A DNA stretch of 64,000 bases. Origin: a virus. The first letter of the stretch is position 1. Each line of letters begins with the position of its first letter. The notes under the pieces were generated by a model. The model was given only the letters and a program-made list of their open reading frames with translations, was not told the origin of the DNA and ran no database searches. The stretch covers positions 65,960-129,959 of IMG/VR virus record IMGVR_UViG_2706796514_000001. One strand, written 5' to 3'. Shown piece after piece: positions 1 through 64,000 of the stretch. The position numbers and the translations under genes were made by a program.

Positions 1-113
1 CTTAATATAGCTACACCCTTGCAACCCGTAGTATTTATCTACACGTTTAAGCATATACACGGTAGTGGTTTTCTCGGTGAACAGGGATTTTATTTGTTGC
101 CATAGTTTGTTTA

Positions 114-566
114 TCACCGTGAGTTCTCCTCTACACAAAAATCTACCACAAACTTAGCTTGTTCTTCATTCAAGTAAACAGGTTCTCCTGCTGATATAAA
201 AGTTTCCAATGTACCTGCTAAGTTTCTTTTACTCCAATGACTATCGTATTCTTCTACCGAACGATACTTATCCAAGGTATCTTTAGACAACAAACCTATC
301 TTATAGAAACGATATAACCAGCTTCCATAATACTTATGGTCTTTTATTGCAAATAAGTGGTCGTACTTAGTATGGTATACCTTCCCCCAATCATCGTAAT
401 CGGCTATCCAGAATTTCTCCCACCAAGATAAGGTATCTATTTGTGCAGCTAGTACCTCTTGGCAGCGTTTTTCTTCTGCTAAGTATTCAGTTTTAACTCC
501 AAGGTAATTTTCGATAGCTGATTGAATTTTCTTGTTATCAACCAGTACAGCCCCGTTAAACTCCAC
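114..566 (-). CDS. hypothetical protein
   Basis: 150-aa ORF coupled to its neighbours in the minus-strand operon. Confidence 0.8.
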   Translation of the reverse strand: MEFNGAVLVDNKKIQSAIENYLGVKTEYLAEEKRCQEVLAAQIDTLSWWEKFWIADYDDWGKVYHTKYDHLFAIKDHKYYGSWLYRFYKIGLLSKDTLDKYRSVEEYDSHWSKRNLAGTLETFISAGEPVYLNEEQAKFVVDFCVEENSR

Positions 567-837
567 TAGTCTTCTCCTTTCTACGTTGATTACGTTGCTT
601 CTCTACAAAGAACAACCTACTCTGTTCCAACTGGTACTCTTGGTAAACTTTAGCTGCCACTTCATCAATAAGATTCTTGGTTACATTGTTATCTTCTAGG
701 AACAGAGTTGCTTTCTCTAGGGATGGATAAGTTTTTACTTGCCCCTTGTAGGTTTTACCTTCCTCAGAAGTTTTCATTTCACCAACAAGCCAATACCCAT
801 TCTTGTGTTCCAGTGTATAAGTGTTATTTATTTTCAT
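556..837 (-). CDS. hypothetical protein
   Basis: 93-aa ORF with GGAGA SD. Confidence 0.8.
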   Translation of the reverse strand: MKINNTYTLEHKNGYWLVGEMKTSEEGKTYKGQVKTYPSLEKATLFLEDNNVTKNLIDEVAAKVYQEYQLEQSRLFFVEKQRNQRRKEKTSGV

Positions 838-839
838 AA

Positions 840-1085
840 TTATTCTCCTTCAATAGTTGTAACATCGGTGTTCAACTCTACCCAAACTCTAGCTCCACAA
901 CTAAGAGGTTTATTAGGAGAGTACTTAACTTCTGCCACACAAACCCCTTCATGCATAATTTTCACATTGTTGTAGTATTCATTACTCTTGTAAGTTTTAC
1001 ATGTGATAACTGGTTTCTGTTCTTCAACAGGACGTTTAACGTTAGCCCTGATTTCATGTTGATTGATATGGATGTACTGCTTCAT
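840..1085 (-). CDS. hypothetical protein
   Basis: 81-aa ORF with GAGGA SD. Confidence 0.8.
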   Translation of the reverse strand: MKQYIHINQHEIRANVKRPVEEQKPVITCKTYKSNEYYNNVKIMHEGVCVAEVKYSPNKPLSCGARVWVELNTDVTTIEGE

Positions 1086-1088
1086 AAT

Positions 1089-1796
1089 TTAAATCCTCTC
1101 ATCAGGGTGTGTATGATGCGGACAGTAATAGCTTGCATCCCAACCACAACACAACTGATAACTTTTTGTGTAATCCAGTATTAACTTTATAGTCTTCTTA
1201 CGTATCACCTGAAAACTACCTAGAGGGAATTCATATTCCGCAACACCATTTAACTTACCTTTTTTAGTGTCAGTTCCGAAAATTTCGTACACCATTTCCA
1301 TGAATTCAAAATCTACATTACCCCTTCTGTTGGCTTCCATATCATGTTGACTGAATATTAATCTAAAACTACTCTCTTCCGGTATATAAGCTACATCTAT
1401 TAAGTCTGCCCACTCCTCTGACTCCGCTGCACTATTGAAGTGGAAGCTAGTAGAAGGGTTGTTCCATTTCTTCATGGAAGTCTCACTCTCTAGCCAATTA
1501 TCTGAAGCTATGTTAATACTGAGCAACCCTGTTAAGGTATCCTTGTCGACCACAGGACTTCCATTTACAAAAGTAATCATCCCTGCTAAACTGACACTAT
1601 CACTACTAAGATCTTCTGCTACAGGAGGGAAGATTGTCTTTTTTAGGTCTGATATTCCTGTTTCAACAAGGAACTCTTTACCTTTGTATAGTAATGTTGT
1701 GGTATCTCCTGATACAGCAAACATACCCTCATAAAATTCATCTTTCCAGACTAATTCCAATAGTCCCGTGCTTGTCTCAAGCTCTAATATTCTCAT
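1089..1796 (-). CDS. hypothetical protein
   Basis: 235-aa ORF with GAGGAG SD, directly behind a sigma70 promoter. Confidence 0.85.
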   Translation of the reverse strand: MRILELETSTGLLELVWKDEFYEGMFAVSGDTTTLLYKGKEFLVETGISDLKKTIFPPVAEDLSSDSVSLAGMITFVNGSPVVDKDTLTGLLSINIASDNWLESETSMKKWNNPSTSFHFNSAAESEEWADLIDVAYIPEESSFRLIFSQHDMEANRRGNVDFEFMEMVYEIFGTDTKKGKLNGVAEYEFPLGSFQVIRKKTIKLILDYTKSYQLCCGWDASYYCPHHTHPDERI

Positions 1797-1824
1797 AATT
1801 ATCTCCTCTTGATTGATTTCCTCT

Positions 1825-1853
1825 ACTATAATAAACCCTGTCTACTAAGTCAA
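1825..1853 (-). promoter_or_regulatory. sigma70-type promoter
   Basis: TTGACT-17-TATAGT on the minus strand, upstream of 1796. Confidence 0.7.
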
Positions 1854-1888
1854 CCCTTATTTATAAATTAATCTCTGTATAGCTATAT

Positions 1889-1918
1889 TTGACATACAAA
1901 GGTCATTACTGTTACAAT
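1889..1918 (+). promoter_or_regulatory. sigma70-type promoter, divergent from the previous one
   Basis: TTGACA-18-TACAAT upstream of ATG 1949. Confidence 0.6.
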
Positions 1919-1948
1919 AAACTTTATTCTACAAACAAAGGAGTATTT

Positions 1949-2224
1949 ATGCAAGAAGATAAGTTTAAAGAATTACAGGAAGCATTACTGCAGGCAAAGG
2001 AAGATTTTCTTAACAAGGAAAGACAACGGGTGCAAAAAGAGTCTTTGTTAAAGGAGGAGAGTACCTTATCACCTAGGACTCTCACACCCGAGGAAGAACT
2101 CACTGTACAAGAGAGGGTATCTGCTAAAATGGAAGCTCAAATGTACCAAGAAGGGTATTTGAAGAGTGAATCACAAATTAGGTGTGAGGTGGTAGCTGAC
2201 GTACTAAAAGAAAGAGAGCGTTAG
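1949..2224 (+). CDS. hypothetical coiled-coil protein (start moved to ATG 1949)
   Basis: AAGGAG SD before ATG 1949; the TTG at 1889 is the -35 box. Confidence 0.75.
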   Translation: MQEDKFKELQEALLQAKEDFLNKERQRVQKESLLKEESTLSPRTLTPEEELTVQERVSAKMEAQMYQEGYLKSESQIRCEVVADVLKERER

Positions 2225-2775
2225 CTCTCTCCTTTCATAACTTGGTACACTATATTAAAGAAACTTTCCAGATGCACAACACTACTTTTGTTATCATAAG
2301 CATTATCCAGCGATTGACTCTTCCACAAAGATAACACCTCATCAAAGATTACATCTTTATCAGATTTCACTAGGCTACGTAGATTGCTAATTGTGGAGGT
2401 TGTTTCTTCCCGCTTATCAGATAACACTACATAATAATCACCTACATATTTAACAAAGAACTCTCTGTCACCAGAACAATTCTTACCAACAATAAGTCCT
2501 GCTGTTAAAGGTTGGTCTTCCTGCCAGTACAAGGTTTCTTCTAGGGCAGGAGTTTCCTGTTCATCGGTGATTTCTTCGAAGAATTGGAATTCGTTTGTGG
2601 TAATTAAACTAGCATTACTTATGTCCCGATTAATCAAGTGACCTTCTTCGTCAACAGTACCAGAGAATATGTCCGAGTTCACCTCATTTAATAGTGATGA
2701 GTTGTAACTATGTGCACCTAAGAACCCCTGCTTATCAACCAATCTAAACTTTCTAACCTTGTTTTCTTCTTCCAT
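2221..2775 (-). CDS. hypothetical protein
   Basis: 184-aa ORF with AGGAG SD. Confidence 0.85.
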   Translation of the reverse strand: MEEENKVRKFRLVDKQGFLGAHSYNSSLLNEVNSDIFSGTVDEEGHLINRDISNASLITTNEFQFFEEITDEQETPALEETLYWQEDQPLTAGLIVGKNCSGDREFFVKYVGDYYVVLSDKREETTSTISNLRSLVKSDKDVIFDEVLSLWKSQSLDNAYDNKSSVVHLESFFNIVYQVMKGES

Positions 2776-2902
2776 AACAATCTCCTATGTAATTGTGGTT
2801 ATTATACTTATGTTAAGCTATGTATTAGAGTAAAACTCCTCTGAGGTAAGCCATCATATTACCAAAGGTAACTAACGGCTTCTACATAGCTTATATTAAG
2901 TA

Positions 2903-3094
2903 TTATTCATACAAATGGTTGGCTAAAGTTTCCAATAAGCTATCCATTTCATCTTCCAGTGCTTCTATTTGAGGGGCAACCTCTCCCAACGCGAATTTTA
3001 ACACATCCAACGGAAGCATCCCATAACCTAACAATAAGGATTCTAAGCTACCATTAGCGTTTGCTGTCATCAGGTCTTCTAGTGTTAGGTTCAT
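2903..3094 (-). CDS. hypothetical protein
   Basis: 63-aa ORF with ATGA coupling to the upstream gene. Confidence 0.7.
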   Translation of the reverse strand: MNLTLEDLMTANANGSLESLLLGYGMLPLDVLKFALGEVAPQIEALEDEMDSLLETLANHLYE

Positions 3095-4020
3095 AGCTGC
3101 TTCTCCAAGATTTCTTTTAACTCAGCCTTGAACTTGTTCATACTATTACGAAGTCCTCTTTTCTTGGTATCAGACTTAACCTTAACATCTAACTCTTGTA
3201 AAGTATTCATCCACTGCTCAACCTTACTATAAGTATCGGTTAGGGTTTTACCATGCAATCCGTAGTTACCGCCTAACACTTTCATATTCAAATGAGAACG
3301 TACTTCTGCACGAGCATCATTTTCTAATTTAGTAGCTTCCTCAAGAGTGGTTACCATTGTGAATTTATCTTTGTGACTATAAGGTAGATCAGTCATAACA
3401 TACTGGTTGTCAATCTGTGCAAAGTGTACATTACTGTGGGTAGAGTTGCTATACTTATCTTTAAGGTTGTATTCGTCAACAAATGCCGATAACTCCGAAG
3501 CTGTTATACCACTCAAGTCTACACGGTAGAATCTACTATTACTAAAAGTAGCTTTTCCGTAAGATAATGCATTCTCTATAAAACGACTGCCTGTATCAAC
3601 AACATCCCCTACACAACGAGTTTCTATATCCTCATAGGTATCTTCGTGCTGATTATAAACTGCCTTGAACTTGTAGATATGCTCTAATTCTTTGCGATGC
3701 TCTAACTCTACCTCTAAAGACGGGTAATATCGGTCACCATCTTCATCAAGATGCTTATTGTTGATACTTTGGTACTCTTGTACTGTGAGAGTTTCACCTT
3801 CATGTTCATAATGAGTCAGTTCTCGTCTACCAATAATAACTTTTCGTAATACGGGTTCTTCTGATAATATAAATTGACTAGCTTTCCCTCCATAACCAAT
3901 ATAAACATCTTTACGCACTCCATTGATTTCGTACAAACCTGCATCCTTAATACACAACCAATAACTATTGTCTACTTTCAGGTAATCCCCTGTCTCAGCA
4001 AAACCTTGTAAATTTAACAT
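3091..4020 (-). CDS. hypothetical protein
   Basis: 309-aa ORF with AGGAG SD. Confidence 0.9.
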   Translation of the reverse strand: MLNLQGFAETGDYLKVDNSYWLCIKDAGLYEINGVRKDVYIGYGGKASQFILSEEPVLRKVIIGRRELTHYEHEGETLTVQEYQSINNKHLDEDGDRYYPSLEVELEHRKELEHIYKFKAVYNQHEDTYEDIETRCVGDVVDTGSRFIENALSYGKATFSNSRFYRVDLSGITASELSAFVDEYNLKDKYSNSTHSNVHFAQIDNQYVMTDLPYSHKDKFTMVTTLEEATKLENDARAEVRSHLNMKVLGGNYGLHGKTLTDTYSKVEQWMNTLQELDVKVKSDTKKRGLRNSMNKFKAELKEILEKQL

Positions 4021-4030
4021 TATTGTTCTC

Positions 4031-4309
4031 CTAATAACTTGTTACACAAAGGTATACTTTACACTTTGAGTAGTTCTCTATTACATCAGATAAACTACTC
4101 TCTTGCATAAAAGTGTCCATATCTATCGAGGTTAAACACCCTTCTTCCGAAGACTCCAACTCTACCCCGAATAGTCCTACATCGTAAAAATAAGACACTA
4201 AGCTTACCTCACAATCATCCTTCAAATCAAGTCTGTCTTGTTCACAGTAGAACTTTGCATCTGCTTCTTTGATACCATAGATTAACTTTGCTACATGCGT
4301 TGTGCTCAT
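4031..4309 (-). CDS. hypothetical protein
   Basis: ORF; likely start MSTTH with GAGGAG SD. Confidence 0.75.
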   Translation of the reverse strand: MSTTHVAKLIYGIKEADAKFYCEQDRLDLKDDCEVSLVSYFYDVGLFGVELESSEEGCLTSIDMDTFMQESSLSDVIENYSKCKVYLCVTSY

Positions 4310-4322
4310 AATTATTCTCCTC

Positions 4323-4898
4323 TTATTTAACAATCCACTTTAAAACAGTATCACCCTCAGAATAACGGTTGAACACATAGAATGCATAATCTACACTGTT
4401 AGCGGAGGGTTCCATATCTACACCCTTAGGGCAACTCACTCTGAATGCAAACTGATACATCTGTGTGCAAGGCCACTCGCCCGAGTTAAACTTCTTACCA
4501 CGACCAATACTAGCTATCGTAGAAGTCCTGTTGAACATTATCACATTTGGACACAGAGATAAACTCTTATCCATGAATTCCTCTGTCAAAGTGAAAGGTG
4601 GGTTCATAATAATACACTCTACATCAGCAGGTAGTGCTTCCCGTTTAAGGAAGTCTTCCTTGAAGTTTAACTTCCCTCTGTAATCCACTATATCCGCTCG
4701 GTACACCTTTTTACCGATAGACTCTAGGTAATCAGAAATCTGCCCCATGCCATCAGAGTTTTCATAGAACACGTTGAACTTATCTAGTACCGAAGGGTAC
4801 TGAGAGTGTAAACTTTCCATAGCTATGGTTGGTGTAGAGTACAACTCATTCTTCTCAATCTGAGCTTCTGGGTTACGTTTAGTGTTTGGACTACTCAT
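4323..4898 (-). CDS. amino-methyltransferase (N6-adenine DNA methyltransferase-like)
   Basis: SAM-binding-like ENSDGMGQIS followed by the catalytic IIMNPPF motif. Confidence 0.8.
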   Translation of the reverse strand: MSSPNTKRNPEAQIEKNELYSTPTIAMESLHSQYPSVLDKFNVFYENSDGMGQISDYLESIGKKVYRADIVDYRGKLNFKEDFLKREALPADVECIIMNPPFTLTEEFMDKSLSLCPNVIMFNRTSTIASIGRGKKFNSGEWPCTQMYQFAFRVSCPKGVDMEPSANSVDYAFYVFNRYSEGDTVLKWIVK

Positions 4899-5116
4899 TC
4901 ATCCTCCTCGTTATCATTCTTATCAAATAAGTCAAAACCTTTATCGGTGATTATAATACTACCTAAGACAAGCACCGCCCATATACCTACCACTACAACA
5001 GATTTACCACCTTCAACAGAAATTCCCATCTGCGATAATAAGTATGTCCACATAGCAACAAATATTAAAGGTGTGATTGATTTGATTCTATCTCTTTTTC
5101 TCATATAACCTCCCAT
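4895..5116 (-). CDS. small membrane protein
   Basis: two hydrophobic segments; start uncertain. Confidence 0.7.
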   Translation of the reverse strand: MGGYMRKRDRIKSITPLIFVAMWTYLLSQMGISVEGGKSVVVVGIWAVLVLGSIIITDKGFDLFDKNDNEEDE

Positions 5117-5828
5117 CTATATTGAACTTAAATACAGTGAATGTACCTTTATCAAACTCTACCAAAGAAAGGTATTTACCATAAACCAACCCTGTATCTA
5201 TATGAAACCTGTTACCAACCATAGCAGGATTCTTTACAGGAGTGTGTCCGTGGACAGTAGCAAACACCCCTGACAAATGATTATCTTTATGGTAATCGTG
5301 GTGTTCTATAAAAGACCTGTCCCACACAGTCTCATGCACCAGATCATCATTACCATCTTCAAGAGCACTCTTATAATCTTCCCAACTTGTAAATTCTTGC
5401 GGGACAGAAGCATGAGTGACACCAATGGTATAACCCTCATGCAATACTTCAATTGCTACAGGTAATTCTGATAACATTATCCCATAGCAGTCCCGTTCCT
5501 CTTGTAACAGTTCTTGAAAAGCCCACGTACCTCCATTCATAACCCACAAATCACAATTACTTGCATGGTTATTCTCTATTGCAAACAAGTCATGATTACC
5601 TATCACAGTGTGTACGCTACCTGAATTTTCTTTTATTAAGAACCAATCTAAAGTTTTTAAGGACTGGCTACCTCTATCAATTAAATCTCCCGCACAGACT
5701 AAAGTATCCTCTCCGAAAGAGAAACCCACTTCAAATAATGCTTTTAAAAGTACATCTATTTCTCCGTGTATATCTGACACAAAGAATAACCTACCTCCTG
5801 TAGAGTTAACCTTCTTTACAATACTCAT
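5088..5828 (-). CDS. Ser/Thr protein phosphatase (NinI/PphA-like metallophosphoesterase)
   Basis: DIHG, GDLIDRG, GNHD and HGHT motifs. Confidence 0.9.
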   Translation of the reverse strand: MSIVKKVNSTGGRLFFVSDIHGEIDVLLKALFEVGFSFGEDTLVCAGDLIDRGSQSLKTLDWFLIKENSGSVHTVIGNHDLFAIENNHASNCDLWVMNGGTWAFQELLQEERDCYGIMLSELPVAIEVLHEGYTIGVTHASVPQEFTSWEDYKSALEDGNDDLVHETVWDRSFIEHHDYHKDNHLSGVFATVHGHTPVKNPAMVGNRFHIDTGLVYGKYLSLVEFDKGTFTVFKFNIDGRLYEKKR

Positions 5829-5873
5829 AATTCTACCCCTTATACAATAAAACCCCTTCACCAAGTAGAGTAT

Positions 5874-5902
5874 ACTTTAGCAAAGAGGTTTTTGGTTGTC
5901 AA
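5874..5902 (-). promoter_or_regulatory. sigma70-type promoter
   Basis: TTGACA-17-TAAAGT. Confidence 0.7.
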
Positions 5903-5911
5903 CTGGTTATT

Positions 5912-6099
5912 TTAATTTACGGATATTAAGTCTTCATATAATTCGATAACTTCCTTTACCAAATACACATCTTCTATAGTCAGTTCATCTCCTAAATGCA
6001 GAGATATTACCTTACCTACGCGTTTATAGTGAAATGCATCACCTTTTACAACAACTACCTCACCGCCGACTCACATTCTACTCCAGTTATCTCACTCAT
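5912..6099 (-). pseudogene. small gene with an apparent 1-nt frameshift
   Basis: ATG overlaps the clpP-like stop (ATGA); MSEITGVEC continues as VGGEVVVVKGD...ISVN* only after a frame change near 6071. Confidence 0.45.
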
Positions 6100-7187
6100 T
6101 CAACCAACCCTTCTAAATAAGTAACAATGTTCTCAATCAAACGGGGCTTCCCTGAATTATGAGAGTGTTTAGCTCCAATAGATTTAGCTAGGTTGTGCAA
6201 GAAAATCTTATCATAATCCTCAAGTGCATACTTACTTATGACGATAAGCTCATCATCTTCTGTTTGTAACTCCAATTCAACAACTTCATCTTCTTCGTCA
6301 TAACGGTAGTGCAGCAAGAAGTAGTTGTCACCATTGGTTATCTCAATAACCTGTTCATCTTCTGCAGCCGTTAGAGTTTCAACTACCTCTTGGAGCATAC
6401 TAGCTGTTTCCTCTGAAACAACAGGAATTTCCTTTGCAGTAGGTTGTTCCTGTGAGAAATAGTCTTCCAGTTGAGATGAGATCTTATCAAACACTTCACG
6501 TTCAGCAACAGGTATTTGCAAGGCAGCCAGAGCTTCTTCTACCATAGCGTCCTCCTCAGCAAACTGCTGAGTGTAAGAGTCCTCTAGTGCTTGGTTGTGT
6601 TTGGTTTCATGGTATTTAACAAAGCTCGTCAGGCGTGATTTAACTTCTTCAGCGTTAAACCAGTATTCCTTACCATTAGTGAACATATTAGTTATTTCTT
6701 CTGGGGTAAGGAATCCGCTATACTCCCGTTCCAGTAGGCTCTTATTCCACGCTTGAATAAAATCATGATGGTCTTTAACCTTTTCAGCACTGCCCCCACA
6801 TCCGAAGCTGATGTTGTGACACATAAAGCAAATACCGTCACCAACAACCCACTCATTACCATGCAGGGCAATCATAGTACCCGCAGAACATACCTCCGCA
6901 GCCATGTGGACCACTATGTGCCCCTTACATTGATCCATCGCTGCGGTGATAGCAGATGAAGAACTAACATAACCCCCTACGGTATTAAGGTACACGTTCA
7001 ACACATCACCTTCTGCTGCCCGATTAAGTACATTAATAACATTACGGTAGTACTCGGGAGAACTAATAGTCTCATCAATAAATATATCATACGCCAGAGT
7101 GCTAGGGTATGACTGGACTTTAAATGTCTCTACGAAATGATTATCTTGCATATTATACTTCTCCTCAAAATTAAAATTATACTGCAA
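6096..7187 (-). CDS. ClpP-like protease with an acidic C-terminal extension
   Basis: LNTVGG, catalytic CSAG, FMCHNIS and EYWFNAEE motifs of the ClpP/crotonase-like fold. Confidence 0.8.
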   Translation of the reverse strand: MQYNFNFEEKYNMQDNHFVETFKVQSYPSTLAYDIFIDETISSPEYYRNVINVLNRAAEGDVLNVYLNTVGGYVSSSSAITAAMDQCKGHIVVHMAAEVCSAGTMIALHGNEWVVGDGICFMCHNISFGCGGSAEKVKDHHDFIQAWNKSLLEREYSGFLTPEEITNMFTNGKEYWFNAEEVKSRLTSFVKYHETKHNQALEDSYTQQFAEEDAMVEEALAALQIPVAEREVFDKISSQLEDYFSQEQPTAKEIPVVSEETASMLQEVVETLTAAEDEQVIEITNGDNYFLLHYRYDEEDEVVELELQTEDDELIVISKYALEDYDKIFLHNLAKSIGAKHSHNSGKPRLIENIVTYLEGLVE

Positions 7188-7190
7188 TTA

Positions 7191-7418
7191 TTATTGTGTC
7201 ATACCAAGGTATTGCCAAGTCGCGGAGTTACCATCGTTATAAAGTTCATACGCTTCATAAGGAGGTGCTCCATCAACAGAAGATATACCGTAGACAGTGG
7301 TGTTAGGTCGCATAGGTCGTAATTGTACAACAACGTTTCCGTCCTCCAGTTTGTCTAGGGCAGCCTGTAGTTTTGGTATGACTTGAGTGTTCAAGCCGAT
7401 AAATTCTTTTGCGTTCAT
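7191..7418 (-). CDS. hypothetical protein
   Basis: ORF; likely start MNAKEF with GGAGGA SD. Confidence 0.7.
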   Translation of the reverse strand: MNAKEFIGLNTQVIPKLQAALDKLEDGNVVVQLRPMRPNTTVYGISSVDGAPPYEAYELYNDGNSATWQYLGMTQ

Positions 7419-7428
7419 AGTTGTCCTC

Positions 7429-8259
7429 CTACCAAGTACCATCTTCTTCAAATACACGAGTAAGGTGTTTAGAAATACCGTACCTACAACAATCCTCAGG
7501 AGTAAATTGAACCACTTGTGCTTCTTTATGTGGATTTTCTTTCAACTTACGTTCGAGGTAATCCAACCCATTCTCTTGTCCCTTGATTGGGGTCTGTGTA
7601 GAGTCTCCTGTGATTAATATTTGACATCCTTCCTCAGCCCTTGTTGCTAACGCTTTTACTTGAGCTATTGTAGCAGATTGAACTTCGTCAGCAATGACGA
7701 TAGTCTTATCAGAGAAAGACATACCGCCTAACTTAGCCATAGAAACTATCTGGATACCTTTAGCCTCTTTAAATAGAACATCTACATCTTCTAGTTGAAG
7801 ATTATTCCTCAGAATACCTGTACCTAGGTATTTCTTCATTTTCAACAAGAGAGGGTACAAGAACGTTAATATTTTAGCCGCATCATTCCCCGGAACTGGA
7901 TAAGTCTCCCCTAAACCTTTATCAGGTCTAGTAATAACAATGTTATCACAAGCCCCAGTCAACCATTGATGGCAAGCCCACCAAACACAAAGCTCGGATT
8001 TACCAGTACCAGCGCTCTTAGAGAGTATTACTAATTGCTTTTCTCTTAGTGCTTTAAGAGCGATCTTCTGGTTTTCAGTTTTAGCTACCAGAGGTGCGAT
8101 CTTCCTAGATTCCTCAAATTTCTCTTTGATGACACGACCCTTCTCCTCTTTCTTCTCCCACCGATCCTGTACTACAGTTTCTTTATTACGCTTCCCACCT
8201 TTACGGTTTGAGTGTCGAGTTACTTGTTGACCTTGATTGTTATTTCTTTTACGCGCCAT
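7429..8259 (-). CDS. phoH: PhoH-like ATPase
   Basis: AGTGKS P-loop, ITRP, IVADEVQ and ITGDSTQ motifs. Confidence 0.9.
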   Translation of the reverse strand: MARKRNNNQGQQVTRHSNRKGGKRNKETVVQDRWEKKEEKGRVIKEKFEESRKIAPLVAKTENQKIALKALREKQLVILSKSAGTGKSELCVWWACHQWLTGACDNIVITRPDKGLGETYPVPGNDAAKILTFLYPLLLKMKKYLGTGILRNNLQLEDVDVLFKEAKGIQIVSMAKLGGMSFSDKTIVIADEVQSATIAQVKALATRAEEGCQILITGDSTQTPIKGQENGLDYLERKLKENPHKEAQVVQFTPEDCCRYGISKHLTRVFEEDGTW

Positions 8260-8293
8260 TCTTATTACCTCTCAACTATAATTAATATGAAAA

Positions 8294-8479
8294 CTACTTA
8301 CTGCCGTTAATTCTTTTTAATTCAACAATGATATCCTCTAGGTAACAGATAATCACACCTGTTAAGAATGTAACACCTCCTTCTACTCCCTCTTGACCTA
8401 AGCTTACTAGCATGAAGGTGATACCTATTGCTGACATAAAACCATAACTAGTTATAAACTCTTTAATCTTTTTTAACAT
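8294..8479 (-). CDS. small membrane protein
   Basis: 61 aa with two hydrophobic helices. Confidence 0.7.
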   Translation of the reverse strand: MLKKIKEFITSYGFMSAIGITFMLVSLGQEGVEGGVTFLTGVIICYLEDIIVELKRINGSK

Positions 8480-8629
8480 TCTTAATCTCCTTTAAAATAA
8501 CACTCGTTGCTATCATGACAGCTTGTATTACGAAACCTGCCGCAGCGTACACTACATAAAATTGGCCACCTGTCAGCATATTAAGGATTAACAAGAATAC
8601 TACCAAACCCCAAATTACCCATAATCCAT

Positions 8630-8833
8630 TCATAGCTTACCCTTTTCGTATAAGTCTAGTATAAATTGAGCACCATGATGTAAATGAAGTTTCCGTCCGC
8701 TAATCGCCCAATAATAATAACCTTCTTGTTCCATAAGGAACTCCTCGAAATCTTCCGCACTTTCAAACTGGCGATAAACGTTTACAAAAATATCACTTTT
8801 AATGCAACTATACCGTTCCCACCAATCACCCAT
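8630..8833 (-). CDS. hypothetical protein
   Basis: 67-aa ORF in operon. Confidence 0.7.
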   Translation of the reverse strand: MGDWWERYSCIKSDIFVNVYRQFESAEDFEEFLMEQEGYYYWAISGRKLHLHHGAQFILDLYEKGKL

Positions 8834-8842
8834 AACACACCC

Positions 8843-9457
8843 CTAGAACGGTTGATAATCCACGCGATGCAATAGTTGCCCATATACAAAGGTTTCATCT
8901 TTTTCACGTTTTTCCGCTAGTTCTATATAATGAACAGATTGCATCGCATTAAGTCCATTGTACACTACATTCTCTGCTGCAGCATTACCTCTCTTATAAC
9001 AAAGACCTCTGTAAGCATTAATAGTATCACTTCCTAGGTATCCGTCAACCTCTATATCAGAATAATACTCACCTTTATTGTTGAGCACATTCAGGATACG
9101 TTGTATCCACTTGATAGGTGTTCGGCTACCAGTGTTAACGCCTGTATCAAATAACTCTTTCGCTAACAAAGAAGACTCTTCTGCCACCAAGTAGATTTTC
9201 GGTCGGTAGTAGTATTCGTATGCGTAAACATCCTGTGCGAATGCCAACGGCATTGATGTGATGTCACCATTCCAATTATAGTGTACCCACTCGTAGCCAA
9301 AGTTCATAGCCGTTTGGTATGTAATACCATAGTTGGTTTCACCACCAGAATCGTCCTTATTATTAACGTAACCCCCTTCTGCCTTGATAGTTTGGTCAAT
9401 AAAAGTCTGTACGTAATCAGGTGATTCCTTGTAAGCGTTTAGTATTTTACTACTCAT
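8843..9457 (-). CDS. glycoside hydrolase family 108 endolysin with a C-terminal peptidoglycan-binding domain
   Basis: EGGYVNNKDDSGGETNYGIT signature; LFDTGVNTG; IEVDGYLG. Confidence 0.9.
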   Translation of the reverse strand: MSSKILNAYKESPDYVQTFIDQTIKAEGGYVNNKDDSGGETNYGITYQTAMNFGYEWVHYNWNGDITSMPLAFAQDVYAYEYYYRPKIYLVAEESSLLAKELFDTGVNTGSRTPIKWIQRILNVLNNKGEYYSDIEVDGYLGSDTINAYRGLCYKRGNAAAENVVYNGLNAMQSVHYIELAEKREKDETFVYGQLLHRVDYQPF

Positions 9458-9576
9458 ATAATTTAATCCACCCTATATCAACCATATTCTTAATAAAAGT
9501 TTTATTCCTGTACTCTTTAGGTAACACTTTTACCATTAGGTTTACTGTTATCAGGAATATCTTTATCCTAGTTGTG

Positions 9577-9861
9577 TCACTCATCTACTTTAACCTCAAC
9601 ACCTTCCACGATAACTGGTATAATCAAGCCTAAACTCTCTACGTGCTCCTTAGCTGCTTGGTACAAAGATAAAAACTCTGTAGCAAACCCATCCTCATTC
9701 TTAGTAATAAACACACTCTGGGATAATCCACTCTCGGTAACTTTATCATTCCACAAATTACGTAGCTTAACTGCTTCTTCATCTACAACTTCTTGTGTCA
9801 ACTCGGGTTGTTCGTAATCACAATGACCTTCTGTGCCAACGTTTGTATATTCTTCACTCAT
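9577..9861 (-). CDS. hypothetical acidic protein
   Basis: 94-aa ORF with AAGGAG SD. Confidence 0.8.
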   Translation of the reverse strand: MSEEYTNVGTEGHCDYEQPELTQEVVDEEAVKLRNLWNDKVTESGLSQSVFITKNEDGFATEFLSLYQAAKEHVESLGLIIPVIVEGVEVKVDE

Positions 9862-9959
9862 AAACTTCTCCTTTCATACTCTATCAACTTTACTGAACAT
9901 TGTGTAACAAACTTTAACACTTACTACCAGTAATCACAATATCCTCATTCTTAATTGTT

Positions 9960-10017
9960 ATATAACAAGTGATTCAACGAAGATTCGCTACGCTCACTTG
10001 TTAACCAAGCGTTATAC
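9960..10017 (+). mobile_element. integron attC site 1
   Basis: R'' ATATAAC, 5 nt, L'' ATTCAACG (extra C), spacer, L' TGTTAAC, 5 nt, R' GTTATAC: canonical 7-5-8-n-7-5-7 layout. Confidence 0.85.
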
Positions 10018-10099
10018 GTTTCACACGTTCAGAGTAGTGTGATACTCTTGGTACTCTGTAGTGTTAGCTACAATCCCTAAATTAATAAGGAAATTAAAA
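10011..10099 (+). repeat. cassette leader, direct repeat copy 1 (copy 2 at 11419-11506)
   Basis: about 88 bp identical apart from one A; contains TACAAT and an AAGGA SD before an ATG. Confidence 0.95.
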
Positions 10100-10327
10100 A
10101 TGAACACCCAAGAATATAAGCTGTAGAGACAATACGAACCGAGAATAGATGAAATCAATTCACGTTTAGATATTGTGGATGAGGAAATACCTAAATTACA
10201 AAAGAAGTATCGTACTTCTGGTTACAAAGCTTCTGCCATAGATGAACTTTTATCTTACGAGAAAGAGTCTAGCGAACTTCACCAAGAAAAGTTTCAAATT
10301 TGGAATAAGATAAAAACTGGTCTATAG
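10100..10327 (+). pseudogene. cassette A plus-strand gene with a premature amber codon
   Basis: ATG 10100 after SD; TAG at 10124-10126; the same frame stays open to TAG 10325-10327. Confidence 0.7.
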
Positions 10328-10514
10328 CTTCTGAGACGTTCAATGCAAACTCCTCTGTATCTAACACTTTAGTATCAAGGGCTTTTCCTTGTTTTTGGGC
10401 GGATAATATTAATTTATTTATCTCATAGCGGTTTTCTAAAGTATTTTCCATTTGAGACACAATATCTTTAAACATCTTCAAATCAAAAAGGGCTTTATCT
10501 GTTACATCATTCAT
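10269..10514 (-). CDS. cassette A minus-strand hypothetical protein
   Basis: 81-aa ORF with GAAGGA SD in the repeated trailer. Confidence 0.8.
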   Translation of the reverse strand: MNDVTDKALFDLKMFKDIVSQMENTLENRYEINKLILSAQKQGKALDTKVLDTEEFALNVSEAIDQFLSYSKFETFLGEVR

Positions 10515-10569
10515 ATTATTTTCCTTCTATATTATTTAAAATTAAACTTGCTCACTATTGAACATAAAC

Positions 10570-10626
10570 GGATAACAAGTTGCTAAAACGGACTCACTAC
10601 GTTCGCCGCTTAGCAAGGCGTTATAT
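10570..10626 (+). mobile_element. integron attC site 2
   Basis: GGATAAC-AAGTT-GCTAAAAC...GCTTAGC-AAGGC-GTTATAT; identical to attC4 up to the crossover. Confidence 0.85.
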
Positions 10627-10651
10627 GCTCCTCTAATCCTGAGAATACGTC

Positions 10652-11263
10652 TCATTCAAGAGGTTTTTCACACTTTTTCAGTAAATCCATTAAGTGGGAA
10701 TGATCCTCTAAGTTAGTCCCCTTATCATACTTCTTTTGGTAGAGTTTAAAAGCTTCTGAAGTATTGGATATAAAAGGGAACCGTTTAAGTTCTTTACTCT
10801 CGTCATTGTTAGTCCCAAACTTCCCAAAATTATACATAACCTCCATACAATAGAAGTGGTTTATTGCTAAGTTCTCAACCTTCTTTATAGCTTCGTCTAC
10901 GGGTATTTCAAATATATCTCCCATATCTACGAAAGAGTTCTCAAATTTTAAAAACCTCCGCAAAGCTTCTTTGTCTTTTGTCCCATAAGAAAACAAGGAA
11001 AATTTGACCCATCCCCGTAAGTCATCCCAGCAAAACTGACCTGCATACTCATAACTACAAACGGCAGTGTCACCACAAGGGTTGTATTTATTCCAACATA
11101 AAGTGTTGTATAGGTTTTGTATGCTAGTTAAACTATCCTCTTTCCTTTTAAATTCTTTCCTAAATCGGTACCTACTTAGTAATCCTACGAACACTGCGCC
11201 TCCTATAACAGGTAGTATTATCCAGACTATTTTATTAAACACTTCTTTAATTAAATCTTCCAC
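10652..11263 (-). CDS. cassette B protein with an N-terminal transmembrane helix
   Basis: 203-aa ORF (GTG start) lying between attC2 and attC3, antisense to the attC orientation. Confidence 0.8.
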   Translation of the reverse strand: MEDLIKEVFNKIVWIILPVIGGAVFVGLLSRYRFRKEFKRKEDSLTSIQNLYNTLCWNKYNPCGDTAVCSYEYAGQFCWDDLRGWVKFSLFSYGTKDKEALRRFLKFENSFVDMGDIFEIPVDEAIKKVENLAINHFYCMEVMYNFGKFGTNNDESKELKRFPFISNTSEAFKLYQKKYDKGTNLEDHSHLMDLLKKCEKPLE

Positions 11264-11348
11264 TTAACAATTCCATTTTAGAAAATTGCATAATACCCTG
11301 TAATAACTGCTAAATAAAATTAAGTCTTGGTAGCTTTATTTAAAAAGC

Positions 11349-11425
11349 ATATAACAAGACAATTAAGAAGGACACGTAACAGCTCGCTACGCTCCTTCAC
11401 CGTGCCTCTTATTGAGGTGTTATAC
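11349..11425 (+). mobile_element. integron attC site 3
   Basis: ATATAAC-AAGAC-AATTAAGA...TCTTATT-GAGGT-GTTATAC; inner CACG/CGTG stem; R'' is the exact complement of the cassette B start GTTATAT. Confidence 0.85.
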
Positions 11426-11506
11426 GTTTCACACGTTCAGAGTAGTGTGATACTCTTGGTACTCTGTAGTGTTAGCTACAATCCCTAAATTAATAAGGAA
11501 ATTAAA
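11419..11506 (+). repeat. cassette leader, direct repeat copy 2
   Basis: matches 10011-10099. Confidence 0.95.
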
Positions 11507-11755
11507 ATGATTAGTTACAATGAAGAAACGGTATTCAACATAACTTTTGAAACTAAGAGATCAAGCACTTGGGTTGATATGTTTGAAACGGAAATGTATT
11601 TCAATTATCTCCCTAGAACCAATGATATTATAAACATCGACTCTTGTTACATGAGAGTTTTATCTGTTGAATACGATTATAAGTTTCAGTTCAACCCTAC
11701 TGTTCGTGTTGAAGAGCTTGGGCACTTTGAAGAATACTCTCGTAATCATCTTTAG
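11507..11755 (+). CDS. cassette C plus-strand hypothetical protein
   Basis: 82-aa ORF with AAGGA SD in the repeated leader. Confidence 0.8.
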   Translation: MISYNEETVFNITFETKRSSTWVDMFETEMYFNYLPRTNDIINIDSCYMRVLSVEYDYKFQFNPTVRVEELGHFEEYSRNHL

Positions 11756-11915
11756 GTCGTTTCTGACCGCACCATGAAAGGATTTGGTTACTGAAACGGT
11801 TTAGTGGATCTTGTGGGTTCGTTAAGAGTACGGCTTTAATATTAAGAGTTTTTAGCTGTTCTTCAAAACTACCCTTAATTTCCACCAACTTATTCTCTTG
11901 TGTAATCACGTACAT
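11697..11915 (-). CDS. cassette C minus-strand hypothetical protein
   Basis: 72-aa ORF with GAAGGA SD in the repeated trailer. Confidence 0.8.
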   Translation of the reverse strand: MYVITQENKLVEIKGSFEEQLKTLNIKAVLLTNPQDPLNRFSNQILSWCGQKRPKDDYESILQSAQALQHEQ

Positions 11916-11971
11916 ATTAATTTTCCTTCTATATTATTTAAAATTAAACTTGCTCATTATTGAGCATAAAC

Positions 11972-12028
11972 GGATAACAAGTTGCTAAAACGGACTCACT
12001 ACGTTCGCCGCTTAGCAAGGCGTTATCT
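11972..12028 (+). mobile_element. integron attC site 4
   Basis: same sequence as attC2, with R' GTTATCT; the preceding ~50 bp (11920-11971) repeats 10518-10569 with two substitutions. Confidence 0.85.
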
Positions 12029-12030
12029 AA

Positions 12031-12059
12031 ATACTAACAAACCTCAATCTCGATGTCAA
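12031..12059 (-). promoter_or_regulatory. sigma70-type phage promoter firing into the cassette array
   Basis: TTGACA-17-TAGTAT; predicted start near 12024, at the attC4 crossover. Confidence 0.7.
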
Positions 12060-12249
12060 CACCCCCTATTAAAATAGAACATCCTTGTTCAATATATAAT
12101 TCCGATCTAATGAAACCTTATGGACCTGTGAATTCACTGCCTAAGTAGTCTAGTCCTTGGTCATCACTCAAATGTACAGGCTTAATGATGGTCCCTGTTG
12201 AACCTAAAGGTTCGTAGTCATCTTTCATACTATTATACCTTTTGTTGTG

Positions 12250-12396
12250 TTATTCAAAACTACGTTTAAGTAGTCGCTGAGCTTTCCTACGTTTCTTATC
12301 GGAAAGACGTTTACTTTTACCAGAATCCTTTTTGAGGAATTTAGAATCATCTTCTTCCTCAAAATCACCTTTGCGTTTACTACTTCGATTTACCAT
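12250..12396 (-). CDS. small basic hypothetical protein
   Basis: likely start MVNRSSKR; K/R-rich. Confidence 0.6.
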   Translation of the reverse strand: MVNRSSKRKGDFEEEDDSKFLKKDSGKSKRLSDKKRRKAQRLLKRSFE

Positions 12397-12979
12397 ACTT
12401 CTCCAGTTTAGTTTTAAGTTCATCTTTAGTGTACTTGATAAGCTTCCCTTCTGCATAAAGTCTCTCTAACCACTTCTTACCTTCGTCAACAATAGTAGCC
12501 TTACTTTTAGTAGACACTATCATCAAAGGTTCTTCTGGTCGAATAGTTTCTATGTTGAAAGAGTTAAACCAATTAGCAGTCTTAACTCTATCAAAGGATT
12601 TACTACTTATCATATTGCTCATTTGCACCTTTAGTGAACTCCACTGTAACATACGCCCTGTTCTGTTGTCAACATTGTTTTTATATTTCTCACTAGAGAT
12701 AATATCCTCATAAGGTTGACAGAAATCTAACAGTTGTGTAATCACTATGTCATCTTGTTCGTCACAAAGAGGTGGTAGCTGTATAACAAAAGTCATTATA
12801 TTAGTTTTATTCCAATCCACATCGATACCACACGTACCCAGTAGATGTAAAACCTTAAACATATTCATTCTGCTATGACAGCGTATCACTCCTGATAAAG
12901 GGAAATACTTAAAGTACGCAAAAGAATCATTGTGAGTGTAACACTCACGTAAATCTCCTACACAAGTTAAGGTGTTCAT
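12380..12979 (-). CDS. hypothetical protein
   Basis: 199-aa ORF, coupled. Confidence 0.85.
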   Translation of the reverse strand: MNTLTCVGDLRECYTHNDSFAYFKYFPLSGVIRCHSRMNMFKVLHLLGTCGIDVDWNKTNIMTFVIQLPPLCDEQDDIVITQLLDFCQPYEDIISSEKYKNNVDNRTGRMLQWSSLKVQMSNMISSKSFDRVKTANWFNSFNIETIRPEEPLMIVSTKSKATIVDEGKKWLERLYAEGKLIKYTKDELKTKLEKYGKSK

Positions 12980-13302
12980 TTCACAATAGCCTCAAAGTTA
13001 CCGATAGCTGTTTTTAATCCTGCAATAGCTATTTTACTCTTAACTAGTTTCCGTTTGTCAGACAAAGCTTCTTCCTCTGCAATACAGACATCCTGCCACA
13101 GAGGTTCTATTAGGTCACGTGTAGATAACCCCACTGCCACAACAAAGTTTTCCAGTTTAGCATAGGTTTCCTCATCCAAGGATAGTTCCTCTTTTAACGA
13201 AGTTAACAAATCGTCATGCTGCTTCTCAATAGCTTCTAGTTGTGGCAGGTATCTATTAGTTACCGTGGAGGCTGCTTCTTGTGCTAGTGTTTCTTTGGTC
13301 AT
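12976..13302 (-). CDS. hypothetical protein
   Basis: 108-aa ORF with AAGGAG SD. Confidence 0.85.
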   Translation of the reverse strand: MTKETLAQEAASTVTNRYLPQLEAIEKQHDDLLTSLKEELSLDEETYAKLENFVVAVGLSTRDLIEPLWQDVCIAEEEALSDKRKLVKSKIAIAGLKTAIGNFEAIVK

Positions 13303-13320
13303 TAGTGTTCTCCTTATAAA

Positions 13321-14574
13321 CTACGTGGTGTAGTATGCCACCGTCTCTTTATAACCACCTATATGAGTATTACCTTCGAACACCTGAGGTATAGTCTTAT
13401 AACCAAAGTTATCTAAACTGTCTACATCTACCACCCTATAAGTTATTAGGTTTTCATCTAAGAAATCTTTTAAGGAGTTACAATAACCACACCATCCTGT
13501 ACTATATACTGTCAAGACATCTTTAGGTAGCACTGTTGCTGTTTCCACAGAACTAATATCTAGTTGTAGACTATAAGACCCATAATCAACAGAACCTTTT
13601 AAAGTATCGTGACTATAGTCTGCTACACGCTCTTCAAAGAAGTTAGTGTGCTTCTTACCAGATAAAACCCAGTCCATCCAAGTAAGAGGGTTACTCACAT
13701 CTTCATAAACAGGTTTCCAACCTAGTTGTTTCATTCTAAGATTTGCAAGATACTTAATGTAAGTCTTCATATCTGCTTTAGTCATATCCTCTTGATCACC
13801 GATCTCGTATACTAGGTCTAGGAACAAGTGCTCCGCTTCAACATAGGACTTTATAATCTTCTTAACGTAGTTCATAATTTCACGTTTATCCTCTTTATTA
13901 AAGTTCTCTAACTCTTTCAAAAAGATTTTCATGTTGTTATCTACATGCTCTTCTTCGTCTCGAAGTGACCACTCATTTACCTTGTTAGTACCTTGCATCA
14001 GACCAAACCTACGAAGGTTCAACATAGAAGCAAATGCCCCGAACAGGCAAATACCCTCAGCTAAAAACAAACGAGCTAGTGTCTTCATGAAACCTACTTT
14101 AGTAGAGGGGTCTGTATCTTCCCCTCCATACATAACATCTAGCTTATCCTGCATTTCTTTGAACTTCATAAATTCCGTCCAAGAAGATTCTGGAAAAGAA
14201 AGAGCCTCTACCGCTGCTGCATAACATCTCTGGTGGGTAGATTCTCTTGCTGCCGCAACCATAAACCAGTTCCTGACTTCATTATTACCTACGTAAGGTA
14301 GTAATTGGCAGTACAACTCTCCTGCTGCGATATCCATCTGGGTAAACAAGTTTAAAACCTTAGTTAAGATTTGTTTGTTAGTCTCATGAGGTACGTTTAA
14401 TGTCTTCATACCGTCTTTAGAATAATATTGTTTAACATCATCACTGAAGTCTAATTGATGAACTTCCCAGTATAAATCTACTACATGACGCTCTACTGAC
14501 TCCATAAGATATGGATACTTAAACGGACGGTAACTCTCACTTTTATCAAAAATACTACTCATATTATCCCTCAC
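13321..14574 (-). CDS. nrdB: class Ia ribonucleotide reductase beta subunit fused to a C-terminal glutaredoxin
   Basis: di-iron ligands (ESTHQRCY, AEGICLFGAF, RDEEEH), NFFEERV tail, then WCGYC and TIPQVF glutaredoxin motifs. Confidence 0.92.
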   Translation of the reverse strand: MRDNMSSIFDKSESYRPFKYPYLMESVERHVVDLYWEVHQLDFSDDVKQYYSKDGMKTLNVPHETNKQILTKVLNLFTQMDIAAGELYCQLLPYVGNNEVRNWFMVAAARESTHQRCYAAAVEALSFPESSWTEFMKFKEMQDKLDVMYGGEDTDPSTKVGFMKTLARLFLAEGICLFGAFASMLNLRRFGLMQGTNKVNEWSLRDEEEHVDNNMKIFLKELENFNKEDKREIMNYVKKIIKSYVEAEHLFLDLVYEIGDQEDMTKADMKTYIKYLANLRMKQLGWKPVYEDVSNPLTWMDWVLSGKKHTNFFEERVADYSHDTLKGSVDYGSYSLQLDISSVETATVLPKDVLTVYSTGWCGYCNSLKDFLDENLITYRVVDVDSLDNFGYKTIPQVFEGNTHIGGYKETVAYYTT

Positions 14575-16423
14575 ATGCTAAACATTCATTATCATCATTA
14601 TCAAAAGTTGGTTTCACTGACACCGCGTTAAGAGGTTTCTCTGTCCCATCCCCTACTTTAGCTTTAACCTTACTGCTTGTTCGATAATAGTACAGACCTT
14701 TTAAACCTTTTTTCCATGCCGAGAAATGTAGGTCACTAACTTGTTGTGCTGTAGCATCAGGTCGTATGGCTAGATTTACACTCTGCCCTTGACAAACAAG
14801 CGGTTGACGTACACTAGCGTGTTCTATAACCCATCGTTGATCTATCTCCGAGGAGGTCTTGTAAACCTTCTTATCGTGTTCAGATAACCAAGGTAAACTT
14901 TGTACAGATCCGTTATCGTTTATAATGATTTTCCATTGTTGGTCTATCCATACACTACCTAACTCATTAACTTTTGCATATTCATTTATCAACTTATTAA
15001 AGTGATTGTTCTTAATTAAGAATGACCCTGAACGGCCTTGTGCAGTGAAAGCTATCCCCGCTAAAGGTTCTATGCTAGGGCTGACATTGATCAAGGAACT
15101 ACTACTAGCATTAGGGGCAATAGCCATTAAGTGTGAGTTACGCATACCACTACCTTCACAATCAGGAGCTTCTCCTCGTTCTTTCCCTAAAACCAGACTA
15201 GCTTTTACCGCACTATCTTTTATCTTCTTGTAAATTTTATAATTCTCTTGTACCGCACTATTAAAACCCCCCGATTCGAAAGGTATGCTCTTACCTTGTA
15301 AGTAACTTGCAAAACCTAACGTTCCTAATCCTATAGCCCTTTCTTGTTTAGCAGAGTAAATGGCTCGTTCTAATACTTCGGGTGCTAAAGCAATAAAATA
15401 CTCCAGTACATTATCTAACATAGTTACCAAGTCTGCAACTAGAGATGTATCTTTCCACTCATCGAACTTGTCTAAGTTTAAAGATGATAAACAACAGACA
15501 GCAGTCCTGTCCTCGTCTGTCATCAACTGTATTTCATTACATAAATTTGACTGGGAAACGTAGTACCCTTTGTTGGTTATCCAAGTGGGTAGATTCTTAT
15601 TAACAGTATCAATGAACTCCAAGTAAGGTTCTCCTGTATCTTTACGAACCTCTAACAGCTTGTGCCAAACATCCCTTGCAGAAATAAATCTACCTGTTGC
15701 ACCATGTTTAGGGTCTATCAGCTCGTAATCTTCACCCTTCACCATAGCTTCCATAAACTTATCTGTGATATTAACGCCATTGTTTAAATTAAAACATTTT
15801 AGGTTGGGATCTCCACCTACTGGGTTTCTCATATCTATAAAGTTAAGTATCTCAGGGTGATCTATCGGCAGGTACGCAGCGTAACTGCCCCTACGAGTCT
15901 CACCTTGTTTATACGCCTTAGCATCAGAATCATAACCCCTCATATGTGCCATCACACCCGTAGATTTCTCATCTACGCTTCGCATACCTGCATACAGACC
16001 TACACCGCCACCCATCATAGATAGCCAAGAAGTTTCCGCTCTAGTGTTAACTAACCCTTCTCGTGTATCAGGTATGTACGATAGGAAACAAGAAATAGGC
16101 AAACCCTCTGCTTTAACCTTAGATTTTAGGTAACCTACAACATCAGAAAACTCTAACTTTTCAGGGTAGATATGCTCTATTGCATTAGATAAAACTGGAG
16201 ATGCAAAGGTAAACCATTGTTTAGATACTGCATCGTAAATTCTCTGTGCTAACTCTAAATCTCCGTAAGAGAAACAAGTAGCTGCACGGGCAAAACTCTC
16301 CTGTGGTGACTTCTCATTACCCTTTTTATAGAAACCCTTTTTGGTTAACATAGCGTAACCTTGCTCAGGGATAATACTATCACGAGAATAATCTATGTTA
16401 ATACCTAAGTAATTTTTTACCAT
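14564..16423 (-). CDS. nrdA: class Ia ribonucleotide reductase alpha subunit (no N-terminal ATP cone)
   Basis: PISCFL, QSNLCNEI, VCCLSSLNL, AIAPNASSS, LYYYR and C-terminal CLACEG. Confidence 0.95.
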   Translation of the reverse strand: MVKNYLGINIDYSRDSIIPEQGYAMLTKKGFYKKGNEKSPQESFARAATCFSYGDLELAQRIYDAVSKQWFTFASPVLSNAIEHIYPEKLEFSDVVGYLKSKVKAEGLPISCFLSYIPDTREGLVNTRAETSWLSMMGGGVGLYAGMRSVDEKSTGVMAHMRGYDSDAKAYKQGETRRGSYAAYLPIDHPEILNFIDMRNPVGGDPNLKCFNLNNGVNITDKFMEAMVKGEDYELIDPKHGATGRFISARDVWHKLLEVRKDTGEPYLEFIDTVNKNLPTWITNKGYYVSQSNLCNEIQLMTDEDRTAVCCLSSLNLDKFDEWKDTSLVADLVTMLDNVLEYFIALAPEVLERAIYSAKQERAIGLGTLGFASYLQGKSIPFESGGFNSAVQENYKIYKKIKDSAVKASLVLGKERGEAPDCEGSGMRNSHLMAIAPNASSSSLINVSPSIEPLAGIAFTAQGRSGSFLIKNNHFNKLINEYAKVNELGSVWIDQQWKIIINDNGSVQSLPWLSEHDKKVYKTSSEIDQRWVIEHASVRQPLVCQGQSVNLAIRPDATAQQVSDLHFSAWKKGLKGLYYYRTSSKVKAKVGDGTEKPLNAVSVKPTFDNDDNECLACEG

Positions 16424-16426
16424 TAA

Positions 16427-16660
16427 TCACACCTTCCCTTGCATAAATAAAACATCTTCTTCGTGAATTAGTACATAGTTATCAACAGAGTTCTCCAGTT
16501 TACTAAGTAAATCCTTTGCTTCACGAATCTCCCCTGTCATAATGAAACTTCCTGATGGAGTAACCTTCTGGTTTGTTTCGATGAAACAAGTGACTAAATT
16601 ATGCAATTGGTTGATTTCTTCTTCACCATTAAGTTCTACTGGAAAATTACACTGCTTCAT
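16427..16660 (-). CDS. hypothetical protein
   Basis: 77-aa ORF in operon. Confidence 0.7.
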   Translation of the reverse strand: MKQCNFPVELNGEEEINQLHNLVTCFIETNQKVTPSGSFIMTGEIREAKDLLSKLENSVDNYVLIHEEDVLFMQGKV

Positions 16661-16895
16661 ATATTACTCCTACTTCTGATTGTTGTTCTTTGTTAATCTG
16701 ACCAAACTCTGGGTTATTAGACATTATCTCGTCTGCCGCAGTTTCTTCTCCGTTCATGAATTTCCAACCCATGTACTCATAAACACTCTGGAAGCCTAAG
16801 ACCTCCCAATATTGCTTCATAATACCTCCTTCTACTACATTGTTGGTTATTACTTCTGAAATCTTATACACTACTATAGTTCTCTTTATTTCCAA
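16647..16895 (-). CDS. hypothetical protein
   Basis: 82-aa ORF; start uncertain. Confidence 0.6.
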   Translation of the reverse strand: MEIKRTIVVYKISEVITNNVVEGGIMKQYWEVLGFQSVYEYMGWKFMNGEETAADEIMSNNPEFGQINKEQQSEVGVIYEAV

Positions 16896-16956
16896 AGGGT
16901 AGCTATTATTTCACGTATACTACTATTTGTCAATAGGTTTTTGTGGTTAGCAAGTG

Positions 16957-17469
16957 CTATCGTTTTCTCCTATAAACACTAACGGTTGCATCAACATCTC
17001 CGTTACCTACATCCGAGTATTGTAAAGTATCCTCGAAGTTTGTCAAGTCCACTTTAAAGAAAGTATCCGCTTCTGGATAGATGTTATCTATCGTTGTTAT
17101 GTGCCACTCATCAATCATGTCAGCGAACTGTTCGTAGATAGATGCACCACCCACAACCCAAGTATCTTTGTGGTTGAATATACTCTCACCAGAAGTAATA
17201 CACTTAGAAAATAAATCTCCGTCCAACTTTATAACACCGTCACCTTGTTGGCCTCTACCTTGAGTGGTTAGTACATAGTTATCACGTTTAGGCAGACCTT
17301 TCGGGTAGAATGGTAAACTCTTCCAAGTTTTACTCCCCATAACAACTATACCTTCAGAGGTAACCTTCTTGAAATATGCTAAATCCTTAGGGAAACTTCG
17401 TCCCCAAGGCATGTCACCATTCTGACCGATAGCACCTTGTTTGTCAACACATAATATTGCTTTAATCAT
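16957..17469 (-). CDS. folA: dihydrofolate reductase
   Basis: AIGQNGDMPW, DLAYFK, VVMGSKTW, LPKRDNYVLT, VVGGASIY and ADTFF motifs. Confidence 0.95.
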   Translation of the reverse strand: MIKAILCVDKQGAIGQNGDMPWGRSFPKDLAYFKKVTSEGIVVMGSKTWKSLPFYPKGLPKRDNYVLTTQGRGQQGDGVIKLDGDLFSKCITSGESIFNHKDTWVVGGASIYEQFADMIDEWHITTIDNIYPEADTFFKVDLTNFEDTLQYSDVGNGDVDATVSVYRRKR

Positions 17470-17705
17470 AACAATGCTTCCAGTTGAATAAGGTGTGCTA
17501 GGTCTTGTACTTGGACTTCGTAACCGTAAGAGTCACTAAGTCCTAAGCCACTCCAAATGTACAAAATACCTGTCTTGGGGTGGTATTCTAACTCACCTTT
17601 CTCTCCACTAAGGGTGTAATCGTATCTAGGCTCCCCATAACCACAGTAGTCGTCTTGGGTTTTCTCCCAGTTACCTTCTAACCAATCAATAATATCTTGG
17701 TTCAT
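17466..17705 (-). CDS. hypothetical protein
   Basis: 79-aa ORF with GAGG SD. Confidence 0.75.
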   Translation of the reverse strand: MNQDIIDWLEGNWEKTQDDYCGYGEPRYDYTLSGEKGELEYHPKTGILYIWSGLGLSDSYGYEVQVQDLAHLIQLEALL

Positions 17706-17713
17706 AAATACCT

Positions 17714-18571
17714 CTATTCGCTAAATGGAAAACTAATCTTACCAAGGTGTTCATAGTTTGTCAAGGTAAACTTATCTGTGTTTTCCAGTTCCATTATGTC
17801 TTCCCAAGTTTGAATACTCTCACAAATAGTTAGCTTGGGTTTACACTCAACATACCCCCGTTTCATCTGCATTGTAAAATTACCTATCTGGTCTTCATAG
17901 ATATGAGGTTGATTTATGACATGAGTTACCTTACCAACCTTGTTACCTGTAATACGAGCCATCAACTCTAACATAATCCAACACTCTTGAGTATTTGCTA
18001 CCAACCCAAGTGGTACATCACACGACCTCTGTGTTGCTGTCATATGCAGTTCTTCTCCTAGCAGATTGAACTGAATAGAGTGTAAGCAAGGGCGCAAGCA
18101 ACCTTCATCAAATTGGTCAGGCTTCCAGTAAGTAATAATCTCTCCTCGATCATCGATACCATCCTTTAAGTTATTATATACTTTTAAGAATTGATTTACT
18201 CCTCCAAAGTTATGACCAAAGTAACCATACACTTTACCTAACGAATCTTCACCTTCACGATTAGGGTTCTCTAACCAAGACTTATTAAGGTTAGCATTAG
18301 CATCCCAACTCTTTGTGCCAAGCTTTCGGAAATCTGCAGCGCTAGTCTTACCTTGCCAATAACCAAGTATTTCAGCTACCCCTAGTTTGAAAGGTGCTTG
18401 TCTAGATGTAATAATAGGAAAATTATCTGTACGTAAATCGTAGGTAAATATTACTGTTTCTCCAGTAAGGCACTTTTTACCAGTACGTTTATTCTCAACC
18501 CAAGTACCATCTTCTAATAAAGACTTACCTAAATCGTTATATTGCTTATCTACACTATTAATCAATACCAA
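17714..18571 (-). CDS. thyA: thymidylate synthase (ThyA type)
   Basis: LGKVYG, CLRPCLH, QRSCDVPLG and PHIYEDQ motifs; no intron seen. Confidence 0.95.
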   Translation of the reverse strand: MVLINSVDKQYNDLGKSLLEDGTWVENKRTGKKCLTGETVIFTYDLRTDNFPIITSRQAPFKLGVAEILGYWQGKTSAADFRKLGTKSWDANANLNKSWLENPNREGEDSLGKVYGYFGHNFGGVNQFLKVYNNLKDGIDDRGEIITYWKPDQFDEGCLRPCLHSIQFNLLGEELHMTATQRSCDVPLGLVANTQECWIMLELMARITGNKVGKVTHVINQPHIYEDQIGNFTMQMKRGYVECKPKLTICESIQTWEDIMELENTDKFTLTNYEHLGKISFPFSE

Positions 18572-18577
18572 TCTCCT

Positions 18578-19042
18578 TTAATCAAAACTACTTGAGCTGC
18601 CTGAGTCATAACTAGACGATGAAGAACTTGAACTGTAAGAATCGTAGTCACTACTGCTACTAGAACTCCCATAGCTACTATACCCCTCTGATGAAGATGT
18701 TCTACTGTTTCTACTAGCGTTATCTTCCATGATAGTCTCTATTGCGGACTTATAACTATCTGTTGAAGTATATCTTTGTGCCCCTTCAATAACCTCCTGT
18801 GAGGTGAAACCTTCATTCTTGAAATCCAAATCCTTTCGTTCATCAAAAGTCTCCAAACTAATAAGGTTATCTTCTTCATCAGTAACTAAATCTACTAGTA
18901 AATACCAGTACAGCCACTCATTAGTTTGTTCACAATAATACTCTCGTTGTCCTTTACGATAACGATACTTTGTGAAGTCACTCTTCTTATAAGTTTTCTT
19001 TTTAGGTTTCTTCTTGAATAATTTTAAAATCCAATCAAACAT
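18578..19042 (-). CDS. hypothetical protein with a Ser-rich tail
   Basis: 154 aa with a low-complexity S/D/Y C-terminus. Confidence 0.8.
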   Translation of the reverse strand: MFDWILKLFKKKPKKKTYKKSDFTKYRYRKGQREYYCEQTNEWLYWYLLVDLVTDEEDNLISLETFDERKDLDFKNEGFTSQEVIEGAQRYTSTDSYKSAIETIMEDNASRNSRTSSSEGYSSYGSSSSSSDYDSYSSSSSSSSYDSGSSSSFD

Positions 19043-19043
19043 G

Positions 19044-19277
19044 TTAATCTCCCAGTCCTCTTAAAACAATCATGGCTTCCTCTTCGTAACTACTTACACC
19101 GTACAGAGGATGTCCTTTAAACTCAAAACTTCTTGGTAAGCGTAGGATCATCTCTGCCTCAGAGGCATTCAGATACTCACAGATGTCTTTCCAATAGTAC
19201 CAAGTATCTTCTGTTTCAGAATATAACACCGTTTCACCACAGTGAACAGCATACGAAATGAAATCTCTAGGTGACAT
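19044..19277 (-). CDS. hypothetical protein
   Basis: 77-aa ORF in operon. Confidence 0.75.
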   Translation of the reverse strand: MSPRDFISYAVHCGETVLYSETEDTWYYWKDICEYLNASEAEMILRLPRSFEFKGHPLYGVSSYEEEAMIVLRGLGD

Positions 19278-19474
19278 TAGTTTACCTCTACTACACCTGC
19301 ATTTTCTGCCTCAGCTAGAAATAAAGCTACTAAATCAATAGCCTCCTGTATTTTCCTAGCCTCCTGATCATCTTCAATAAGTTTAAAAGGGCAAATATAC
19401 CCTCCGTCAAATATATCATAGTACGGGTCTGATGTACAAACAATATCATCCTCTAGAAAAGTTTTAAATTTCAT
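19277..19474 (-). CDS. hypothetical protein
   Basis: 65-aa ORF in operon. Confidence 0.75.
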   Translation of the reverse strand: MKFKTFLEDDIVCTSDPYYDIFDGGYICPFKLIEDDQEARKIQEAIDLVALFLAEAENAGVVEVN

Positions 19475-19476
19475 AC

Positions 19477-19710
19477 CTAATCTCCATTTCGAACAGTGTT
19501 TTGTCGTGTGTGAATAAAGTTATCTTTACCACCGTATTGACTACTAGCCACAACACCACTTCGGTTCCAAGGGTAGTTGCTGAATCCACAAGAGCTAAGA
19601 CGTTCTTCCTCAGTATAACCATTAATCCATGCAGCAGATGAGTTTGCCTTGTAAGATTCTTGATTACGGTAAGCTAATTCACCTTGTTTAAATTGTTCAC
19701 ATCGTTCCAT
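19477..19710 (-). CDS. hypothetical protein
   Basis: 77-aa ORF with AAGGAG SD. Confidence 0.7.
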   Translation of the reverse strand: MERCEQFKQGELAYRNQESYKANSSAAWINGYTEEERLSSCGFSNYPWNRSGVVASSQYGGKDNFIHTRQNTVRNGD

Positions 19711-19876
19711 ATTATTCTCCTTTCTTAATTAAAACTAAACCTTCATCTACAATGTATTGTGCCACAGCAGTACTACTTTTGCAACGTTTAATTACCTTGT
19801 TGCTTGCAACAGAGATGATTTCTGTCAGTCCAAGAGTACTCTTCTTGAGGTAGATTTCTTTGTTCATTGTATTCTC

Positions 19877-20773
19877 CTATTTAAACGGTTTAATCTTTCC
19901 AGACAATTTACCTTGTTTGAAGCTATTGTACAAGTAGTTTTTACCTAAACTCTTATAATAACCCAACGCTTCATCATAATTCTCCCAAGCAAAGTCTCTC
20001 CACCAACCAGATGTTATACTTGTACACACCTTCATTAAAGCATAACGGAACATCTTATCTGCATCAGGGTTAAACTTGTTTGGGATAAGACTACGCTCTA
20101 AAGTCAAAACCATAGCTTCCTCTACCACACTTAGAAGTTGTATGTAATAAGGTTGCTGGTAGAACATCTCCTTAGAGCAGTAAACTTCTTTATCGTCAGG
20201 TTTAAAATACGTGTAAGCAGGTTTACCTAGAATACGAATAGCTTCGTGTAAAGAATCGTGGTCATACTCATAAGGTATCCCGTCATCCGCAAAGAAAGCA
20301 TCCTTACTGACATCTAAACTAGGGTGGTTGTAATCGTAAGTTTCCTTTACACGCAAGTCGTAGAACTCCTGTAAGTACTCAGGTATCTCGTCAGAACACA
20401 GATACTCCCGTAGCGCTTTTATATGATCCATGGTTTTACGGAAGTGCGGTGAGTTCTTTTTGAACCTATGTGACATCTTTAAAGTATACAATACTTCTGG
20501 TGGAGCCATAACCTTCCCGTTTAAACTATTTAACACCTTTTGTAACAAATGACCACTACTTCCTTCCCAAGAGATCTCCCACTCTACCTTAGATTTATCT
20601 TGTAAAATAATAAGATTACTATTGGCAGACGTAGGTGTAACACTGATAACCTTGTTATTCTCTATGTAACGTTGCATTTCTTCATATGAACCAATAATAT
20701 CGGTATCAGATGGTTTATAGTCATCTCCAAACACTCCATGAACCATTGCTGATACACTACCAATAATAATCAT
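19877..20773 (-). CDS. conserved phage protein with a nucleotidyltransferase-like N-terminus
   Basis: IIIGS...SDTDII resembles the pol-beta-type GS/DxD motif. Confidence 0.6.
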   Translation of the reverse strand: MIIIGSVSAMVHGVFGDDYKPSDTDIIGSYEEMQRYIENNKVISVTPTSANSNLIILQDKSKVEWEISWEGSSGHLLQKVLNSLNGKVMAPPEVLYTLKMSHRFKKNSPHFRKTMDHIKALREYLCSDEIPEYLQEFYDLRVKETYDYNHPSLDVSKDAFFADDGIPYEYDHDSLHEAIRILGKPAYTYFKPDDKEVYCSKEMFYQQPYYIQLLSVVEEAMVLTLERSLIPNKFNPDADKMFRYALMKVCTSITSGWWRDFAWENYDEALGYYKSLGKNYLYNSFKQGKLSGKIKPFK

Positions 20774-20787
20774 AATTCACTCCTTTA

Positions 20788-21147
20788 TTAACAGCGACTC
20801 TCGTACCATTCATCAAGATCTTCTGGGGTATCTAATAACACTACCTCAGAAACATACCCTGATAACACAGTACCTTTTGCAAGAGCATTAACCTTTGTCA
20901 CGTGAGCATTTAACTCTTTGACAGCATCATTCCACTCAACCAAGGCTTCTTCTAGTTCAGCAGGTACTTCACCTACTTTGAAGTATTCTTCTATTTCATC
21001 ATACTCTAATGCCATGGTATCGTTATCATTATCTTTGATTCTCACTTCCCATTTATCAAAAGACAACACTTGGTACTTCTCCCCTACAGTAAGGTAGTTC
21101 TTAGGTTTAACTAATTCTAACTCAACACCTTGTAAAATCTTATTCAT
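20788..21147 (-). CDS. hypothetical protein
   Basis: 119-aa ORF with AGGAG SD, behind a promoter. Confidence 0.8.
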   Translation of the reverse strand: MNKILQGVELELVKPKNYLTVGEKYQVLSFDKWEVRIKDNDNDTMALEYDEIEEYFKVGEVPAELEEALVEWNDAVKELNAHVTKVNALAKGTVLSGYVSEVVLLDTPEDLDEWYESRC

Positions 21148-21196
21148 AACAATTCTCCTATACTAAGAAACAGAAAATCCCGTCTCCATGAAGTGA

Positions 21197-21225
21197 ATAA
21201 TACCCTCATAGAAACGGGTTGTCAA
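21197..21225 (-). promoter_or_regulatory. sigma70-type promoter inside an inverted repeat
   Basis: TTGACA-17-TATTAT; 14-bp imperfect inverted repeat at 21179-21192 / 21205-21218. Confidence 0.7.
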
Positions 21226-21738
21226 CTAACTATTTAAACTATTTACATAAGCCTGCGTGTACAACTGTACAAGCTCTCTTTTATCACCTTGAGAATCTAT
21301 ACCATAATCGGATAACAACATCACACGGATATCCTCCTTAAGCAAACGGTTGACCTTCTTACGGAAGTCTTCCATAAACTTATGGTGGTACTTCTGGTCA
21401 GAGTTATCCTGTTTTAGGTAGGCTCCCATATTAATAAGGAAATCTTCAAAGGTGATATTGTACTTCTCACCAACCTTCATCCTTTTGAACAAAGATAAAA
21501 ACCTACCTTCTAAAGTATTAGCCTCTGAGCACAAGACACCCCTCACCTTACCGTTAGTATGACAGTGGTCGAGACAACCTGTATCAATAGGATACTTTGT
21601 GATAGCACATAAACCTTGCTGCAAGGCTAACATCTCCTCACGGAAAGATTTAACCTGTGCAGCATTACGTAACCACTTATCATCCAAGGTTACCCCTTTA
21701 GCAGGAGTTTTCATCTTCTTACGTTTTCTTGTTCTCAT
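21226..21738 (-). CDS. endonuclease VII-family nuclease
   Basis: CAIT...CLDHCHTNGKVRGVLCSEAN motif. Confidence 0.85.
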   Translation of the reverse strand: MRTRKRKKMKTPAKGVTLDDKWLRNAAQVKSFREEMLALQQGLCAITKYPIDTGCLDHCHTNGKVRGVLCSEANTLEGRFLSLFKRMKVGEKYNITFEDFLINMGAYLKQDNSDQKYHHKFMEDFRKKVNRLLKEDIRVMLLSDYGIDSQGDKRELVQLYTQAYVNSLNS

Positions 21739-22373
21739 AGTTTACCTATGTAAGCTTTACCTATGTAGTAAGCATCAGGGATATCATGAGCTCCAGTATG
21801 AACCCTTTTGGATGAGGTTGTGTAACCTTCTAGTAACCAAGAATGTTCAGTGTTCTCCAGTGCTTTCTTAATCCACTTCTTCTCCTTCATCGGATTGAGC
21901 TTAGCCTTTTTAGATTTAAGATAAATAACTTCACCTTGTTTATCACGAGCAACTTGGTCACCCTCAGGTAAATCCTTCCTTGCTATAGCTTTCACTTCTG
22001 TAGGTGTAACCGTGATAATATCCTCTGACGATAAAAAGCCTTCTTCACACAGAGAGGTTGTTATGTGATAAAACAACCCACCTAACTGAAACACCCTATC
22101 ACCTTTTGCACCAAAAGCCAAACCTTCAAATACAAGCTTATCTGGTTGGTGTTTCAAGAAGAAATCCTTGTAACCTTGTTTCACATACATCAATTGGTCT
22201 TGGACGGTATCGAAATACTTACCGAATAGTTTACCCTTGTTGGAATCGTTGTTTGCGCCTGTGTGCAATACTAACCTATCCACGGGAATGCCATCTTCAA
22301 AAACCACTATTGCGAAATTAGAGTAAGATTGATCGTTAGCAAATATCTTCAAATTAACCCTCTCCAAATTCAT
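21735..22373 (-). CDS. RuvC-like Holliday junction resolvase
   Basis: IFANDQSYSNFAIVVF, VFEGLAFG, VTPTEVK and DIPDAYYIG motifs. Confidence 0.75.
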   Translation of the reverse strand: MNLERVNLKIFANDQSYSNFAIVVFEDGIPVDRLVLHTGANNDSNKGKLFGKYFDTVQDQLMYVKQGYKDFFLKHQPDKLVFEGLAFGAKGDRVFQLGGLFYHITTSLCEEGFLSSEDIITVTPTEVKAIARKDLPEGDQVARDKQGEVIYLKSKKAKLNPMKEKKWIKKALENTEHSWLLEGYTTSSKRVHTGAHDIPDAYYIGKAYIGKL

Positions 22374-22535
22374 GATTGGTGATATTTGCTACTACTAGCT
22401 GGTCACTACTATAATAGAACAGGGTACCTTCTTCCAATGATATTGGATAAATACACTCCCCGTCCATATAGATAGTCTTACGTAACTCAATAGCTTCTGT
22501 TATAAGTTGTTCTTTGTTATTCATAGTGTTTCCCT

Positions 22536-23204
22536 TTATAGTATAAGTTGCGGCTCTTTAAAGAAACCTTTTGGTTTAACTACCTTTGCTACAGGGTAAG
22601 CTTTCTTGTTCTCAACATCATATCCCGCTGTGAACACGTAAACCTCTTTTCCACAAGTCATCTTTGCCACAGAGTATTCAATCTCTGAGTAACGACCTTG
22701 TGATTCAATATCAAATGCAATGGTATCAGGATCATCTACTAACTCAACAGGTACATACTTTGATAGATTACTCTCTGAGATGTTGTACAAGTTGTGGATA
22801 GTATCACCTTCCATTAAGTAAGCTAAATCCTCCAGTGTACCCAATAGGTTAAGGTAATCCTCATTAAGAAGGTAAGTCACTGCCTCCCCAACAAGGGTAT
22901 TCTGGGACTTGTTATCGTGGTTTATGTACTTAGGTGCGTCTTGTAACAGAGTGGTATCCCCATCTTGACACATAACCGCAAAGCTGGAGACTATAATACC
23001 ATCTATAACACCATCCACAAATTCAATACTATCAGAGGTAATCTTCGCAATAATCATCTCTTTAACTTCTTCGGTAACTAAACCCTTCTGTGAGTCAAGA
23101 GATTCTGATGATAAAGTTTTACCTGCAATAGTGTTAAACTCATAAGTAGACTTATATAGTGATAATAACGCTGCTGATAATTGCTCTTTGTTAGGTCGTT
23201 TCAT
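22536..23204 (-). CDS. MazG-like NTP pyrophosphohydrolase (all-alpha)
   Basis: LVTEEVKE...EFVDGVID...ISESNLSK pattern. Confidence 0.6.
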   Translation of the reverse strand: MKRPNKEQLSAALLSLYKSTYEFNTIAGKTLSSESLDSQKGLVTEEVKEMIIAKITSDSIEFVDGVIDGIIVSSFAVMCQDGDTTLLQDAPKYINHDNKSQNTLVGEAVTYLLNEDYLNLLGTLEDLAYLMEGDTIHNLYNISESNLSKYVPVELVDDPDTIAFDIESQGRYSEIEYSVAKMTCGKEVYVFTAGYDVENKKAYPVAKVVKPKGFFKEPQLIL

Positions 23205-23515
23205 AAATTCATTTCCTTCTCTAAAATAGTTAACATATAATCTTTCAACTCTTGTACGTTAATTGTTGTTAATTGAGAGCAATGTTTCCTCTCACCAAAA
23301 TCAGCTAAGCTTTCATTAGTGTTATCATTCTTCTCCTTGAAATGTTCCAGCATCTTCTTGAGAGCTTTGTACTCAGATAAACCTTCTTGTTTAGGTGGTT
23401 TACATGGTGGCATAGGTGTGCCTGTTGAAGATGGAGGTAAACCTAGACACGGCATATAACCACCACAGTTATCTGTTAGTCTACAGTTTCTGCAACCACA
23501 TTTATCTTTCTTCAT
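23201..23515 (-). CDS. hypothetical Cys/Pro-rich protein
   Basis: 104-aa ORF, coupled. Confidence 0.7.
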   Translation of the reverse strand: MKKDKCGCRNCRLTDNCGGYMPCLGLPPSSTGTPMPPCKPPKQEGLSEYKALKKMLEHFKEKNDNTNESLADFGERKHCSQLTTINVQELKDYMLTILEKEMNL

Positions 23516-23805
23516 AAACCACCCACCATAACAGTGGACCCTATCAACCTACCAATAAATTCTTTTTCCGAAATTAACTCTTCATTAAAAGAATACTCGT
23601 AGTTAGAGCGATCCCATCCATCTGGGTCAAGTATAACTAGTTCAGGACAGAGAGTCTCTTTCCAATCAGCACTAGTCATCAACAGTGGACGTTTTAAGTG
23701 GTAATTTATACAAGGTTTAACTTCCTTACCTTGGATAGTTACCCTTACCTCCTCGGGATTGTAAACCTTAGTCATAATGTTTCCTATCAGGTAAAGTTCC
23801 ATCAT
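23512..23805 (-). CDS. hypothetical protein
   Basis: 97-aa ORF. Confidence 0.7.
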   Translation of the reverse strand: MMELYLIGNIMTKVYNPEEVRVTIQGKEVKPCINYHLKRPLLMTSADWKETLCPELVILDPDGWDRSNYEYSFNEELISEKEFIGRLIGSTVMVGGL

Positions 23806-23900
23806 GTATTTTCTTAGATAACTCTACCGAGAAAAGTACTGCCGCAAAATACATTAATGGGTGGCCTATACAGTTATGCACAAACCAGTTTTTATATAAT

Positions 23901-24230
23901 CTACTCATAAATCACCTTAACCACTTCACGAGGAAACACCTCTGATACCTCAGACAACTTCGGCATAGCTAAGTACATATCTGCTGCACAATTATCACCT
24001 GTGATGTGGTAGCCAAACGTCTTAAAGTAGCGCTCCTCGTTGTCGATAGTTACCTTGTGTACATAACTACGTACATCATACCAACGATGTTCTGATTCTG
24101 TATCAGATTGTACAACACCTTCTGATAAGCATTCAATAAACGTTTCGTGCAAGTCTTCTTGGTCATCAGTAGAGTAACCATGCTTATCAGCGTAGTCTAC
24201 CGTGTGGTCCAGTAGTGTCTTATTCGTCAT
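23901..24230 (-). CDS. hypothetical protein
   Basis: 109-aa ORF. Confidence 0.8.
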   Translation of the reverse strand: MTNKTLLDHTVDYADKHGYSTDDQEDLHETFIECLSEGVVQSDTESEHRWYDVRSYVHKVTIDNEERYFKTFGYHITGDNCAADMYLAMPKLSEVSEVFPREVVKVIYE

Positions 24231-25785
24231 TAGTAGTATCCTTTGTTACAGTACGTATTTCGCCAGTCTTTTTGTTTCGTTGAACAGTGACGTACATCTT
24301 ACCAAGTAAGCCTTCTTTAATCAACTTAATCTTATCTTCTGCCGAAGCGTGTTTACCTACAACGTCATCTTTCTTAAGCGACTTATAAGCTTTAAAATCC
24401 TCTGCTAGTGTATCATCTAGAGAGTTGACCACAGACTTAGTGAGTTCTTCTGCACCTTCGGTATTAAACACTTCATAAGGTGGTGTCCATTCATTGTTGT
24501 TGACAATGGCAGAAGTATCTACTTTAAAAGCTTTACATAGCTTATAGAAGTCCATCTTGTCATTAGCTGATCGTGTCATATAGGCCACCAAGAAGTATGT
24601 ATTCATATACGTCATAGTATCTACGTCTAAATCTTCTCCTTTGTGAGAGGTGTACTGTATACCGTAAGGGAAGAATTCCGAGTACAAATCAACAGATTTC
24701 TGTAAAACCTCTTTAGGTGTTTTTAGCTCTGAAAAATCCTTGTAAGCCTGTACATCACCGTAATTAGTTTTATAATCTTTAAGATGTTTTAGTGCAAAGT
24801 ACGAATCTGCGCTGTCTCCGATTAAAAAAGCCTGTGAAATCAACCACTTAAGACCATGTCCACGAAGTTCTTTCTTACTTGTAACTATTAAATCTAAACC
24901 CCCTACACTTGTGGATGTATCCTCTACAACCCAAGCCTGAGGGTATTTGAATTTACCTCGGTTCGGATTATCTTTACCTGAGTGTACCCCAAAGGATGTA
25001 AGAATTTTCGGGTTTGAAAAAGCATCTTTATCTTCGCAGCAAAGAATATAAGGAGCGACCCCTGTTTTCTTATAAACCTTCCACGATTCGTTTGCATACC
25101 ATTCAACCCAATCATCATTTTCATAACCTTCTGGTGCCAATTCTCCTCCTAATACATCTAAAACCCACTGTCTAGCTCGTTTAAGTAGAATAGGTCGTAA
25201 AGGGGAGCGAGTACCTTTGTAAGGTTTAACTAAGTCCAGATCGTCCCTAAAGGATTTACCTTCACCGATACAAAACTTTATCTTATCAATACCAAATTGT
25301 TGACGTAAAGATTTAAGCTTTGTTCTTATAATTATTTGTACCTGCTCAAAGGCTTTTTCTTCTGTATGGTAATTAAGACGACTGCACTGAGTTACCTCAA
25401 AATCCTCTGCTGTAAATAAAGGTAAACCTTTGGCCTCCCGTTTTACGTTCTCTACCCCTAACCAACTATCTACAGATATATTCTTACCAGCCCCTTTAAA
25501 TTTAGTTATACCATCTAACTCAACTTCAAAATCTTCCTCCTTGTGTTTACATACAATATAGAGGCTTTCTACAGAAGAACAAGATTTCCATACAACACCA
25601 TCACCGTCCAGTACTAATTGTGTATTCTTATCTGTTATTGTAGCTAAATCTTTAACCTGTATCTCAGGGAATAGTTTATTATCTGAATCATCTCGTACAA
25701 AAACCTTTTCTTGTACCTCGTTATCTTCTTCTACTTTAGATGTACGACCTACGTACACATCACCAAATGCGTTTTCAAAACTCAT
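24220..25785 (-). CDS. 5'-3' exonuclease (PIN/FEN-like)
   Basis: LVLDGDG, GEGKSFRDDL..YKGTR, ENDD, EDKD and GDSADSY acidic motifs. Confidence 0.75.
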   Translation of the reverse strand: MSFENAFGDVYVGRTSKVEEDNEVQEKVFVRDDSDNKLFPEIQVKDLATITDKNTQLVLDGDGVVWKSCSSVESLYIVCKHKEEDFEVELDGITKFKGAGKNISVDSWLGVENVKREAKGLPLFTAEDFEVTQCSRLNYHTEEKAFEQVQIIIRTKLKSLRQQFGIDKIKFCIGEGKSFRDDLDLVKPYKGTRSPLRPILLKRARQWVLDVLGGELAPEGYENDDWVEWYANESWKVYKKTGVAPYILCCEDKDAFSNPKILTSFGVHSGKDNPNRGKFKYPQAWVVEDTSTSVGGLDLIVTSKKELRGHGLKWLISQAFLIGDSADSYFALKHLKDYKTNYGDVQAYKDFSELKTPKEVLQKSVDLYSEFFPYGIQYTSHKGEDLDVDTMTYMNTYFLVAYMTRSANDKMDFYKLCKAFKVDTSAIVNNNEWTPPYEVFNTEGAEELTKSVVNSLDDTLAEDFKAYKSLKKDDVVGKHASAEDKIKLIKEGLLGKMYVTVQRNKKTGEIRTVTKDTTNDE

Positions 25786-26525
25786 AATTCCTCCTCATAA
25801 TCTTCTGGGAAGTTTAACTTTGCAAATTCACCAAACTCCTTATACACCATTTTGTCATAAAACTTTGCTGCTTCGACCGCGCTACCGAAACCGCTCTCCT
25901 TGCAACCACTATCGTTTATAGTCCAAGAAGCTGAGTAACAATTACCTTTATGTATCACACCTTTGTAACCTGACTCTGCCCATTTAATAGTATTGCGGGC
26001 GTTCTCTTGTGGTGTTGCTAATCTTAAGTTATTAATACGGTTGTCACTACGGTCACCATTTATATGGTCAATACCATAAGGGGGATCTTCTCCATAAACC
26101 ATCTTCCAAATAACCCTGTGTGCCTTCATTAACCTTTTATCTATACGAAGATCAGTGTAACCGTTGCCAGCTAAGTGTCCTGCTAATACACCCTCGTATC
26201 TAGTTTTAAAGTATGAGTAGGATCTCTTAGAATCGAAGGCAGATTCCTCCCTTGGTTTCCAGAACAAACACCCTGTTTCAGGTTCGTATTTTAATATAGA
26301 TTTTAAATACTCTACGGAAGGCAAGGGCTTACCTTTATTATAAGTTTCATTGTACTTATCTTTGTCAGGTCTTTTTCTCCAAGCTCTTGTCCTCTCCCGC
26401 TTACAACTTAGACACTGCCCAGAATTAGTCTCCCTCTCGTCAACGTGGCCTTTAATACAAAGAGCTCCAGTAAAATATCTAATTAAACCTGCCTCTAAAG
26501 CCTCTTTCCTCTCTATAATCTCCAC
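25782..26525 (-). CDS. HNH homing endonuclease with an AP2-like C-terminus
   Basis: AHRVIW...IDHINGDRSDNRINNLRLATPQEN, then GYKGV...AAKFYD. Confidence 0.9.
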   Translation of the reverse strand: MEIIERKEALEAGLIRYFTGALCIKGHVDERETNSGQCLSCKRERTRAWRKRPDKDKYNETYNKGKPLPSVEYLKSILKYEPETGCLFWKPREESAFDSKRSYSYFKTRYEGVLAGHLAGNGYTDLRIDKRLMKAHRVIWKMVYGEDPPYGIDHINGDRSDNRINNLRLATPQENARNTIKWAESGYKGVIHKGNCYSASWTINDSGCKESGFGSAVEAAKFYDKMVYKEFGEFAKLNFPEDYEEEL

Positions 26526-26528
26526 AAA

Positions 26529-26732
26529 TCAATCACCTCCAATCTCACCAAAAACATAATCCCCTGCACGTTTCAACTTCTCCCATTGAGACTTACTCAG
26601 AGCATGTAACTCTACCTTGTAACCTTCTTCCTTATAGGATATCGAAAGTCCTGTGATACAATCACTCTCTTCTACCAAAATAACCCCGTCCTCTAAGGGT
26701 AGTTTTACGCTAACCATAAATTCAAAACTCAT
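26529..26732 (-). CDS. hypothetical protein
   Basis: ORF with GAGGAGG SD. Confidence 0.7.
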   Translation of the reverse strand: MSFEFMVSVKLPLEDGVILVEESDCITGLSISYKEEGYKVELHALSKSQWEKLKRAGDYVFGEIGGD

Positions 26733-26916
26733 AACACCTCCTCTCATTCAAAATAATCCTCTACACCCAAACTATTTAGTTCTTCCTGTGTAGACTCTAT
26801 ATCACTACGTAAATCCGCAACGTCATCCAACAACCACACTAACCTAGATTCCATTTCTTCAAGAGATTCCTCTAGTGCTACTTTGTCTCTCAAATAATCT
26901 TCATAAGCATCTTCGT

Positions 26917-27183
26917 TCACAACAACTCCTCTCGCAAAATAGAAACCATCTCCTCCTTAAAACTACTTGCTGCAATAGACTCCTCTACAGTAGCGTAACA
27001 ACTAGCACAAGTAGGGTAACTCTCCAACCTTGCTATCACCTGCTTGATACGAGCTTCCTGTTCATCCCAAGCATCTTGGGCAGCTAGATATTTCTCTTGA
27101 TAGCAACCATCATAGTCAGCGTAATCTTGTGCATCGAACCACTTATCAAAGTCCACGATACCACTCCTTAGTGTAGTTATCAC
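26917..27183 (-). CDS. hypothetical protein
   Basis: 88-aa ORF; start uncertain. Confidence 0.65.
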   Translation of the reverse strand: MITTLRSGIVDFDKWFDAQDYADYDGCYQEKYLAAQDAWDEQEARIKQVIARLESYPTCASCYATVEESIAASSFKEEMVSILREELL

Positions 27184-27228
27184 TGCTGTGATAGTAGTTG
27201 TTCATTAGTAATATAAAATTCTTCATAA

Positions 27229-27696
27229 TTAGTTATCCTTGTAGTCGATAGTTTTGCACAACAGAGATAGTTTCCGTGTTAATGGGTTTTCTGTTAACAT
27301 AGTAAACATCTTCTTTAACATAGGCACTACTTTTGAGAATACGCCTTTCTTACTTAACCAGCCCAATATAAGTGTGATAATTAAAAGAGGTATGACTACA
27401 AACACGATTACCATTGTAGCCACCATCCCAAACATAATAATTAAACTTAAAACAGAAGGTAAGTTAGTGGTGTGCACAAACAAGTCGATATCACTGATTA
27501 AAAAGGTTAAAGCAAAACCAACTCCTGTTAAAAATAAACCTATTATGAAAGTGTACGCTACATGCCACAAGCCACTCACCACACCAGCTAAGAACAACCC
27601 GCATGAAGTAGTTGGTTTTGGTACAATATTCTTTTCTATGAACCAGAAACTATTCTGAATCATCTTAACTATTAAACTATTAGATTTTATTTTCAT
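27229..27696 (-). CDS. membrane protein
   Basis: several hydrophobic helices; likely start MKIKSN with GGAGG SD. Confidence 0.75.
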   Translation of the reverse strand: MKIKSNSLIVKMIQNSFWFIEKNIVPKPTTSCGLFLAGVVSGLWHVAYTFIIGLFLTGVGFALTFLISDIDLFVHTTNLPSVLSLIIMFGMVATMVIVFVVIPLLIITLILGWLSKKGVFSKVVPMLKKMFTMLTENPLTRKLSLLCKTIDYKDN

Positions 27697-27789
27697 ATTA
27701 AACCTCCGTAGCAGAGAAATCATCTTGTTGCACATTGTAACAACTCTCATCACAGTGTGCAACCTTTATTTTAAACTATTAACCTATCA

Positions 27790-28680
27790 TTAGATAGATA
27801 CTTTACCCAACTCACCTTGAAGAATACCCACCGCTGCATAGATAGCTGCTAGTTTATCGGTGTACTCTGTCATAAAGTTAACACTTTCGGTAACATCAGG
27901 ATCATCCTTATGATTAAGACTTTCGAAGTACTTAACACCTTTGATGAAGAATGTATTATCTAGTTGTAAAGATAAAATACCATCATAATCCAGCTCAATC
28001 AACTTAACGTATTTACCTGCTGATGTGTGGGTTAACACTTCATCACTAGCACAATACTCCTTGGTAATACTCACTGTTGCAGACTTAGGTGCTTTATCTA
28101 ACTCTGACTTCTTACCGAGCTTAGTAACCTCACCAAGCATAAACGGTTCTGGTACAGTGGATTCTTTTACTACATACTGAGTTAATAACTTCTCCATCAG
28201 GGCAGCTTCTTGTTTGAATAATTCAAACTCACAATCACTACTGTTACCGATAACATTCTGCAGAATAAAAGAGATTCCTTCATCAGCAACATTCCGTGGT
28301 GCATCAATGAGTACTTGGTTGGTATCAAAGTTTACAAATGCCATAAAAGTTTTATGTGTTACACCAGATAGACGTTTTGCTTGAAGGTAGATTTCCTCTT
28401 GAATTCTGGCAACAGTTTCTTGAGATTCATCACCTTTCAAGCGTAGAGATAACTCTTCATCAAGGATGTCTTGTTTGGGTTCCTTGCGAACCGAATGTTT
28501 AATCTTTAACGCTAAGGTGTTATTACCAGCCAGAGAGATTTCTTGCAGGGTTTTACCCTCAAATAGTTCCACTAGGCCAATACTAGAGTCCTGTTGCTGC
28601 GTTAAAGGTTGGTACAGGGCAGCAGGTGCTACTTCGATAGCTGGTGTTGTTTTTGCTGAGTAAAGTGTAATCTGTTTCAT
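27790..28680 (-). CDS. rdgC: RdgC-like recombination-associated protein
   Basis: 296 aa; SIGLVE...RKEPKQDILDEEL...VLIDA...VKLIELDYDGILSLQL pattern recalls RdgC. Confidence 0.6.
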   Translation of the reverse strand: MKQITLYSAKTTPAIEVAPAALYQPLTQQQDSSIGLVELFEGKTLQEISLAGNNTLALKIKHSVRKEPKQDILDEELSLRLKGDESQETVARIQEEIYLQAKRLSGVTHKTFMAFVNFDTNQVLIDAPRNVADEGISFILQNVIGNSSDCEFELFKQEAALMEKLLTQYVVKESTVPEPFMLGEVTKLGKKSELDKAPKSATVSITKEYCASDEVLTHTSAGKYVKLIELDYDGILSLQLDNTFFIKGVKYFESLNHKDDPDVTESVNFMTEYTDKLAAIYAAVGILQGELGKVSI

Positions 28681-28729
28681 AATAGTGTTCTCCTTTAGAG
28701 GCTAGTGTTATTTGTAATAAGTGTGCTCC

Positions 28730-28757
28730 ATTTTACAGGAGCGGTTTTAGTTGTCAA
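28730..28757 (-). promoter_or_regulatory. sigma70-type promoter with the -10 box in a hairpin loop
   Basis: TTGACA-16-TAAAAT; GCTCC/GGAGC flank the -10. Confidence 0.6.
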
Positions 28758-28760
28758 GGG

Positions 28761-28964
28761 TTATTTCTTTTCTAGTAAGTAATATCCTACTACCAATAAA
28801 ACAATCGATACAGCCATGTGTAATAACCAGTACCCTAAGTTTGATAGTACAATAGTAAAGAACCCTGCATCAGTTTTGATTAATTCATAGATAGCGTGTC
28901 CTATCCAGAATAGGTTGCCTGAGATAAGTCCTAACCAGCCTAATAACATCATCAAATATTTCAT
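28761..28964 (-). CDS. small membrane protein
   Basis: two hydrophobic helices; AAGGAG SD before MKYL. Confidence 0.75.
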   Translation of the reverse strand: MKYLMMLLGWLGLISGNLFWIGHAIYELIKTDAGFFTIVLSNLGYWLLHMAVSIVLLVVGYYLLEKK

Positions 28965-28974
28965 AGTATTCTCC

Positions 28975-29157
28975 TTATTCGTCAAACATACCTGTCTCTG
29001 CAATAGCTACTAGCATACCCATACTTTTTAACATAGCGATGTCATCTCCGTCAGCAAGTAGTTCTTTTATAGCAGAGTAACCTTCTTCATAGTGTGCTTT
29101 CTCCTCGTCTGATGCTCCAGACAAGATGCCTTTTATCATATAGATATATTCGTTCAT
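28975..29157 (-). CDS. hypothetical protein
   Basis: 60-aa ORF behind a promoter. Confidence 0.7.
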   Translation of the reverse strand: MNEYIYMIKGILSGASDEEKAHYEEGYSAIKELLADGDDIAMLKSMGMLVAIAETGMFDE

Positions 29158-29213
29158 AGTATTCCCCTTTATAATGTAATTATAGCAAGAGCCAACCCCT
29201 TGCTGTTGTGTGT

Positions 29214-29242
29214 ATAATATTATAGGTGGTGTTCTGTGTCAA
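29214..29242 (-). promoter_or_regulatory. sigma70-type promoter
   Basis: TTGACA-17-TATTAT, bracketed by CCCTTG/CAAGGG. Confidence 0.65.
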
Positions 29243-29753
29243 GGGTTAGTTTGAGTTTTTCTACAGACCCTTTTAATCCATAATCAGAACCTTCTACTAT
29301 AGGATGTCTACTTGGCCTTAGTAAATGATAACCTAACTCCCCTCGTAGGTTTCTCTTATAAACCATAGATTTTGTTAAGTTGAAGTGTATTCTCCACTCA
29401 GATAGACACAAAGTTAGCCCTTCGATCGTTACTTTTCTGTTATCCGATTTATTTCTTACCTGCTCAGTGATAGTAGACCACTTACAATTCTCTACACTAT
29501 AATCTTTAGTGTTATCTAATCGGTCTAAGGTGAGCCCATCCTGATATGCTTCATACATATCGTCATAAAATTGTTTAAAATCAGACCAACTTTCATCGAA
29601 AGTAATACCTTTACCTCCGTAATACTCATAACCATTACAAGTCTCTCTTGTACACCTAGCTTTCATACCTTCCCATATGTGGTAAAATCTGGTATTAATC
29701 ATCCCATGTTTTTTAATGAAACGTCCCTCTTCATCCCTCGTATTCGCACTCAA
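29220..29753 (-). CDS. HNH homing endonuclease
   Basis: YHIWEGMKARC...YGGKGI...LTLDRLDNTKDYSVENCKWST..EQVRN. Confidence 0.9.
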   Translation of the reverse strand: MSANTRDEEGRFIKKHGMINTRFYHIWEGMKARCTRETCNGYEYYGGKGITFDESWSDFKQFYDDMYEAYQDGLTLDRLDNTKDYSVENCKWSTITEQVRNKSDNRKVTIEGLTLCLSEWRIHFNLTKSMVYKRNLRGELGYHLLRPSRHPIVEGSDYGLKGSVEKLKLTLDTEHHL

Positions 29754-29811
29754 TAGTACACTCCTTGAAAAATGATAAACCTTACCTTTTGTAAGGTTTA
29801 TCTATGATTAT

Positions 29812-30813
29812 TTAAACAATATTCATATGTAATGATTCTCGTTTCTCTTTATCGAATAAGTTGGTACGACCTCTAGACTCTGCACCGCAATCACGACAAC
29901 GGTATCGTTGGAACTTAGAAACTCCTGTGTAGGCGAAACCATATTCTACAATATCTGTGCTCCCGCAACGACAAACAACATCTACACCTTCATTAAACAA
30001 ATTAAAGTTAACGTGTTTCTTATCCCAAGGTGCCAGTTTCAAGTATAATTCTTCTAAAGATAGCACATCATATTCATTATATACTTTCATTTCTGCCCAA
30101 GCATCTGGGTTATCTTTTAAACATTCAGCCCACAGTTTATACCCTGCAAAAGATTGGTGTGTTAACTTTTTATATTTGGTGCATAATTTGTCAGACATAT
30201 ATTCTAACTTGTTACTTGTGAAAGCAAAACTACTCTTAGCCATCTGTAAAGTATCTATATGCTTATAACTAGATGGTGGTGTGTAACCGTTCATTATAAA
30301 ACGAGCATTAATCTTTTTAGCATCAAACTTCTTACTGTTTTGACCAATAACCACATCAGCTTCATCTAGCAGCTTCCATAGACTATCTAGGAGTTTACTA
30401 TCGTCTTCTTGATCCACATAACCTTGTAAATCTTCATACATAACCTCACCTTCGGGGTCACCACTCCAACGTGCTGCATAGCTGAGTATAAACCAATCGG
30501 TCTCTATTTGATTTAAACCTAAGTTATTCTGCCACATACTCCAAACTGCTCCTCGAAGTGGGGCTGTTTCAATATCAAAGTACAAAATACGTACATTACC
30601 GTCTAAAGGGTTAAACTGTTGCTCTGGTTTATCACCAACCACTACATCTCCACGCTTGATAGCACTACGGATGGTACTTTCTTTACTCTCACTACCTAAC
30701 ACCTCACGGGCTGCCCCACGCACACTGTCACCTGCATTCAATGCTGCTTCAATTGCCGCTACTAACTCTGGGTTGTTCTTTAACTTAATATTGCTCAAAT
30801 ATCTTCTCCTCAA
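29812..30813 (-). CDS. DEDD 3'-5' exonuclease (RNase H-like) with a C-terminal zinc ribbon
   Basis: YFDIET, GQNSKKFDAK, HIDTL, YNEYDV and CRC...CRDC. Confidence 0.85.
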   Translation of the reverse strand: MRRRYLSNIKLKNNPELVAAIEAALNAGDSVRGAAREVLGSESKESTIRSAIKRGDVVVGDKPEQQFNPLDGNVRILYFDIETAPLRGAVWSMWQNNLGLNQIETDWFILSYAARWSGDPEGEVMYEDLQGYVDQEDDSKLLDSLWKLLDEADVVIGQNSKKFDAKKINARFIMNGYTPPSSYKHIDTLQMAKSSFAFTSNKLEYMSDKLCTKYKKLTHQSFAGYKLWAECLKDNPDAWAEMKVYNEYDVLSLEELYLKLAPWDKKHVNFNLFNEGVDVVCRCGSTDIVEYGFAYTGVSKFQRYRCRDCGAESRGRTNLFDKEKRESLHMNIV

Positions 30814-30819
30814 TTAAAA

Positions 30820-31251
30820 CTACTTACGCTTAAAAACTCTCTGCACAACAGTAACTACTTCTTCCGATACAACCTCTACGAATTCAGCATCACTCACCCA
30901 ATCAATAGCCTCTGGTTCGCCATGTTTACCTCCACCATACCAATAAGTCCACCCGATCCACTTATCTTCTATCTGGCGAACCTTGAAGTCACTCTCATAA
31001 TGACGGGACGACTGGTTACTGTACAGGTTACACTCTTCACCAGACTCTCGGAAAGTATAATTCAACTCTTCGTAGATATATTCATCCACGTAATCACAAC
31101 CCTCTATATATTCTAAAGGATCTTCTGCAATCTTCGTAGCATTCTCTAAGGTAACAATAGTACCTTCCACTAGTGACAGGTCTTCATTATCCTTTAAAAC
31201 TTCTGTAATTACTACGTAATTAATATAATCTTTCGGTGTCAATTCTTTCAT
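30820..31251 (-). CDS. hypothetical protein
   Basis: 143-aa ORF. Confidence 0.85.
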   Translation of the reverse strand: MKELTPKDYINYVVITEVLKDNEDLSLVEGTIVTLENATKIAEDPLEYIEGCDYVDEYIYEELNYTFRESGEECNLYSNQSSRHYESDFKVRQIEDKWIGWTYWYGGGKHGEPEAIDWVSDAEFVEVVSEEVVTVVQRVFKRK

Positions 31252-31267
31252 AAACCCTACTCCTCAA

Positions 31268-31486
31268 TTAAATACTTTTGTTGTAGTCTTCTCTATCTAT
31301 CCACACAACAATACCTACCTTTCCAGTATCGTTAACCAATTGGTTAGTGTTTACCTCTGCCGTGGCAAAAGTAATCTCTGTGTCCTTAGTTACCTTTTTA
31401 TCCTTAACATCTATGACTGAGTTATTTATAAATTGTAATCTAAGATTATCCTCTCCTACCTTACTCAGTAGTTCTAATATTCCCAT
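31268..31486 (-). CDS. hypothetical protein
   Basis: 72-aa ORF. Confidence 0.75.
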   Translation of the reverse strand: MGILELLSKVGEDNLRLQFINNSVIDVKDKKVTKDTEITFATAEVNTNQLVNDTGKVGIVVWIDREDYNKSI

Positions 31487-31489
31487 AAC

Positions 31490-31711
31490 TTACTCCAATA
31501 TATCCAAGCACACTACATCCCAATAAATTAAGGACTCTTCACAAGCATCTTCTGCTGGCAAGGAAACATACTCTGGTTCAATAAGCCAATCATATTTCTC
31601 AAGTATAACTTCTGCCACTACACTATCTGATGGCTCAAAACTCCACGCACCTACTTGAAAATCATCACCACTCTCGGTTTTATCATACGCAAACCAAATT
31701 GTTTTACTCAT
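31490..31711 (-). CDS. hypothetical protein
   Basis: ORF; likely start MSKTIW with GGAGG SD. Confidence 0.7.
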   Translation of the reverse strand: MSKTIWFAYDKTESGDDFQVGAWSFEPSDSVVAEVILEKYDWLIEPEYVSLPAEDACEESLIYWDVVCLDILE

Positions 31712-31886
31712 AAACCACCTCCAACTGTTCAACCCATTTACTTACAATACTCTCAATTTCACCGAGAAGCTCTCTCTTATCCCAATCTTCCTTATAAATA
31801 TCATAATCCACTGTGCCAATGATATCCTCTGCGATACCCTGTAACTCTTCCTCAGTAAACTTAACCTTTGCTATTTCTCTCATAAA

Positions 31887-32087
31887 CTACCCTCCTCCTA
31901 ATAAAAATTCTTTAGCTAATCTCTCATCTTCTTCCGTACACCCATTACATGAGATCACCTCTGAGAAACGCATACCTTTTATATCATCAAAACTTCTACG
32001 TTTTAAGTTCAAGTATACAGTGTCCTCTGGAAATAAACACTTCATCTGCGATTTTGTACCAATTCTATGGATAACTAATTTACTCAC
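31887..32087 (-). CDS. hypothetical protein
   Basis: 66-aa ORF, coupled. Confidence 0.7.
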   Translation of the reverse strand: MSKLVIHRIGTKSQMKCLFPEDTVYLNLKRRSFDDIKGMRFSEVISCNGCTEEDERLAKEFLLGGG

Positions 32088-32308
32088 ACTCTACCCTCCA
32101 CATATGTATAATCAAACCACTCCATTGTGTGCTTATGATGTTCAAGGTTTTTCTTGGCCTCCTCAAACTCCCTATGAAGCCTTTCAAGCTCTAGTTCGTC
32201 CAGAAGATCTCTCAGTCGCTCATATTCTTGTTGGGCTTCATTTAAAGCTTCTACTAGGTTTCGGTACAACTCTTGTATTTCTGGATCATCTGTCTCTCTG
32301 TTAGTCAC
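32084..32308 (-). CDS. hypothetical coiled-coil protein
   Basis: 74-aa ORF with GAGGAG SD. Confidence 0.75.
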   Translation of the reverse strand: MTNRETDDPEIQELYRNLVEALNEAQQEYERLRDLLDELELERLHREFEEAKKNLEHHKHTMEWFDYTYVEGRV

Positions 32309-32325
32309 ATTGATTAACTCCTCTG

Positions 32326-32523
32326 TTATAAACCCTGACTTTCCATAAACCCTTCCACCATATAAAGCTCATCCTCTAAACTCTCGATCCGCTGTGCCAT
32401 TGCTAGCAAGAATCCATTACCAGTTTCATCCTGCCACAACTCACCGTGACGATAAACCTCCTGTCTGCCAGTGGACTCCTCGAATACATATGTGTACTTA
32501 CCGTTTTCTAATTCAATCTTCAC
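32326..32523 (-). CDS. hypothetical protein
   Basis: likely GTG start at 32523 with GGAGG SD. Confidence 0.65.
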   Translation of the reverse strand: MKIELENGKYTYVFEESTGRQEVYRHGELWQDETGNGFLLAMAQRIESLEDELYMVEGFMESQGL

Positions 32524-32785
32524 GTTTACCTCCAAACTTCTGACTAATCCACATCGCACCAAAACACCCCACCGTACCACCAACACCAGCAGCTACAATT
32601 AAACCTAGTTTAGGTAGGTGGCTATCTGCAATCAATGATATCACATATACTTCACAAGTGGCAATGCCTAAACTAGTTGGTAATATCCACAACCATTGTT
32701 GCTTGGTTATGTTTAACACTTGAAGGCTACGTAACATGACGTAACCTCCCGATGCCAATAGTTGTGTGATGAATAGAAGTATCAC
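32513..32785 (-). CDS. membrane protein
   Basis: three hydrophobic segments. Confidence 0.7.
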   Translation of the reverse strand: MILLFITQLLASGGYVMLRSLQVLNITKQQWLWILPTSLGIATCEVYVISLIADSHLPKLGLIVAAGVGGTVGCFGAMWISQKFGGKRED

Positions 32786-33549
32786 AATGTGACACCACGC
32801 ATTTCAGCTAAACGTTTAATTTGTCCGTAGATAGCTTTAATCTCACGTTCTTCCTTGTGTTTACATTTATATCTGCTACACGTCTTCAGGATGTGAAATA
32901 TTACACCAGAATTATCCTTCTCACCAAGTTTCCATTGATCGGCAACAAAGTATGGATCGATCTTAATCTCACCTGCCTCGATATCTTCCTCTGTAAGCGT
33001 GTATGTGAAGTCATAGTGTTTATCTGTCCAAACACTAGCCTCTGCCGAAGAAACCTCCCCCTCGCCCTTAGAAGACTCCTGCTGCTCGATATCTTTGTTA
33101 TCAACAGGAACACTAAACGATGCCAGAACATCTTCCTTAGCAACCATACCTTTTTCTTCTGGTGTGTACGCTTTTACTAAGTAAGAATCCTTGTTCTCAC
33201 GAACGAAATGCCAACCCTTACCTAGGCTAGATTCTACCTTGCAGCATAGATAAGTGTGTTGTCCTCGATGTTTCTTGTGGTAATAGAATAGATTATTCTT
33301 GATATCTAAGTAACCACTTATGTCATCGATAACACACATTATCGCATTAGATTTAGCTGTTGACCGTATAAACTTACCTAATCCAATATCCCTCTTCCAG
33401 TTCTCGAATGGTCTCTTTTTGGTAGAGGTATTTTCATCTTGATTAGAGAATCGTGTGATTTTCCAACCACCCTTTTTGCAGAATGGTTTTTGATCAGGTA
33501 GACTATCCTCCCAGTAGATATCTTCTTTGGCCTGTAATAATTTAATCAT
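32782..33549 (-). CDS. hypothetical protein
   Basis: 255-aa ORF with AAGGAG SD; C-terminal KIDPYFVAD...FHILKTCSR domain. Confidence 0.85.
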   Translation of the reverse strand: MIKLLQAKEDIYWEDSLPDQKPFCKKGGWKITRFSNQDENTSTKKRPFENWKRDIGLGKFIRSTAKSNAIMCVIDDISGYLDIKNNLFYYHKKHRGQHTYLCCKVESSLGKGWHFVRENKDSYLVKAYTPEEKGMVAKEDVLASFSVPVDNKDIEQQESSKGEGEVSSAEASVWTDKHYDFTYTLTEEDIEAGEIKIDPYFVADQWKLGEKDNSGVIFHILKTCSRYKCKHKEEREIKAIYGQIKRLAEMRGVTL

Positions 33550-33593
33550 AAAATTCTCCTTTGCTGGTTAACTATATTTGACTTATAAAGCTC

Positions 33594-33621
33594 ATATTAT
33601 CAGAGTGGTTCTATAAGTCAA
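33594..33621 (-). promoter_or_regulatory. sigma70-type promoter inside an inverted repeat
   Basis: TTGACT-16-TAATAT; TTGACTTATA (33578-33587) / TATAAGTCAA (33612-33621). Confidence 0.6.
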
Positions 33622-33634
33622 CAAGTGTTTACTT

Positions 33635-34744
33635 TTATTCTACAGGATTACCTTGTGAGTCACATCCACGGAAGTATAAACCTCGTGCAAAAGTAGGTTT
33701 ACCTAGTTCAGTGTAATCTTGGTATTGGAAGTTAACCCACTCACCTGTACGATTACTTAACTTTTCATAAGTGTTTTCTTCGTGAGAACCATTCATCGAT
33801 AGTTCGAACTGAACAAACTCATTGTTGTAAGGTGATTTCCATTCCATTGTAAACAAACCTTGTCCATTTTTATCGCACTCACAATTTATAACTTTTGCTT
33901 CACTATCAAGCATAACTTTATACTTAAGGAGATCATTAGATCTTTTGTTTTGAAATAAATAGTTCCCTTTTTTGTTTCGTAAAATCAACCCCTCATAACC
34001 TCTTATAAGTGCGTCAGAAAGTAGATCCTTTAGGTTATCCTTGCAAGCCAAGTCTTGATCAATCACATAAACACCACTTTCTTTAGTTGTAAAATTACTT
34101 ATGAGATTTAGTTCGTCTAACCTCTGTTCCCACTCCATATCTAACATAGGTATATCAAATATAATATACTCAACTCTAGGTGTTAATTCGTTAGGCTTTT
34201 TAACGCAAGACTGTATACGCTGCAACTTTTCTCCGTGGACATAAGCTTCTCCGTCTAACATAGACACTGCAGTGTTATTATGCAAATCCTTAAGAGGCTT
34301 GACTAAGTGTGTTGGTACAGGGTATCTTTTCCCTCCACGAGAGTGCCACTCAGGTTCTCCATTCACGAATACCGTTTTACAGCGTAATCCATCAAGTTTC
34401 ATACTTACATAGAATTCATCTTCCAAGAAATGAGGTTTCTTAGTATAATCCTGTGCAAGCATAACACCTTCTGTCAATAGCTCTCGTGCTTCTTCGACAG
34501 TCTCACGGTAATACTTGTCGTATTGTTTATTCCACTTTGATTGTGCTTCTAATACCGCTTGCTGTTCAGGTGTTGTCTCGTTTGCACGACCTTGATTCTT
34601 TGGCGTACATACAGTCTCTTTACGCTGCAACTTACCATCTAGTTTACCGTGCTCAACTATCACAGTATCACCTTCTGTCCAAACAGACCACTGTTGCACA
34701 CCACCTGATTTATTCACACAATACAATGTTTTCTTATCACTCAT
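33635..34744 (-). CDS. lig: ATP-dependent DNA ligase
   Basis: motif I SMKLDGLR, MLDGEAY, YIIFDIP, YEGLILR, LLKYK; OB-fold ending KPTFAR. Confidence 0.92.
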   Translation of the reverse strand: MSDKKTLYCVNKSGGVQQWSVWTEGDTVIVEHGKLDGKLQRKETVCTPKNQGRANETTPEQQAVLEAQSKWNKQYDKYYRETVEEARELLTEGVMLAQDYTKKPHFLEDEFYVSMKLDGLRCKTVFVNGEPEWHSRGGKRYPVPTHLVKPLKDLHNNTAVSMLDGEAYVHGEKLQRIQSCVKKPNELTPRVEYIIFDIPMLDMEWEQRLDELNLISNFTTKESGVYVIDQDLACKDNLKDLLSDALIRGYEGLILRNKKGNYLFQNKRSNDLLKYKVMLDSEAKVINCECDKNGQGLFTMEWKSPYNNEFVQFELSMNGSHEENTYEKLSNRTGEWVNFQYQDYTELGKPTFARGLYFRGCDSQGNPVE

Positions 34745-34983
34745 AACATCTCCTCCAACTCTACCCAACCATCACATACACGAACATCAAAACTATTGGA
34801 TAATATAAACAAATCCTTGATGTCCATTCTAATCTTTACCTCGTTAACATCTATTGTGTATTCGTCATAATCCTTCCGTTGACTGAACAACCTTGAGTCC
34901 ACATAAACCTCTAGTTGGCGTTTAGCATCTCCTTCGATAACACCTAACCTATGTAACTGTAAATCTACTATGATCATAACCAC
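34741..34983 (-). CDS. hypothetical protein
   Basis: 80-aa ORF, coupled. Confidence 0.7.
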   Translation of the reverse strand: MVMIIVDLQLHRLGVIEGDAKRQLEVYVDSRLFSQRKDYDEYTIDVNEVKIRMDIKDLFILSNSFDVRVCDGWVELEEML

Positions 34984-35252
34984 TCCACCTTAATATTAAA
35001 TCTATCCATAAACATAAGTAACTCATCTTCATAATGATTCTCATATGGATTATCTTCGTAACACTCACCACCAGTTACATAGTGGAATAGTACATCCTTG
35101 TAAAGTTGTTCTTTGCTGCAAGCACTACCATTTTGGTACCAATCAACTGCATTGTAACACTCAAACTTTAGTCCGCTGCAACAAGGACAATCCTCACTAC
35201 CATCCCACCAACTGTCATCTGTGACTTGGTATATTACTTTACTCTTATCCAT
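34974..35252 (-). CDS. hypothetical protein
   Basis: 92-aa ORF containing CPCC. Confidence 0.75.
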   Translation of the reverse strand: MDKSKVIYQVTDDSWWDGSEDCPCCSGLKFECYNAVDWYQNGSACSKEQLYKDVLFHYVTGGECYEDNPYENHYEDELLMFMDRFNIKVEWL

Positions 35253-35255
35253 ACT

Positions 35256-35465
35256 CTAATTCCAATCACTATAAACGTAATCACAACTGTCACCGTAGAA
35301 CGCACTGTTAACGTAGACACTATCACTATCAGATAGACCATCTGTTAAATAGTAGTCATCCACAACATCGTTGACCCCTTCTTCACGTAAGGCCATTGTT
35401 GTGCTACGGTAAAAATCCTTCGATGTTGTAATATACCCTGTTTCAATATTGTTGTACTGCTGCAT
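35256..35465 (-). CDS. hypothetical protein
   Basis: 69-aa ORF with AAGGA SD. Confidence 0.7.
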   Translation of the reverse strand: MQQYNNIETGYITTSKDFYRSTTMALREEGVNDVVDDYYLTDGLSDSDSVYVNSAFYGDSCDYVYSDWN

Positions 35466-35483
35466 AATCCTTCCTTTTATAAT

Positions 35484-35840
35484 TTATTTCTTCGGCATCA
35501 ATAGTGCCATCTCTTGTCCGCTAAGGATACCACTTTTATAACCGCCTGTCTCTATCTCATTCAAATATAATTGTAATGCACAGAGTTGGTATATCTTATA
35601 GTCGTTCCATTTGCGTGTGTATTGTACCGTGTGATCAAGTCTAAGCCGCAACCATTCACAGGATACCTTGTGTTTATACTCTACCTCTTTAGGTACAGGA
35701 GATCCACCGTTATCATCCAATCTAGTTCTCTTTGCAAACCTAGAATGCATCTTTGATATAGGAGCATCTCCTTCGTAAAAGGGGTGGTCTTTCCACGCAA
35801 GTTTCCACCCGTTCTCCCTTAAGTGTTCATACTTTTCCAT
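35484..35840 (-). CDS. hypothetical protein
   Basis: 118-aa ORF. Confidence 0.8.
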   Translation of the reverse strand: MEKYEHLRENGWKLAWKDHPFYEGDAPISKMHSRFAKRTRLDDNGGSPVPKEVEYKHKVSCEWLRLRLDHTVQYTRKWNDYKIYQLCALQLYLNEIETGGYKSGILSGQEMALLMPKK

Positions 35841-35843
35841 AAA

Positions 35844-36302
35844 CTAACCCGTCACACGGTCAGGGTTAACTGAGTAGTCCCAATCTTCTAGGCGTAAACC
35901 AACCACATAATCATGAAAACACTCTGGTAGCAGTTGGATTCCTTTTTGGTAGTAGGTTTCTGGTTCATCTTGTACACTCTTTAAATGGAAATCATCTGCA
36001 CGATAGAAGCATGTGTCTTCAAAAATAACTACTTCAATATAACCTTTTGCTGGTTCAATGAATAGTTCTACATTCCAATTTAGGTTGTGTACTTGGTAAC
36101 AAATCCCCCACCATTCAGTGAGTTTATCTGATAACGTAACGTTATAAGCTAAGGTTATAACGATAGCAGAGTTACCGTACTCCAGCACACCTAGATTCTT
36201 ACTGCAAGGCTTACGTCTACGTTTAGAAAGTTTACGAATCTTATCAGGGTAAACCTCTTTGTGTGCTGGGATGTCGAATTCTACCTTGGTTAAATCAATC
36301 AT
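35844..36302 (-). CDS. hypothetical protein
   Basis: likely start MIDLTK with AGGAG SD. Confidence 0.8.
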   Translation of the reverse strand: MIDLTKVEFDIPAHKEVYPDKIRKLSKRRRKPCSKNLGVLEYGNSAIVITLAYNVTLSDKLTEWWGICYQVHNLNWNVELFIEPAKGYIEVVIFEDTCFYRADDFHLKSVQDEPETYYQKGIQLLPECFHDYVVGLRLEDWDYSVNPDRVTG

Positions 36303-36312
36303 AATAATTCTC

Positions 36313-36540
36313 CTATAATTCGTATTCACGTTTAACACAGAAACTCTGTATCTTGTTGTAGTCTTTGTACTCATCAGGGAAGTCTATTTTAGCAGCCTCA
36401 TAGTACGCTCGTTCTTTTATCTGCTCGTATGATAACGGATAGTATACTTGAATGTCAACAACTATTCTAAAACTACCCTTACAAACATCACCTTGCTTTG
36501 TGAAAACAAACTCACACTCATAAATCTTCATCGTTTTCAT
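36313..36540 (-). CDS. hypothetical protein
   Basis: 75-aa ORF. Confidence 0.7.
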   Translation of the reverse strand: MKTMKIYECEFVFTKQGDVCKGSFRIVVDIQVYYPLSYEQIKERAYYEAAKIDFPDEYKDYNKIQSFCVKREYEL

Positions 36541-37015
36541 CTCCCTCCAACTCTTTCATAGACTCCAATAGGTTAATAAAGTCTTGTTGGATAATAAAAT
36601 CCTCTTCCATTGCTATCATTGTCTGTGAGTTATAAGAAGTGTATTCATCCAAATCTACAACTAAACTTTGGTCCTCGTTTTGTTTATCCTTCCACACTAA
36701 GTCTACATATTGATAGTTTTCGTATTCATACTGGAGCATCTCTAGGGCAATAACCTTTTCACGTAACAAAGCTAGTTGTTCAGGGACACCTTTCTTTATA
36801 TCAGCTTTCACCTTTAACCAATTGTAATCTTTCTCGATATCATACTTCTTAGGGGAGTACACCATCCAAAAGAAACCTTTTAGTCCTATCAGGACAGGAA
36901 CATCCTCGTCATAAGAAGTCTTCACGATACTACGATAGCTTATTGTTCTAGTGATACCTCTTATAATAAAGAACAACAACATTGTAACTGGAATACTCCA
37001 CCATTCAAAATTCAT
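36518..37015 (-). CDS. hypothetical protein with an N-terminal TM helix
   Basis: 165-aa ORF. Confidence 0.8.
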   Translation of the reverse strand: MNFEWWSIPVTMLLFFIIRGITRTISYRSIVKTSYDEDVPVLIGLKGFFWMVYSPKKYDIEKDYNWLKVKADIKKGVPEQLALLREKVIALEMLQYEYENYQYVDLVWKDKQNEDQSLVVDLDEYTSYNSQTMIAMEEDFIIQQDFINLLESMKELEGDENDEDL

Positions 37016-37349
37016 AACCTTTCTCCTGTAAGATAAATAATATGTTAGAGGTTACACTGTGCAATTCCTCTTGTAAAGCTTTAATTGTTAGATTAAGCAT
37101 AAAAGTTTTATGTTGGTAATCAAATGATGCAGCTAGAGAGCCGTCAGAGTATCGTAGCGGCTTTTCTGAGTCGTAGTAGAGCATTCCTTCGAATTGTGCT
37201 AATGATGCCGACAGAAAGGCTCTCTGCTTGATTAAAGGGTATGGTATTAGGTCAAGGACGTCTTTTCCAAACAGGTTAGCTAGTTCGACGAGTTGTTCTT
37301 GTTCATCATATTGTAAAGAATCCGTATTAAGGAAGTTAATTTTGTTCAT
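37005..37349 (-). CDS. hypothetical protein, first gene of the minus-strand arm
   Basis: 114-aa ORF behind a promoter. Confidence 0.8.
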   Translation of the reverse strand: MNKINFLNTDSLQYDEQEQLVELANLFGKDVLDLIPYPLIKQRAFLSASLAQFEGMLYYDSEKPLRYSDGSLAASFDYQHKTFMLNLTIKALQEELHSVTSNILFILQEKGYEF

Positions 37350-37390
37350 AATGGTAGCCTTCTGTTGATGTATTTTGTTTCGATGAGGGT

Positions 37391-37419
37391 ATATTATAGT
37401 AAGGTATTGTGGGAGTCAA
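37391..37419 (-). promoter_or_regulatory. sigma70-type promoter
   Basis: TTGACT-17-TAATAT. Confidence 0.55.
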
Positions 37420-37458
37420 GGGTTATTTTCGTTGAGGGGTAAATTTTAGGTAATAAAA

Positions 37459-37490
37459 AAGCTCTCACCTGTTTGATTAGGTGAGAGCTT
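37459..37490. terminator. strong intrinsic terminator-like hairpin
   Basis: 12-bp perfect stem AAGCTCTCACCT/AGGTGAGAGCTT, with an A-run on the left and a 13-T run on the right. Confidence 0.8.
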
Positions 37491-37520
37491 AAAGTTTTTT
37501 TTTTTTTATGAATTGTTAGT

Positions 37521-37703
37521 ATGACCGCCCACATAGACACAGAAAACCTTGAAACAGAGGTGCAAGAGTGTGACCCGCACAACGTACATGATTTACAAAG
37601 AGCGTTACAAAGAGTTAATCACTCAAAGCGCGGGTATATGTTTTTACTAGGCGTATCGGTGTTTTTTAATTTAGTGTTTATTTTTGGGAGGGTTATAGAA
37701 TGA
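37521..37703 (+). CDS. small protein with a C-terminal TM helix
   Basis: 60-aa ORF, coupled to the next ORF. Confidence 0.65.
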   Translation: MTAHIDTENLETEVQECDPHNVHDLQRALQRVNHSKRGYMFLLGVSVFFNLVFIFGRVIE

Positions 37704-37783
37704 AAGCAAATAGATGGACTGTCGGAGCGTTTGCAGCAAGTGCGGCGTTATGGGTTTTATTCTTTTGGGTGTTGTTAGTATGA
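37700..37783 (+). CDS. 27-aa hydrophobic peptide
   Basis: GGGAGG SD; ATGA overlaps at both ends (MKANRWTVGAFAASAALWVLFFWVLLV). Confidence 0.55.
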   Translation: MKANRWTVGAFAASAALWVLFFWVLLV

Positions 37784-38271
37784 ACTGGTCTGAATTAGGT
37801 AAAAAGGTTGCTGATTTTGCTCCGCTGTTAGGCTCTGTACTTGGTCCTGCTGGTGCGGGTGTTGGTGCGCTAATATCGTCTGAGTTTGGCACAGATAACA
37901 CGCCAGACGCGATTAATAGCTTTTTAGTTGGCAATCCTGAATCGCAAGTGAAGTTAAAAGAAATAGAGTTAACACACAAAACAAGATTGCAGCAAATTAA
38001 GCTGGAAACACTACAGGCTGAGCTTGGTGATAAAGCCAATGCAAGGCAAGCGCACAGCCAAAGTAAAATGCCAGCCTATTTAAGTGTTGGCTTAACTGTG
38101 CTTATAGCATTGCTAGTTTTCTTGTTGTTTTACGTTGATGTGCCTACAGGAAGTCGCGAGGTTTTGTTTATGTTGCTTGGCGTTGTTGTTAAGGAATGGG
38201 GTAGCGCTATGCAGTTCTGGTTTGGTACAACTCGCAGCAGTGCAGACAAAACAAGATTGATGATTAAGTGA
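37780..38271 (+). CDS. holin-like membrane protein (start moved to MNWSELG)
   Basis: Gly-rich N-terminus, coiled coil, two C-terminal TM helices, and a FWFG..RSS..K motif typical of phage lysis-region membrane proteins. Confidence 0.65.
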   Translation: MNWSELGKKVADFAPLLGSVLGPAGAGVGALISSEFGTDNTPDAINSFLVGNPESQVKLKEIELTHKTRLQQIKLETLQAELGDKANARQAHSQSKMPAYLSVGLTVLIALLVFLLFYVDVPTGSREVLFMLLGVVVKEWGSAMQFWFGTTRSSADKTRLMIK

Positions 38272-38316
38272 TTTACTTTGCCGTAGATATTGGTAGTAAG
38301 ATTAAAAAATAGGATT

Positions 38317-38338
38317 AGCCCCAGTTAAAGGGCTTTTC
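38317..38338 (+). terminator. intrinsic terminator between convergent genes
   Basis: AGCCC-8-GGGCT followed by TTT. Confidence 0.6.
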
Positions 38339-38342
38339 TAAA

Positions 38343-41096
38343 TCAACCTAAAAACGACACTGTGAACACTATGTCTGAGCCTACAAGATTCCTTATGTTT
38401 AACTGCCCTTGCGCGTCAATCCACATGTTTATTTTATCAATCACCGCAGGGTCACTACCTGTACCTAGTGCATAGCTAGAACTGAACGGAGATGCTAATG
38501 GTGTTATACTTCCGCCAGCCCCACCAGATGAGAATATGCCTGACGTGTTACCGTAGGTGTTTGTAACTACAAATACATGCGAGCCTGCCCTATACCCCTT
38601 AGCTTTGAAAGTTAAGGTCTCGCCATCAGTTATCTTCCCAGACTGCACAGAGAGCGCCCCTCCAGTTTTACCCCCAGATAAAGAATCCCCGTTCATCGTC
38701 GGGTAAGTGTCGGTTGAGCCTTCCAAGAGTGAAGGTCTGCCTGAAATACCTTTGAAACTCCTTCCTCTGACAGATCCTCCAAAACTCCTTACGCCCCCGC
38801 CAAGATTAGCGAAGAAAGGTATAGGCGCACCCCTCTGACTAACGTTGTTAACATCAAATGCAATATTATTACATATATTACTAGCCCCAATCCAACTTAT
38901 TTTAATTTCAGGTACATTTATGTTCTCAAGGCTTACAGGCAACTCAGCGTCTGCGTAGTTTGTAAACAACAAATGGTCAGTCGCGCCATTGGATAGAGTG
39001 ATATTACTAATATTTATACCTTGCATATCAGTGTTTTGCACTGCTGTACCAACTGATAAATCTATCAAATACGTAAAGGTAGTGTTGGTCGAGTCGGGTA
39101 GATTATTATTTATTGTTATGTTATTTATGTTAATCGATGTTTTATTGACACCGTACTCTGTGCCATTGTAAAAGCTAATAGGCACAAGCTTTTCTAAGCT
39201 AACATACTGACCGTTATCAGACCCTATGTTCCAAGTGATATTTTCAAACGTTCCGACACCCCATTGAGCATTCATATGAGTTGACTGCCCGCCGCCAGTA
39301 GTGAGGCGGCCGCCGAACATGTTTATAGTCTCGTTGTGGCAGTACGGTATACACTGAAACTTACACGCTCTAACAATTGGATTATTGTAGGTATTACCAT
39401 AACTCTCAACATTAACGTCTGGATATACGTTAAATGTAGCATCATCGTTTTGGAAATGGAATGGCTGTGGTAGCAGTATAGATAACATATCGACATCCAT
39501 GTCTTTTACACCAACCTCATTACTGTACATGCTTAGATAATAATTGTTTCTGTGTACAATATTTTTAGGGTAAAAAGTGTTGGCTGAGTGTACAACTAGC
39601 AGGCCATTTGAGCCGGTAGATCCCGGTACACCAGTATTTTCCTCTCTACCTATTTTGTCTACAAAGTTGCGTTCAAGGAGTACCAAGTTAAATGACCCCT
39701 GGACTCTCGCACCCTCGTTGTTACCGTCCGTTCCGCCAGATTTATTTAAGTTAATGTACGCACCACCAGATAGAATAGCGTCCGGCAGGTCTTCTTCCAT
39801 GGGAGTGTTATTGAAAACCTTTAATCCACTCGAAATAGTGTTAGCACCGTCGAACTTTATGGATGATTTAAAGCTGTTGCCATCACAATAAACATCTAAC
39901 ATGTGCGACCGAGACACGCCGCCAGTCCAAACAAACCCTCCGATACCTTTGAGTATTTTAGGTACGGTTAACGTCCCAGAGGTAGCTGTGGATAAATCGT
40001 AGTACCTATCGAAATTAACACTAACAATGTGGCTCTCTATCAGCTCCGATAGCACTACGCTATTATCCTGCCCCACCCTGAATCCTAGCGCCTCCGCAGG
40101 AACTTCGCCATTTATAGCCAACTCAAGGGACAGCGAGGGGTCGCTTATAGATTGTAAAATATACGAATTGTTTGGTGTTACAGAATTAGTCGGCACAACT
40201 CTCCATATAGTGTTACCCCTATCCTCAATACATATCACCATACCATCCACGATGTCCTCTCTGTTTAACGCATGTTCTGTGGTTGGAGACGTCTTTTTTG
40301 TGTATATTGTATAGACAGACCAACTAGCAAGCACACTAAACCCCGAACTAACCCCGCCAACCTCAATATAATAATCACCATCAGCAATATAAAACTCAAC
40401 AACCCCATCACTACCCGATTTATTATCAGTACCATTCTGCACAATCTCAGTCGTACCAGCTGCATCACTGTATATAGTTGCTAATGAGTCATCGGAAGTC
40501 TTACGTACTTCGTACACTTCACCAGCGTCAACCGTGCGAGTTTGTATTTCAGTTAATCCGCCATCAGTAGGCGATTGAAATATTTTAAGCGCGAATGAGT
40601 CAGAAAAAGCCTGAACACTTTGACCTGTAGACAGAGTGACGTTTTGAGCCTCACTAAATGTAACTTTCTTATAATCAGGCGTGCTCGGCACAGTACCAGC
40701 TGTAACGACCTTGTTTGGCGCTCCCGCACCGATGTAAGCCCATACATCACCCTGATCATCCAGACCTACATCACCTTCTGCAGAATAAGTAAACCCTTTA
40801 CTAAATCTACCTTTGTAATTATATCCCCACTGCTCTAGTAGGTATTTTGCATTCTTAATACCTAACGCACCAACAAAATCACTCTGCCCAACCCTATCTG
40901 CCTGACCACTAGGCTCTATGCCAGCTTCATCAAACAACGCTTGACGAGCACCTTCATAATCTTGGAACAACTTCTCTTCAAAAGGAGTTCCCGTACCTTG
41001 CACACCACCTTGGATGTTACGAGGCTTCCCGTCAGGCCAACCAGCATCACCTGTAGTAGTTTGACTAGGGTAAATATCTTTAATCTTATACGCCAT
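38343..41096 (-). CDS. tail fibre / tailspike with a probable beta-helix receptor-binding region
   Basis: 917 aa; phage attachment-type N-terminus followed by G/N/S/T-rich beta-strand repeats. Confidence 0.8.
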   Translation of the reverse strand: MAYKIKDIYPSQTTTGDAGWPDGKPRNIQGGVQGTGTPFEEKLFQDYEGARQALFDEAGIEPSGQADRVGQSDFVGALGIKNAKYLLEQWGYNYKGRFSKGFTYSAEGDVGLDDQGDVWAYIGAGAPNKVVTAGTVPSTPDYKKVTFSEAQNVTLSTGQSVQAFSDSFALKIFQSPTDGGLTEIQTRTVDAGEVYEVRKTSDDSLATIYSDAAGTTEIVQNGTDNKSGSDGVVEFYIADGDYYIEVGGVSSGFSVLASWSVYTIYTKKTSPTTEHALNREDIVDGMVICIEDRGNTIWRVVPTNSVTPNNSYILQSISDPSLSLELAINGEVPAEALGFRVGQDNSVVLSELIESHIVSVNFDRYYDLSTATSGTLTVPKILKGIGGFVWTGGVSRSHMLDVYCDGNSFKSSIKFDGANTISSGLKVFNNTPMEEDLPDAILSGGAYINLNKSGGTDGNNEGARVQGSFNLVLLERNFVDKIGREENTGVPGSTGSNGLLVVHSANTFYPKNIVHRNNYYLSMYSNEVGVKDMDVDMLSILLPQPFHFQNDDATFNVYPDVNVESYGNTYNNPIVRACKFQCIPYCHNETINMFGGRLTTGGGQSTHMNAQWGVGTFENITWNIGSDNGQYVSLEKLVPISFYNGTEYGVNKTSININNITINNNLPDSTNTTFTYLIDLSVGTAVQNTDMQGINISNITLSNGATDHLLFTNYADAELPVSLENINVPEIKISWIGASNICNNIAFDVNNVSQRGAPIPFFANLGGGVRSFGGSVRGRSFKGISGRPSLLEGSTDTYPTMNGDSLSGGKTGGALSVQSGKITDGETLTFKAKGYRAGSHVFVVTNTYGNTSGIFSSGGAGGSITPLASPFSSSYALGTGSDPAVIDKINMWIDAQGQLNIRNLVGSDIVFTVSFLG

Positions 41097-41115
41097 TTTA
41101 CTTCCTTTATTATAG

Positions 41116-41865
41116 TTAAGCTATTCTTTTCCAAATATGGTATGTTTCATACGGGGGTAGAGTCTTAGTGGATTGCACACCACCTGTCATGTTATGTTTG
41201 TGGGCACCACCACCACCAAAGGCACTACTGCCTGTAGTAGAATCATAGTATAACCACTGCGTGTTATCAGTATCTGTACTATTACTACCGTAACCATTAT
41301 TGTATCCTACAGGCATAGTTTCTTTATTGGACGCTCCTGATACATTAGCAACTCTTTCTGCATAATAACGATCCCTGTACTCATGTGTATGTACATAAGT
41401 AGGTACTTCTTCTTCTGATAAAGTGTGGTTAGCTACAGAGAAGTTATCTCCGTGAGTATGGGTTTTCGTACCACCTTGAACACCAGCACCATTGAAATCA
41501 GTATCTGATTCGCTACTACCTACCACATACCTACCTTGTTGCTTTTCCCATGTACCGAAACCAAATCTGTCAGCGGGATTATCTTCTGTTTGTGTCATCC
41601 AAACATCACCAACTTGCCAGATAGTTTGTAACAGTGCAGCGTTATCTCCACTAACCGATAAAGTGTTTATCTGTGCTTGTAGATTTTTAACTATCTGCCA
41701 TGTTTCATAGAATTGATTATTCAACCATTGTCGTGGAATAGGTTGTCTGTCTTTAAGACCACTACTTTTAACTTCCGAAGGTGGGTTTACTCTTGCTAGT
41801 TCATCAACCCTTGGTTCATACTCATTATTTTCGCACCACCTGATGTTCTCATCAACTATCGCCAT
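41116..41865 (-). CDS. baseplate / short tail fibre-like protein
   Basis: WQVGDVWM...FGFGTWEK...GGTKTH...HTLSEEEVP..H.H...TLPPYETYHIWKRIA motif typical of baseplate-fibre C-termini. Confidence 0.75.
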   Translation of the reverse strand: MAIVDENIRWCENNEYEPRVDELARVNPPSEVKSSGLKDRQPIPRQWLNNQFYETWQIVKNLQAQINTLSVSGDNAALLQTIWQVGDVWMTQTEDNPADRFGFGTWEKQQGRYVVGSSESDTDFNGAGVQGGTKTHTHGDNFSVANHTLSEEEVPTYVHTHEYRDRYYAERVANVSGASNKETMPVGYNNGYGSNSTDTDNTQWLYYDSTTGSSAFGGGGAHKHNMTGGVQSTKTLPPYETYHIWKRIA

Positions 41866-41876
41866 ATCTCATCTCT

Positions 41877-42341
41877 CTATTTCTTATTAAAACTAAACAT
41901 ATCAAAAAACTTTGATATAACTTCTTTACTTGCACCCCAAGAGTACAATATCATCAGTATTACTACCAAGGTGTACCATATCGGGAAAGAGTCCAACGCC
42001 TCTATAGCTTTTAAACTAGCATCTGCTAACATCCCTTGTTGGTAGGCTTTTTCTTTCAGTGCGTAGAATAGATCTACATAAGGAGAGATCATAGATGTTA
42101 TAAAAGGGAAGAATATAACAATCATAGTGAATTCGTCTTTAAAACTATTAGCCATTTGTTTAATACGTTCTGAAGTATTTGTAACCTCAGATCTAACACG
42201 CTCTAGTTTTATATTTTGCCTAGTGAGAGATTCTTGTTGTTTGATATCTAGCTCTCTCATAGCTTCTTCTTGTTTACCTTTCCACCACTGAGATGCGAAA
42301 GGGATAAGATTAGTTACCAAACCTTTTACTATTGTCCACAT
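41877..42341 (-). CDS. holin-like membrane protein
   Basis: SFKDEFTMIVIFFP...FPIWYTLVV pattern with TM helices. Confidence 0.6.
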   Translation of the reverse strand: MWTIVKGLVTNLIPFASQWWKGKQEEAMRELDIKQQESLTRQNIKLERVRSEVTNTSERIKQMANSFKDEFTMIVIFFPFITSMISPYVDLFYALKEKAYQQGMLADASLKAIEALDSFPIWYTLVVILMILYSWGASKEVISKFFDMFSFNKK

Positions 42342-42768
42342 GTTTGAGTCTTCTTATTATCTTTTTAGGATTTCTGATGTAAGGATTTAGTCTAGAGTTT
42401 ATTAAACAAACCCAAACTAACAACTCAAACATCGCTATGTTAATTATACTGTAAGATTGGTAGTACCATTGGTAGAAGTCGGTATCATACATGAAAGCAC
42501 CCACTGCATTAACGAAGAAAGATATTGCACTAACAATACAAAGTATCACTCCTAATCTACAACCTAGTAAGAATATACTCACAGCGAATACAATAGCTTC
42601 GTAGAACATATAAGCCTCATAATAAGAACAACCTAACATTTGAAGGTAGGCTGCTCCTACTGTATTTAGTTTCACCATAAGAAAGCAAACTATTGTTGAC
42701 AGAAAGCCTTTAAGGTGATCTTGTAGGAAGATTAGGAGGAAGAATATAAATGAATAATACTCTTCCAT
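42310..42768 (-). CDS. multi-pass membrane protein
   Basis: four to five hydrophobic helices. Confidence 0.75.
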   Translation of the reverse strand: MEEYYSFIFFLLIFLQDHLKGFLSTIVCFLMVKLNTVGAAYLQMLGCSYYEAYMFYEAIVFAVSIFLLGCRLGVILCIVSAISFFVNAVGAFMYDTDFYQWYYQSYSIINIAMFELLVWVCLINSRLNPYIRNPKKIIRRLKHVDNSKRFGN

Positions 42769-42773
42769 GACAG

Positions 42774-42827
42774 TTACTTAGGTTTTACTTTAGGTTTAGG
42801 TGGTGGCGGCTTTTGTGTACTAGGCAT
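42774..42827 (-). CDS. 17-aa Pro/Lys-rich micropeptide MPSTQKPPPPKPKVKPK
   Basis: AAGGAG SD; fills the gap between 42831 and 42768 exactly. Confidence 0.55.
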   Translation of the reverse strand: MPSTQKPPPPKPKVKPK

Positions 42828-42830
42828 GGT

Positions 42831-43196
42831 CTATTCTCCTTTTCTTATATTATTAAGTGAATTAGTTATTACGGCTACATCTGTTTTAATCTCAGCTATT
42901 GTTGAGAATATCTTCTTACCGTTTTCATCATTCTTTTCTAGCATTGAAACATGGTACGACTCCAAGGCAGACATACGAGCTTCCATATGTTCTTGTCTTT
43001 GTCGTAATAATGCGTTCTGATTAGAAACCATTGAATTTACACTTTCTTTGGTATATACATTTTCAATACGCTTATCTAGATCCTTTTCTCGATCTGATCT
43101 TCGCCTATCTTCCTTGTTAACATTATACCAAAAATAGGTTAGGAAAGGTGCCCATGCTAGTTTTAAAAGCCACCCACCTACTACTTCTGCAGACAT
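42831..43196 (-). CDS. single-TM coiled-coil protein (lysis-region type)
   Basis: N-terminal TM helix followed by a coiled coil; likely start MSAEVV. Confidence 0.7.
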   Translation of the reverse strand: MSAEVVGGWLLKLAWAPFLTYFWYNVNKEDRRRSDREKDLDKRIENVYTKESVNSMVSNQNALLRQRQEHMEARMSALESYHVSMLEKNDENGKKIFSTIAEIKTDVAVITNSLNNIRKGE

Positions 43197-43315
43197 TGTT
43201 ATTACCTTATAGTTGTAGTTTGTACATTGTGATTTACACTGTGAAAACAAACCTCTTATTCTAGAAGCTCGTAGCTGATATTATAACAGAATAAATTTAA
43301 TTAATCAATTTAGGG

Positions 43316-43344
43316 TTGACATTCAAGTTTTAAAGGTTTAAGAT
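43316..43344 (+). promoter_or_regulatory. sigma70-type early promoter of the plus-strand arm
   Basis: TTGACA-17-TAAGAT, then AGGAGG SD. Confidence 0.8.
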
Positions 43345-43374
43345 AGGTGCTTAACTTTATTCAGGAGGATAACA

Positions 43375-43806
43375 ATGAACATTACAAACCTATACACGCT
43401 CGCTCTATCATTGAAAGATGCAGAAGCTGAGTTAGAAAAGATCAACCGTGAACTGGAAACCTCTGTAGATGAGGGTTTATCAACTGGTGAGATAATCACT
43501 GTGTGGCAGACAGATCTAAATGATCACAGTTTGCAAACCCTAGCATCAGATTTGAATCACTTAACATTCACCAACAACTTCCTTTTTGATGTAAGTCTAT
43601 TCAATCCAGAAGATACTTGGTTCGAGGTAGAGTCTAATTATGATGTGGGTGTTCTTCCTTCTAATAAACTCTTGGTGAAATCTTATAAGCTTTATTCTCC
43701 ACAAGAAAATCAAAGTATTCGTAAAGTTTTACTTGACAAGCGTGACTCACTTGTTACAATGTGTGCAGATTTAGAGAAACAGATTAAGGAGATGGTTAAT
43801 GTTTAA
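43375..43806 (+). CDS. hypothetical early protein
   Basis: 143-aa ORF with AGGAGG SD. Confidence 0.85.
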   Translation: MNITNLYTLALSLKDAEAELEKINRELETSVDEGLSTGEIITVWQTDLNDHSLQTLASDLNHLTFTNNFLFDVSLFNPEDTWFEVESNYDVGVLPSNKLLVKSYKLYSPQENQSIRKVLLDKRDSLVTMCADLEKQIKEMVNV

Positions 43807-44200
43807 TAAAGATTTGATTTATATTTGTAAGTGTTATGAGGAATGGCCTAGTGGTGTTGATAGCTTGTTATATTCAAATGATGGTGAGATAATTGGAATA
43901 AGAAGCAATGATGTTTTCAGCGATTACCCTGATGGGGAACTAAAAGACCCTAAGAATAATGACAACTTCCTCGCTGCCGAGGGACATACTTGCATAGGTC
44001 AGAACTACACCAAAGAGGAATTCCTAGCATGTAAAGAATACCTTGCTAAGCAGGAAACCTCTGTAGACGACAGTACAGACCCTGTAGTAGAACAGGTTAA
44101 GCTTCGTATACAGGAGATTACTAAACGTCACGAACAGGCTTTACAAGACGAATTGAAACCACTTATGGTAGTATTACAACGTAGAGTGGAAACACTATGA
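43799..44200 (+). CDS. hypothetical protein
   Basis: 133-aa ORF. Confidence 0.85.
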   Translation: MFNKDLIYICKCYEEWPSGVDSLLYSNDGEIIGIRSNDVFSDYPDGELKDPKNNDNFLAAEGHTCIGQNYTKEEFLACKEYLAKQETSVDDSTDPVVEQVKLRIQEITKRHEQALQDELKPLMVVLQRRVETL

Positions 44201-44514
44201 ATAAAGATGAATTAAACTTAACAACTAAACAAATGGTTTACTACCACAGCAAGAAACGAAGCAAACCGTTGGCATATATCTTAGGCGCATTCCTAGGTGG
44301 ATTTGGTGTACATGGATTCTACATCGGTGGTGAGACAGGTAATATGCTAGGCGGTATCACGTTGTTGGCATTGATAGGTAGTTTTATTGATCCTATGCTG
44401 TTCACTGGGCATATGCTGATGGTTTTCAGTGGTGTGGTGTGGACACATTTTGTAGTAGATAGTCGTAACAAAGAGTTTATGGAAGAAGCTAGGACTTTCT
44501 TTGACGGGGAGTAG
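44197..44514 (+). CDS. TM2-domain membrane protein
   Basis: KRSKPLAYILGAFLGGFGVHGFYIG is the TM2 signature. Confidence 0.8.
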   Translation: MNKDELNLTTKQMVYYHSKKRSKPLAYILGAFLGGFGVHGFYIGGETGNMLGGITLLALIGSFIDPMLFTGHMLMVFSGVVWTHFVVDSRNKEFMEEARTFFDGE

Positions 44515-44523
44515 TATCGTATA

Positions 44524-44552
44524 TTTACACCAAAATATTAATGTGTTATAAT
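44524..44552 (+). promoter_or_regulatory. sigma70-type promoter
   Basis: TTTACA-17-TATAAT. Confidence 0.7.
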
Positions 44553-44568
44553 AAACATAAGGTAGCTA

Positions 44569-44793
44569 ATGATAAGAGATAATTTAGTAGAGTACTTCAA
44601 TAATATTAAGGTTTCCAATATGTTAACGTATACGATGATACAGGACATAACTGGACTTAATCAGAGTCAAATCTCCAATATATTAAAGCATAATGGTAAG
44701 AGTGTCTCTATAGATATTATTGAAAAGGCTATAATGGACTTAGGTTTCGTTATATGTGTGGATATTTATAATTTGGACGAGGTGAAGCAATGA
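44569..44793 (+). CDS. XRE-family helix-turn-helix protein
   Basis: LTYTMIQDITGLNQSQISNILKHN...SIDIIEKAIMDLG. Confidence 0.8.
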   Translation: MIRDNLVEYFNNIKVSNMLTYTMIQDITGLNQSQISNILKHNGKSVSIDIIEKAIMDLGFVICVDIYNLDEVKQ

Positions 44794-44937
44794 GTTCATT
44801 GAGGACTACATTATCAGATAAAAATATGGATCTTGTTATGCATTTAGTAAGGACCATGAACACTAACCCTAGTGAAGTTTTAAATCATTTACTAGATAAC
44901 CCAGAACATATAATTAGTGCGAGGAGCAGATTAGAAT

Positions 44938-46578
44938 ATGGGGATAATAGAGAGAAAAGCTAAACGAACTTGCAAAAACAGTGTGAAAAACTGCAATAAA
45001 AGGGAGTTTAGGTTCAAGACTAACTTCAACAGGATAGGTAAAAAGCATAAGGATTTCATAAAGTTAGACCAAGACCTATTAAACAAAATAAGGTTCAATA
45101 AACCATCTCTTAAAGGTATGCACAGGGGATATGATAATATTAATTTATTATTATGGAATGATATTGGTAATTTATTAGATATTTATATGAATTATGATAA
45201 AGGTTATAATTATAATTGGTATGTTGATTGTAGTAGTTTATCTTATATTAGTGATATTATAGCTTGTAAAGGTTCTCCTGATCACCCTGTCTTATTTAAA
45301 GATATGACGGATTACGAGTTGTTAGGGATGTTTATAGATTATCAAAAAGATATAGGTATATCTAGAATATCGCGAAAAAAGACAAAAGCTGTGTTAGATT
45401 GGTTTATACACTATTTCAATAAGAATAGAGATAAGTGTATAAATGCTATAAGCTATTCCAGAGATAAGAGTTTTAATACTAAGTACAATGTAGATAATAA
45501 AGATTTATCTTATAGTGTACTTATTAGGTTTATAGATTTTATGGTAGATAAAGGTCTAGCTATAACTCTAAAAGGTAACAAATTATATAGTTGTAGTGTC
45601 ATGAGTTTACTTATCATCAACCCTGAAGTAGAGCGATTAATACCTAATCTTTCAAACAATAATACAGGTGAAAATAAAGTTTTTTCTGGTTCTTTTGTAA
45701 AAGTTACCGATTCTGATGGGAAAGTTATTCCTCTAGATGAAGTTTCAAATAAAGAGTACCTTATAAGAACAGAAGAGCAGACGAATGGTTTACTTACACA
45801 GTATCATAAAATAGTAGATATGAATACTCCTGAGATAAACAACTACTCTCTTGGTGATGTTAGGTTGCACAGAGTTATAAAAGAAAAGGAGGATATAAAT
45901 TGTAGGTGGTTTGATGATGGAAGTTTTCAAGGTAAACCTAAAAATCTAAGGAAATCTTTAACGTTTAAAGGTTGTGATACTGTATCTTTGGATTTTAAAA
46001 GTCTACACCCAGCTATATTGTTATACTATAAAGGTGTTAAGTTAAAAGATCATAATCCGTACCCAAGTTTAGATTTTATAACAGTGAATAACAGGGACCT
46101 TAATAAATTCAAAGCTTATTACAACATAGATAACTATGATCCAACTAGGAATCTAGTTAAGAAATTATTCTTGGCAATGATCAACGCATCTTCTGTTAAT
46201 ATGGCTGTTGGAAGTATTTATGAAGATTTGTATAAAGATAAGTTAAAAAAGGGTACTTACAAGGAACATACTATGAAATACATAGGTATCGGTGAGGTAG
46301 ACTTACACAAGGTAGCTGAATGCATACTTGAACATAATTCTATCATATCTGAATACTTAGGGGTTGGTGTAGGTAATGAGTTGCAGTATGTAGATTCTAT
46401 GATAATTTACTATTGCATAGAAGAACTTGTGAAAATGCATATACCTTTTATACCTGTACATGATAGTATTAGTTGTAAGGTTGAAGATAAAGAGTTGGTT
46501 TTATCAGTAATGGAGCGTTCTTTCGTCAAAGCAGTCGGAGAAGGTTCTGAATGTAATTGTATAATAGAAGAGGAATAA
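44938..46578 (+). CDS. polymerase-like protein (family A DNA polymerase / T7-type RNA polymerase palm motifs)
   Basis: SLDFKSLHP (motif A-like), RNLVKKLFLAMIN (motif B-like), LQYVDS and PVHDSI (motif C-like). Confidence 0.6.
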   Translation: MGIIERKAKRTCKNSVKNCNKREFRFKTNFNRIGKKHKDFIKLDQDLLNKIRFNKPSLKGMHRGYDNINLLLWNDIGNLLDIYMNYDKGYNYNWYVDCSSLSYISDIIACKGSPDHPVLFKDMTDYELLGMFIDYQKDIGISRISRKKTKAVLDWFIHYFNKNRDKCINAISYSRDKSFNTKYNVDNKDLSYSVLIRFIDFMVDKGLAITLKGNKLYSCSVMSLLIINPEVERLIPNLSNNNTGENKVFSGSFVKVTDSDGKVIPLDEVSNKEYLIRTEEQTNGLLTQYHKIVDMNTPEINNYSLGDVRLHRVIKEKEDINCRWFDDGSFQGKPKNLRKSLTFKGCDTVSLDFKSLHPAILLYYKGVKLKDHNPYPSLDFITVNNRDLNKFKAYYNIDNYDPTRNLVKKLFLAMINASSVNMAVGSIYEDLYKDKLKKGTYKEHTMKYIGIGEVDLHKVAECILEHNSIISEYLGVGVGNELQYVDSMIIYYCIEELVKMHIPFIPVHDSISCKVEDKELVLSVMERSFVKAVGEGSECNCIIEEE

Positions 46579-46582
46579 AATT

Positions 46583-47203
46583 ATGGATTGTAGAAATATT
46601 AATGTTTTTGAAAGAAGTTTGGATAATACTAGAAGTAAACCACAAGCTTATATCTTTTTAGATAAGATACCACCTGAAACTTATCAAGAGATGTTGAACA
46701 CTATACAGGATGAAGATATATCATTGGGTAATTTCACAATAGCTTTATCAGATGAAAGTGGTAGTCACCTTTTGAACATAGCATCTGGTCGCGGTAGAGG
46801 TAAAGGTTACTTTGGTATCCTAGAGTTAGAACTAAGAGGAGCACTTGTAGATTATGATGGAGAAGTTTTAACTCTCAATCCTGATTATCTTCCTGTTTTC
46901 CACTGTATACTGGATGACTTTGCAGTGTGTATATTAGAAACAAGTATGCTAGATAAGATTACTCTTGAAGATATAATTGACCACTTAGAGGATAAGCTTG
47001 ATATTGAGGTAGTTGTTGAGGAACTACCTGAAACTGATGAAGGATTTTTCCCTGAAGTCACGAAGTATTTCACTCTGCAAACTGAAGTTGATAAGTTTTA
47101 CAAGGAGTTATCAAATGAGGATAGAGTTAGGAATATTATAACAGATCGTGTTACTTTAGAGAGTATGCAACGTGATTTAGAAAACAGTGACATTCTAGAA
47201 TAA
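46583..47203 (+). CDS. hypothetical acidic protein
   Basis: 206-aa ORF. Confidence 0.85.
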   Translation: MDCRNINVFERSLDNTRSKPQAYIFLDKIPPETYQEMLNTIQDEDISLGNFTIALSDESGSHLLNIASGRGRGKGYFGILELELRGALVDYDGEVLTLNPDYLPVFHCILDDFAVCILETSMLDKITLEDIIDHLEDKLDIEVVVEELPETDEGFFPEVTKYFTLQTEVDKFYKELSNEDRVRNIITDRVTLESMQRDLENSDILE

Positions 47204-47208
47204 AACCC

Positions 47209-47280
47209 TTGACAATAAATCCCCGTTCGCATAAGATACTCTTACTGAATAAAAGAGCGTCCTATGTGACGGGGATTTTT
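47209..47280 (+). promoter_or_regulatory. sigma70 promoter overlapping a long terminator-like inverted repeat
   Basis: TTGACA-17-TAAGAT; AAATCCCCGT (47217-47226) / ACGGGGATTT (47269-47278), followed by a T-run. Confidence 0.75.
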
Positions 47281-47301
47281 ACGTTTTAGAGGAGAAATAT
47301 T

Positions 47302-47568
47302 ATGAAATACAATTCGGATAGTTTAGATAAAGCAATAGATTTAATACTACCAAATATAGCTAAAGCTAAGTCAGAGGGGATAGTGTTTAACAGACCGTCT
47401 TTATTAGATATGGTAGCAAAAGAATTTTTCATTAAGAGTTTAGATAGTAGCTGGAACCCCTCTTATGATGAAAGGGTGGCCTACTTCATCTGTCAGGAAG
47501 CTAGTTACGACTTAAGTCTAAAAGGGATGATGGATTTCGGGACGATGCAATTTAACATTGGAGGATAA
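47302..47568 (+). CDS. hypothetical protein
   Basis: 88-aa ORF with GAGGAG SD. Confidence 0.8.
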   Translation: MKYNSDSLDKAIDLILPNIAKAKSEGIVFNRPSLLDMVAKEFFIKSLDSSWNPSYDERVAYFICQEASYDLSLKGMMDFGTMQFNIGG

Positions 47569-47764
47569 GGTGGCGATTATGAGTAAAGATATTAACGGTC
47601 ATCCACTAACACCTTATCAAGTAGTTGTTGACCCGCGTGGACAGCTCCTTACAGTGGAGAGTTTTCTACCAAGTGGGCAGGTTAAATGCCGAAATGGTTG
47701 TTTGTTCGTACACTGGGAACCTGATCGATTGAAAAGCGTTAATTACAAAGAGGATTTATTATGA
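47558..47764 (+). CDS. hypothetical protein
   Basis: 68-aa ORF; start uncertain. Confidence 0.65.
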   Translation: MEDKVAIMSKDINGHPLTPYQVVVDPRGQLLTVESFLPSGQVKCRNGCLFVHWEPDRLKSVNYKEDLL

Positions 47765-47927
47765 CACCAGAACAGATAGCTAACCAGATAATAGAACTTT
47801 GCAGTTACCACGTGGATGTCGATGTTAACGATAATCGTGGTTCAGGTACTACCATCACAATGGAAGGCGACTTCACACCAAAGGATTTACTTGGTATTGT
47901 AGAATTATTAAAGAATGAGGATTTATT

Positions 47928-48398
47928 ATGAAAAAGTTATTACTAGTAATCACAATGTTAAGCTTAGTTGGGTGTGGTGAGGCTTCTGCTGATAATGAGG
48001 TACCATTGTGGCATGACAACATAACGTTGGTGAAGAAGTTTGATAGGTCTGGAGGTATATGGATGTCATCAAAAGGTAATTGCTACTTAAAATATTCAAA
48101 AGGTTACCACGGAGGTATCTCTAAGGTCGATTGCGAGGACTTCAACGTTGATGTAGGTAATCACCTTACCAAAGAGAGTTCTACTGTCACAGATAGTTCT
48201 ACGGCTCTCCTAGAGTACATTATGGACTACTGTGTGGTTAATGATGAACACAAGGACTTTCCTAGAGTAGAAGGTACTACTTCTGTAATCGAGGAGTTGC
48301 AAGGTAAACAATTGTCTTGTAAGCTACCAGATAATATTGATAGTAGTTTGAGTGAGAGAGCTGAGTATCTACGGCTTAAGAAGAAGTTTGGAGGTTAG
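47928..48398 (+). CDS. putative lipoprotein
   Basis: signal peptide ending in LVGC (lipobox). Confidence 0.75.
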   Translation: MKKLLLVITMLSLVGCGEASADNEVPLWHDNITLVKKFDRSGGIWMSSKGNCYLKYSKGYHGGISKVDCEDFNVDVGNHLTKESSTVTDSSTALLEYIMDYCVVNDEHKDFPRVEGTTSVIEELQGKQLSCKLPDNIDSSLSERAEYLRLKKKFGG

Positions 48399-48399
48399 T

Positions 48400-48609
48400 A
48401 TGGAATTTAAAGTTTATACAACAGATAAGAAGCACCTTAAAGCTATAGCAGATAAGTATGATGTGGAGCTAGAATACTTAAAACATGGATACGGGGAGGG
48501 TTATGTTTCAAATGGAGAATATTTAAGGGTATTCTGTAAGCACAGTTATGTAGATACTAGCGAATCTATCGTGGTGCTATCAGGTTATGAGAAGAGGTGG
48601 GTATTATGA
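48400..48609 (+). CDS. hypothetical protein
   Basis: likely start MEFKVY with GGAGG SD. Confidence 0.7.
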   Translation: MEFKVYTTDKKHLKAIADKYDVELEYLKHGYGEGYVSNGEYLRVFCKHSYVDTSESIVVLSGYEKRWVL

Positions 48610-49139
48610 GTGCACTTGCTAAAGAAGAACGTCACTTGTTTATAGCAGATTGCCACTTCGGTGATACACCTGTTAGACGAGGTATGCGTACCCAGTTTTC
48701 AGATGATGAAGAGCACAACAATGTTATCCATAGTAATATACTAGAGGTAGCTTCAACGCAGAAAACATTGTGGTTGTTAGGAGATAACTTTACTAAGCCT
48801 AAAGAATTTTGGAGGTTATCTGAGTATGCTAAAGCTTTCCAACAATTACAGTTATTGATGGGTAACCATTGCCACACAGGATTGCCCCGTTATGCGTTAC
48901 AGTTTAAGAATGTAAATGTATTCGGTGTGGTGCAGAAGTTTGGATTATGGTTGACACACGTACCTGTACCAGATTATGAATTGTACAGGGGGAATTGTAT
49001 ACATGGACACCTTCACAATGAAGTGGTTTTTGACAGAGATTACGAAGAAGATGAGAGGTACTTCTGCGTGTCATGTGAGAACGTTGATTACAAGCCGATT
49101 AGTTTAGCAGAGATTAAACGTATTAGAGGGTGGGAATAG
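48597..49139 (+). CDS. calcineurin-like metallophosphoesterase
   Basis: ADCHFG, LLGD, MGNHC, LTHVP and IHGHLH motifs. Confidence 0.85.
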   Translation: MGIMSALAKEERHLFIADCHFGDTPVRRGMRTQFSDDEEHNNVIHSNILEVASTQKTLWLLGDNFTKPKEFWRLSEYAKAFQQLQLLMGNHCHTGLPRYALQFKNVNVFGVVQKFGLWLTHVPVPDYELYRGNCIHGHLHNEVVFDRDYEEDERYFCVSCENVDYKPISLAEIKRIRGWE

Positions 49140-49142
49140 ATT

Positions 49143-49625
49143 ATGAAACCGTGTAAAGTTTACAGTATACAAGAGAATGATGTTATTGTACCAGAAACTG
49201 ACTATTATGAGGTTGTGCACTTTGATATGAAAGAACCTCATGTGATAAGGTCTTCTGATGGAAATAAACCTCTACTAGTAGAGAAGGAAGTCCACTGCAC
49301 ACCAATTAGACAGTTTTCAGAGATATCAGAGTTTGGGAGGAGGATTAACACTTATGTAGCCTTTGATAAGAAGTTAGAAGATTATGTGAACCTCTTGATT
49401 AAAGAGAAATTACAAGAACAGCAGTTTTCTCATAACAAAGAAATTTGTTTGTACAAGAAAGATCTTGGTAAAGTATCATTTGAGTTGGAACAACTTAGAG
49501 AGTATAATTACCAGCAGCGAAGAGACTTTATGCATAAATGGGATAAACTGTTGTTCCGTTTATCTTTAGGTATCGCAAGTTTATTTAGTGGTGCGGTAAT
49601 ATGTTTGGGTGTTGTTTTTAGTTAG
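49143..49625 (+). CDS. hypothetical protein with a C-terminal TM helix
   Basis: 160-aa ORF. Confidence 0.8.
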   Translation: MKPCKVYSIQENDVIVPETDYYEVVHFDMKEPHVIRSSDGNKPLLVEKEVHCTPIRQFSEISEFGRRINTYVAFDKKLEDYVNLLIKEKLQEQQFSHNKEICLYKKDLGKVSFELEQLREYNYQQRRDFMHKWDKLLFRLSLGIASLFSGAVICLGVVFS

Positions 49626-49635
49626 AGGGGAGATT

Positions 49636-49818
49636 ATGAGATTAACAAAGGTACAAATATTAGAAAAGCTGATAACCCTGCAAAGTGAGTTACACAAGGT
49701 AGGACAGGAAGCTCCCAGCACAATGGAGTTGTCTAGATTATCGGGGTGTTGTCGTCAGGTGGGTGATATGATTAGTGCGATGGAAATGGATTTCTGGGAT
49801 GAAGGAGGTGATGAGTGA
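49636..49818 (+). CDS. hypothetical protein
   Basis: likely start MRLTK. Confidence 0.65.
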   Translation: MRLTKVQILEKLITLQSELHKVGQEAPSTMELSRLSGCCRQVGDMISAMEMDFWDEGGDE

Positions 49819-51578
49819 GTTTTGATTTCAGTAAATATACAGAGGAACAGGCTTTAGAGTTGATGTACCCTAGGCAGAAAGAAGCTTATTTAGAGTGTAA
49901 GTACGGCGATAGTGATGTATTGGTTGTTTCTAGTGGAGGTACAGGCAAGAGTTTTATTATTGCAGCACTTATGCATTATAGCAAGGATACTTTAGCTACA
50001 GGTACAACAGGCGTAGCGGCAGTAAATATAGAAGGGCAAACTACCCACAGTACCCTATCTATACCACTAGGTATTCCTACAAAAAAGGATCTAGCCAAAA
50101 TAAATAGTAAGTACCGCCAAGTATTTAAAAAGAACCACGGTATACGTAATATTATTATTGATGAGTTCCCTATGTTCGGTGTGGATTCATTAGAGGGTTT
50201 ATTATCTCGTAGGGATAGGGTTACCCGTACATCTAGGTACAATAAAGTTCGTCTGTTAATGTTCGGTGATCTATATCAATTACCTAGCCCTGTTCAACAG
50301 AGAGATAAAAAGTTACTACAGGAACGGTACGGCACAACAAAGCTTATAACTAGTAAATTATTCTCTGATATGGACTTGTCAGTATACGAGTTAGATCAGA
50401 ACAAGCGTAGTGGGGAAGACAAGGTATTTGCTGATGTATTAGAGGACCTTAGAGAAGGTAAGAATATAGAAGGTAAAGTATTACCTTATCTTAATAAGCA
50501 CGTTAAAGCTCCAGACCCCGAAGCAGTATATTTAACACCCCATATAGCTACGGCAGATAAGATTAATAAGGTTGTTTTTGATGAAAACACTAACCGAGAA
50601 TTCTCATTTAAAGCTAAGATATCAGGAGATTTTCCTGAGAAGGATCGCAAAACACCAGAAGTTATAGTTTTAAAAGAAGGCTTACGTGTTATGAGTTTGA
50701 CTAACGACACGGAGAACGAACTATATGTTAATGGTAGTTGTGGGGTCATAACAAACTTGTATTCTGACTTCATAGAAGTTACTTTTGATAACGGTAATGT
50801 TTGTATGATAGAACCTACCGTACAGGAAAATACAGAGTATTACACTGACGAGGAGGGTGAACTTCAAAAGAAGGTAGTGGGTACTTATGAACAGATTGGC
50901 TTACGTCAATGTGCAGCTATTAATATTCACAAAGTGCAAGGTTTGAGTTTGGATAAGATAGTTCTTGACCTGACAGAAGGCTCATTTGAATACGGAATGA
51001 CTTATGTTGCAGTGTCTAGGTTAACCAATATTAATGGTTTGCATTTAATAACACCGATACAACTTTCTGATATTAAAGTTGATGAGGATGTTAAGAAATT
51101 TTACGCTGAGCTAAGAGGTGAGATTTACGAAAAAGATCCATTACAAGGGGTGCCAGAGAAATATCACAAGTATAAGGTCAGGCTTATTGTTGCAGGTGGT
51201 CGTGATTTCAATGATCGTTACTACGGGTATAAAGCTTTAGATTTTATGTTGAAGAATTATAAATCAGAAGAAGTACTTATCATTGACGGAGGTGCTACGG
51301 GATCAGATAGGATAGGCCGTGAGTATGCCATAGAAAGAGGTGTAAATTATGAAACCTTTGAGGCAGATTGGAAAGATTTAACCAAAACTCCTTGTAAGAT
51401 AAAAACCAACGCTTATGGTCAATATAACTGTTTAGCAGGTTTAGTCAGGAACAAGGAGATGGGAGACTTAGCTAGTCACGCGGTTGTGTTCTGGGATGGT
51501 AGGTCTACTGGTAGTAATCATATGATTGAGTATATGAAAGAGTTAGGGAAACCAGTTAAGATTTTTAATTATGGATAA
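49815..51578 (+). CDS. Pif1/RecD-like SF1B helicase fused to a C-terminal SLOG (YspA/DUF2493-like) domain
   Basis: GGTGKS, TTHS, IIIDEFPM, FGDLYQL, IHKVQGLSLD, YVAVSR; then VAGGRDF...GGATGSD...VVFWDGRSTGSNHMI. Confidence 0.85.
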   Translation: MSFDFSKYTEEQALELMYPRQKEAYLECKYGDSDVLVVSSGGTGKSFIIAALMHYSKDTLATGTTGVAAVNIEGQTTHSTLSIPLGIPTKKDLAKINSKYRQVFKKNHGIRNIIIDEFPMFGVDSLEGLLSRRDRVTRTSRYNKVRLLMFGDLYQLPSPVQQRDKKLLQERYGTTKLITSKLFSDMDLSVYELDQNKRSGEDKVFADVLEDLREGKNIEGKVLPYLNKHVKAPDPEAVYLTPHIATADKINKVVFDENTNREFSFKAKISGDFPEKDRKTPEVIVLKEGLRVMSLTNDTENELYVNGSCGVITNLYSDFIEVTFDNGNVCMIEPTVQENTEYYTDEEGELQKKVVGTYEQIGLRQCAAINIHKVQGLSLDKIVLDLTEGSFEYGMTYVAVSRLTNINGLHLITPIQLSDIKVDEDVKKFYAELRGEIYEKDPLQGVPEKYHKYKVRLIVAGGRDFNDRYYGYKALDFMLKNYKSEEVLIIDGGATGSDRIGREYAIERGVNYETFEADWKDLTKTPCKIKTNAYGQYNCLAGLVRNKEMGDLASHAVVFWDGRSTGSNHMIEYMKELGKPVKIFNYG

Positions 51579-51916
51579 ACGAAACCCCCCGATTAATACA
51601 AGCACTCTGCAATCAATGTAATGTGCTTTACAAGGATATCTATATCGACTACAATAACCCTTGCGGAGAAGATGTAGTTTATATTAAAGGGGAGTTCTCT
51701 GGTTACGTTGAGGACTTCTAGCAAACGTGGGATAATTTGAGGAGAGAAAGTTATGGAACTAACGACACACCAATTAGCTGAAATACTACTGTCACAAGAA
51801 GATACTGTTTTTAAATTCGGACATTTTGTGAGTGGGCAAGGTGATACTTGGCATGAAGAAGTTTACGATTTTAACTATGTATTCGGTGAAGAAGGTTTTG
51901 TTATGGAGGAGAAGTT

Positions 51917-52189
51917 ATGATTGATATGAAATGTGGTTGCGGCAGACAAGCTAGATACTATATGAAAGATAAAGAAGGTAGTTGTAATAAGTACCAACGC
52001 TGTAAGACATACGAAGAATTATTAGATGATAACAAAAGATTAGTAGAAAGTATAACACTCTATGGTAAAACTATGAACCAGATAGATGATTATTTTGAGT
52101 ATAGAAACGAGAGTGTTCAGGATAGAAAGAAAGTACATCAGTTACTAGGAAACCTAACAGATAAGTTGAAGGAGATATCAAATGATTGA
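51917..52189 (+). CDS. hypothetical protein
   Basis: 90-aa ORF with GGAGGAG SD. Confidence 0.75.
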   Translation: MIDMKCGCGRQARYYMKDKEGSCNKYQRCKTYEELLDDNKRLVESITLYGKTMNQIDDYFEYRNESVQDRKKVHQLLGNLTDKLKEISND

Positions 52190-52592
52190 AGATAAACAAG
52201 TAGTGTATAACACATCAGAAGATGATTGGACACATGCAGATGAAGCGATTGAACAAGTATTGAGAGATAAACTAGCTGATATGGAAGAAATTGATATCCT
52301 AGAAGCAGATAGTATCACCTTGTTCAAAGGGGTTGTCAATAGTGTAGAGTTTGCTCAGTACCTATGTGTAACCAGTATACTAGAGAATATGAGTGAGTGG
52401 GCTTATGATGATAACGAGTTTGCAGAAGATTACCTTCTTGACGTAACAGACGAACAGAAACAAGACCTGCATAATGTGATCTGTTCATGGGCAGAGAAAC
52501 ACAACATATCACCGAAATTCTTCACTGTAGTGAATGTAGAAGAGGTAGAGGTGGAGTTGACTGATGAAATTAAGAAGGGTGCTTTATTATGA
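52182..52592 (+). CDS. hypothetical acidic protein
   Basis: 136-aa ORF. Confidence 0.8.
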   Translation: MIEDKQVVYNTSEDDWTHADEAIEQVLRDKLADMEEIDILEADSITLFKGVVNSVEFAQYLCVTSILENMSEWAYDDNEFAEDYLLDVTDEQKQDLHNVICSWAEKHNISPKFFTVVNVEEVEVELTDEIKKGALL

Positions 52593-53302
52593 TTGAAGTA
52601 TGGGATTTTGAATCCACAGGGTTAGTTGAACCCAAGGCAACGCAACTTGGTAAATGTAGACTATCTAAGGATTTAAAGCTTATCAAGAGTAGTTGTATAT
52701 CTTATTATATCAATCCTGAAAAGGAGATATCTTGGGGAGCGATGGGTGTTACTGGTATCACAAATGAGATGGTGGCAGATAAGCCTACTATTGACGAAGT
52801 GTTAGCTGACAAGAAAAGCAAGGTACATCCTGATACAGAGTATATTGTTTGTCATAACATGACATATGATCAACAATTCTTCCCAGAAGGTTTTGTTCCC
52901 GAGGGTGTTAAATTCTTATGTACGCTCAAGTTAGCAAGAAAGCTTATTGATAAGAGTTTATGCGGTGACCATAAGAACACCACTTTGTATTATTTCTTAG
53001 GATGCTATAAGAAACCTTTTGGTAAAGAGTTCATTGAGAAAAGTCATGATGGTCTCTCGGACTCGATGATGACAGCTAATGTACTGGTAACTATGCTAGA
53101 TAAAGCAAACCTTACTATAGAAGAAGCTTATCGGTTAACACAACCTGATATTACAGTATGCAACTTTCCCAAGTACCGAGGACTAAAATGGAGTGAAGCT
53201 ATTAATAAGGATAGTCCATACGTAGAGTGGTTACTGGGTAACGTAGATTGGCAGGATGAGAAGGAGTTTTTGTACGTTAAAGATTTATTTGACAACCAAT
53301 AG
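52589..53302 (+). CDS. DnaQ-like 3'-5' exonuclease (exodeoxyribonuclease X-like)
   Basis: WDFESTG, VCHNMTYD, LCTLKLAR, SHDGLSD; C-terminal NFPKYRG...YVEWL. Confidence 0.88.
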   Translation: MIEVWDFESTGLVEPKATQLGKCRLSKDLKLIKSSCISYYINPEKEISWGAMGVTGITNEMVADKPTIDEVLADKKSKVHPDTEYIVCHNMTYDQQFFPEGFVPEGVKFLCTLKLARKLIDKSLCGDHKNTTLYYFLGCYKKPFGKEFIEKSHDGLSDSMMTANVLVTMLDKANLTIEEAYRLTQPDITVCNFPKYRGLKWSEAINKDSPYVEWLLGNVDWQDEKEFLYVKDLFDNQ

Positions 53303-53317
53303 TTTTAGGTATAGAAT
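53289..53317 (+). promoter_or_regulatory. sigma70-type promoter in front of a non-coding structured region
   Basis: TTGACA-17-TAGAAT. Confidence 0.7.
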
Positions 53318-53754
53318 AGAATTATAGCTTGAGGAACACTACAAATGTATCGGCTTATGAACCTTAAGTAGGGTAAAGTTACCCGAAGAATATACAAAAG
53401 GTTTTAACTTGAAAGGAAATGTTCAAGATGCAAGTAAAGTTGCTGGCAGAGATTAACGACCCCTGTTGAAAATAATTGTTGTGGTGCTTGCAAGTGTTAT
53501 TAGTAACCTTGTGATTACGTTGGATTCGTAACCGCCCTGAATCAACATTTTAGACTCCTGAGTATGAGTTAAAAGTACTCGCAAGAACACCTTAGGCAGC
53601 CGTTGTCGTTATCGTCAACAGGTGTCATATTGAGAGAAGTGGCTCGCCTCTCACACATAGAGAAAAGTTTTGGGAATTTCCGAGTATCTATGTGGTCAGA
53701 GCTAACTATATTAAAAAGTTTTTGTTGACAACCAAGTGCAGCTTCTGGTAAAGT
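53308..53754 (+). ncRNA. group I intron-derived structured RNA, probably circularly permuted
   Basis: 53426-53478 matches the portal intron 3' end at 41/53 nt with compensatory changes and a terminal G; downstream P1-like U.G hairpin, P4-P6-like helices and TCAGAGCTA. Confidence 0.6.
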
Positions 53755-53782
53755 GTAATGACACAAGGGGGTTGTCAACAAA
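53725..53782 (+). promoter_or_regulatory. sigma70-type promoter inside a 13-bp perfect inverted repeat
   Basis: TTGACA-18-TAAAGT; TTTGTTGACAACC / GGTTGTCAACAAA. Confidence 0.7.
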
Positions 53783-53802
53783 TTTAATTAGAGGAGAATA
53801 TT

Positions 53803-54048
53803 ATGAGTACATGGGGATTTCGTGTAGCAACCAAGGATGTTACATATGGAGAGGAAACAGTTAAAGAGTACGGCATAATTGAAGTGTACTATGATGATCA
53901 AGGTGAAATAGATTTCCACGGTGGTTTCAAAGATCCCAATGGGTGGGATGACATTGAAGATTTAAAAGGAACTATCGATCGTATGCAACAAGCTTTCAGT
54001 AAACCAGTAGTTGGTCATCTGAAAGAGGATGGTAGTTTAGAGATGTAA
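53803..54048 (+). CDS. hypothetical protein
   Basis: 81-aa ORF with GAGGAG SD. Confidence 0.85.
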   Translation: MSTWGFRVATKDVTYGEETVKEYGIIEVYYDDQGEIDFHGGFKDPNGWDDIEDLKGTIDRMQQAFSKPVVGHLKEDGSLEM

Positions 54049-54054
54049 TATCCC

Positions 54055-54172
54055 GCATTCAACAAAAAGATACCTAGGTATCAAATACGACTTACGGCTT
54101 ATCACGCGAGGTTCTTCCTCCTGATATTCGCGATTGTTGAATGCAACGGTTCAGGCTTATCCGAAAAAGCCT
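54055..54172 (+). other. structured 3' element (multi-branch stem plus a terminator-like hairpin)
   Basis: 11-bp GCATTCAACAA/TTGTTGAATGC stem enclosing GATAC/GTATC and further stems; AGGCTT/AAGCCT hairpin. Confidence 0.55.
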
Positions 54173-54178
54173 ACATAT

Positions 54179-54207
54179 TTGACAAACAATCCACATTACC
54201 CTATAAT
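54179..54207 (+). promoter_or_regulatory. consensus sigma70 promoter
   Basis: TTGACA-17-TATAAT. Confidence 0.85.
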
Positions 54208-54339
54208 AACACCTATCAACAAGATTGCTTAATAAAATTCATAATATCTACTTTTTATAGTAGACCTCCTTAACAAATGGCTTCTCATAAGGCCATTTTA
54301 TTAAGCAATTTTCCACATTACAGTAAAAGGAATACAACT

Positions 54340-54642
54340 ATGCGATGTAAAGCAAGTTTTTGTAATGGAATACTAAGTCCTACAAGGCAGTTTAAACGTA
54401 TACTAGTGCCACACAAATCAGGTGAAGAAGGTAAAGTCACTTGGGTAACGTTAGATGGTAGCGTCAAAGGTTATCCTGTAGTCGAAGAGGATTTGTGCTC
54501 AAAGTGCTTATCATCAGTGAGTTCTTACTCTTTAGACCACGACTACCTAGTAAACGTATTAGATGAATCTGATGAAGAGGATCTCAACTTCAACGAGTTG
54601 GGTTTAGATATTCCAGATATAGATTACAGTGAAAATTATTAA
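54340..54642 (+). CDS. hypothetical protein with possible Zn ligands
   Basis: likely start MRCKASFC; CSKC. Confidence 0.75.
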   Translation: MRCKASFCNGILSPTRQFKRILVPHKSGEEGKVTWVTLDGSVKGYPVVEEDLCSKCLSSVSSYSLDHDYLVNVLDESDEEDLNFNELGLDIPDIDYSENY

Positions 54643-54659
54643 GAAGTAAGGAACATATT

Positions 54660-55211
54660 ATGGCTAAAGGTAATAAACCTCAAATAAGCATAGTACCTAA
54701 TAAGATCAAGATTGAGAATGGTCGTCCTACTATGGGTGAAGAGTCTGTAAATATTCATATAGATGCTTTTACTCGTGCTCAAAAAGCTATGGGGAAAGAC
54801 ACCAAGAAAGCAGTAGATATATTAGCTTGGCAGTTGGAAGAAATACATAAATCATTAAACCCCGCTAATATAGGTAAGATTAGGGTTATGCTGGTAGAGA
54901 ACCCTGATTTCGATAAGACAAAAGAGATCAGTGATGAAAACCCATTCTTGATAGAAGAATATCAGCATATGTTTGATCCTACTCGTTATAAAGATAACAT
55001 AGTACATAGTACATCGCAAAGCTATCTAAAAAATAATGAGCAGCGTATCCGAGAACTACAAGAACAAGAAAAAGAAATCAAGAAGATGCAGAAAGAAGCT
55101 AACGCTGCCCTAGAGGAACTAGCCGAAGCAGAAAGCAACGCATCTAATAATAAACAACCTCTGTTCTCGTTTGAGTTCGAAGGTGAAGATAAGAACACTA
55201 GTGTTAACTAA
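54660..55211 (+). CDS. hypothetical protein, possibly the terminase small subunit
   Basis: 183 aa with a C-terminal coiled coil; function inferred only from its position upstream of terL. Confidence 0.45.
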   Translation: MAKGNKPQISIVPNKIKIENGRPTMGEESVNIHIDAFTRAQKAMGKDTKKAVDILAWQLEEIHKSLNPANIGKIRVMLVENPDFDKTKEISDENPFLIEEYQHMFDPTRYKDNIVHSTSQSYLKNNEQRIRELQEQEKEIKKMQKEANAALEELAEAESNASNNKQPLFSFEFEGEDKNTSVN

Positions 55212-55359
55212 AACTTCAATGTAACCGTTAAGAGTTACTTTTACAAATGTAACCAGTACAAGTTACCCAATATTCTCCCTCCTAGAATAAAAAGATCTTA
55301 TTAAAATAAGACATCTCTCCTCAAGAGGAACATTGTTCTCCTCCGAACATCTCCTCTCC

Positions 55360-55394
55360 AAGCCCGAAAGCTCTTAGTAGCCGTAGGGCTTTTT
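55360..55394 (+). terminator. intrinsic terminator
   Basis: AAGCCC...GGGCTT followed by a T-run. Confidence 0.6.
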
Positions 55395-55407
55395 CTTTGC
55401 CTAAAAT

Positions 55408-55435
55408 TTGACATTAACCAAAGTAGGTTTATAAT
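55408..55435 (+). promoter_or_regulatory. sigma70-type promoter
   Basis: TTGACA-16-TATAAT. Confidence 0.75.
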
Positions 55436-55471
55436 ACTACCCAAACATCCCCTATGACAAAAGGTTTTATT

Positions 55472-55882
55472 ATGAGTAAAGAGTACACCACTACCACAGA
55501 GATGTTCTTCCAACTACCAGTTTATAACGGCAAAGAATACACCTTGTCATGCAAGAAAGGTCGTAAATTATTAGCTAGACTATCACCGGACGGGAAACTA
55601 TTCATATCAACAGGGTACAACTGGAATACAGGACTTCTACTGCATGACATAGAGGTTCATGGGCATAGTGAGATGTACATGGCATCGTTGGTGTTAGATG
55701 TTCTCAGACAGCTCTACAGGGTGAATCATGGGTACTTTGCATATAACAAATCAACTATCCACCAAGTGTACAATTATAATATGAAACAATCAAAGGTTGC
55801 TGAAAGCAAAAGATGGTGCTACTATGTTATATGCAAGTTAAGAGGTTATTGGAAGAGTTCAATGGCAAAGTGGAGAGTTTAG
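55472..55882 (+). CDS. hypothetical protein (DUF1353-like)
   Basis: GKLFISTGYNWN...MASLVLDVLRQL pattern; likely start MSKEY. Confidence 0.7.
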   Translation: MSKEYTTTTEMFFQLPVYNGKEYTLSCKKGRKLLARLSPDGKLFISTGYNWNTGLLLHDIEVHGHSEMYMASLVLDVLRQLYRVNHGYFAYNKSTIHQVYNYNMKQSKVAESKRWCYYVICKLRGYWKSSMAKWRV

Positions 55883-55905
55883 ATTTAATTAGAGGATAAG
55901 TATTT

Positions 55906-56175
55906 ATGAGTAACGAAGTTACAAAAGAGATGCTGGATGAAAGTTTAGCTTCTATACAGGATTATCTGGACAACACAAGTGCAGAACAGTTTGAGAAGGA
56001 TTATCTAGAGATTAGGAAATTCACGAAAGGGGGTGTTCCTGCTGCAGAAATTATAGGGTGGGAGCCAGAGGTTTTACAGGTAGACTATAGTAACTCTGCA
56101 AGGAACATACCAGACAACGAGGGTACTTTGGAGATAGAGTGGGGTTGTCCGCTGGACAAAAGAGGGGATATGTGA
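55906..56175 (+). CDS. hypothetical protein
   Basis: 89-aa ORF with GAGGA SD. Confidence 0.75.
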   Translation: MSNEVTKEMLDESLASIQDYLDNTSAEQFEKDYLEIRKFTKGGVPAAEIIGWEPEVLQVDYSNSARNIPDNEGTLEIEWGCPLDKRGDM

Positions 56176-56181
56176 TAATAT
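56153..56181 (+). promoter_or_regulatory. sigma70-type promoter for the endonuclease-terminase unit
   Basis: TGGACA-17-TAATAT. Confidence 0.55.
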
Positions 56182-56330
56182 GTAATATTATGAGGGCTTC
56201 TTATAGTGCAACTGATCATTGCTCTGTGGTGTAAGCAGTAGAATCTATGCAATTCCTCAGATAGGTTTTACTTCCCTCATGATTCTTTTATTTGAGGATG
56301 GAGATTATAATTTATGAGGAATGATTATAT

Positions 56331-57620
56331 ATGTTAGACAATAAAGACAGTTTTACAGGTACGGAAATAGCAACCCCTAAAGAAGGTATACTTACAGTTA
56401 AATACTATCAGATAATACCTAAGAATAAAAGAAATAATAAGAATACAAAGAGGTATATTTGTGAGTGTTCAATATGCTCTTTAGATAAAGAACTCTGGCC
56501 TCTCGGGAGTATTAACGCACCCAAGTACAACTTAACTCACGGAAATATACCCTGCGGTTGTGCTGTCAATCCTAAATGGAAGGAGTTCCAATGGGAGGTT
56601 AAAGTAAAGAGGGAGACGGAGAAAAGAGGTTATATATTTAGTGGATGGGTTAACGGAGAGTTTAAAGGCGATAAAACTAAACTTCTAATGCACAACCCAG
56701 AAACAGGTAACACATGGAACACCCTTTCCGCAGGTAAGTTTATCGCAGGGCAAGGAGACCCTAAAACCAAACATCACTTAAAACAGAGAAAATCTGACCA
56801 ACACTACAGAGAGTTGTTTGAATCATCTGGTAAATTCCCAGAAGGTACTATTTTTGAAAGAGATAATATCAACAAAGATAAATTTGATTGTTACTCTTAT
56901 TTCAACGTAACCTGCCCTTTGTGTAAAGATGATATTTTTAGTAAAGCAGGGTTTCCTTACACATTTAGAGGTGCTTCTTCTAGTTTACGTACAGGCGCTA
57001 GACCGTGCAGATGTTACACAGGTTACTCCAAGAATATAGAAGAGCAGACTTTCTACTTAGATTACTTATGTAAAGATGAAGGTCACACGTCACTAGGTAT
57101 CACGGATGAATATAAAGGCGCTAAGTTTACAAAGTTCAATTGGTTATGTAAAGAAGGTCACGAAAATATAACCAACATTAATGATTTTACCACTAATGGA
57201 GTAAGATGCAGATCTTGCTACGACAACATACCTAGAACTCAAAATGGATACTATAAGGACAGGGTTGATGAGGATGATATGCTATATGTGCTTTTGTTCC
57301 ACAGACCAGAAGATTCTTTCATTAAGGTAGGTAGAAGTTTTGTTGTAACAAGAAGAGCTAGAGAGTTAGATTTAAAAGGGAAGTTCGGAGCTAATAGTGT
57401 GGATTGTCTTTTCATAATACAAGGTCGCCACGATGACATATGGCACTTAGAACAAGAGACTTTAGAGGTCTTTCGAGGGAAGTTTAGATTCTTCTGTATA
57501 GGGGAGCACAAGGGTGGCTCAGAATGCTTAAGCTGTGATTGTACAGAGCAAGTTATAGATTATATAGAAGAACGAGTAAATAAAGATAACACATTCTTTA
57601 TAACACAGGAGAGGAAATGA
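56331..57620 (+). CDS. free-standing homing endonuclease-like protein (repeated Cys modules, C-terminal GIY-YIG/T5orf172-like domain)
   Basis: CECSIC..CGC, CPLC..CRC and CRSC modules; C-terminal LYVLLF...FIKVGRS. Confidence 0.75.
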   Translation: MLDNKDSFTGTEIATPKEGILTVKYYQIIPKNKRNNKNTKRYICECSICSLDKELWPLGSINAPKYNLTHGNIPCGCAVNPKWKEFQWEVKVKRETEKRGYIFSGWVNGEFKGDKTKLLMHNPETGNTWNTLSAGKFIAGQGDPKTKHHLKQRKSDQHYRELFESSGKFPEGTIFERDNINKDKFDCYSYFNVTCPLCKDDIFSKAGFPYTFRGASSSLRTGARPCRCYTGYSKNIEEQTFYLDYLCKDEGHTSLGITDEYKGAKFTKFNWLCKEGHENITNINDFTTNGVRCRSCYDNIPRTQNGYYKDRVDEDDMLYVLLFHRPEDSFIKVGRSFVVTRRARELDLKGKFGANSVDCLFIIQGRHDDIWHLEQETLEVFRGKFRFFCIGEHKGGSECLSCDCTEQVIDYIEERVNKDNTFFITQERK

Positions 57621-59164
57621 GTTATACTAAAAGAGAGGATATTAAGCCTCAAAAAGGGAAACAATCCCTTGTTATGAAAATGATAAGAGACCAAGAAGTA
57701 GATTTCATGTTATGTGGAGGGGCACGTGCAGGGGGTAAGAGTGAGCTCTTATCTATGATGCCCTTACTTTTTGCACACGATAAACAATACCGTGGTATAT
57801 TCTTCCGTAAATCGTTCCAAGAAATTATGGGAGCTAATGGTCTTTGGCAAAAAGCTCAGAACATGTATGGATTCTTTGATGCCAAACCTAACAAGTCTTC
57901 TAAGACATGGCAATTCCCATCAGGAGCTATCCAAGAGTACGGGCACCTGTATAATGAAGGTGATGAAGAAAGCCACCGTGGTAAGGGTTACAGTTTAGTT
58001 GGTTTCGATGAGATAGACCAATTCTCACCAGATGCCGTGAGATTACTAATGACGTGTCTTCGTTCAGAAGCAGATATGAGTAGCTTCATGGTAGGGACTC
58101 TAAATCCCAACCCTGATTCTTGGTGCCTCCCCTTAGTGGAATGGTACCTAAATTCTGACGGATCTCCTAATGAAGAACGATGCGGTGTAGTTAGAAACTA
58201 CATAGTAAAAGATGGGGAGTTTGTATTCGGACCTGATGAGCAATTCTTTAAGGATAATTATCCAGAAGCAGTTTACGTACAAATGCCTAACTCTGACGAG
58301 GTAACTTACGTAAGACCTAAGAGATTTACTTATGTATTTTTCAATGTGTTCGATAATCCCGCGTTTTGCTCGATGAATCCCACGTACTTAACTGAACTTA
58401 ATAACCTACCTGATCATGAGAGAGCAACACAGCTCTTTGGGAACTGGTACGCAAGGGAAAAGGGAGACTCTTACTTTGTCAGGGAGTTTTTGAAAGAGGT
58501 AGATAGGGTACCTTCTAACGCAGTAACGGTGAGAGCTTGGGATAAAGCCTATTCCGACAATATTAAAGCTTCACCGGATTTCACTGCCAGTATTTGTATG
58601 AGTAAGTGTCCTGCGGGTAACTACTTCATAAGTGCAAATTTTGATGAAGAATTACATGACACTTTTAAAGAAGGTGAGGATGTAGTTTATGGTAGGTTCA
58701 GAAAGAAGGTCGGAGAAAGAGACCAATGGATGTTACAACAAGCTCACTATGATGGAGAAGAAGTAACGGTAGTAATACCCGCTGAGTCAGGAGCAGGTAA
58801 AGGGGAAGAAGAACAACTTAAGAAGATGTTTATAAACGAAGGTTTCCTTGTCAAGACAGTAAAAGTTGGTAATAGTGAAGGTAATAAGCTTAAGAAATTC
58901 TTAGTGTTCTGTTCAGCAGCAGAGAATGGTTTGGTACATATAGTAAAAGATTCTTTCCCTAATTATGCCACTTACAACGCCTATCTTAAAGAGCTAGAAC
59001 AGTTCACAGGAAAGAGATCGTCCCGTACTATGAAAGATGACTGGGTTGATGTTACATCCGATTGTTATGAGACTTTACGTAGAGATAACACCTTCCGAGC
59101 AATACCGCTGCCCACATTCTCAAACGATACAAAACTCTCCCAATACAGGAAATCCCTACGTTAA
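57617..59164 (+). CDS. terL: terminase large subunit
   Basis: Walker A GGARAGGKSE, Walker B VGFDEID, GTLNP, RAWDKA and C-terminal KDDWVD nuclease motif. Confidence 0.93.
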   Translation: MSYTKREDIKPQKGKQSLVMKMIRDQEVDFMLCGGARAGGKSELLSMMPLLFAHDKQYRGIFFRKSFQEIMGANGLWQKAQNMYGFFDAKPNKSSKTWQFPSGAIQEYGHLYNEGDEESHRGKGYSLVGFDEIDQFSPDAVRLLMTCLRSEADMSSFMVGTLNPNPDSWCLPLVEWYLNSDGSPNEERCGVVRNYIVKDGEFVFGPDEQFFKDNYPEAVYVQMPNSDEVTYVRPKRFTYVFFNVFDNPAFCSMNPTYLTELNNLPDHERATQLFGNWYAREKGDSYFVREFLKEVDRVPSNAVTVRAWDKAYSDNIKASPDFTASICMSKCPAGNYFISANFDEELHDTFKEGEDVVYGRFRKKVGERDQWMLQQAHYDGEEVTVVIPAESGAGKGEEEQLKKMFINEGFLVKTVKVGNSEGNKLKKFLVFCSAAENGLVHIVKDSFPNYATYNAYLKELEQFTGKRSSRTMKDDWVDVTSDCYETLRRDNTFRAIPLPTFSNDTKLSQYRKSLR

Positions 59165-59174
59165 AGATTACATC

Positions 59175-59203
59175 TTTACAAAAGGAGCATCTTCCGCTAT
59201 AAT
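59175..59203 (+). promoter_or_regulatory. sigma70-type promoter upstream of the portal gene
   Basis: TTTACA-17-TATAAT. Confidence 0.7.
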
Positions 59204-59270
59204 ATAACATTATAGAATACAAACATTCAGGCTGTGCATCTCATAGCCTATATTATAAAGGAGAATTATT

Positions 59271-61159
59271 TTGGATGATGAATCTAATGTAGAAGGAAAC
59301 TCTACTAATGATACTAAGAAATCTCCATCTGATACACGAGAAAAACGCACAGCCAAAACACAGAAGTCTACTCCTGCTATAGATGTTATCAAGCACATAA
59401 CAAACATTATTAAGCCGTATGAACTCAAGCAGCAGAATAGGTTAAAAACTTTCCAAGCAATGCTAGACGATGATGCAGTTTACACGGCTTACAATGCTAC
59501 CTGTGTTAAGATTGAAAACGCCTATGGTAAATATGAAATTACTCATAAGATAGGAAGTGACCGTTCTAAGCAAGCGGCTGAGTTCTTAAAGTGGAATCTA
59601 GCTAATCTTAACGGTCAGACTATGAAGCGTATAGCTCGTGCTGCAGCAGATATGAATCGTGATGGTGTGAGTCCTTTTGAGGAAGTGTACGAGAATGGTT
59701 ATGATGAATGGACTACTACTCCAGACGGTTTACCTATTTGGAAGTTGAAGAAATTATCTTACATTCACCCGTTAACTCTTGACCAGATGAGGCCTTACGA
59801 TACCAAGAATGGTGGTCGTGAAATTAAAGAGTTGCGGCAATCGGCATCTTCTTTACGTGATACTTATAGTTCTAAATCTTATATGAAAGAGAACAAAGAT
59901 GGTATCATACACATCCCTTTCAACAAGGTTGCTATTGCATCGTTAGCTGCTACAGATAGTACACCTTTTGGTAGAAGTCCTTTTGATTCATGTTATACAG
60001 CTTGGCGTGAGAAGGTTTTCCTGCAAGATGCAATGTTAACAGGTGTGAGTAAAGATTTCTCTGGTACGCCAGTTTTATACATCCCTTCTAACATACTAGC
60101 AGAAGCCTCAGCAGACCCTACTAGTGATAGTGGTGTTATGGTAGCACAACTTCAAGATGCAATGGCTGCAATGCATACAGGTGATCAGACCAATATGATT
60201 ATGCCATCGGATACTATCAATGAATCCAGTGGTACAGGTAATCGTAAGTTTGAGATAAGATTTTTGGGTTGACATACAAGCCCCTCTAAGTAGAAATACT
60301 TAGTAGCAAATACATTTAATTGCTGGAACCTCTCGTTAGGCCTAGTTTACAATACTACATAGTGATATAGTAGCGACCTGTAAAAATAACTAGGATAGAG
60401 ACAATCAGCAGCGAAGACTCTAGAAGCTATAGTGACTTGGTCACAGATAGAGTACCGTTCAACGACTATTCCTTATGGAAGTAGAACCAAGTGGTTCGAA
60501 ACAGTGTAAACCTTTAACAGAGGTTATGATATAGTCTAGGCTTCTATGGAGACATAGAGATGCAGGTAATGCTGCTGGCAAGAATTAACGACTCTTGTTG
60601 AATACAACCGATCGATGGATCAGGCAAGCAATGGGACTGTGATGCAATGATAGAACAACGTAAACGTGCTATCTTTAATGTATTCGGTGCAGCTCATCTC
60701 CTTGCAGGTGAAAACACTTCTGGTGGTTATAATCAACTGGAAGGCCAAACAAACATCCACTCTGAATTTGTAGAACGTGATTGTGATATTATTGATGACA
60801 TGTTCAACCAACAAATCATACCTAAGTTGTTCCGTTTGAATGAGTGGAATCTAACTAGTGATGAATTGCCTAAACTTAAGCATGGTGCCTTATCTGAGAT
60901 ATCATGGGATGAGTATGGTAAGATGGTACAGCGTGTAGGTACAGCAGGGTATCTCCCTCGTAATAGAGAGGTTGTTAACAGTGTACTTAAGAAGATGGAT
61001 ATCCCTTATGAAGTGCCAGAAGATATGAGTCAAGAAGATCTGTTTGAATTGTTAGGACAGATTACAAGTGCGGCTGGACGTGGAAACGGTACAAGTGGGA
61101 CCTCTAATAGTCAGGTCGGTGGAATATCGTCATCCTTGAATAGCGAGAACAAGGCATAG
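59271..61159 (+). CDS. portal protein, split by a group I intron (exons 59271-60269 and 60611-61159; about 515 aa spliced)
   Basis: splicing joins EIRFLG to IDGSGKQWDCDAMIEQRK in frame; lies between terL and the head protease. Confidence 0.9.
60270..60610 (+). ncRNA. ORF-less group I intron (341 nt, IA2-like)
   Basis: P1 GGGU/GCCC with U.G at the splice site; P AATTGCTGGAA, Q AATCAGCAG, R TTCAACGACTA, S ATGATATAGTCT; terminal G at 60610. Confidence 0.93.
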
Positions 61160-62370
61160 TGTTTATGGATACAAATGATGATTTTGTCGGGTACTCATAC
61201 ACTACCTTGAAAGGTTCTACCATAACTGTAGTAGGGAGGTCTTTAGAGAGACCTTCACACTACTACAGTAAGTGTTCCGTTTGTAATGAAGATGCCGAGT
61301 TATTCCCCGAATTATTCCTGAAAGATAAAAATACTTATAATAAAGAGAAAGTTTTCTGTGGCTGCGCTAACTATGCAATATCTTTAACACCAGAACAGTG
61401 GAAAGTAAAATGCCAAAGATCAGCAGAACAATTATCGGTAGAATTTTTAGGTTTTAAAGAGGAAGAAGTAAAATCAGAATCTTCTGTTATCTTTAAATGT
61501 AACAAAGGGCATGTATCCGACACAGTAAGAGTAGGTAACTTTGCTAAAGGAAAAGCGGCTTGTATAAAGTGCAGCCACGAGGTTATAGCAAAGAAAAACT
61601 CTATAAAGTGGGTAGGGGAGAAGGTAACAACTAAGTACGGGAATACTCTTACTATAGAAAAAGAGGAAGGTAAGCATCTTTATTTGTCCTGTGATATCTG
61701 CAGTAAAGATAAGGAACTTTATCCCAGCCTCTTCAGACTTCACAAGAGTGATTATAGAGTAGGTAAGGTTCCCTGTGGTTGCTCTGTATCTTCCAGAAGA
61801 ACAAAAGAACAATATAGAATACTTTGTAATAGATATTCCGAAGACACTTCGTATTCCTTTGTAGATTTTCACGGAGATTGGAAAGGTATCGACACCAAAA
61901 TTATTATGGACTGTCCTGAACACGGTACTTGGGATACATCTAATATAGATAAGTTATTGCTATCGGGTAGAGGTTGCCCTTCATGCGCAGCAGATAACTG
62001 TTACTGGGGTTTGTACAAAGGTAGGGAGCAGGAGGATGATTACCTCTACTACTTATTATTAAGCTCAGAGGATGAGTCCTTTATAAAGGTAGGTAGAAGC
62101 TTTTACCCTAACAGGCGTATAGGTAACTACAAAAGTGTCTACAATGTAGAGATACTTGCAGTAAAGAAGGCTACTCATCAGGAAGTTTTTGATGAAGAAT
62201 GTTTTATAAAGAAGACATTTAAAGATTCTAAGTACTCACCTAACAAACCTTTTGGCGGTAGCATAACAGAATGCTTTATTATAACACAGTTAGGACAGAT
62301 AAACACACATTTTGAAGGATGTTTTGATAGCGAAATCACACAACAATACAGAGATTTGACAAACTTATGA
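61159..62370 (+). CDS. free-standing homing endonuclease-like protein, paralogue of 56331-57620
   Basis: two CxxC..ELxP..CGC repeats; C-terminal LYYLLL...FIKVGRS...ITECF. Confidence 0.75.
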   Translation: MFMDTNDDFVGYSYTTLKGSTITVVGRSLERPSHYYSKCSVCNEDAELFPELFLKDKNTYNKEKVFCGCANYAISLTPEQWKVKCQRSAEQLSVEFLGFKEEEVKSESSVIFKCNKGHVSDTVRVGNFAKGKAACIKCSHEVIAKKNSIKWVGEKVTTKYGNTLTIEKEEGKHLYLSCDICSKDKELYPSLFRLHKSDYRVGKVPCGCSVSSRRTKEQYRILCNRYSEDTSYSFVDFHGDWKGIDTKIIMDCPEHGTWDTSNIDKLLLSGRGCPSCAADNCYWGLYKGREQEDDYLYYLLLSSEDESFIKVGRSFYPNRRIGNYKSVYNVEILAVKKATHQEVFDEECFIKKTFKDSKYSPNKPFGGSITECFIITQLGQINTHFEGCFDSEITQQYRDLTNL

Positions 62371-62384
62371 TAACGCTATATAAT
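62356..62384 (+). promoter_or_regulatory. consensus sigma70 promoter for the head genes
   Basis: TTGACA-17-TATAAT; shares TATAATAACACCTA with the promoter at 54179. Confidence 0.85.
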
Positions 62385-62425
62385 AACACCTACAAGAATA
62401 AGAAACAATAAATATTTTAAAGGAG

Positions 62426-63823
62426 ATGCTTATGGCTCACGAACTGAGTCGTTTAATCTCTTCTCTCAAAGATGAACCTCAACTATTACTTCCTCAAACA
62501 TATGAAAACTATTTGGACATATTGAATGACAGATCAGTAGATGTTTTAAAAGCCAACCAAGAAGCTAAGAAATTGGCGTTGGATAGTGGTATTAGTTTAG
62601 ATTCAAGAGAAGAACAGATTAGTGGGAATATCGGTATACTTAATATCGAAGGACCTTTAACTTATAAAAACTCAGGAATAGAGGCCCTCTGCGGAGGTTG
62701 TAACTATACTGACCTAGAAGCAGATGCAAAAAGCTTATTTGCAAACCCTCAAGTAGATACTGTAGTACAGATGATCAACTCTGGGGGCGGATCGGCCTTT
62801 GGCGCTTTTGTATTAGGCTCTCAGCTACGTCAATTAGCAGACCAATCTGGTAAACGCTTAATCACCTACGTAGATGGTATGTCAGCTTCTGCAGCCTATG
62901 CCCTAGGTTGTGCTTCCCACGAGATTGTTATGCATCCCGATGCTGAAGTTGGAAGTATAGGCGTTGTAGTACGTCTTGTCAACTCTAATGAAGCAGATAA
63001 GAAAGCAGGTATTGAAACTACTTATATTACCGCTGGTGATAGCAAAGTACCTTTCGATGCTAACGGAGAGTTCCGATCAGAATTTAAAGAAGACCTACAA
63101 TCTAAAGTAGATTCTTTATACTTAGACTTTATAAATCACGTAGCTACTATGCGTAACATATCACCTGATACTGTTATGGATACGGAAGCTAAGATGTTTA
63201 TGAAGGATAAAGCTATTGAGCTAGGTTTAGCTGATAAAGTTATGACTCCTACTCAATTCCAAGAATACTTGCAGGAGAGTATCTCAGTAAGTGCAACCAC
63301 CCAAACAAAAGCTCCAATTGCTTTTACTAACGATAAACAGGAAATTCAAATGTCAGATGCAAATCTAGATGTACAAGCATTGGCTGAACTTCAAGCTAAA
63401 TTAGAAGCTGCTAATAACTTAGTTGCTCAATTTGAAGCTAAAGAAGTTGAAGCTAAGAAAGCAGGTTTAGTGGCTTCACTAAGCACAGAGAATACTTTCC
63501 TAGAATCAGATACTGTTGAAGCACTAGCTTCTGTACTTTTATCTGGTGATGAGAAAGCTCAATCATTATTAACTTCTGTATTAGCACAAGCTAATGCGGG
63601 TATCACCTCTGTTGAAGCTAAAGCTGTAGAAGATATTGCTGCTGCACAACTAGCTACAGAAGAAGCATTGGCTGCTAAAGAAGCAATAAAAGCTGAATTC
63701 GGTGAAAAACAAGCTTCATCTCCAGATGCTCCAGTAGAAGCTGTAGTTGAAGATAAGAACGATATTATTGCTCAGAAAGTTGCTGCTAAAAAAGCTGCAC
63801 TAGCTGCTGCAAAAGCTCAATAA
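62426..63823 (+). CDS. S49-family prohead protease with a C-terminal scaffold-like region
   Basis: INSGGGS, DGMSASAAYALG, VGSIGV and AIELGLAD; Ala/Glu-rich helical tail. Confidence 0.9.
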   Translation: MLMAHELSRLISSLKDEPQLLLPQTYENYLDILNDRSVDVLKANQEAKKLALDSGISLDSREEQISGNIGILNIEGPLTYKNSGIEALCGGCNYTDLEADAKSLFANPQVDTVVQMINSGGGSAFGAFVLGSQLRQLADQSGKRLITYVDGMSASAAYALGCASHEIVMHPDAEVGSIGVVVRLVNSNEADKKAGIETTYITAGDSKVPFDANGEFRSEFKEDLQSKVDSLYLDFINHVATMRNISPDTVMDTEAKMFMKDKAIELGLADKVMTPTQFQEYLQESISVSATTQTKAPIAFTNDKQEIQMSDANLDVQALAELQAKLEAANNLVAQFEAKEVEAKKAGLVASLSTENTFLESDTVEALASVLLSGDEKAQSLLTSVLAQANAGITSVEAKAVEDIAAAQLATEEALAAKEAIKAEFGEKQASSPDAPVEAVVEDKNDIIAQKVAAKKAALAAAKAQ

Positions 63824-63855
63824 AAATTATAATTTAATTAAAGGAAAATATAGAA

Positions 63856-64000
63856 ATGGCTAATTTCGAACGTGAACAAGTTGTTTTAAACCGCTTAGAA
63901 AGCAAAGGTACAACTAATGACCTAACTGGTGATACAGTTATCGTAACTTGGACAGCAACTATGGCACATGGTTCATTGTTAGATGCTTCTGATGCAGAAG
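63856..64000 (+). CDS. head gene (probably decoration/stabilisation protein), partial
   Basis: MANFEREQVVLNRLES... open to the window end; function inferred from position only. Confidence 0.5.
   Translation, partial: MANFEREQVVLNRLESKGTTNDLTGDTVIVTWTATMAHGSLLDASDAE

What the first reader, a model, noticed from the sequence alone, without database searches (positions are those of the whole stretch)
9957..12028. Integron gene-cassette array embedded in a lytic phage genome
Seen in the sequence: four co-oriented sites (9960-10017, 10570-10626, 11349-11425, 11972-12028) with exact attC geometry, namely an RYYYAAC-like R'', 5 nt, an 8-nt L'' with one extra base, a palindromic spacer, a 7-nt L', 5 nt, and R' GTTA. 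They delimit units of 609, 799 and 603 bp, each with cassette-sized ORFs. Established: attC arrays normally sit in bacterial integrons, are moved by IntI, and often carry toxin-antitoxin or anti-phage genes. No IntI is present in this window. Inference: the phage uses a host (or distant phage-encoded) integron integrase to load cassettes at a GTTAT secondary site. That would make this locus a swappable accessory slot and the phage a cassette vector between hosts.
Basis: partly seen in the sequence, partly recalled or inferred. Interest (0 to 1): 0.92.

Follow-up and report, generated by a model that had tools for sequence, protein, structure and literature searches.

The report
Integron cassette array in phage PH101
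The four sites are genuine integron attC recombination sites that bound three mobile gene cassettes in the lytic marine phage PH101. This array was already published in 2023, but the same cassettes also sit almost unchanged in host-genus chromosomal integrons, and related wild phages carry different sets of them.

Summary

**What is there**
All are on the + strand (33-50 bits, E 5e-7 to 6e-12); the next best hit is 14.6 bits.
- The phage has no tyrosine recombinase. The locus is therefore a CALIN (a cluster of attC sites lacking an integrase), not a complete integron.

**Already known**
- Sites 1 and 2 match, letter for letter, the PH101_attC1 and PH101_attC2 oligonucleotides of Qi et al. 2023 (PMC9892861).
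- That paper reported this CALIN in virulent Pseudoalteromonas marina phage PH101. It showed that IntI1 recombines both sites with attI1.

**Added here**
- All three cassettes occur at 99.4-99.8% identity in Pseudoalteromonas integrons, next to intI/attI (strain BSi20480, strain S554 and metagenome contigs).
- PH101-like phage contigs carry five different cassette sets: 1-2-3, 1-2-4-3, 1-2, 3 alone, and 3-5. Every breakpoint lies at the GTT of R'.
- Each cassette's R'' stays complementary to the R' at its own 5' boundary, as expected for crossover at G|TT.
- 106 of 140 Pseudoalteromonas species genomes encode an integron integrase.

Cargo function is unknown. Two other first-reader notes of this scan cover the same stretch.

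The parts
9957..9966 (+). Left junction of the array, the 10-nt palindrome GTTATATAAC. The 11 nt AATTGTTATAT (9953-9963) are identical to the attI core next to the first cassette in Pseudoalteromonas sp. BSi20480.
   Evidence: Sequence; comparison with the attI region of L147. The left flank is conserved in all PH101-like contigs.
9960..10017 (+). attC site A1, equal to PH101_attC1 of Qi et al. 2023. It stands alone with no cassette body before it and is present in every related phage contig seen.
   Evidence: R1 hit of 33.3 bits, E 5e-7. Identical to the Table S3 oligonucleotide. IntI1 x attI1 recombination is published.
10012..10620 (+). Cassette 1 (609 bp). It has a 5' leader with promoter-like sequence and RBS (10011-10099), a + strand ORF at 10100-10327 (75 codons, broken here by TAG at 10124-10126), and a - strand ORF at 10269-10514 (81 aa).
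   Evidence: The body is 99.4-99.6% identical to cassettes in Pseudoalteromonas sp. BSi20480 (L147), sp. S554 (L015) and the intI-adjacent contigs L146/L151/L153.
10570..10626 (+). attC site B1, the attC of cassette 1, equal to PH101_attC2 of Qi et al. 2023.
   Evidence: R1 hit of 35.6 bits, E 1e-7. Identical to the Table S3 oligonucleotide. The fold shows an R stem, an internal loop and a 7-bp L stem.
10621..11419 (+). Cassette 2 (799 bp). It carries a 203-aa ORF on the - strand (10652-11263, GTG start, N-terminal hydrophobic segment), which is reversed relative to its attC.
   Evidence: 99.75% identical (2 mismatches in 799) to the second cassette of the BSi20480 integron. A 52% homologue in L001 is flanked by attCs of the same family.
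11349..11425 (+). attC site A2, the attC of cassette 2. It is 77 nt long, a shortened relative of the ~100-nt bacterial sites.
   Evidence: R1 hit of 49.9 bits, E 6e-12. Its R'' ATATAAC is a 7/7 complement of the cassette's own 5' boundary GTTATAT.
11420..12022 (+). Cassette 3 (603 bp). It has the same 5' leader and 3' end as cassette 1 but a different convergent ORF pair: + strand 11507-11755 (82 aa) and - strand 11697-11915 (72 aa).
   Evidence: Exactly absent in X13, L013 and L167. It is the only cassette in L009, and the first cassette after a bacterial attI in L008 at 99.83% identity.
11972..12028 (+). attC site B2, the attC of cassette 3, and the right junction with phage DNA (GTTAT|CT).
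   Evidence: R1 hit of 34.5 bits, E 2e-7. The right flank is conserved in all phage contigs whatever the last cassette is.
12031..12059 (-). Sigma-70-like phage promoter (TTGACA, 17 nt, TAGTAT, with an upstream TG). It reads leftwards into the array, in the direction of the 72-, 203- and 81-aa ORFs.
   Evidence: Consensus scan, 10 of 12 matches. This is a consensus match only; transcription was not tested.

Best explanation
The locus is a CALIN: four co-oriented, functional integron attC sites that bound three gene cassettes. It lies in virulent Pseudoalteromonas marina phage PH101 (or a near-identical isolate). The array sits between the endolysin block and the ribonucleotide reductase genes, directly downstream of a leftward phage promoter. 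The phage has no integrase. The most likely mechanism is that, during infection, the integron integrase of the Pseudoalteromonas host acts on folded attC strands of replicating phage DNA. It would excise, insert and reorder cassettes by attC x attC (and attC x attI) recombination with crossover at G|TT, so the phage locus and the host chromosomal integron draw on one cassette pool. Shown here: attC family membership, cassette boundaries, sharing with intI-linked bacterial arrays, and cassette-level polymorphism among wild phages. Shown by others: IntI1 recombines sites 1 and 2. Inferred: that host IntI is the enzyme acting in vivo, the timing, and any phage-to-bacterium delivery. Cargo function is unknown. 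The ORFs on the - strand are co-oriented with phage transcription.
For: (1) Model R1, built from 48 bacterial attCs, hits only the four sites in the genome. (2) The same model marks co-oriented arrays that start beside intI in P. amylolytica, P. neustonica, P. sp. ZZD1 and Colwellia piezophila. (3) Sites 1 and 2 are identical to PH101_attC1 and attC2, which recombined with attI1 under IntI1 at frequencies like attC-aadA7. (4) In BSi20480 the order is intI (398 bits on TIGR02249), attI, a 158-aa cassette, cassette 2 (99.75%), then cassette 1. This lies beside serS, crcB, rarA, lolA and ftsK. Cassette 1 is first after attI in L146/L151/L153, and cassette 3 is first after the same attI in L008. 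(5) Phage contigs carry 1-2-3, 1-2-4-3, 1-2, 3 or 3-5, always between the same flanks. (6) R'' is complementary to the R' at the cassette's own 5' boundary rather than to its linear R'. This holds in 30 of 31 informative bacterial cassettes and 9 of 12 phage cassettes (7/7 against 4/7 for cassette 5 and for the L006 copy of cassette 3). (7) Cassette 3 is 99.0-99.3% identical in phages whose flanks are only 91-94% identical. (8) An integron integrase scores over the curated cut-off in 106 of 140 Pseudoalteromonas species genomes and in 0 of 14 controls.
Against: There is no integrase in the phage, so nothing here shows which enzyme acts. No fully empty site was found, and site A1 is fixed in every relative. 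PH101 shows clear homologous gene conversion inside the array: the first 89 nt of cassette 1 have been replaced by the cassette 3 version, and 15 of its 18 differences from bacterial copies lie there. Homologous recombination therefore also operates at this locus. Model R1 was trained on sites chosen with a pattern partly derived from site 3, so its score for that site is not fully independent. The phage-array counts include the same cassettes seen in several contigs. Metagenome contigs can be chimeric at repeats.
Confidence: 0.85

Rival explanations
1. The sites are real attCs, but cassette turnover in the phage is driven by homologous or illegitimate recombination rather than by IntI. It would act between phage DNA and host integron DNA, using the shared attC ends and the shared 89-nt and 114-nt cassette ends.
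For: The 89-nt leader of cassette 1 in PH101 is a gene-conversion copy of that of cassette 3. Cassettes 1 and 3 share a 114-nt 3' end at 97% identity. Qi et al. themselves raise off-target homologous or illegitimate recombination as a possible source of the arrays.
Against: Neighbouring attCs of different types (A2 and B, B and the cassette 5 attC) share only about 8-10 nt around GTTA, yet junctions fall exactly there. R''/5'-boundary complementarity is preserved at 7/7 across heterologous junctions. That pattern is what G|TT site-specific crossover predicts, not homology-driven exchange.
Confidence: 0.1
2. The repeats are phage regulatory stem-loop plus promoter modules, like the PeSL mobile regulatory cassettes of T4-type phages, and resemble attC only by chance.
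For: Each module carries promoter-like and RBS sequence next to an imperfect hairpin. Two modules share identical ends around different small ORFs.
Against: The repeats occur nowhere else in the genome. The same modules sit in bacterial chromosomes beside intI and attI. The sites score with a bacterial attC model and recombine with IntI1.
Confidence: 0.02
3. Bacterial integron DNA was mis-assembled into the phage genome, so the array is an artefact.
For: Cassettes are near-identical to bacterial ones. Short metagenome contigs break at the repeats.
Against: Independent 130-136 kb phage contigs from different studies span the array with both flanks (L002, L013; the X13 50-kb contig; the Tara scaffold L167). 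The isolate genome carries it too, and Qi et al. list the same sites in it.
Confidence: 0.01

Closest known systems
CALIN of Pseudoalteromonas marina phage PH101 (Qi, Rajabal, Ghaly, Tetu, Gillings 2023, Front Microbiol 14:1091391, PMC9892861)
   Same: It is the same locus. Sites 1 and 2 are letter-for-letter their PH101_attC1 and attC2, the cassettes are co-oriented, and there is no integrase. IntI1-dependent recombination with attI1 was shown experimentally.
   Different: In what I read of that paper (section 3.4, figure legends, supplement) I saw no bacterial homologues of the cassettes, no variant arrays in related phages and no cassette-boundary complementarity test. Those are added here.
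Sedentary chromosomal integrons of Pseudoalteromonas, Colwellia and other Alteromonadales
   Same: The attC family is the same (ATAACAAG ... GGAC ... GGCGTTAT). The cassette boundary rule is the same, and the actual cassettes 1, 2 and 3 are the same at 99.4-99.8% identity.
   Different: The bacterial elements have intI, attI and tens of cassettes with mostly ~100-nt attCs. The phage has no intI or recognisable attI, only 1-4 cassettes, and short attCs (53-77 nt).
Cassette insertion outside att sites (attG; 'A new route for integron cassette dissemination among bacterial genomes', bioRxiv 10.1101/2022.09.11.507474)
   Same: It offers a route by which an integrase could have placed the first attC or cassette at a non-att site such as the GTT at 9957-9959 of the phage.
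   Different: It was shown for bacterial genomes. I read only the abstract, and no empty phage site was found to test the idea.
PeSL mobile regulatory cassettes of T4-type phages (recalled from knowledge, not checked in a paper here)
   Same: Small ORFs flanked by near-identical stem-loop plus promoter modules in a variable phage region.
   Different: PeSLs are dispersed through hyperplastic regions and are shuffled by homologous recombination. Here the repeats are confined to one locus and are attC sites shared with bacterial integrons.

Membership tests
attC (integron cassette recombination site) | Terminal inverted core sites R'' (..AAC) and R' (GTT..) in one orientation | tested here: met
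   All four sites read xxATAAC ... GTTATxx on the + strand.
attC (integron cassette recombination site) | Imperfect L''/L' inverted repeat separated from the R boxes by an unpaired spacer, with unpaired (extrahelical) bases in the folded strand | tested here: met
   ssDNA folds of B1, B2 and A2 give an R stem, a 2x2 or 3x3 internal loop, and an L stem with asymmetric bulges. The R1 alignments pair the same columns. A1 is ambiguous: its minimum-energy fold uses a competing 10-bp stem.
attC (integron cassette recombination site) | Scores above background with an attC covariance model | tested here: met
   A family-specific model built from 48 bacterial sites gives 33-50 bits against 14.6 for the next hit. 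IntegronFinder's own attC model was not available and so was not run.
attC (integron cassette recombination site) | Crossover at G|TT, so that a cassette's R'' complements the R' at its own 5' boundary | tested here: met
   30 of 31 bacterial cassettes and 9 of 12 phage-array cassettes. Cassette 2 is 7/7, cassette 5 is 7/7 against 4/7, and the L006 copy of cassette 3 is 7/7 against 4/7.
attC (integron cassette recombination site) | Recombined by an integron integrase | not testable with these tools
   Published for sites 1 and 2 with IntI1 x attI1 (PMC9892861). Not tested for sites 3 and 4 or with a Pseudoalteromonas IntI.
Complete integron | intI gene | tested here: not met
   No PF00589 match in the 131.9-kb genome, while 14 of 14 control genomes matched.
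Complete integron | attI site and Pc promoter upstream of the array | tested here: inconclusive
   The left junction shares only 11 nt (AATTGTTATAT) with the BSi20480 attI core. The only strong promoter-like site lies at the other end and reads against the array.
CALIN (cluster of attC sites lacking an integrase) | Two or more attC sites close together with no intI nearby | tested here: met
   Four sites within 2.07 kb and no integrase in the genome.
PeSL-type phage regulatory cassettes | Repeated promoter plus stem-loop modules dispersed over variable regions of the phage genome | tested here: not met
   The repeats are confined to 9960-12028.

The most novel reading that the evidence does not exclude
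Wild PH101-like virulent phages and Pseudoalteromonas chromosomal integrons are exchanging whole cassettes now. The phage's three cassettes sit at or near the attI-proximal (most recently acquired) positions of host-genus integrons at 99.4-99.8% identity. Phages whose backbones differ by up to 9% carry near-identical cassettes in different sets and orders. If so, a lytic phage locus with no integrase is a working extension of the host integron, and possibly a shuttle for cassettes between cells. Published work proposed this but did not show it.
Probability: 0.6. Interest if true: 0.7.

Novelty: already known. Interest (0 to 1): 0.35.

Why it matters
Integron cassettes are a major pool of adaptive genes (resistance, toxin-antitoxin, anti-phage defence), and their known carriers are chromosomes, plasmids and transposons. 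A virulent phage that borrows the host integrase to swap cassettes would add a new route of cassette flow. It would also give the phage a plug-in slot for accessory or counter-defence genes. The existence of this array and the activity of two of its sites were published in 2023, so the finding as stated is not new. The comparative evidence assembled here turns a 'potential route' into a directly testable natural system, because named host strains (BSi20480, S554) carry the same cassettes.

Tried and rejected
**Searches that found nothing**
- Megablast and blastn of the locus against the phage collection gave no match; the window's own record appears to be withheld. Accession KR534323 is not in the collection.
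- The 199-aa flank protein and a 30-nt left-flank word found nothing in viral contigs.
- The 81-aa cassette protein found nothing in the species-representative genome contigs.
- No whole cassette body is in 140 Pseudoalteromonas species genomes; only attC-level matches appeared.
- No literature hit for the assembly accession of L015. Its organism came from cluster names instead.

- The genome search could not reach L015 by handle or draw relatives of a virus record.

**Cargo function**
- No hit for any cassette ORF above threshold in Pfam, PHROGs or PADLOC, and no usable lead from the ESM Atlas.

**Empty site**
- None was found. The more distant relatives HM1 and J2-1/SL20 have no attC in the syntenic reductase-endolysin region. 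They are too diverged to define the insertion point.

**Hypotheses dropped**
- PeSL-like regulatory cassette, my initial favourite at 45%. It was rejected once the bacterial integron contexts appeared.
- An 'alternative attC' on cassette 2 in X9, X19 and L008. I reinterpreted it as an insertion just after R'' of the attC.
Full report
**1. Observation**

The region holds four co-oriented imperfect palindromes of the form xxATAAC-AAG ... GTTATxx, at 9960-10017 (A1), 10570-10626 (B1), 11349-11425 (A2) and 11972-12028 (B2).
- The simple motif occurs 3 times against 0.36 expected by shuffling.
- The distances from the G of one GTT to the next are 609, 799 and 603 bp.
- An 89-nt repeat (10011-10099 = 11419-11507, 100% identical) starts exactly at the GTTAT of A1 and A2.
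- A 114-nt repeat (10512-10624 = 11913-12026, 97% identical) ends exactly at the GTTAT of B1 and B2.
- Neither repeat occurs elsewhere in the genome.
- As single-stranded DNA, B1, B2 and A2 fold into a terminal 5-7 bp stem, a small internal loop and a second stem with bulges. A1 prefers a competing 10-bp stem.

**2. The genome**

The window is bases 65960-129959 of a complete 131,903-bp phage genome with direct terminal repeats.
- It encodes ribonucleotide reductase, DNA ligase, a Dda-like helicase, a large terminase subunit and a prohead protease.
- Its nearest phages in the collection are Pseudoalteromonas phages HM1 and J2-1 (terminase 63%, endolysin 57% identity).
- The genome contains no tyrosine recombinase.

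**3. Already published**

Qi et al. 2023 (PMC9892861) report a CALIN in the 132-kb virulent Pseudoalteromonas marina phage PH101. They cloned two of its attC sites.
- Their Table S3 sequences for PH101_attC1 and PH101_attC2 are identical to window 9960-10017 and 10570-10626.
- Both sites were integrated into attI1 by IntI1. Their frequencies were not significantly different from attC-aadA7, and the G|TT junctions were sequenced.
- The window is therefore PH101 or a near-identical isolate. The core of the finding is known and partly validated by experiment.
- No other paper in the library mentions PH101 together with attC.

**4. Independent test of attC identity**

I derived a signature from site A2 and from sites on bacterial contigs. 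It matched at least 120 loci in species-representative bacterial genomes. Nearly all are Alteromonadales (Colwellia, Pseudoalteromonas, Shewanella, Psychromonas, Glaciecola and others), often several per 8 kb.

I aligned 48 of these bacterial sites and built covariance model R1 from them.
The scores are 49.9, 35.6, 34.5 and 33.3 bits, and the next hit is 14.6 bits at E 0.2.
- It finds nothing more in the rest of the genome.
- The same model marks arrays of co-oriented sites that begin a few hundred bases from full-length integron integrase genes (TIGR02249 above its cut-off). This holds in P. amylolytica, P. neustonica, Pseudoalteromonas sp. ZZD1 and Colwellia piezophila.
- Caveat: the training sites were picked with a pattern partly derived from A2. 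The score of A2 is therefore less independent than those of A1 and B.

**5. The cassettes live in host-genus integrons**

Exact-protein look-ups gave the contexts.

*Pseudoalteromonas sp. BSi20480 (L147; organism)*
- The order is an integron integrase (398 bits, cut-off 265), attI, a 158-aa cassette, cassette 2, cassette 1, then a further cassette.
- The integron lies next to serS, crcB, rarA, lolA and ftsK.
- Cassette 2 differs from PH101 at 2 of 799 positions. The body of cassette 1 is 99.4% identical.

*Other bacterial contexts*
- Pseudoalteromonas sp. S554 (L015) carries cassette 1. It sits in an array of nine R1 hits (eight of about 100-130 nt plus the 57-nt B site) with glyoxalase, DUF1801 and LysE cassettes.
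- In L146, L151 and L153, cassette 1 is the first cassette after intI.
- In L008, cassette 3 (99.83% identical) directly follows the same attI sequence as in BSi20480.
- In run X9, which lacks the phage flanks altogether, cassette 2 follows an attI-like sequence (21 of 26 nt identical).
- L154 has intI, a SIR2 cassette, then a 92% relative of cassette 1.

An integron integrase above the curated cut-off is present in 106 of 140 Pseudoalteromonas species genomes and in none of 14 control genomes.

**6. Related phages differ by whole cassettes**

All variants lie between the same left flank (...AATTGTTATATAAC) and right flank (GTTATCTAAATAC...).

| Array | Where seen |
|---|---|
| A1-C1-C2-C3 | PH101 (this window) |
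| A1-C1-C2-C4-C3 | Two ~134-kb contigs, L002/L012 and L003/L014 |
| A1-C1-C2 | L013, Tara scaffold L167, and a 50-kb contig of run X13 whose joint skips exactly 603 bp |
| A1-C3 | L009 |
| A1-C3-C5 | L005, L006, L010 |

- Runs from 9 studies hold at least half of the locus.
- Cassette 3 is 99.0-99.3% identical in phages whose flanks are only 91-94% identical to PH101. The cassettes are therefore younger than the backbones.
- HM1 and J2-1/SL20 have no attC in the syntenic reductase-endolysin region.

**7. Signature of the recombination mechanism**

In integron arrays the crossover is at G|TT. The bases after GTT in a site's linear R' therefore belong to the next cassette, and a cassette's R'' should complement the R' at its own 5' boundary.
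- This holds in 30 of 31 informative cassettes of the intI-linked bacterial arrays, mostly at 7/7.
- It holds in 9 of 12 phage-array cassettes. These are not all independent, because some cassettes recur in several contigs.
- The clearest phage cases are cassette 5 (TCCTAAC against GTTAGGA: 7/7 for its own boundary, 4/7 for the linear R'), the L006 copy of cassette 3 (7/7 against 4/7) and cassette 2 (7/7 against 6/7).
- Neighbouring attCs of different types share only about 8-10 nt around GTTA. This favours site-specific recombination over homologous exchange.

Homologous recombination does act here as well. In PH101 the first 89 nt of cassette 1 have been converted to the cassette 3 version. 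Of the 18 differences from bacterial copies, 15 lie in that stretch, and other phages keep an 82%-identical leader there.

**8. Most likely mechanism, and its limits**

A host IntI supplied in trans recombines folded attC strands of the replicating phage DNA. Partners would be the phage's other attCs, and the attC and attI sites of the host integron.

The orientation deduced here puts the recombinogenic bottom strand on the window's - strand, which agrees with the strand cloned by Qi et al..

A strong promoter-like site at 12059-12031 on the - strand reads into the array. The reversed ORFs (72, 203 and 81 aa) are therefore co-oriented with phage transcription. This is a consensus match only.

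What remains inference:
- which enzyme acts in vivo;
- whether the first insertion used the GTT at 9957 as a secondary site;
- whether cassettes ever pass from phage to a surviving bacterium.

Cargo function is unknown. No cassette ORF reached a family threshold in Pfam, PHROGs or PADLOC, and the Atlas search gave no usable lead. The 203-aa protein has an N-terminal hydrophobic segment.

**9. Verdict**

The locus itself is already known. The added value is comparative evidence for live cassette exchange with host integrons.

Two other first-reader notes of this scan describe the same stretch: the convergent ORF pairs, and the promoter at the right end.

Noticed in passing
window 10124-10126: The 75-codon + strand ORF of cassette 1 is broken in PH101 by an in-frame TAG. 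Related phage contigs and the bacterial copies read TAT (Tyr) there. The 92% relative in L154 has an independent TAA 12 nt downstream, while the opposite-strand 81-aa ORF is almost invariant.
   Followed up: partly
window 10011-10099 versus 11419-11507: The 100% identity of the two 89-nt leaders is peculiar to PH101. In L002, L013 and all bacterial copies the cassette 1 leader is only about 82% identical to that of cassette 3. PH101 therefore underwent gene conversion inside the array.
   Followed up: yes
L148-L152; L008 1440-1564; L015 end; loose ends at window 11356 in runs X9 and X19: IS110-family transposase genes flank cassette 1 in several bacterial contigs. The A2-type attC is interrupted right after ATATAACA by the same foreign sequence (CATATGAGCCTTAAC...) in several contexts. 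From general knowledge this looks like attC-targeting insertion elements of the IS1111-attC kind.
   Followed up: no
window 12031-12059, - strand: A near-consensus sigma-70-type promoter (TTGACA, 17 nt, TAGTAT with TG) lies immediately right of the array. Its predicted start falls at about the GTTAT junction, so the array may sit in the 5' leader of the transcript for the 94-aa ORF and the endolysin block.
   Followed up: partly
window 9452-9867: The small phage gene left of the array (94-aa ORF at 9577-9861) is replaced by other sequence in close relatives. There are 179 other letters in a 60-kb contig of run X1, a 58-aa ORF in L002, and a 114-aa ORF in L005/L006. A second variable spot therefore adjoins the array.
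   Followed up: no
L154 696-2228: A 510-aa SIR2_2-domain protein is the first cassette after intI in one bacterial contig, next to a relative of cassette 1. Near-identical proteins are named from P. marina and several Vibrio species. It is a likely defence cassette that moves across genera.
   Followed up: no
L157 (reverse strand), A1 variant: In a more diverged PH101-like phage, the A1 site carries changes on both sides that turn the spacer into a perfect 13-bp stem (ATAACGCTTGATT / AATCAAGCGTTAT). This shows structural rather than sequence conservation of this site.
   Followed up: no

Follow-up and report, generated by a model that had tools for sequence, protein, structure and literature searches.

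The region analysed is most probably the middle of a CALIN, a cluster of four attC sites in one orientation with no integrase, in a virulent marine phage of 131.9 kb, and the near-identical non-coding ends of two of its cassettes, A and C, would be a recombinational mosaic rather than a scaffold kept constant in a family that diversifies. The four ORFs enclosed by these ends read as real genes arranged in convergent pairs, and the equal 59-bp overlap of the two pairs is most likely a coincidence. We assign a probability of about 0.7 to this explanation as a whole, that is, to the CALIN, the mosaic ends, the real genes and the coincidental overlap taken together.

A covariance model (R1) trained on 51 marine gammaproteobacterial attC sites matches four sites only in the whole 131.9-kb phage genome, at 48–61 bits, and all of them lie in the window, the 64-kb stretch of DNA analysed here. 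On the + strand, attC1 (9962..10015, 47.9 bits; crossover G|TT at 10011|10012) ends the leftmost cassette, 0, and attC2 (10572..10624, 54.7 bits; crossover 10620|10621) belongs to cassette A. Cassette B carries attC3 (11351-11423, 61.4 bits), and cassette C carries attC4 (11974-12026, + strand, 53.6 bits; crossover 12022|12023), which is identical in sequence to attC2. The sites show the hairpin order R''(RYYYAAC)-L''...L'-R'(GTTRRRY), with ATAAC and GTTAT as outer boxes and L boxes paired in predicted folds. The strand asymmetry of attC is visible in the sequence of attC2, where the L'' side, at 12 nt, is one base longer than the L' side, at 11 nt, and the bacterial attC sites compared have the orientation of phage attC2. 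A search of the whole phage genome for an integrase found no match to PF00589 or TIGR02249 and no tyrosine recombinase. Since intI is absent, the array lacks the complete-integron arrangement of intI and attI adjoining the array and is classed as a CALIN.

This array has already been published as the attC cluster (CALIN) of Pseudoalteromonas marina phage PH101 (Qi, Rajabal, Ghaly, Tetu, Gillings 2023, Front Microbiol 14:1091391; PMC9892861) and is hence not a discovery. The PH101_attC1 and PH101_attC2 primers of that article match attC1 and attC2 of the window exactly, and the PH101 genome is described there as virulent and of ~132 kb, which makes the two arrays the same object. In the same article, IntI1-mediated recombination was reported for five of six phage attC sites, the failing site coming from a Polaribacter phage, and recombination of PH101_attC1 and PH101_attC2 with IntI1 x attI1 was reported experimentally. 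The complement of the + strand was cloned there as the bottom strand (PMC9892861); this agrees with the attC orientation, and equating that bottom strand with the − strand of the window orients the cassettes +, as deduced here. In the sections consulted, PMC9892861 is silent on the ends common to A and C, on gene pairs that converge and overlap, on the premature stop in A+ and on the environmental array variants. The sequence-only reading, which had proposed integron cassettes with attC sites, is borne out on this point by the R1 scores, the primer identity, and the gain and loss of cassettes at G|TT.

Cassette A (10012..10620, + strand, 609 bp) is bounded by the G|TT of attC1 and attC2, and is followed by cassette B (10621..11419, + strand, 799 bp) and cassette C (11420..12022, + strand, 603 bp). 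B holds one ORF only, of 203 aa and on the − strand (10652-11263), which matches no family in Pfam, PHROG, PADLOC or NCBIfam. The leader of A (10012..10099, + strand, 88 nt) matches that of C with 100% identity. The trailer of A (10515..10571), which contains the 5' UTR and Shine-Dalgarno sequence of A- and a small hairpin, is common to C (11916-11973, + strand, preceding attC4) apart from two substitutions and one indel. Expressed as direct repeats, these ends correspond to 10011-10099/11419-11507 (89 nt, 100% identity) and 10518-10624/11920-12026 (107 nt, 98% identity, including the identical attC), the sole direct repeats of at least 40 nt in the window. Identity between A and C begins at the G|TT of the preceding attC and stops at the + start codon and at the − start codon, and the ~410-bp interiors are unrelated in both DNA and protein comparison. 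The earlier description of a common leader, trailer and identical attC around different interiors is confirmed. The TACAAT box that it proposed is not conserved: it sits in the part of the leader that differs, with an 8-bp deletion, in cassette A of relatives with an intact A+.

Leader and trailer motifs occur in two copies each in the window, even with 3 mismatches, and in two in the whole genome. They were rejected as phage-wide regulatory repeats (PeSL-like) because of these two copies each. A leader 29-mer gave 0 matches in IMG/VR, and a megablast of the region against GenBank phages, from which near-identical records were apparently left out, gave no match. A metagenome scan with a leader 25-mer returned three TARA contigs only, all A or C, and no third payload in the A/C frame. 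Conserved ribosome-binding stretches were likewise dismissed as a sign of common cassette descent; they are generic, because the same ~20-26-nt AT-rich Shine-Dalgarno contexts precede ordinary Alteromonadaceae genes without a nearby attC.

Related phages differ in the composition of the array. A relative that is 98.65% identical (L153) lacks exactly 11420-12022, cassette C being missing at G|TTAT, and its junction reads ...GGCG|TTATCTAAAT. Cassette C occupies other array positions in L170, L174, L175, L177, L178, and L181. The arrays of related phages read 0-A-B, 0'-A-B-X-C, 0-C, 0-C-Z, and C-X-Y, shorter contigs show C-B and B-A junctions, and all junctions examined fall at the G|TTAT crossover; the first four of these variants and the C-B and B-A junctions are new. 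In metagenome contigs, alternative neighbours begin at 10620/10621 and 11419-11423, and a contig from metatranscriptome run X17 places cassette A after attC3 rather than attC1. Gain, loss and shuffling of cassettes at G|TT would presumably be due to a host integron integrase, since the phage has none of its own; that such an enzyme acts on the phage genome we infer only from the positions of the junctions. In this lytic phage lineage, the arrays of close relatives differ in which entire cassettes they contain, with the breaks at the integron crossover. Going further than the plasmid assay of Qi et al. (PMC9892861), this provides evidence from natural populations for integron-type recombination in virulent phage genomes.

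The mosaic nature of the ends, which we hold with the same confidence as the explanation as a whole, is suggested by comparison with these relatives. Among those examined that carry A, the 3' half of the A leader (about 10058-10092) is C-type in this genome only. The variant form is found in L153, L170, L180, and L182 and in metatranscriptome runs X1, X5, and X9; these runs show the variant letters and an 8-nt gap at 10058-10092, and coverage of X17 starts at 10070. The long leader is present in every copy of C seen. The 100% leader identity probably arose by gene conversion, with C as donor and A as recipient. The ancestral sequence common to A and C would be a block of trailer, attC and the 47 nt that follow the crossover, which is contiguous in a circular cassette, and in this genome the remainder of the A leader would have been overwritten by the C leader. 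The origin of this older block we infer; its trailer and attC are probably, as part of the same explanation, native to A-type cassettes, as in L149, whose alignment starts 22 nt upstream of the A+ ATG, continues across the trailer and extends into attC. For C-type loci, the alignment is confined to the stretch between the C+ ATG and a point about 30-35 nt beyond the C- ATG, and elsewhere the C payload is framed by other ends (L144, L147, L152). C pairs elsewhere also have their own, different attC sites (L152, 48 bits; L147; L148), and C was therefore a cassette before it gained the A/C frame. The trailer of L174 and L175 is an A/C hybrid at diagnostic sites. The AT-rich ribosome-binding stretches are the final segment of resemblance ahead of the heterologous payload, which would explain why homology ends at both start codons. 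The previously proposed template with swapped content fits a mosaic of this kind, with A-type ends native in L149 and the C payload bearing other ends. Gene conversion that homogenises the ends of two unrelated cassettes would produce the same frame with different cargo without any special diversification machinery.

Each cassette would present one gene in the sense direction of an integron (+) and the other on the strand transcribed by the phage (−). In cassette A, A+ (10100..10327, + strand, 75 codons) converges with A- (10269..10514, − strand, 81 aa); in cassette C, C+ (11507..11755, + strand, 82 aa) converges with C- (11697..11915, − strand, 72 aa). For all four ORFs, pN/pS is lowest in the annotated frame (A+ 0.33, A- 0.26, C+ 0.22, C- 0.12), which bears out the claim of convergent ORFs in A and C and indicates that both members of each pair are real genes. 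The homologues (13 for C+ and six for C-) keep 68-88% amino-acid identity across genomes for C+ and C-, and A+ and A- are conserved at 69-73%; the A- homologue P0021 in L149 is 73% identical and has the same partner and the same overlap. These values point to purifying rather than diversifying selection on A+, A-, C+ and C-, so the idea of a hypervariable family under strong diversifying selection is not supported: each payload is conserved, and the payloads are simply unrelated. Cassettes that carry convergent overlapping genes on both strands under purifying selection are of interest, and the layout recurs in phage arrays and bacterial contigs. The payload proteins have no match in Pfam, PHROG, PADLOC or NCBIfam, and protein-atlas look-ups gave nothing usable. 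C+ is predicted to form a small beta-barrel (model pLDDT 82) with weak fold matches only, mostly to uncharacterised proteins, and a fold search with the C- model (pLDDT 68) gave no match. Metatranscriptome contigs from RNA libraries cover the cassettes; strand and expression are not readable from such contigs.

A+ is inactivated in this genome. Its codon 9 is TAG (10124-10126), where relatives carry TAT (Tyr) and an intact 75-aa gene, and all four metatranscriptome runs (X1, X5, X9, and X17) show G>T at 10126. The + ORF reported previously at 10100-10327 is accordingly not open here, and translation table 11 gives only a 50-aa GTG ORF (10175-10327) in this region. Recoding of TAG was rejected as the reason, given the TAT of the relatives and the long window ORFs that are open under table 11.

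The overlaps (10269-10327 in A and 11697-11755 in C) are indeed both 59 bp and in the same phase, as had been noted, but the length is not fixed: it is 65 bp in four orthologous C pairs (L144, L145, L147, and L148), and 14, 18, 20, and 91 bp in further convergent pairs from related arrays. Overlap length would be set by where the first antisense stop falls. Nevertheless, 59 bp looks ancestral in both families, and the A pair keeps it at 72% DNA identity. The overlap is the best conserved stretch, with 56 of 59 positions identical against about 66% elsewhere; with two unrelated 59-bp pairs, this leaves room for a constraint beyond dual coding. The overlaps fold no better than shuffled sequences (z −0.4 to +1.3), and the idea that they contain a common RNA element or a bidirectional terminator was therefore rejected.

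The sequence-only reading took the cassettes for a hypervariable toxin/antitoxin or effector/immunity family under diversifying selection with a conserved expression frame. Two-gene integron cassettes are classically toxin-antitoxin modules, and those of chromosomal integrons likewise hold two small genes per cassette, often with their own expression signals and in inverted orientation. The partners do co-occur, in phage arrays and in L144, L145, L147, L148, L152 (C-/C+) and L149, and among the fold neighbours of C+ a weak one carries the annotation 'Immunity protein 35' (TM 0.57, E 0.025). However, the phage pairs are convergent and overlapping rather than operons, and the A and C payloads are unrelated in sequence and predicted secondary structure, each under purifying selection. 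Vibrio and Shewanella chromosomes have C+ unaccompanied by C-, and phage-like contigs (L150, L151) have C- unaccompanied by C+; a distant A+ relative is paired with an unrelated 64-aa protein; and A+ is knocked out in a viable phage with A- intact. Neither of two hallmarks of type II systems, family similarity (none in the four databases above) and co-inheritance of partners, is seen, and just two payloads were found in the A/C frame. An obligate pair is not supported, and the family as proposed is highly improbable; the fixed 59-bp geometry combined with a hypervariable toxin-antitoxin family was a tempting but wrong reading, now removed.

Coupling through convergent transcription is unlikely, though less so. 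Here the + and − mRNAs would pair over the 3' overlap and expression of one gene would silence the other, so that the cassette would deliver different cargo in a bacterial integron (+, from Pc) and in a phage (−, from a phage promoter). Such 'two-faced' cassettes, whose programmes the overlap would make mutually exclusive between integron and lytic phage, would shuttle between the host chromosomal integron and the phage while the host integrase continually reshuffles the array in the phage population; we give this extension the same low weight. The [+ORF, -ORF, attC] architecture recurs with at least six unrelated pairs, and the overlap is the most conserved segment. A putative sigma-70-like phage promoter (12031..12059, − strand; TTGACA, 17 nt, TAGTAT, TG; a consensus match only) points into the array and would read the − strand from the phage side, and relatives of C+ come from bacterial chromosomes, those of C- from phage-like contigs. 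On the other hand, the overlaps range in length between 14 and 91 bp, and a single family has both 59 and 65 bp; high conservation is expected from dual coding alone, and the C-terminus of C+ is conserved even where C- is absent (Shewanella). The overlaps hold no stable RNA structure, and C+ is co-directional with phage genes in L146. Improbable, too, is cassette genesis, in which one attC module, consisting of trailer, attC and 47 nt, would have been joined de novo to two different gene pairs, leaving the shared frame as a footprint of the cassette-forming mechanism. The shared ancestral block is centred on attC and contiguous in circular form, chromosomal integron arrays typically combine near-identical attC sites with unrelated genes, and a reverse-transcriptase ORF adjoins the attC of the C-type cassette in L152. 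No group II intron RNA was detected beside that ORF in an Rfam search, however, the C pairs with their own attC sites argue against it, and gene conversion with hybrid trailers accounts for the shared ends without new genesis.

The A/C ends and their array partly resemble two known systems. PeSL elements are mobile regulatory cassettes of T4-type phages, reportedly described by Arbiol, Comeau, Krisch and colleagues in 2010, and they resemble the A/C ends in being repeated non-coding expression signals around variable small ORFs, shuffled by homologous recombination; in contrast, the repeats here are linked to attC, present in two copies and absent elsewhere in the phage. Sedentary chromosomal arrays of the Vibrio VCR type are alike in their near-identical attC sites, unrelated cargo, G|TTRRRY boundaries and cassette shuffling. 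In the phage array, however, the attC is shared by just two of four cassettes, the sequence common to A and C reaches 58 nt upstream and 47-88 nt past the crossover, and the array sits in an integrase-less lytic phage that reads it backwards.

Direct repeats of at least 40 nt in the 64-kb window (65960-129959 of a virus record that spans 131,903 bp and has direct terminal repeats) form only two families: 10011-10099 equals 11419-11507 (89 nt, 100%), and 10518-10624 equals 11920-12026 (107 nt, 98%). Aligning cassettes A (10012-10620) and C (11420-12022), we found identity from base 1 up to the + start codon and again from the - start codon through the last base. The similarity of the ~410-bp interiors is at random level, and protein comparison revealed no relationship between the A- and C- products. 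The sequence-only reading, in which one frame carries different interiors, was right about the real shared ends and unrelated interiors; as a whole, the observation is partly confirmed.

To characterize the attC sites, a pattern derived from the four window sites was searched in bacterial genomes, yielding 113 loci. The 99 listed fall mostly in marine Gammaproteobacteria, e.g., Pseudoalteromonas, Paraglaciecola, Shewanella, Microbulbifer, and Amphritea, and the stems of the matched sites covary as is typical for attC. A covariance model trained on 51 of the bacterial sites alone matched the whole phage genome exactly four times, always on the + strand (48-61 bits). Judged by sequence, the four window sites are genuine attC sites. 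The count of 113 loci, against roughly 46 by chance (a rough estimate), together with the taxonomic bias, suggests a widespread real attC subtype. The loop motif CGCTACGCTC recurs across many marine Gammaproteobacteria genera in the alignment of the 51 bacterial sites and in attC1-attC4, partly by construction of the pattern. Seven IMG/VR contigs (L006, L008, L010, L013, L014, L015, and L018) carry near-identical short attC sites of this type (53-54 nt), several with multiple co-oriented matches; they represent either further arrays carried by phages or fragments of chromosomal integrons that were assigned to viruses.

Neither a tyrosine recombinase nor an integron integrase was detected in the phage genome, so the array is a CALIN, an integrase-less attC cluster. 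The array had been published before: in Pseudoalteromonas marina phage PH101, a virulent phage of 132 kb, Qi et al. 2023 (PMC9892861) reported a CALIN. Two sites that they cloned, PH101_attC1 and PH101_attC2, are reported to recombine with attI1 through IntI1 and are identical to window positions 9960-10017 and 10570-10626. The bottom strand as they describe it is the complement of the window + strand, in agreement with the orientation inferred from the extra L'' base and the repeat limits. What is new here is the shared-end mosaic with putative gene conversion, the cassettes coding on two strands, and the polymorphism by whole cassettes among environmental relatives.

This polymorphism is evident from array comparison. 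L153 (135.7 kb, 98.65% identical) lacks exactly 11420-12022, with the junction ...GGCG|TTATCTAAAT, and thus reads 0-A-B, where PH101 reads 0-A-B-C. With X, Y, and Z denoting other cassettes, the remaining orders are 0'-A-B-X-C (L170, L171), 0-C (L178), 0-C-Z (L174, L175), C-X-Y... (L173, L176), C-B (L177, L181), and B-A (a contig of run X17). Loose ends of metagenome contigs begin at 10619-10626 and 11355-11423, which are attC sites. These patterns indicate an array that is mobile in nature, and a host integron integrase is the likely agent because the phage has none. The stretch at 9452-9853, between the endolysin start (9457) and attC1, carries a 94-aa - strand ORF (9577-9861). In L170 and run X1 it is replaced by an unrelated 164-179 nt with a 58-aa ORF, implying that the leftmost cassette 0 is variable too. 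The left breakpoint of this replacement lies at ~9451, where attC is absent, and the left boundary of cassette 0 may be where the array was first inserted.

The origin of the shared ends can be traced through relatives. For the A-type contig L149, alignment with the phage begins 22 nt upstream of the A+ start, covers the entire trailer, and extends into attC, which argues that trailer and attC are native to A. In the C-type contigs L144, L146, L147, L148, and L152, alignment is confined to the stretch between the C+ start codon and a point ~30-35 nt past the C- start codon, and these contigs have different leaders and different attC sites; the C payload here therefore sits in an A-like frame. 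The payload-swapping idea of the sequence-only reading holds to this extent, and its interpretation as a whole is partly supported. All C copies in phage relatives carry the long leader of the window type. The 3' half of the A leader differs in L153, L170, L180, L182, and runs X1, X5, and X9 by a deletion of 8 bp and some seven substitutions, in flanking DNA of 98-99% identity. In L170 a single array combines A, which keeps its own leader, with C, which has the long one, and among the relatives compared the two leaders are equal solely in the window genome. The simplest account of the equal leaders would be gene conversion in the window lineage, with C as donor and A as recipient. In L174 and L175 the C trailer is hybrid at two diagnostic sites, showing exchange at the other cassette end as well. 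The older shared block, comprising the trailer (58 nt), attC (53 nt), and 47 nt following the crossover, is contiguous in a circular cassette. The AT-rich Shine-Dalgarno stretches that adjoin the two start codons are similar to the ones found at ordinary genes of Alteromonadaceae. They would form the last similarity patch where exchange could end, which may account for the end of homology at the start codons. When metagenomes were scanned with a 25-mer from the leader, A and C alone were recovered, with no third payload in this frame.

C+ has 13 homologues (68-80% identity) in Vibrio cholerae, V. parahaemolyticus, V. chagasii, Shewanella baltica, and metagenomes, C- has 6 (76-88%), and the A pair has a 73% identical homologue, P0021, in L149. 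In the non-overlapping parts, pN/pS is 0.22 for C+ (7 sequences), 0.12 for C- (6 sequences), and, between phage and L149, 0.33 for A+ and 0.26 for A-; for each ORF the annotated frame has the lowest value of the six. We consider both genes of each pair to be real on these coding signatures. Instead of the diversifying selection on one family that had been proposed, the ratios point to purifying selection on two unrelated payloads. The + ORF of cassette A, previously taken as open, is closed at its ninth codon by TAG (10124-10126). This codon is TAT in L149, L153, and L170, and base 10126 is T in all four sequencing runs mapped to the region, which makes A+ a recent pseudogene confined to this genome.

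Both window overlaps are indeed 59 bp, as they are in L149 for the A pair and in L146 and L152 for the C pair. The geometry is not fixed, however: the C overlap is 65 bp in L144, L145, L147, and L148, where CTA -> CTG adds two codons, and other pairs range from 14 to 91 bp. These are X (54/48 aa, 14 bp) and Z (56/48 aa, 20 bp) in related phage arrays, a 72/99-aa pair (91 bp) in a related phage array, and a pair in which a distant A+ relative faces a 64-aa - partner unrelated to A- (18 bp). Since six pair types allow 15 pairwise comparisons, a single exact length match is, on a rough estimate, unremarkable. The distant relative (L155:448-926 and L154:808-1286; 69 aa, 47% identity) keeps the +ORF/-ORF/attC layout, and L154 has a tyrosine recombinase ~1.3 kb past attC. 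RNA structure prediction found nothing unusual in the overlaps. The overlap is the best-conserved stretch of the A pair (56/59 versus ~66% elsewhere), as dual coding predicts, and the C+ C-terminus is conserved also where C- is absent. A regulatory role of convergent overlap in general, not of the number 59, is conceivable though improbable.

The pairs are frequent yet separable: C+ is solitary in Vibrio and Shewanella chromosomes, without attC within 3 kb, and C- is solitary in two phage-like contigs, L150 and L151. This separability, and zero matches of the cassette proteins in Pfam, PHROGs, PADLOC, and NCBIfam, make the proposed toxin-antitoxin or effector-immunity role very unlikely. We read them as accessory genes on integron cassettes moving between marine bacteria and their phages. 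C+ is confidently modeled (pLDDT 82) as a small beta-barrel of six strands plus a C-terminal helix, with only weak fold matches to uncharacterized proteins; the C- model is weak (pLDDT 68).

Regarding the strand read by the phage, ORFs of at least 90 aa between 1 and ~43,000 lie nearly all on the - strand. A consensus scan placed a sigma-70-like promoter at 12059-12031 on the - strand, directed into the array, and each of cassettes A, B, and C contains a - strand ORF preceded by a good ribosome-binding site; the - genes are therefore probably those expressed by the phage. RNA-library contigs cover the cassettes, although strand is not readable from such contigs. The ORF of cassette B (10652-11263, -), again on the strand that opposes the attC orientation, codes for a protein of 203 aa whose N-terminal stretch is hydrophobic; this protein matched no family, and the GenBank phage set contains no homologue. 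In the 2.2-kb contig L152, a 508-aa reverse-transcriptase (RVT_1) ORF (34-1560, -) adjoins the attC of a C-type cassette (1631-1694), reminiscent of attC-targeting group IIC introns; Rfam detected no intron RNA there. Beyond the array, the gene at 13321-14574 (-) encodes a ribonucleotide reductase small subunit that carries a fused glutaredoxin domain at its C-terminus, and the same fusion (Ribonuc_red_sm + Glutaredoxin) is kept in L153 and L170.
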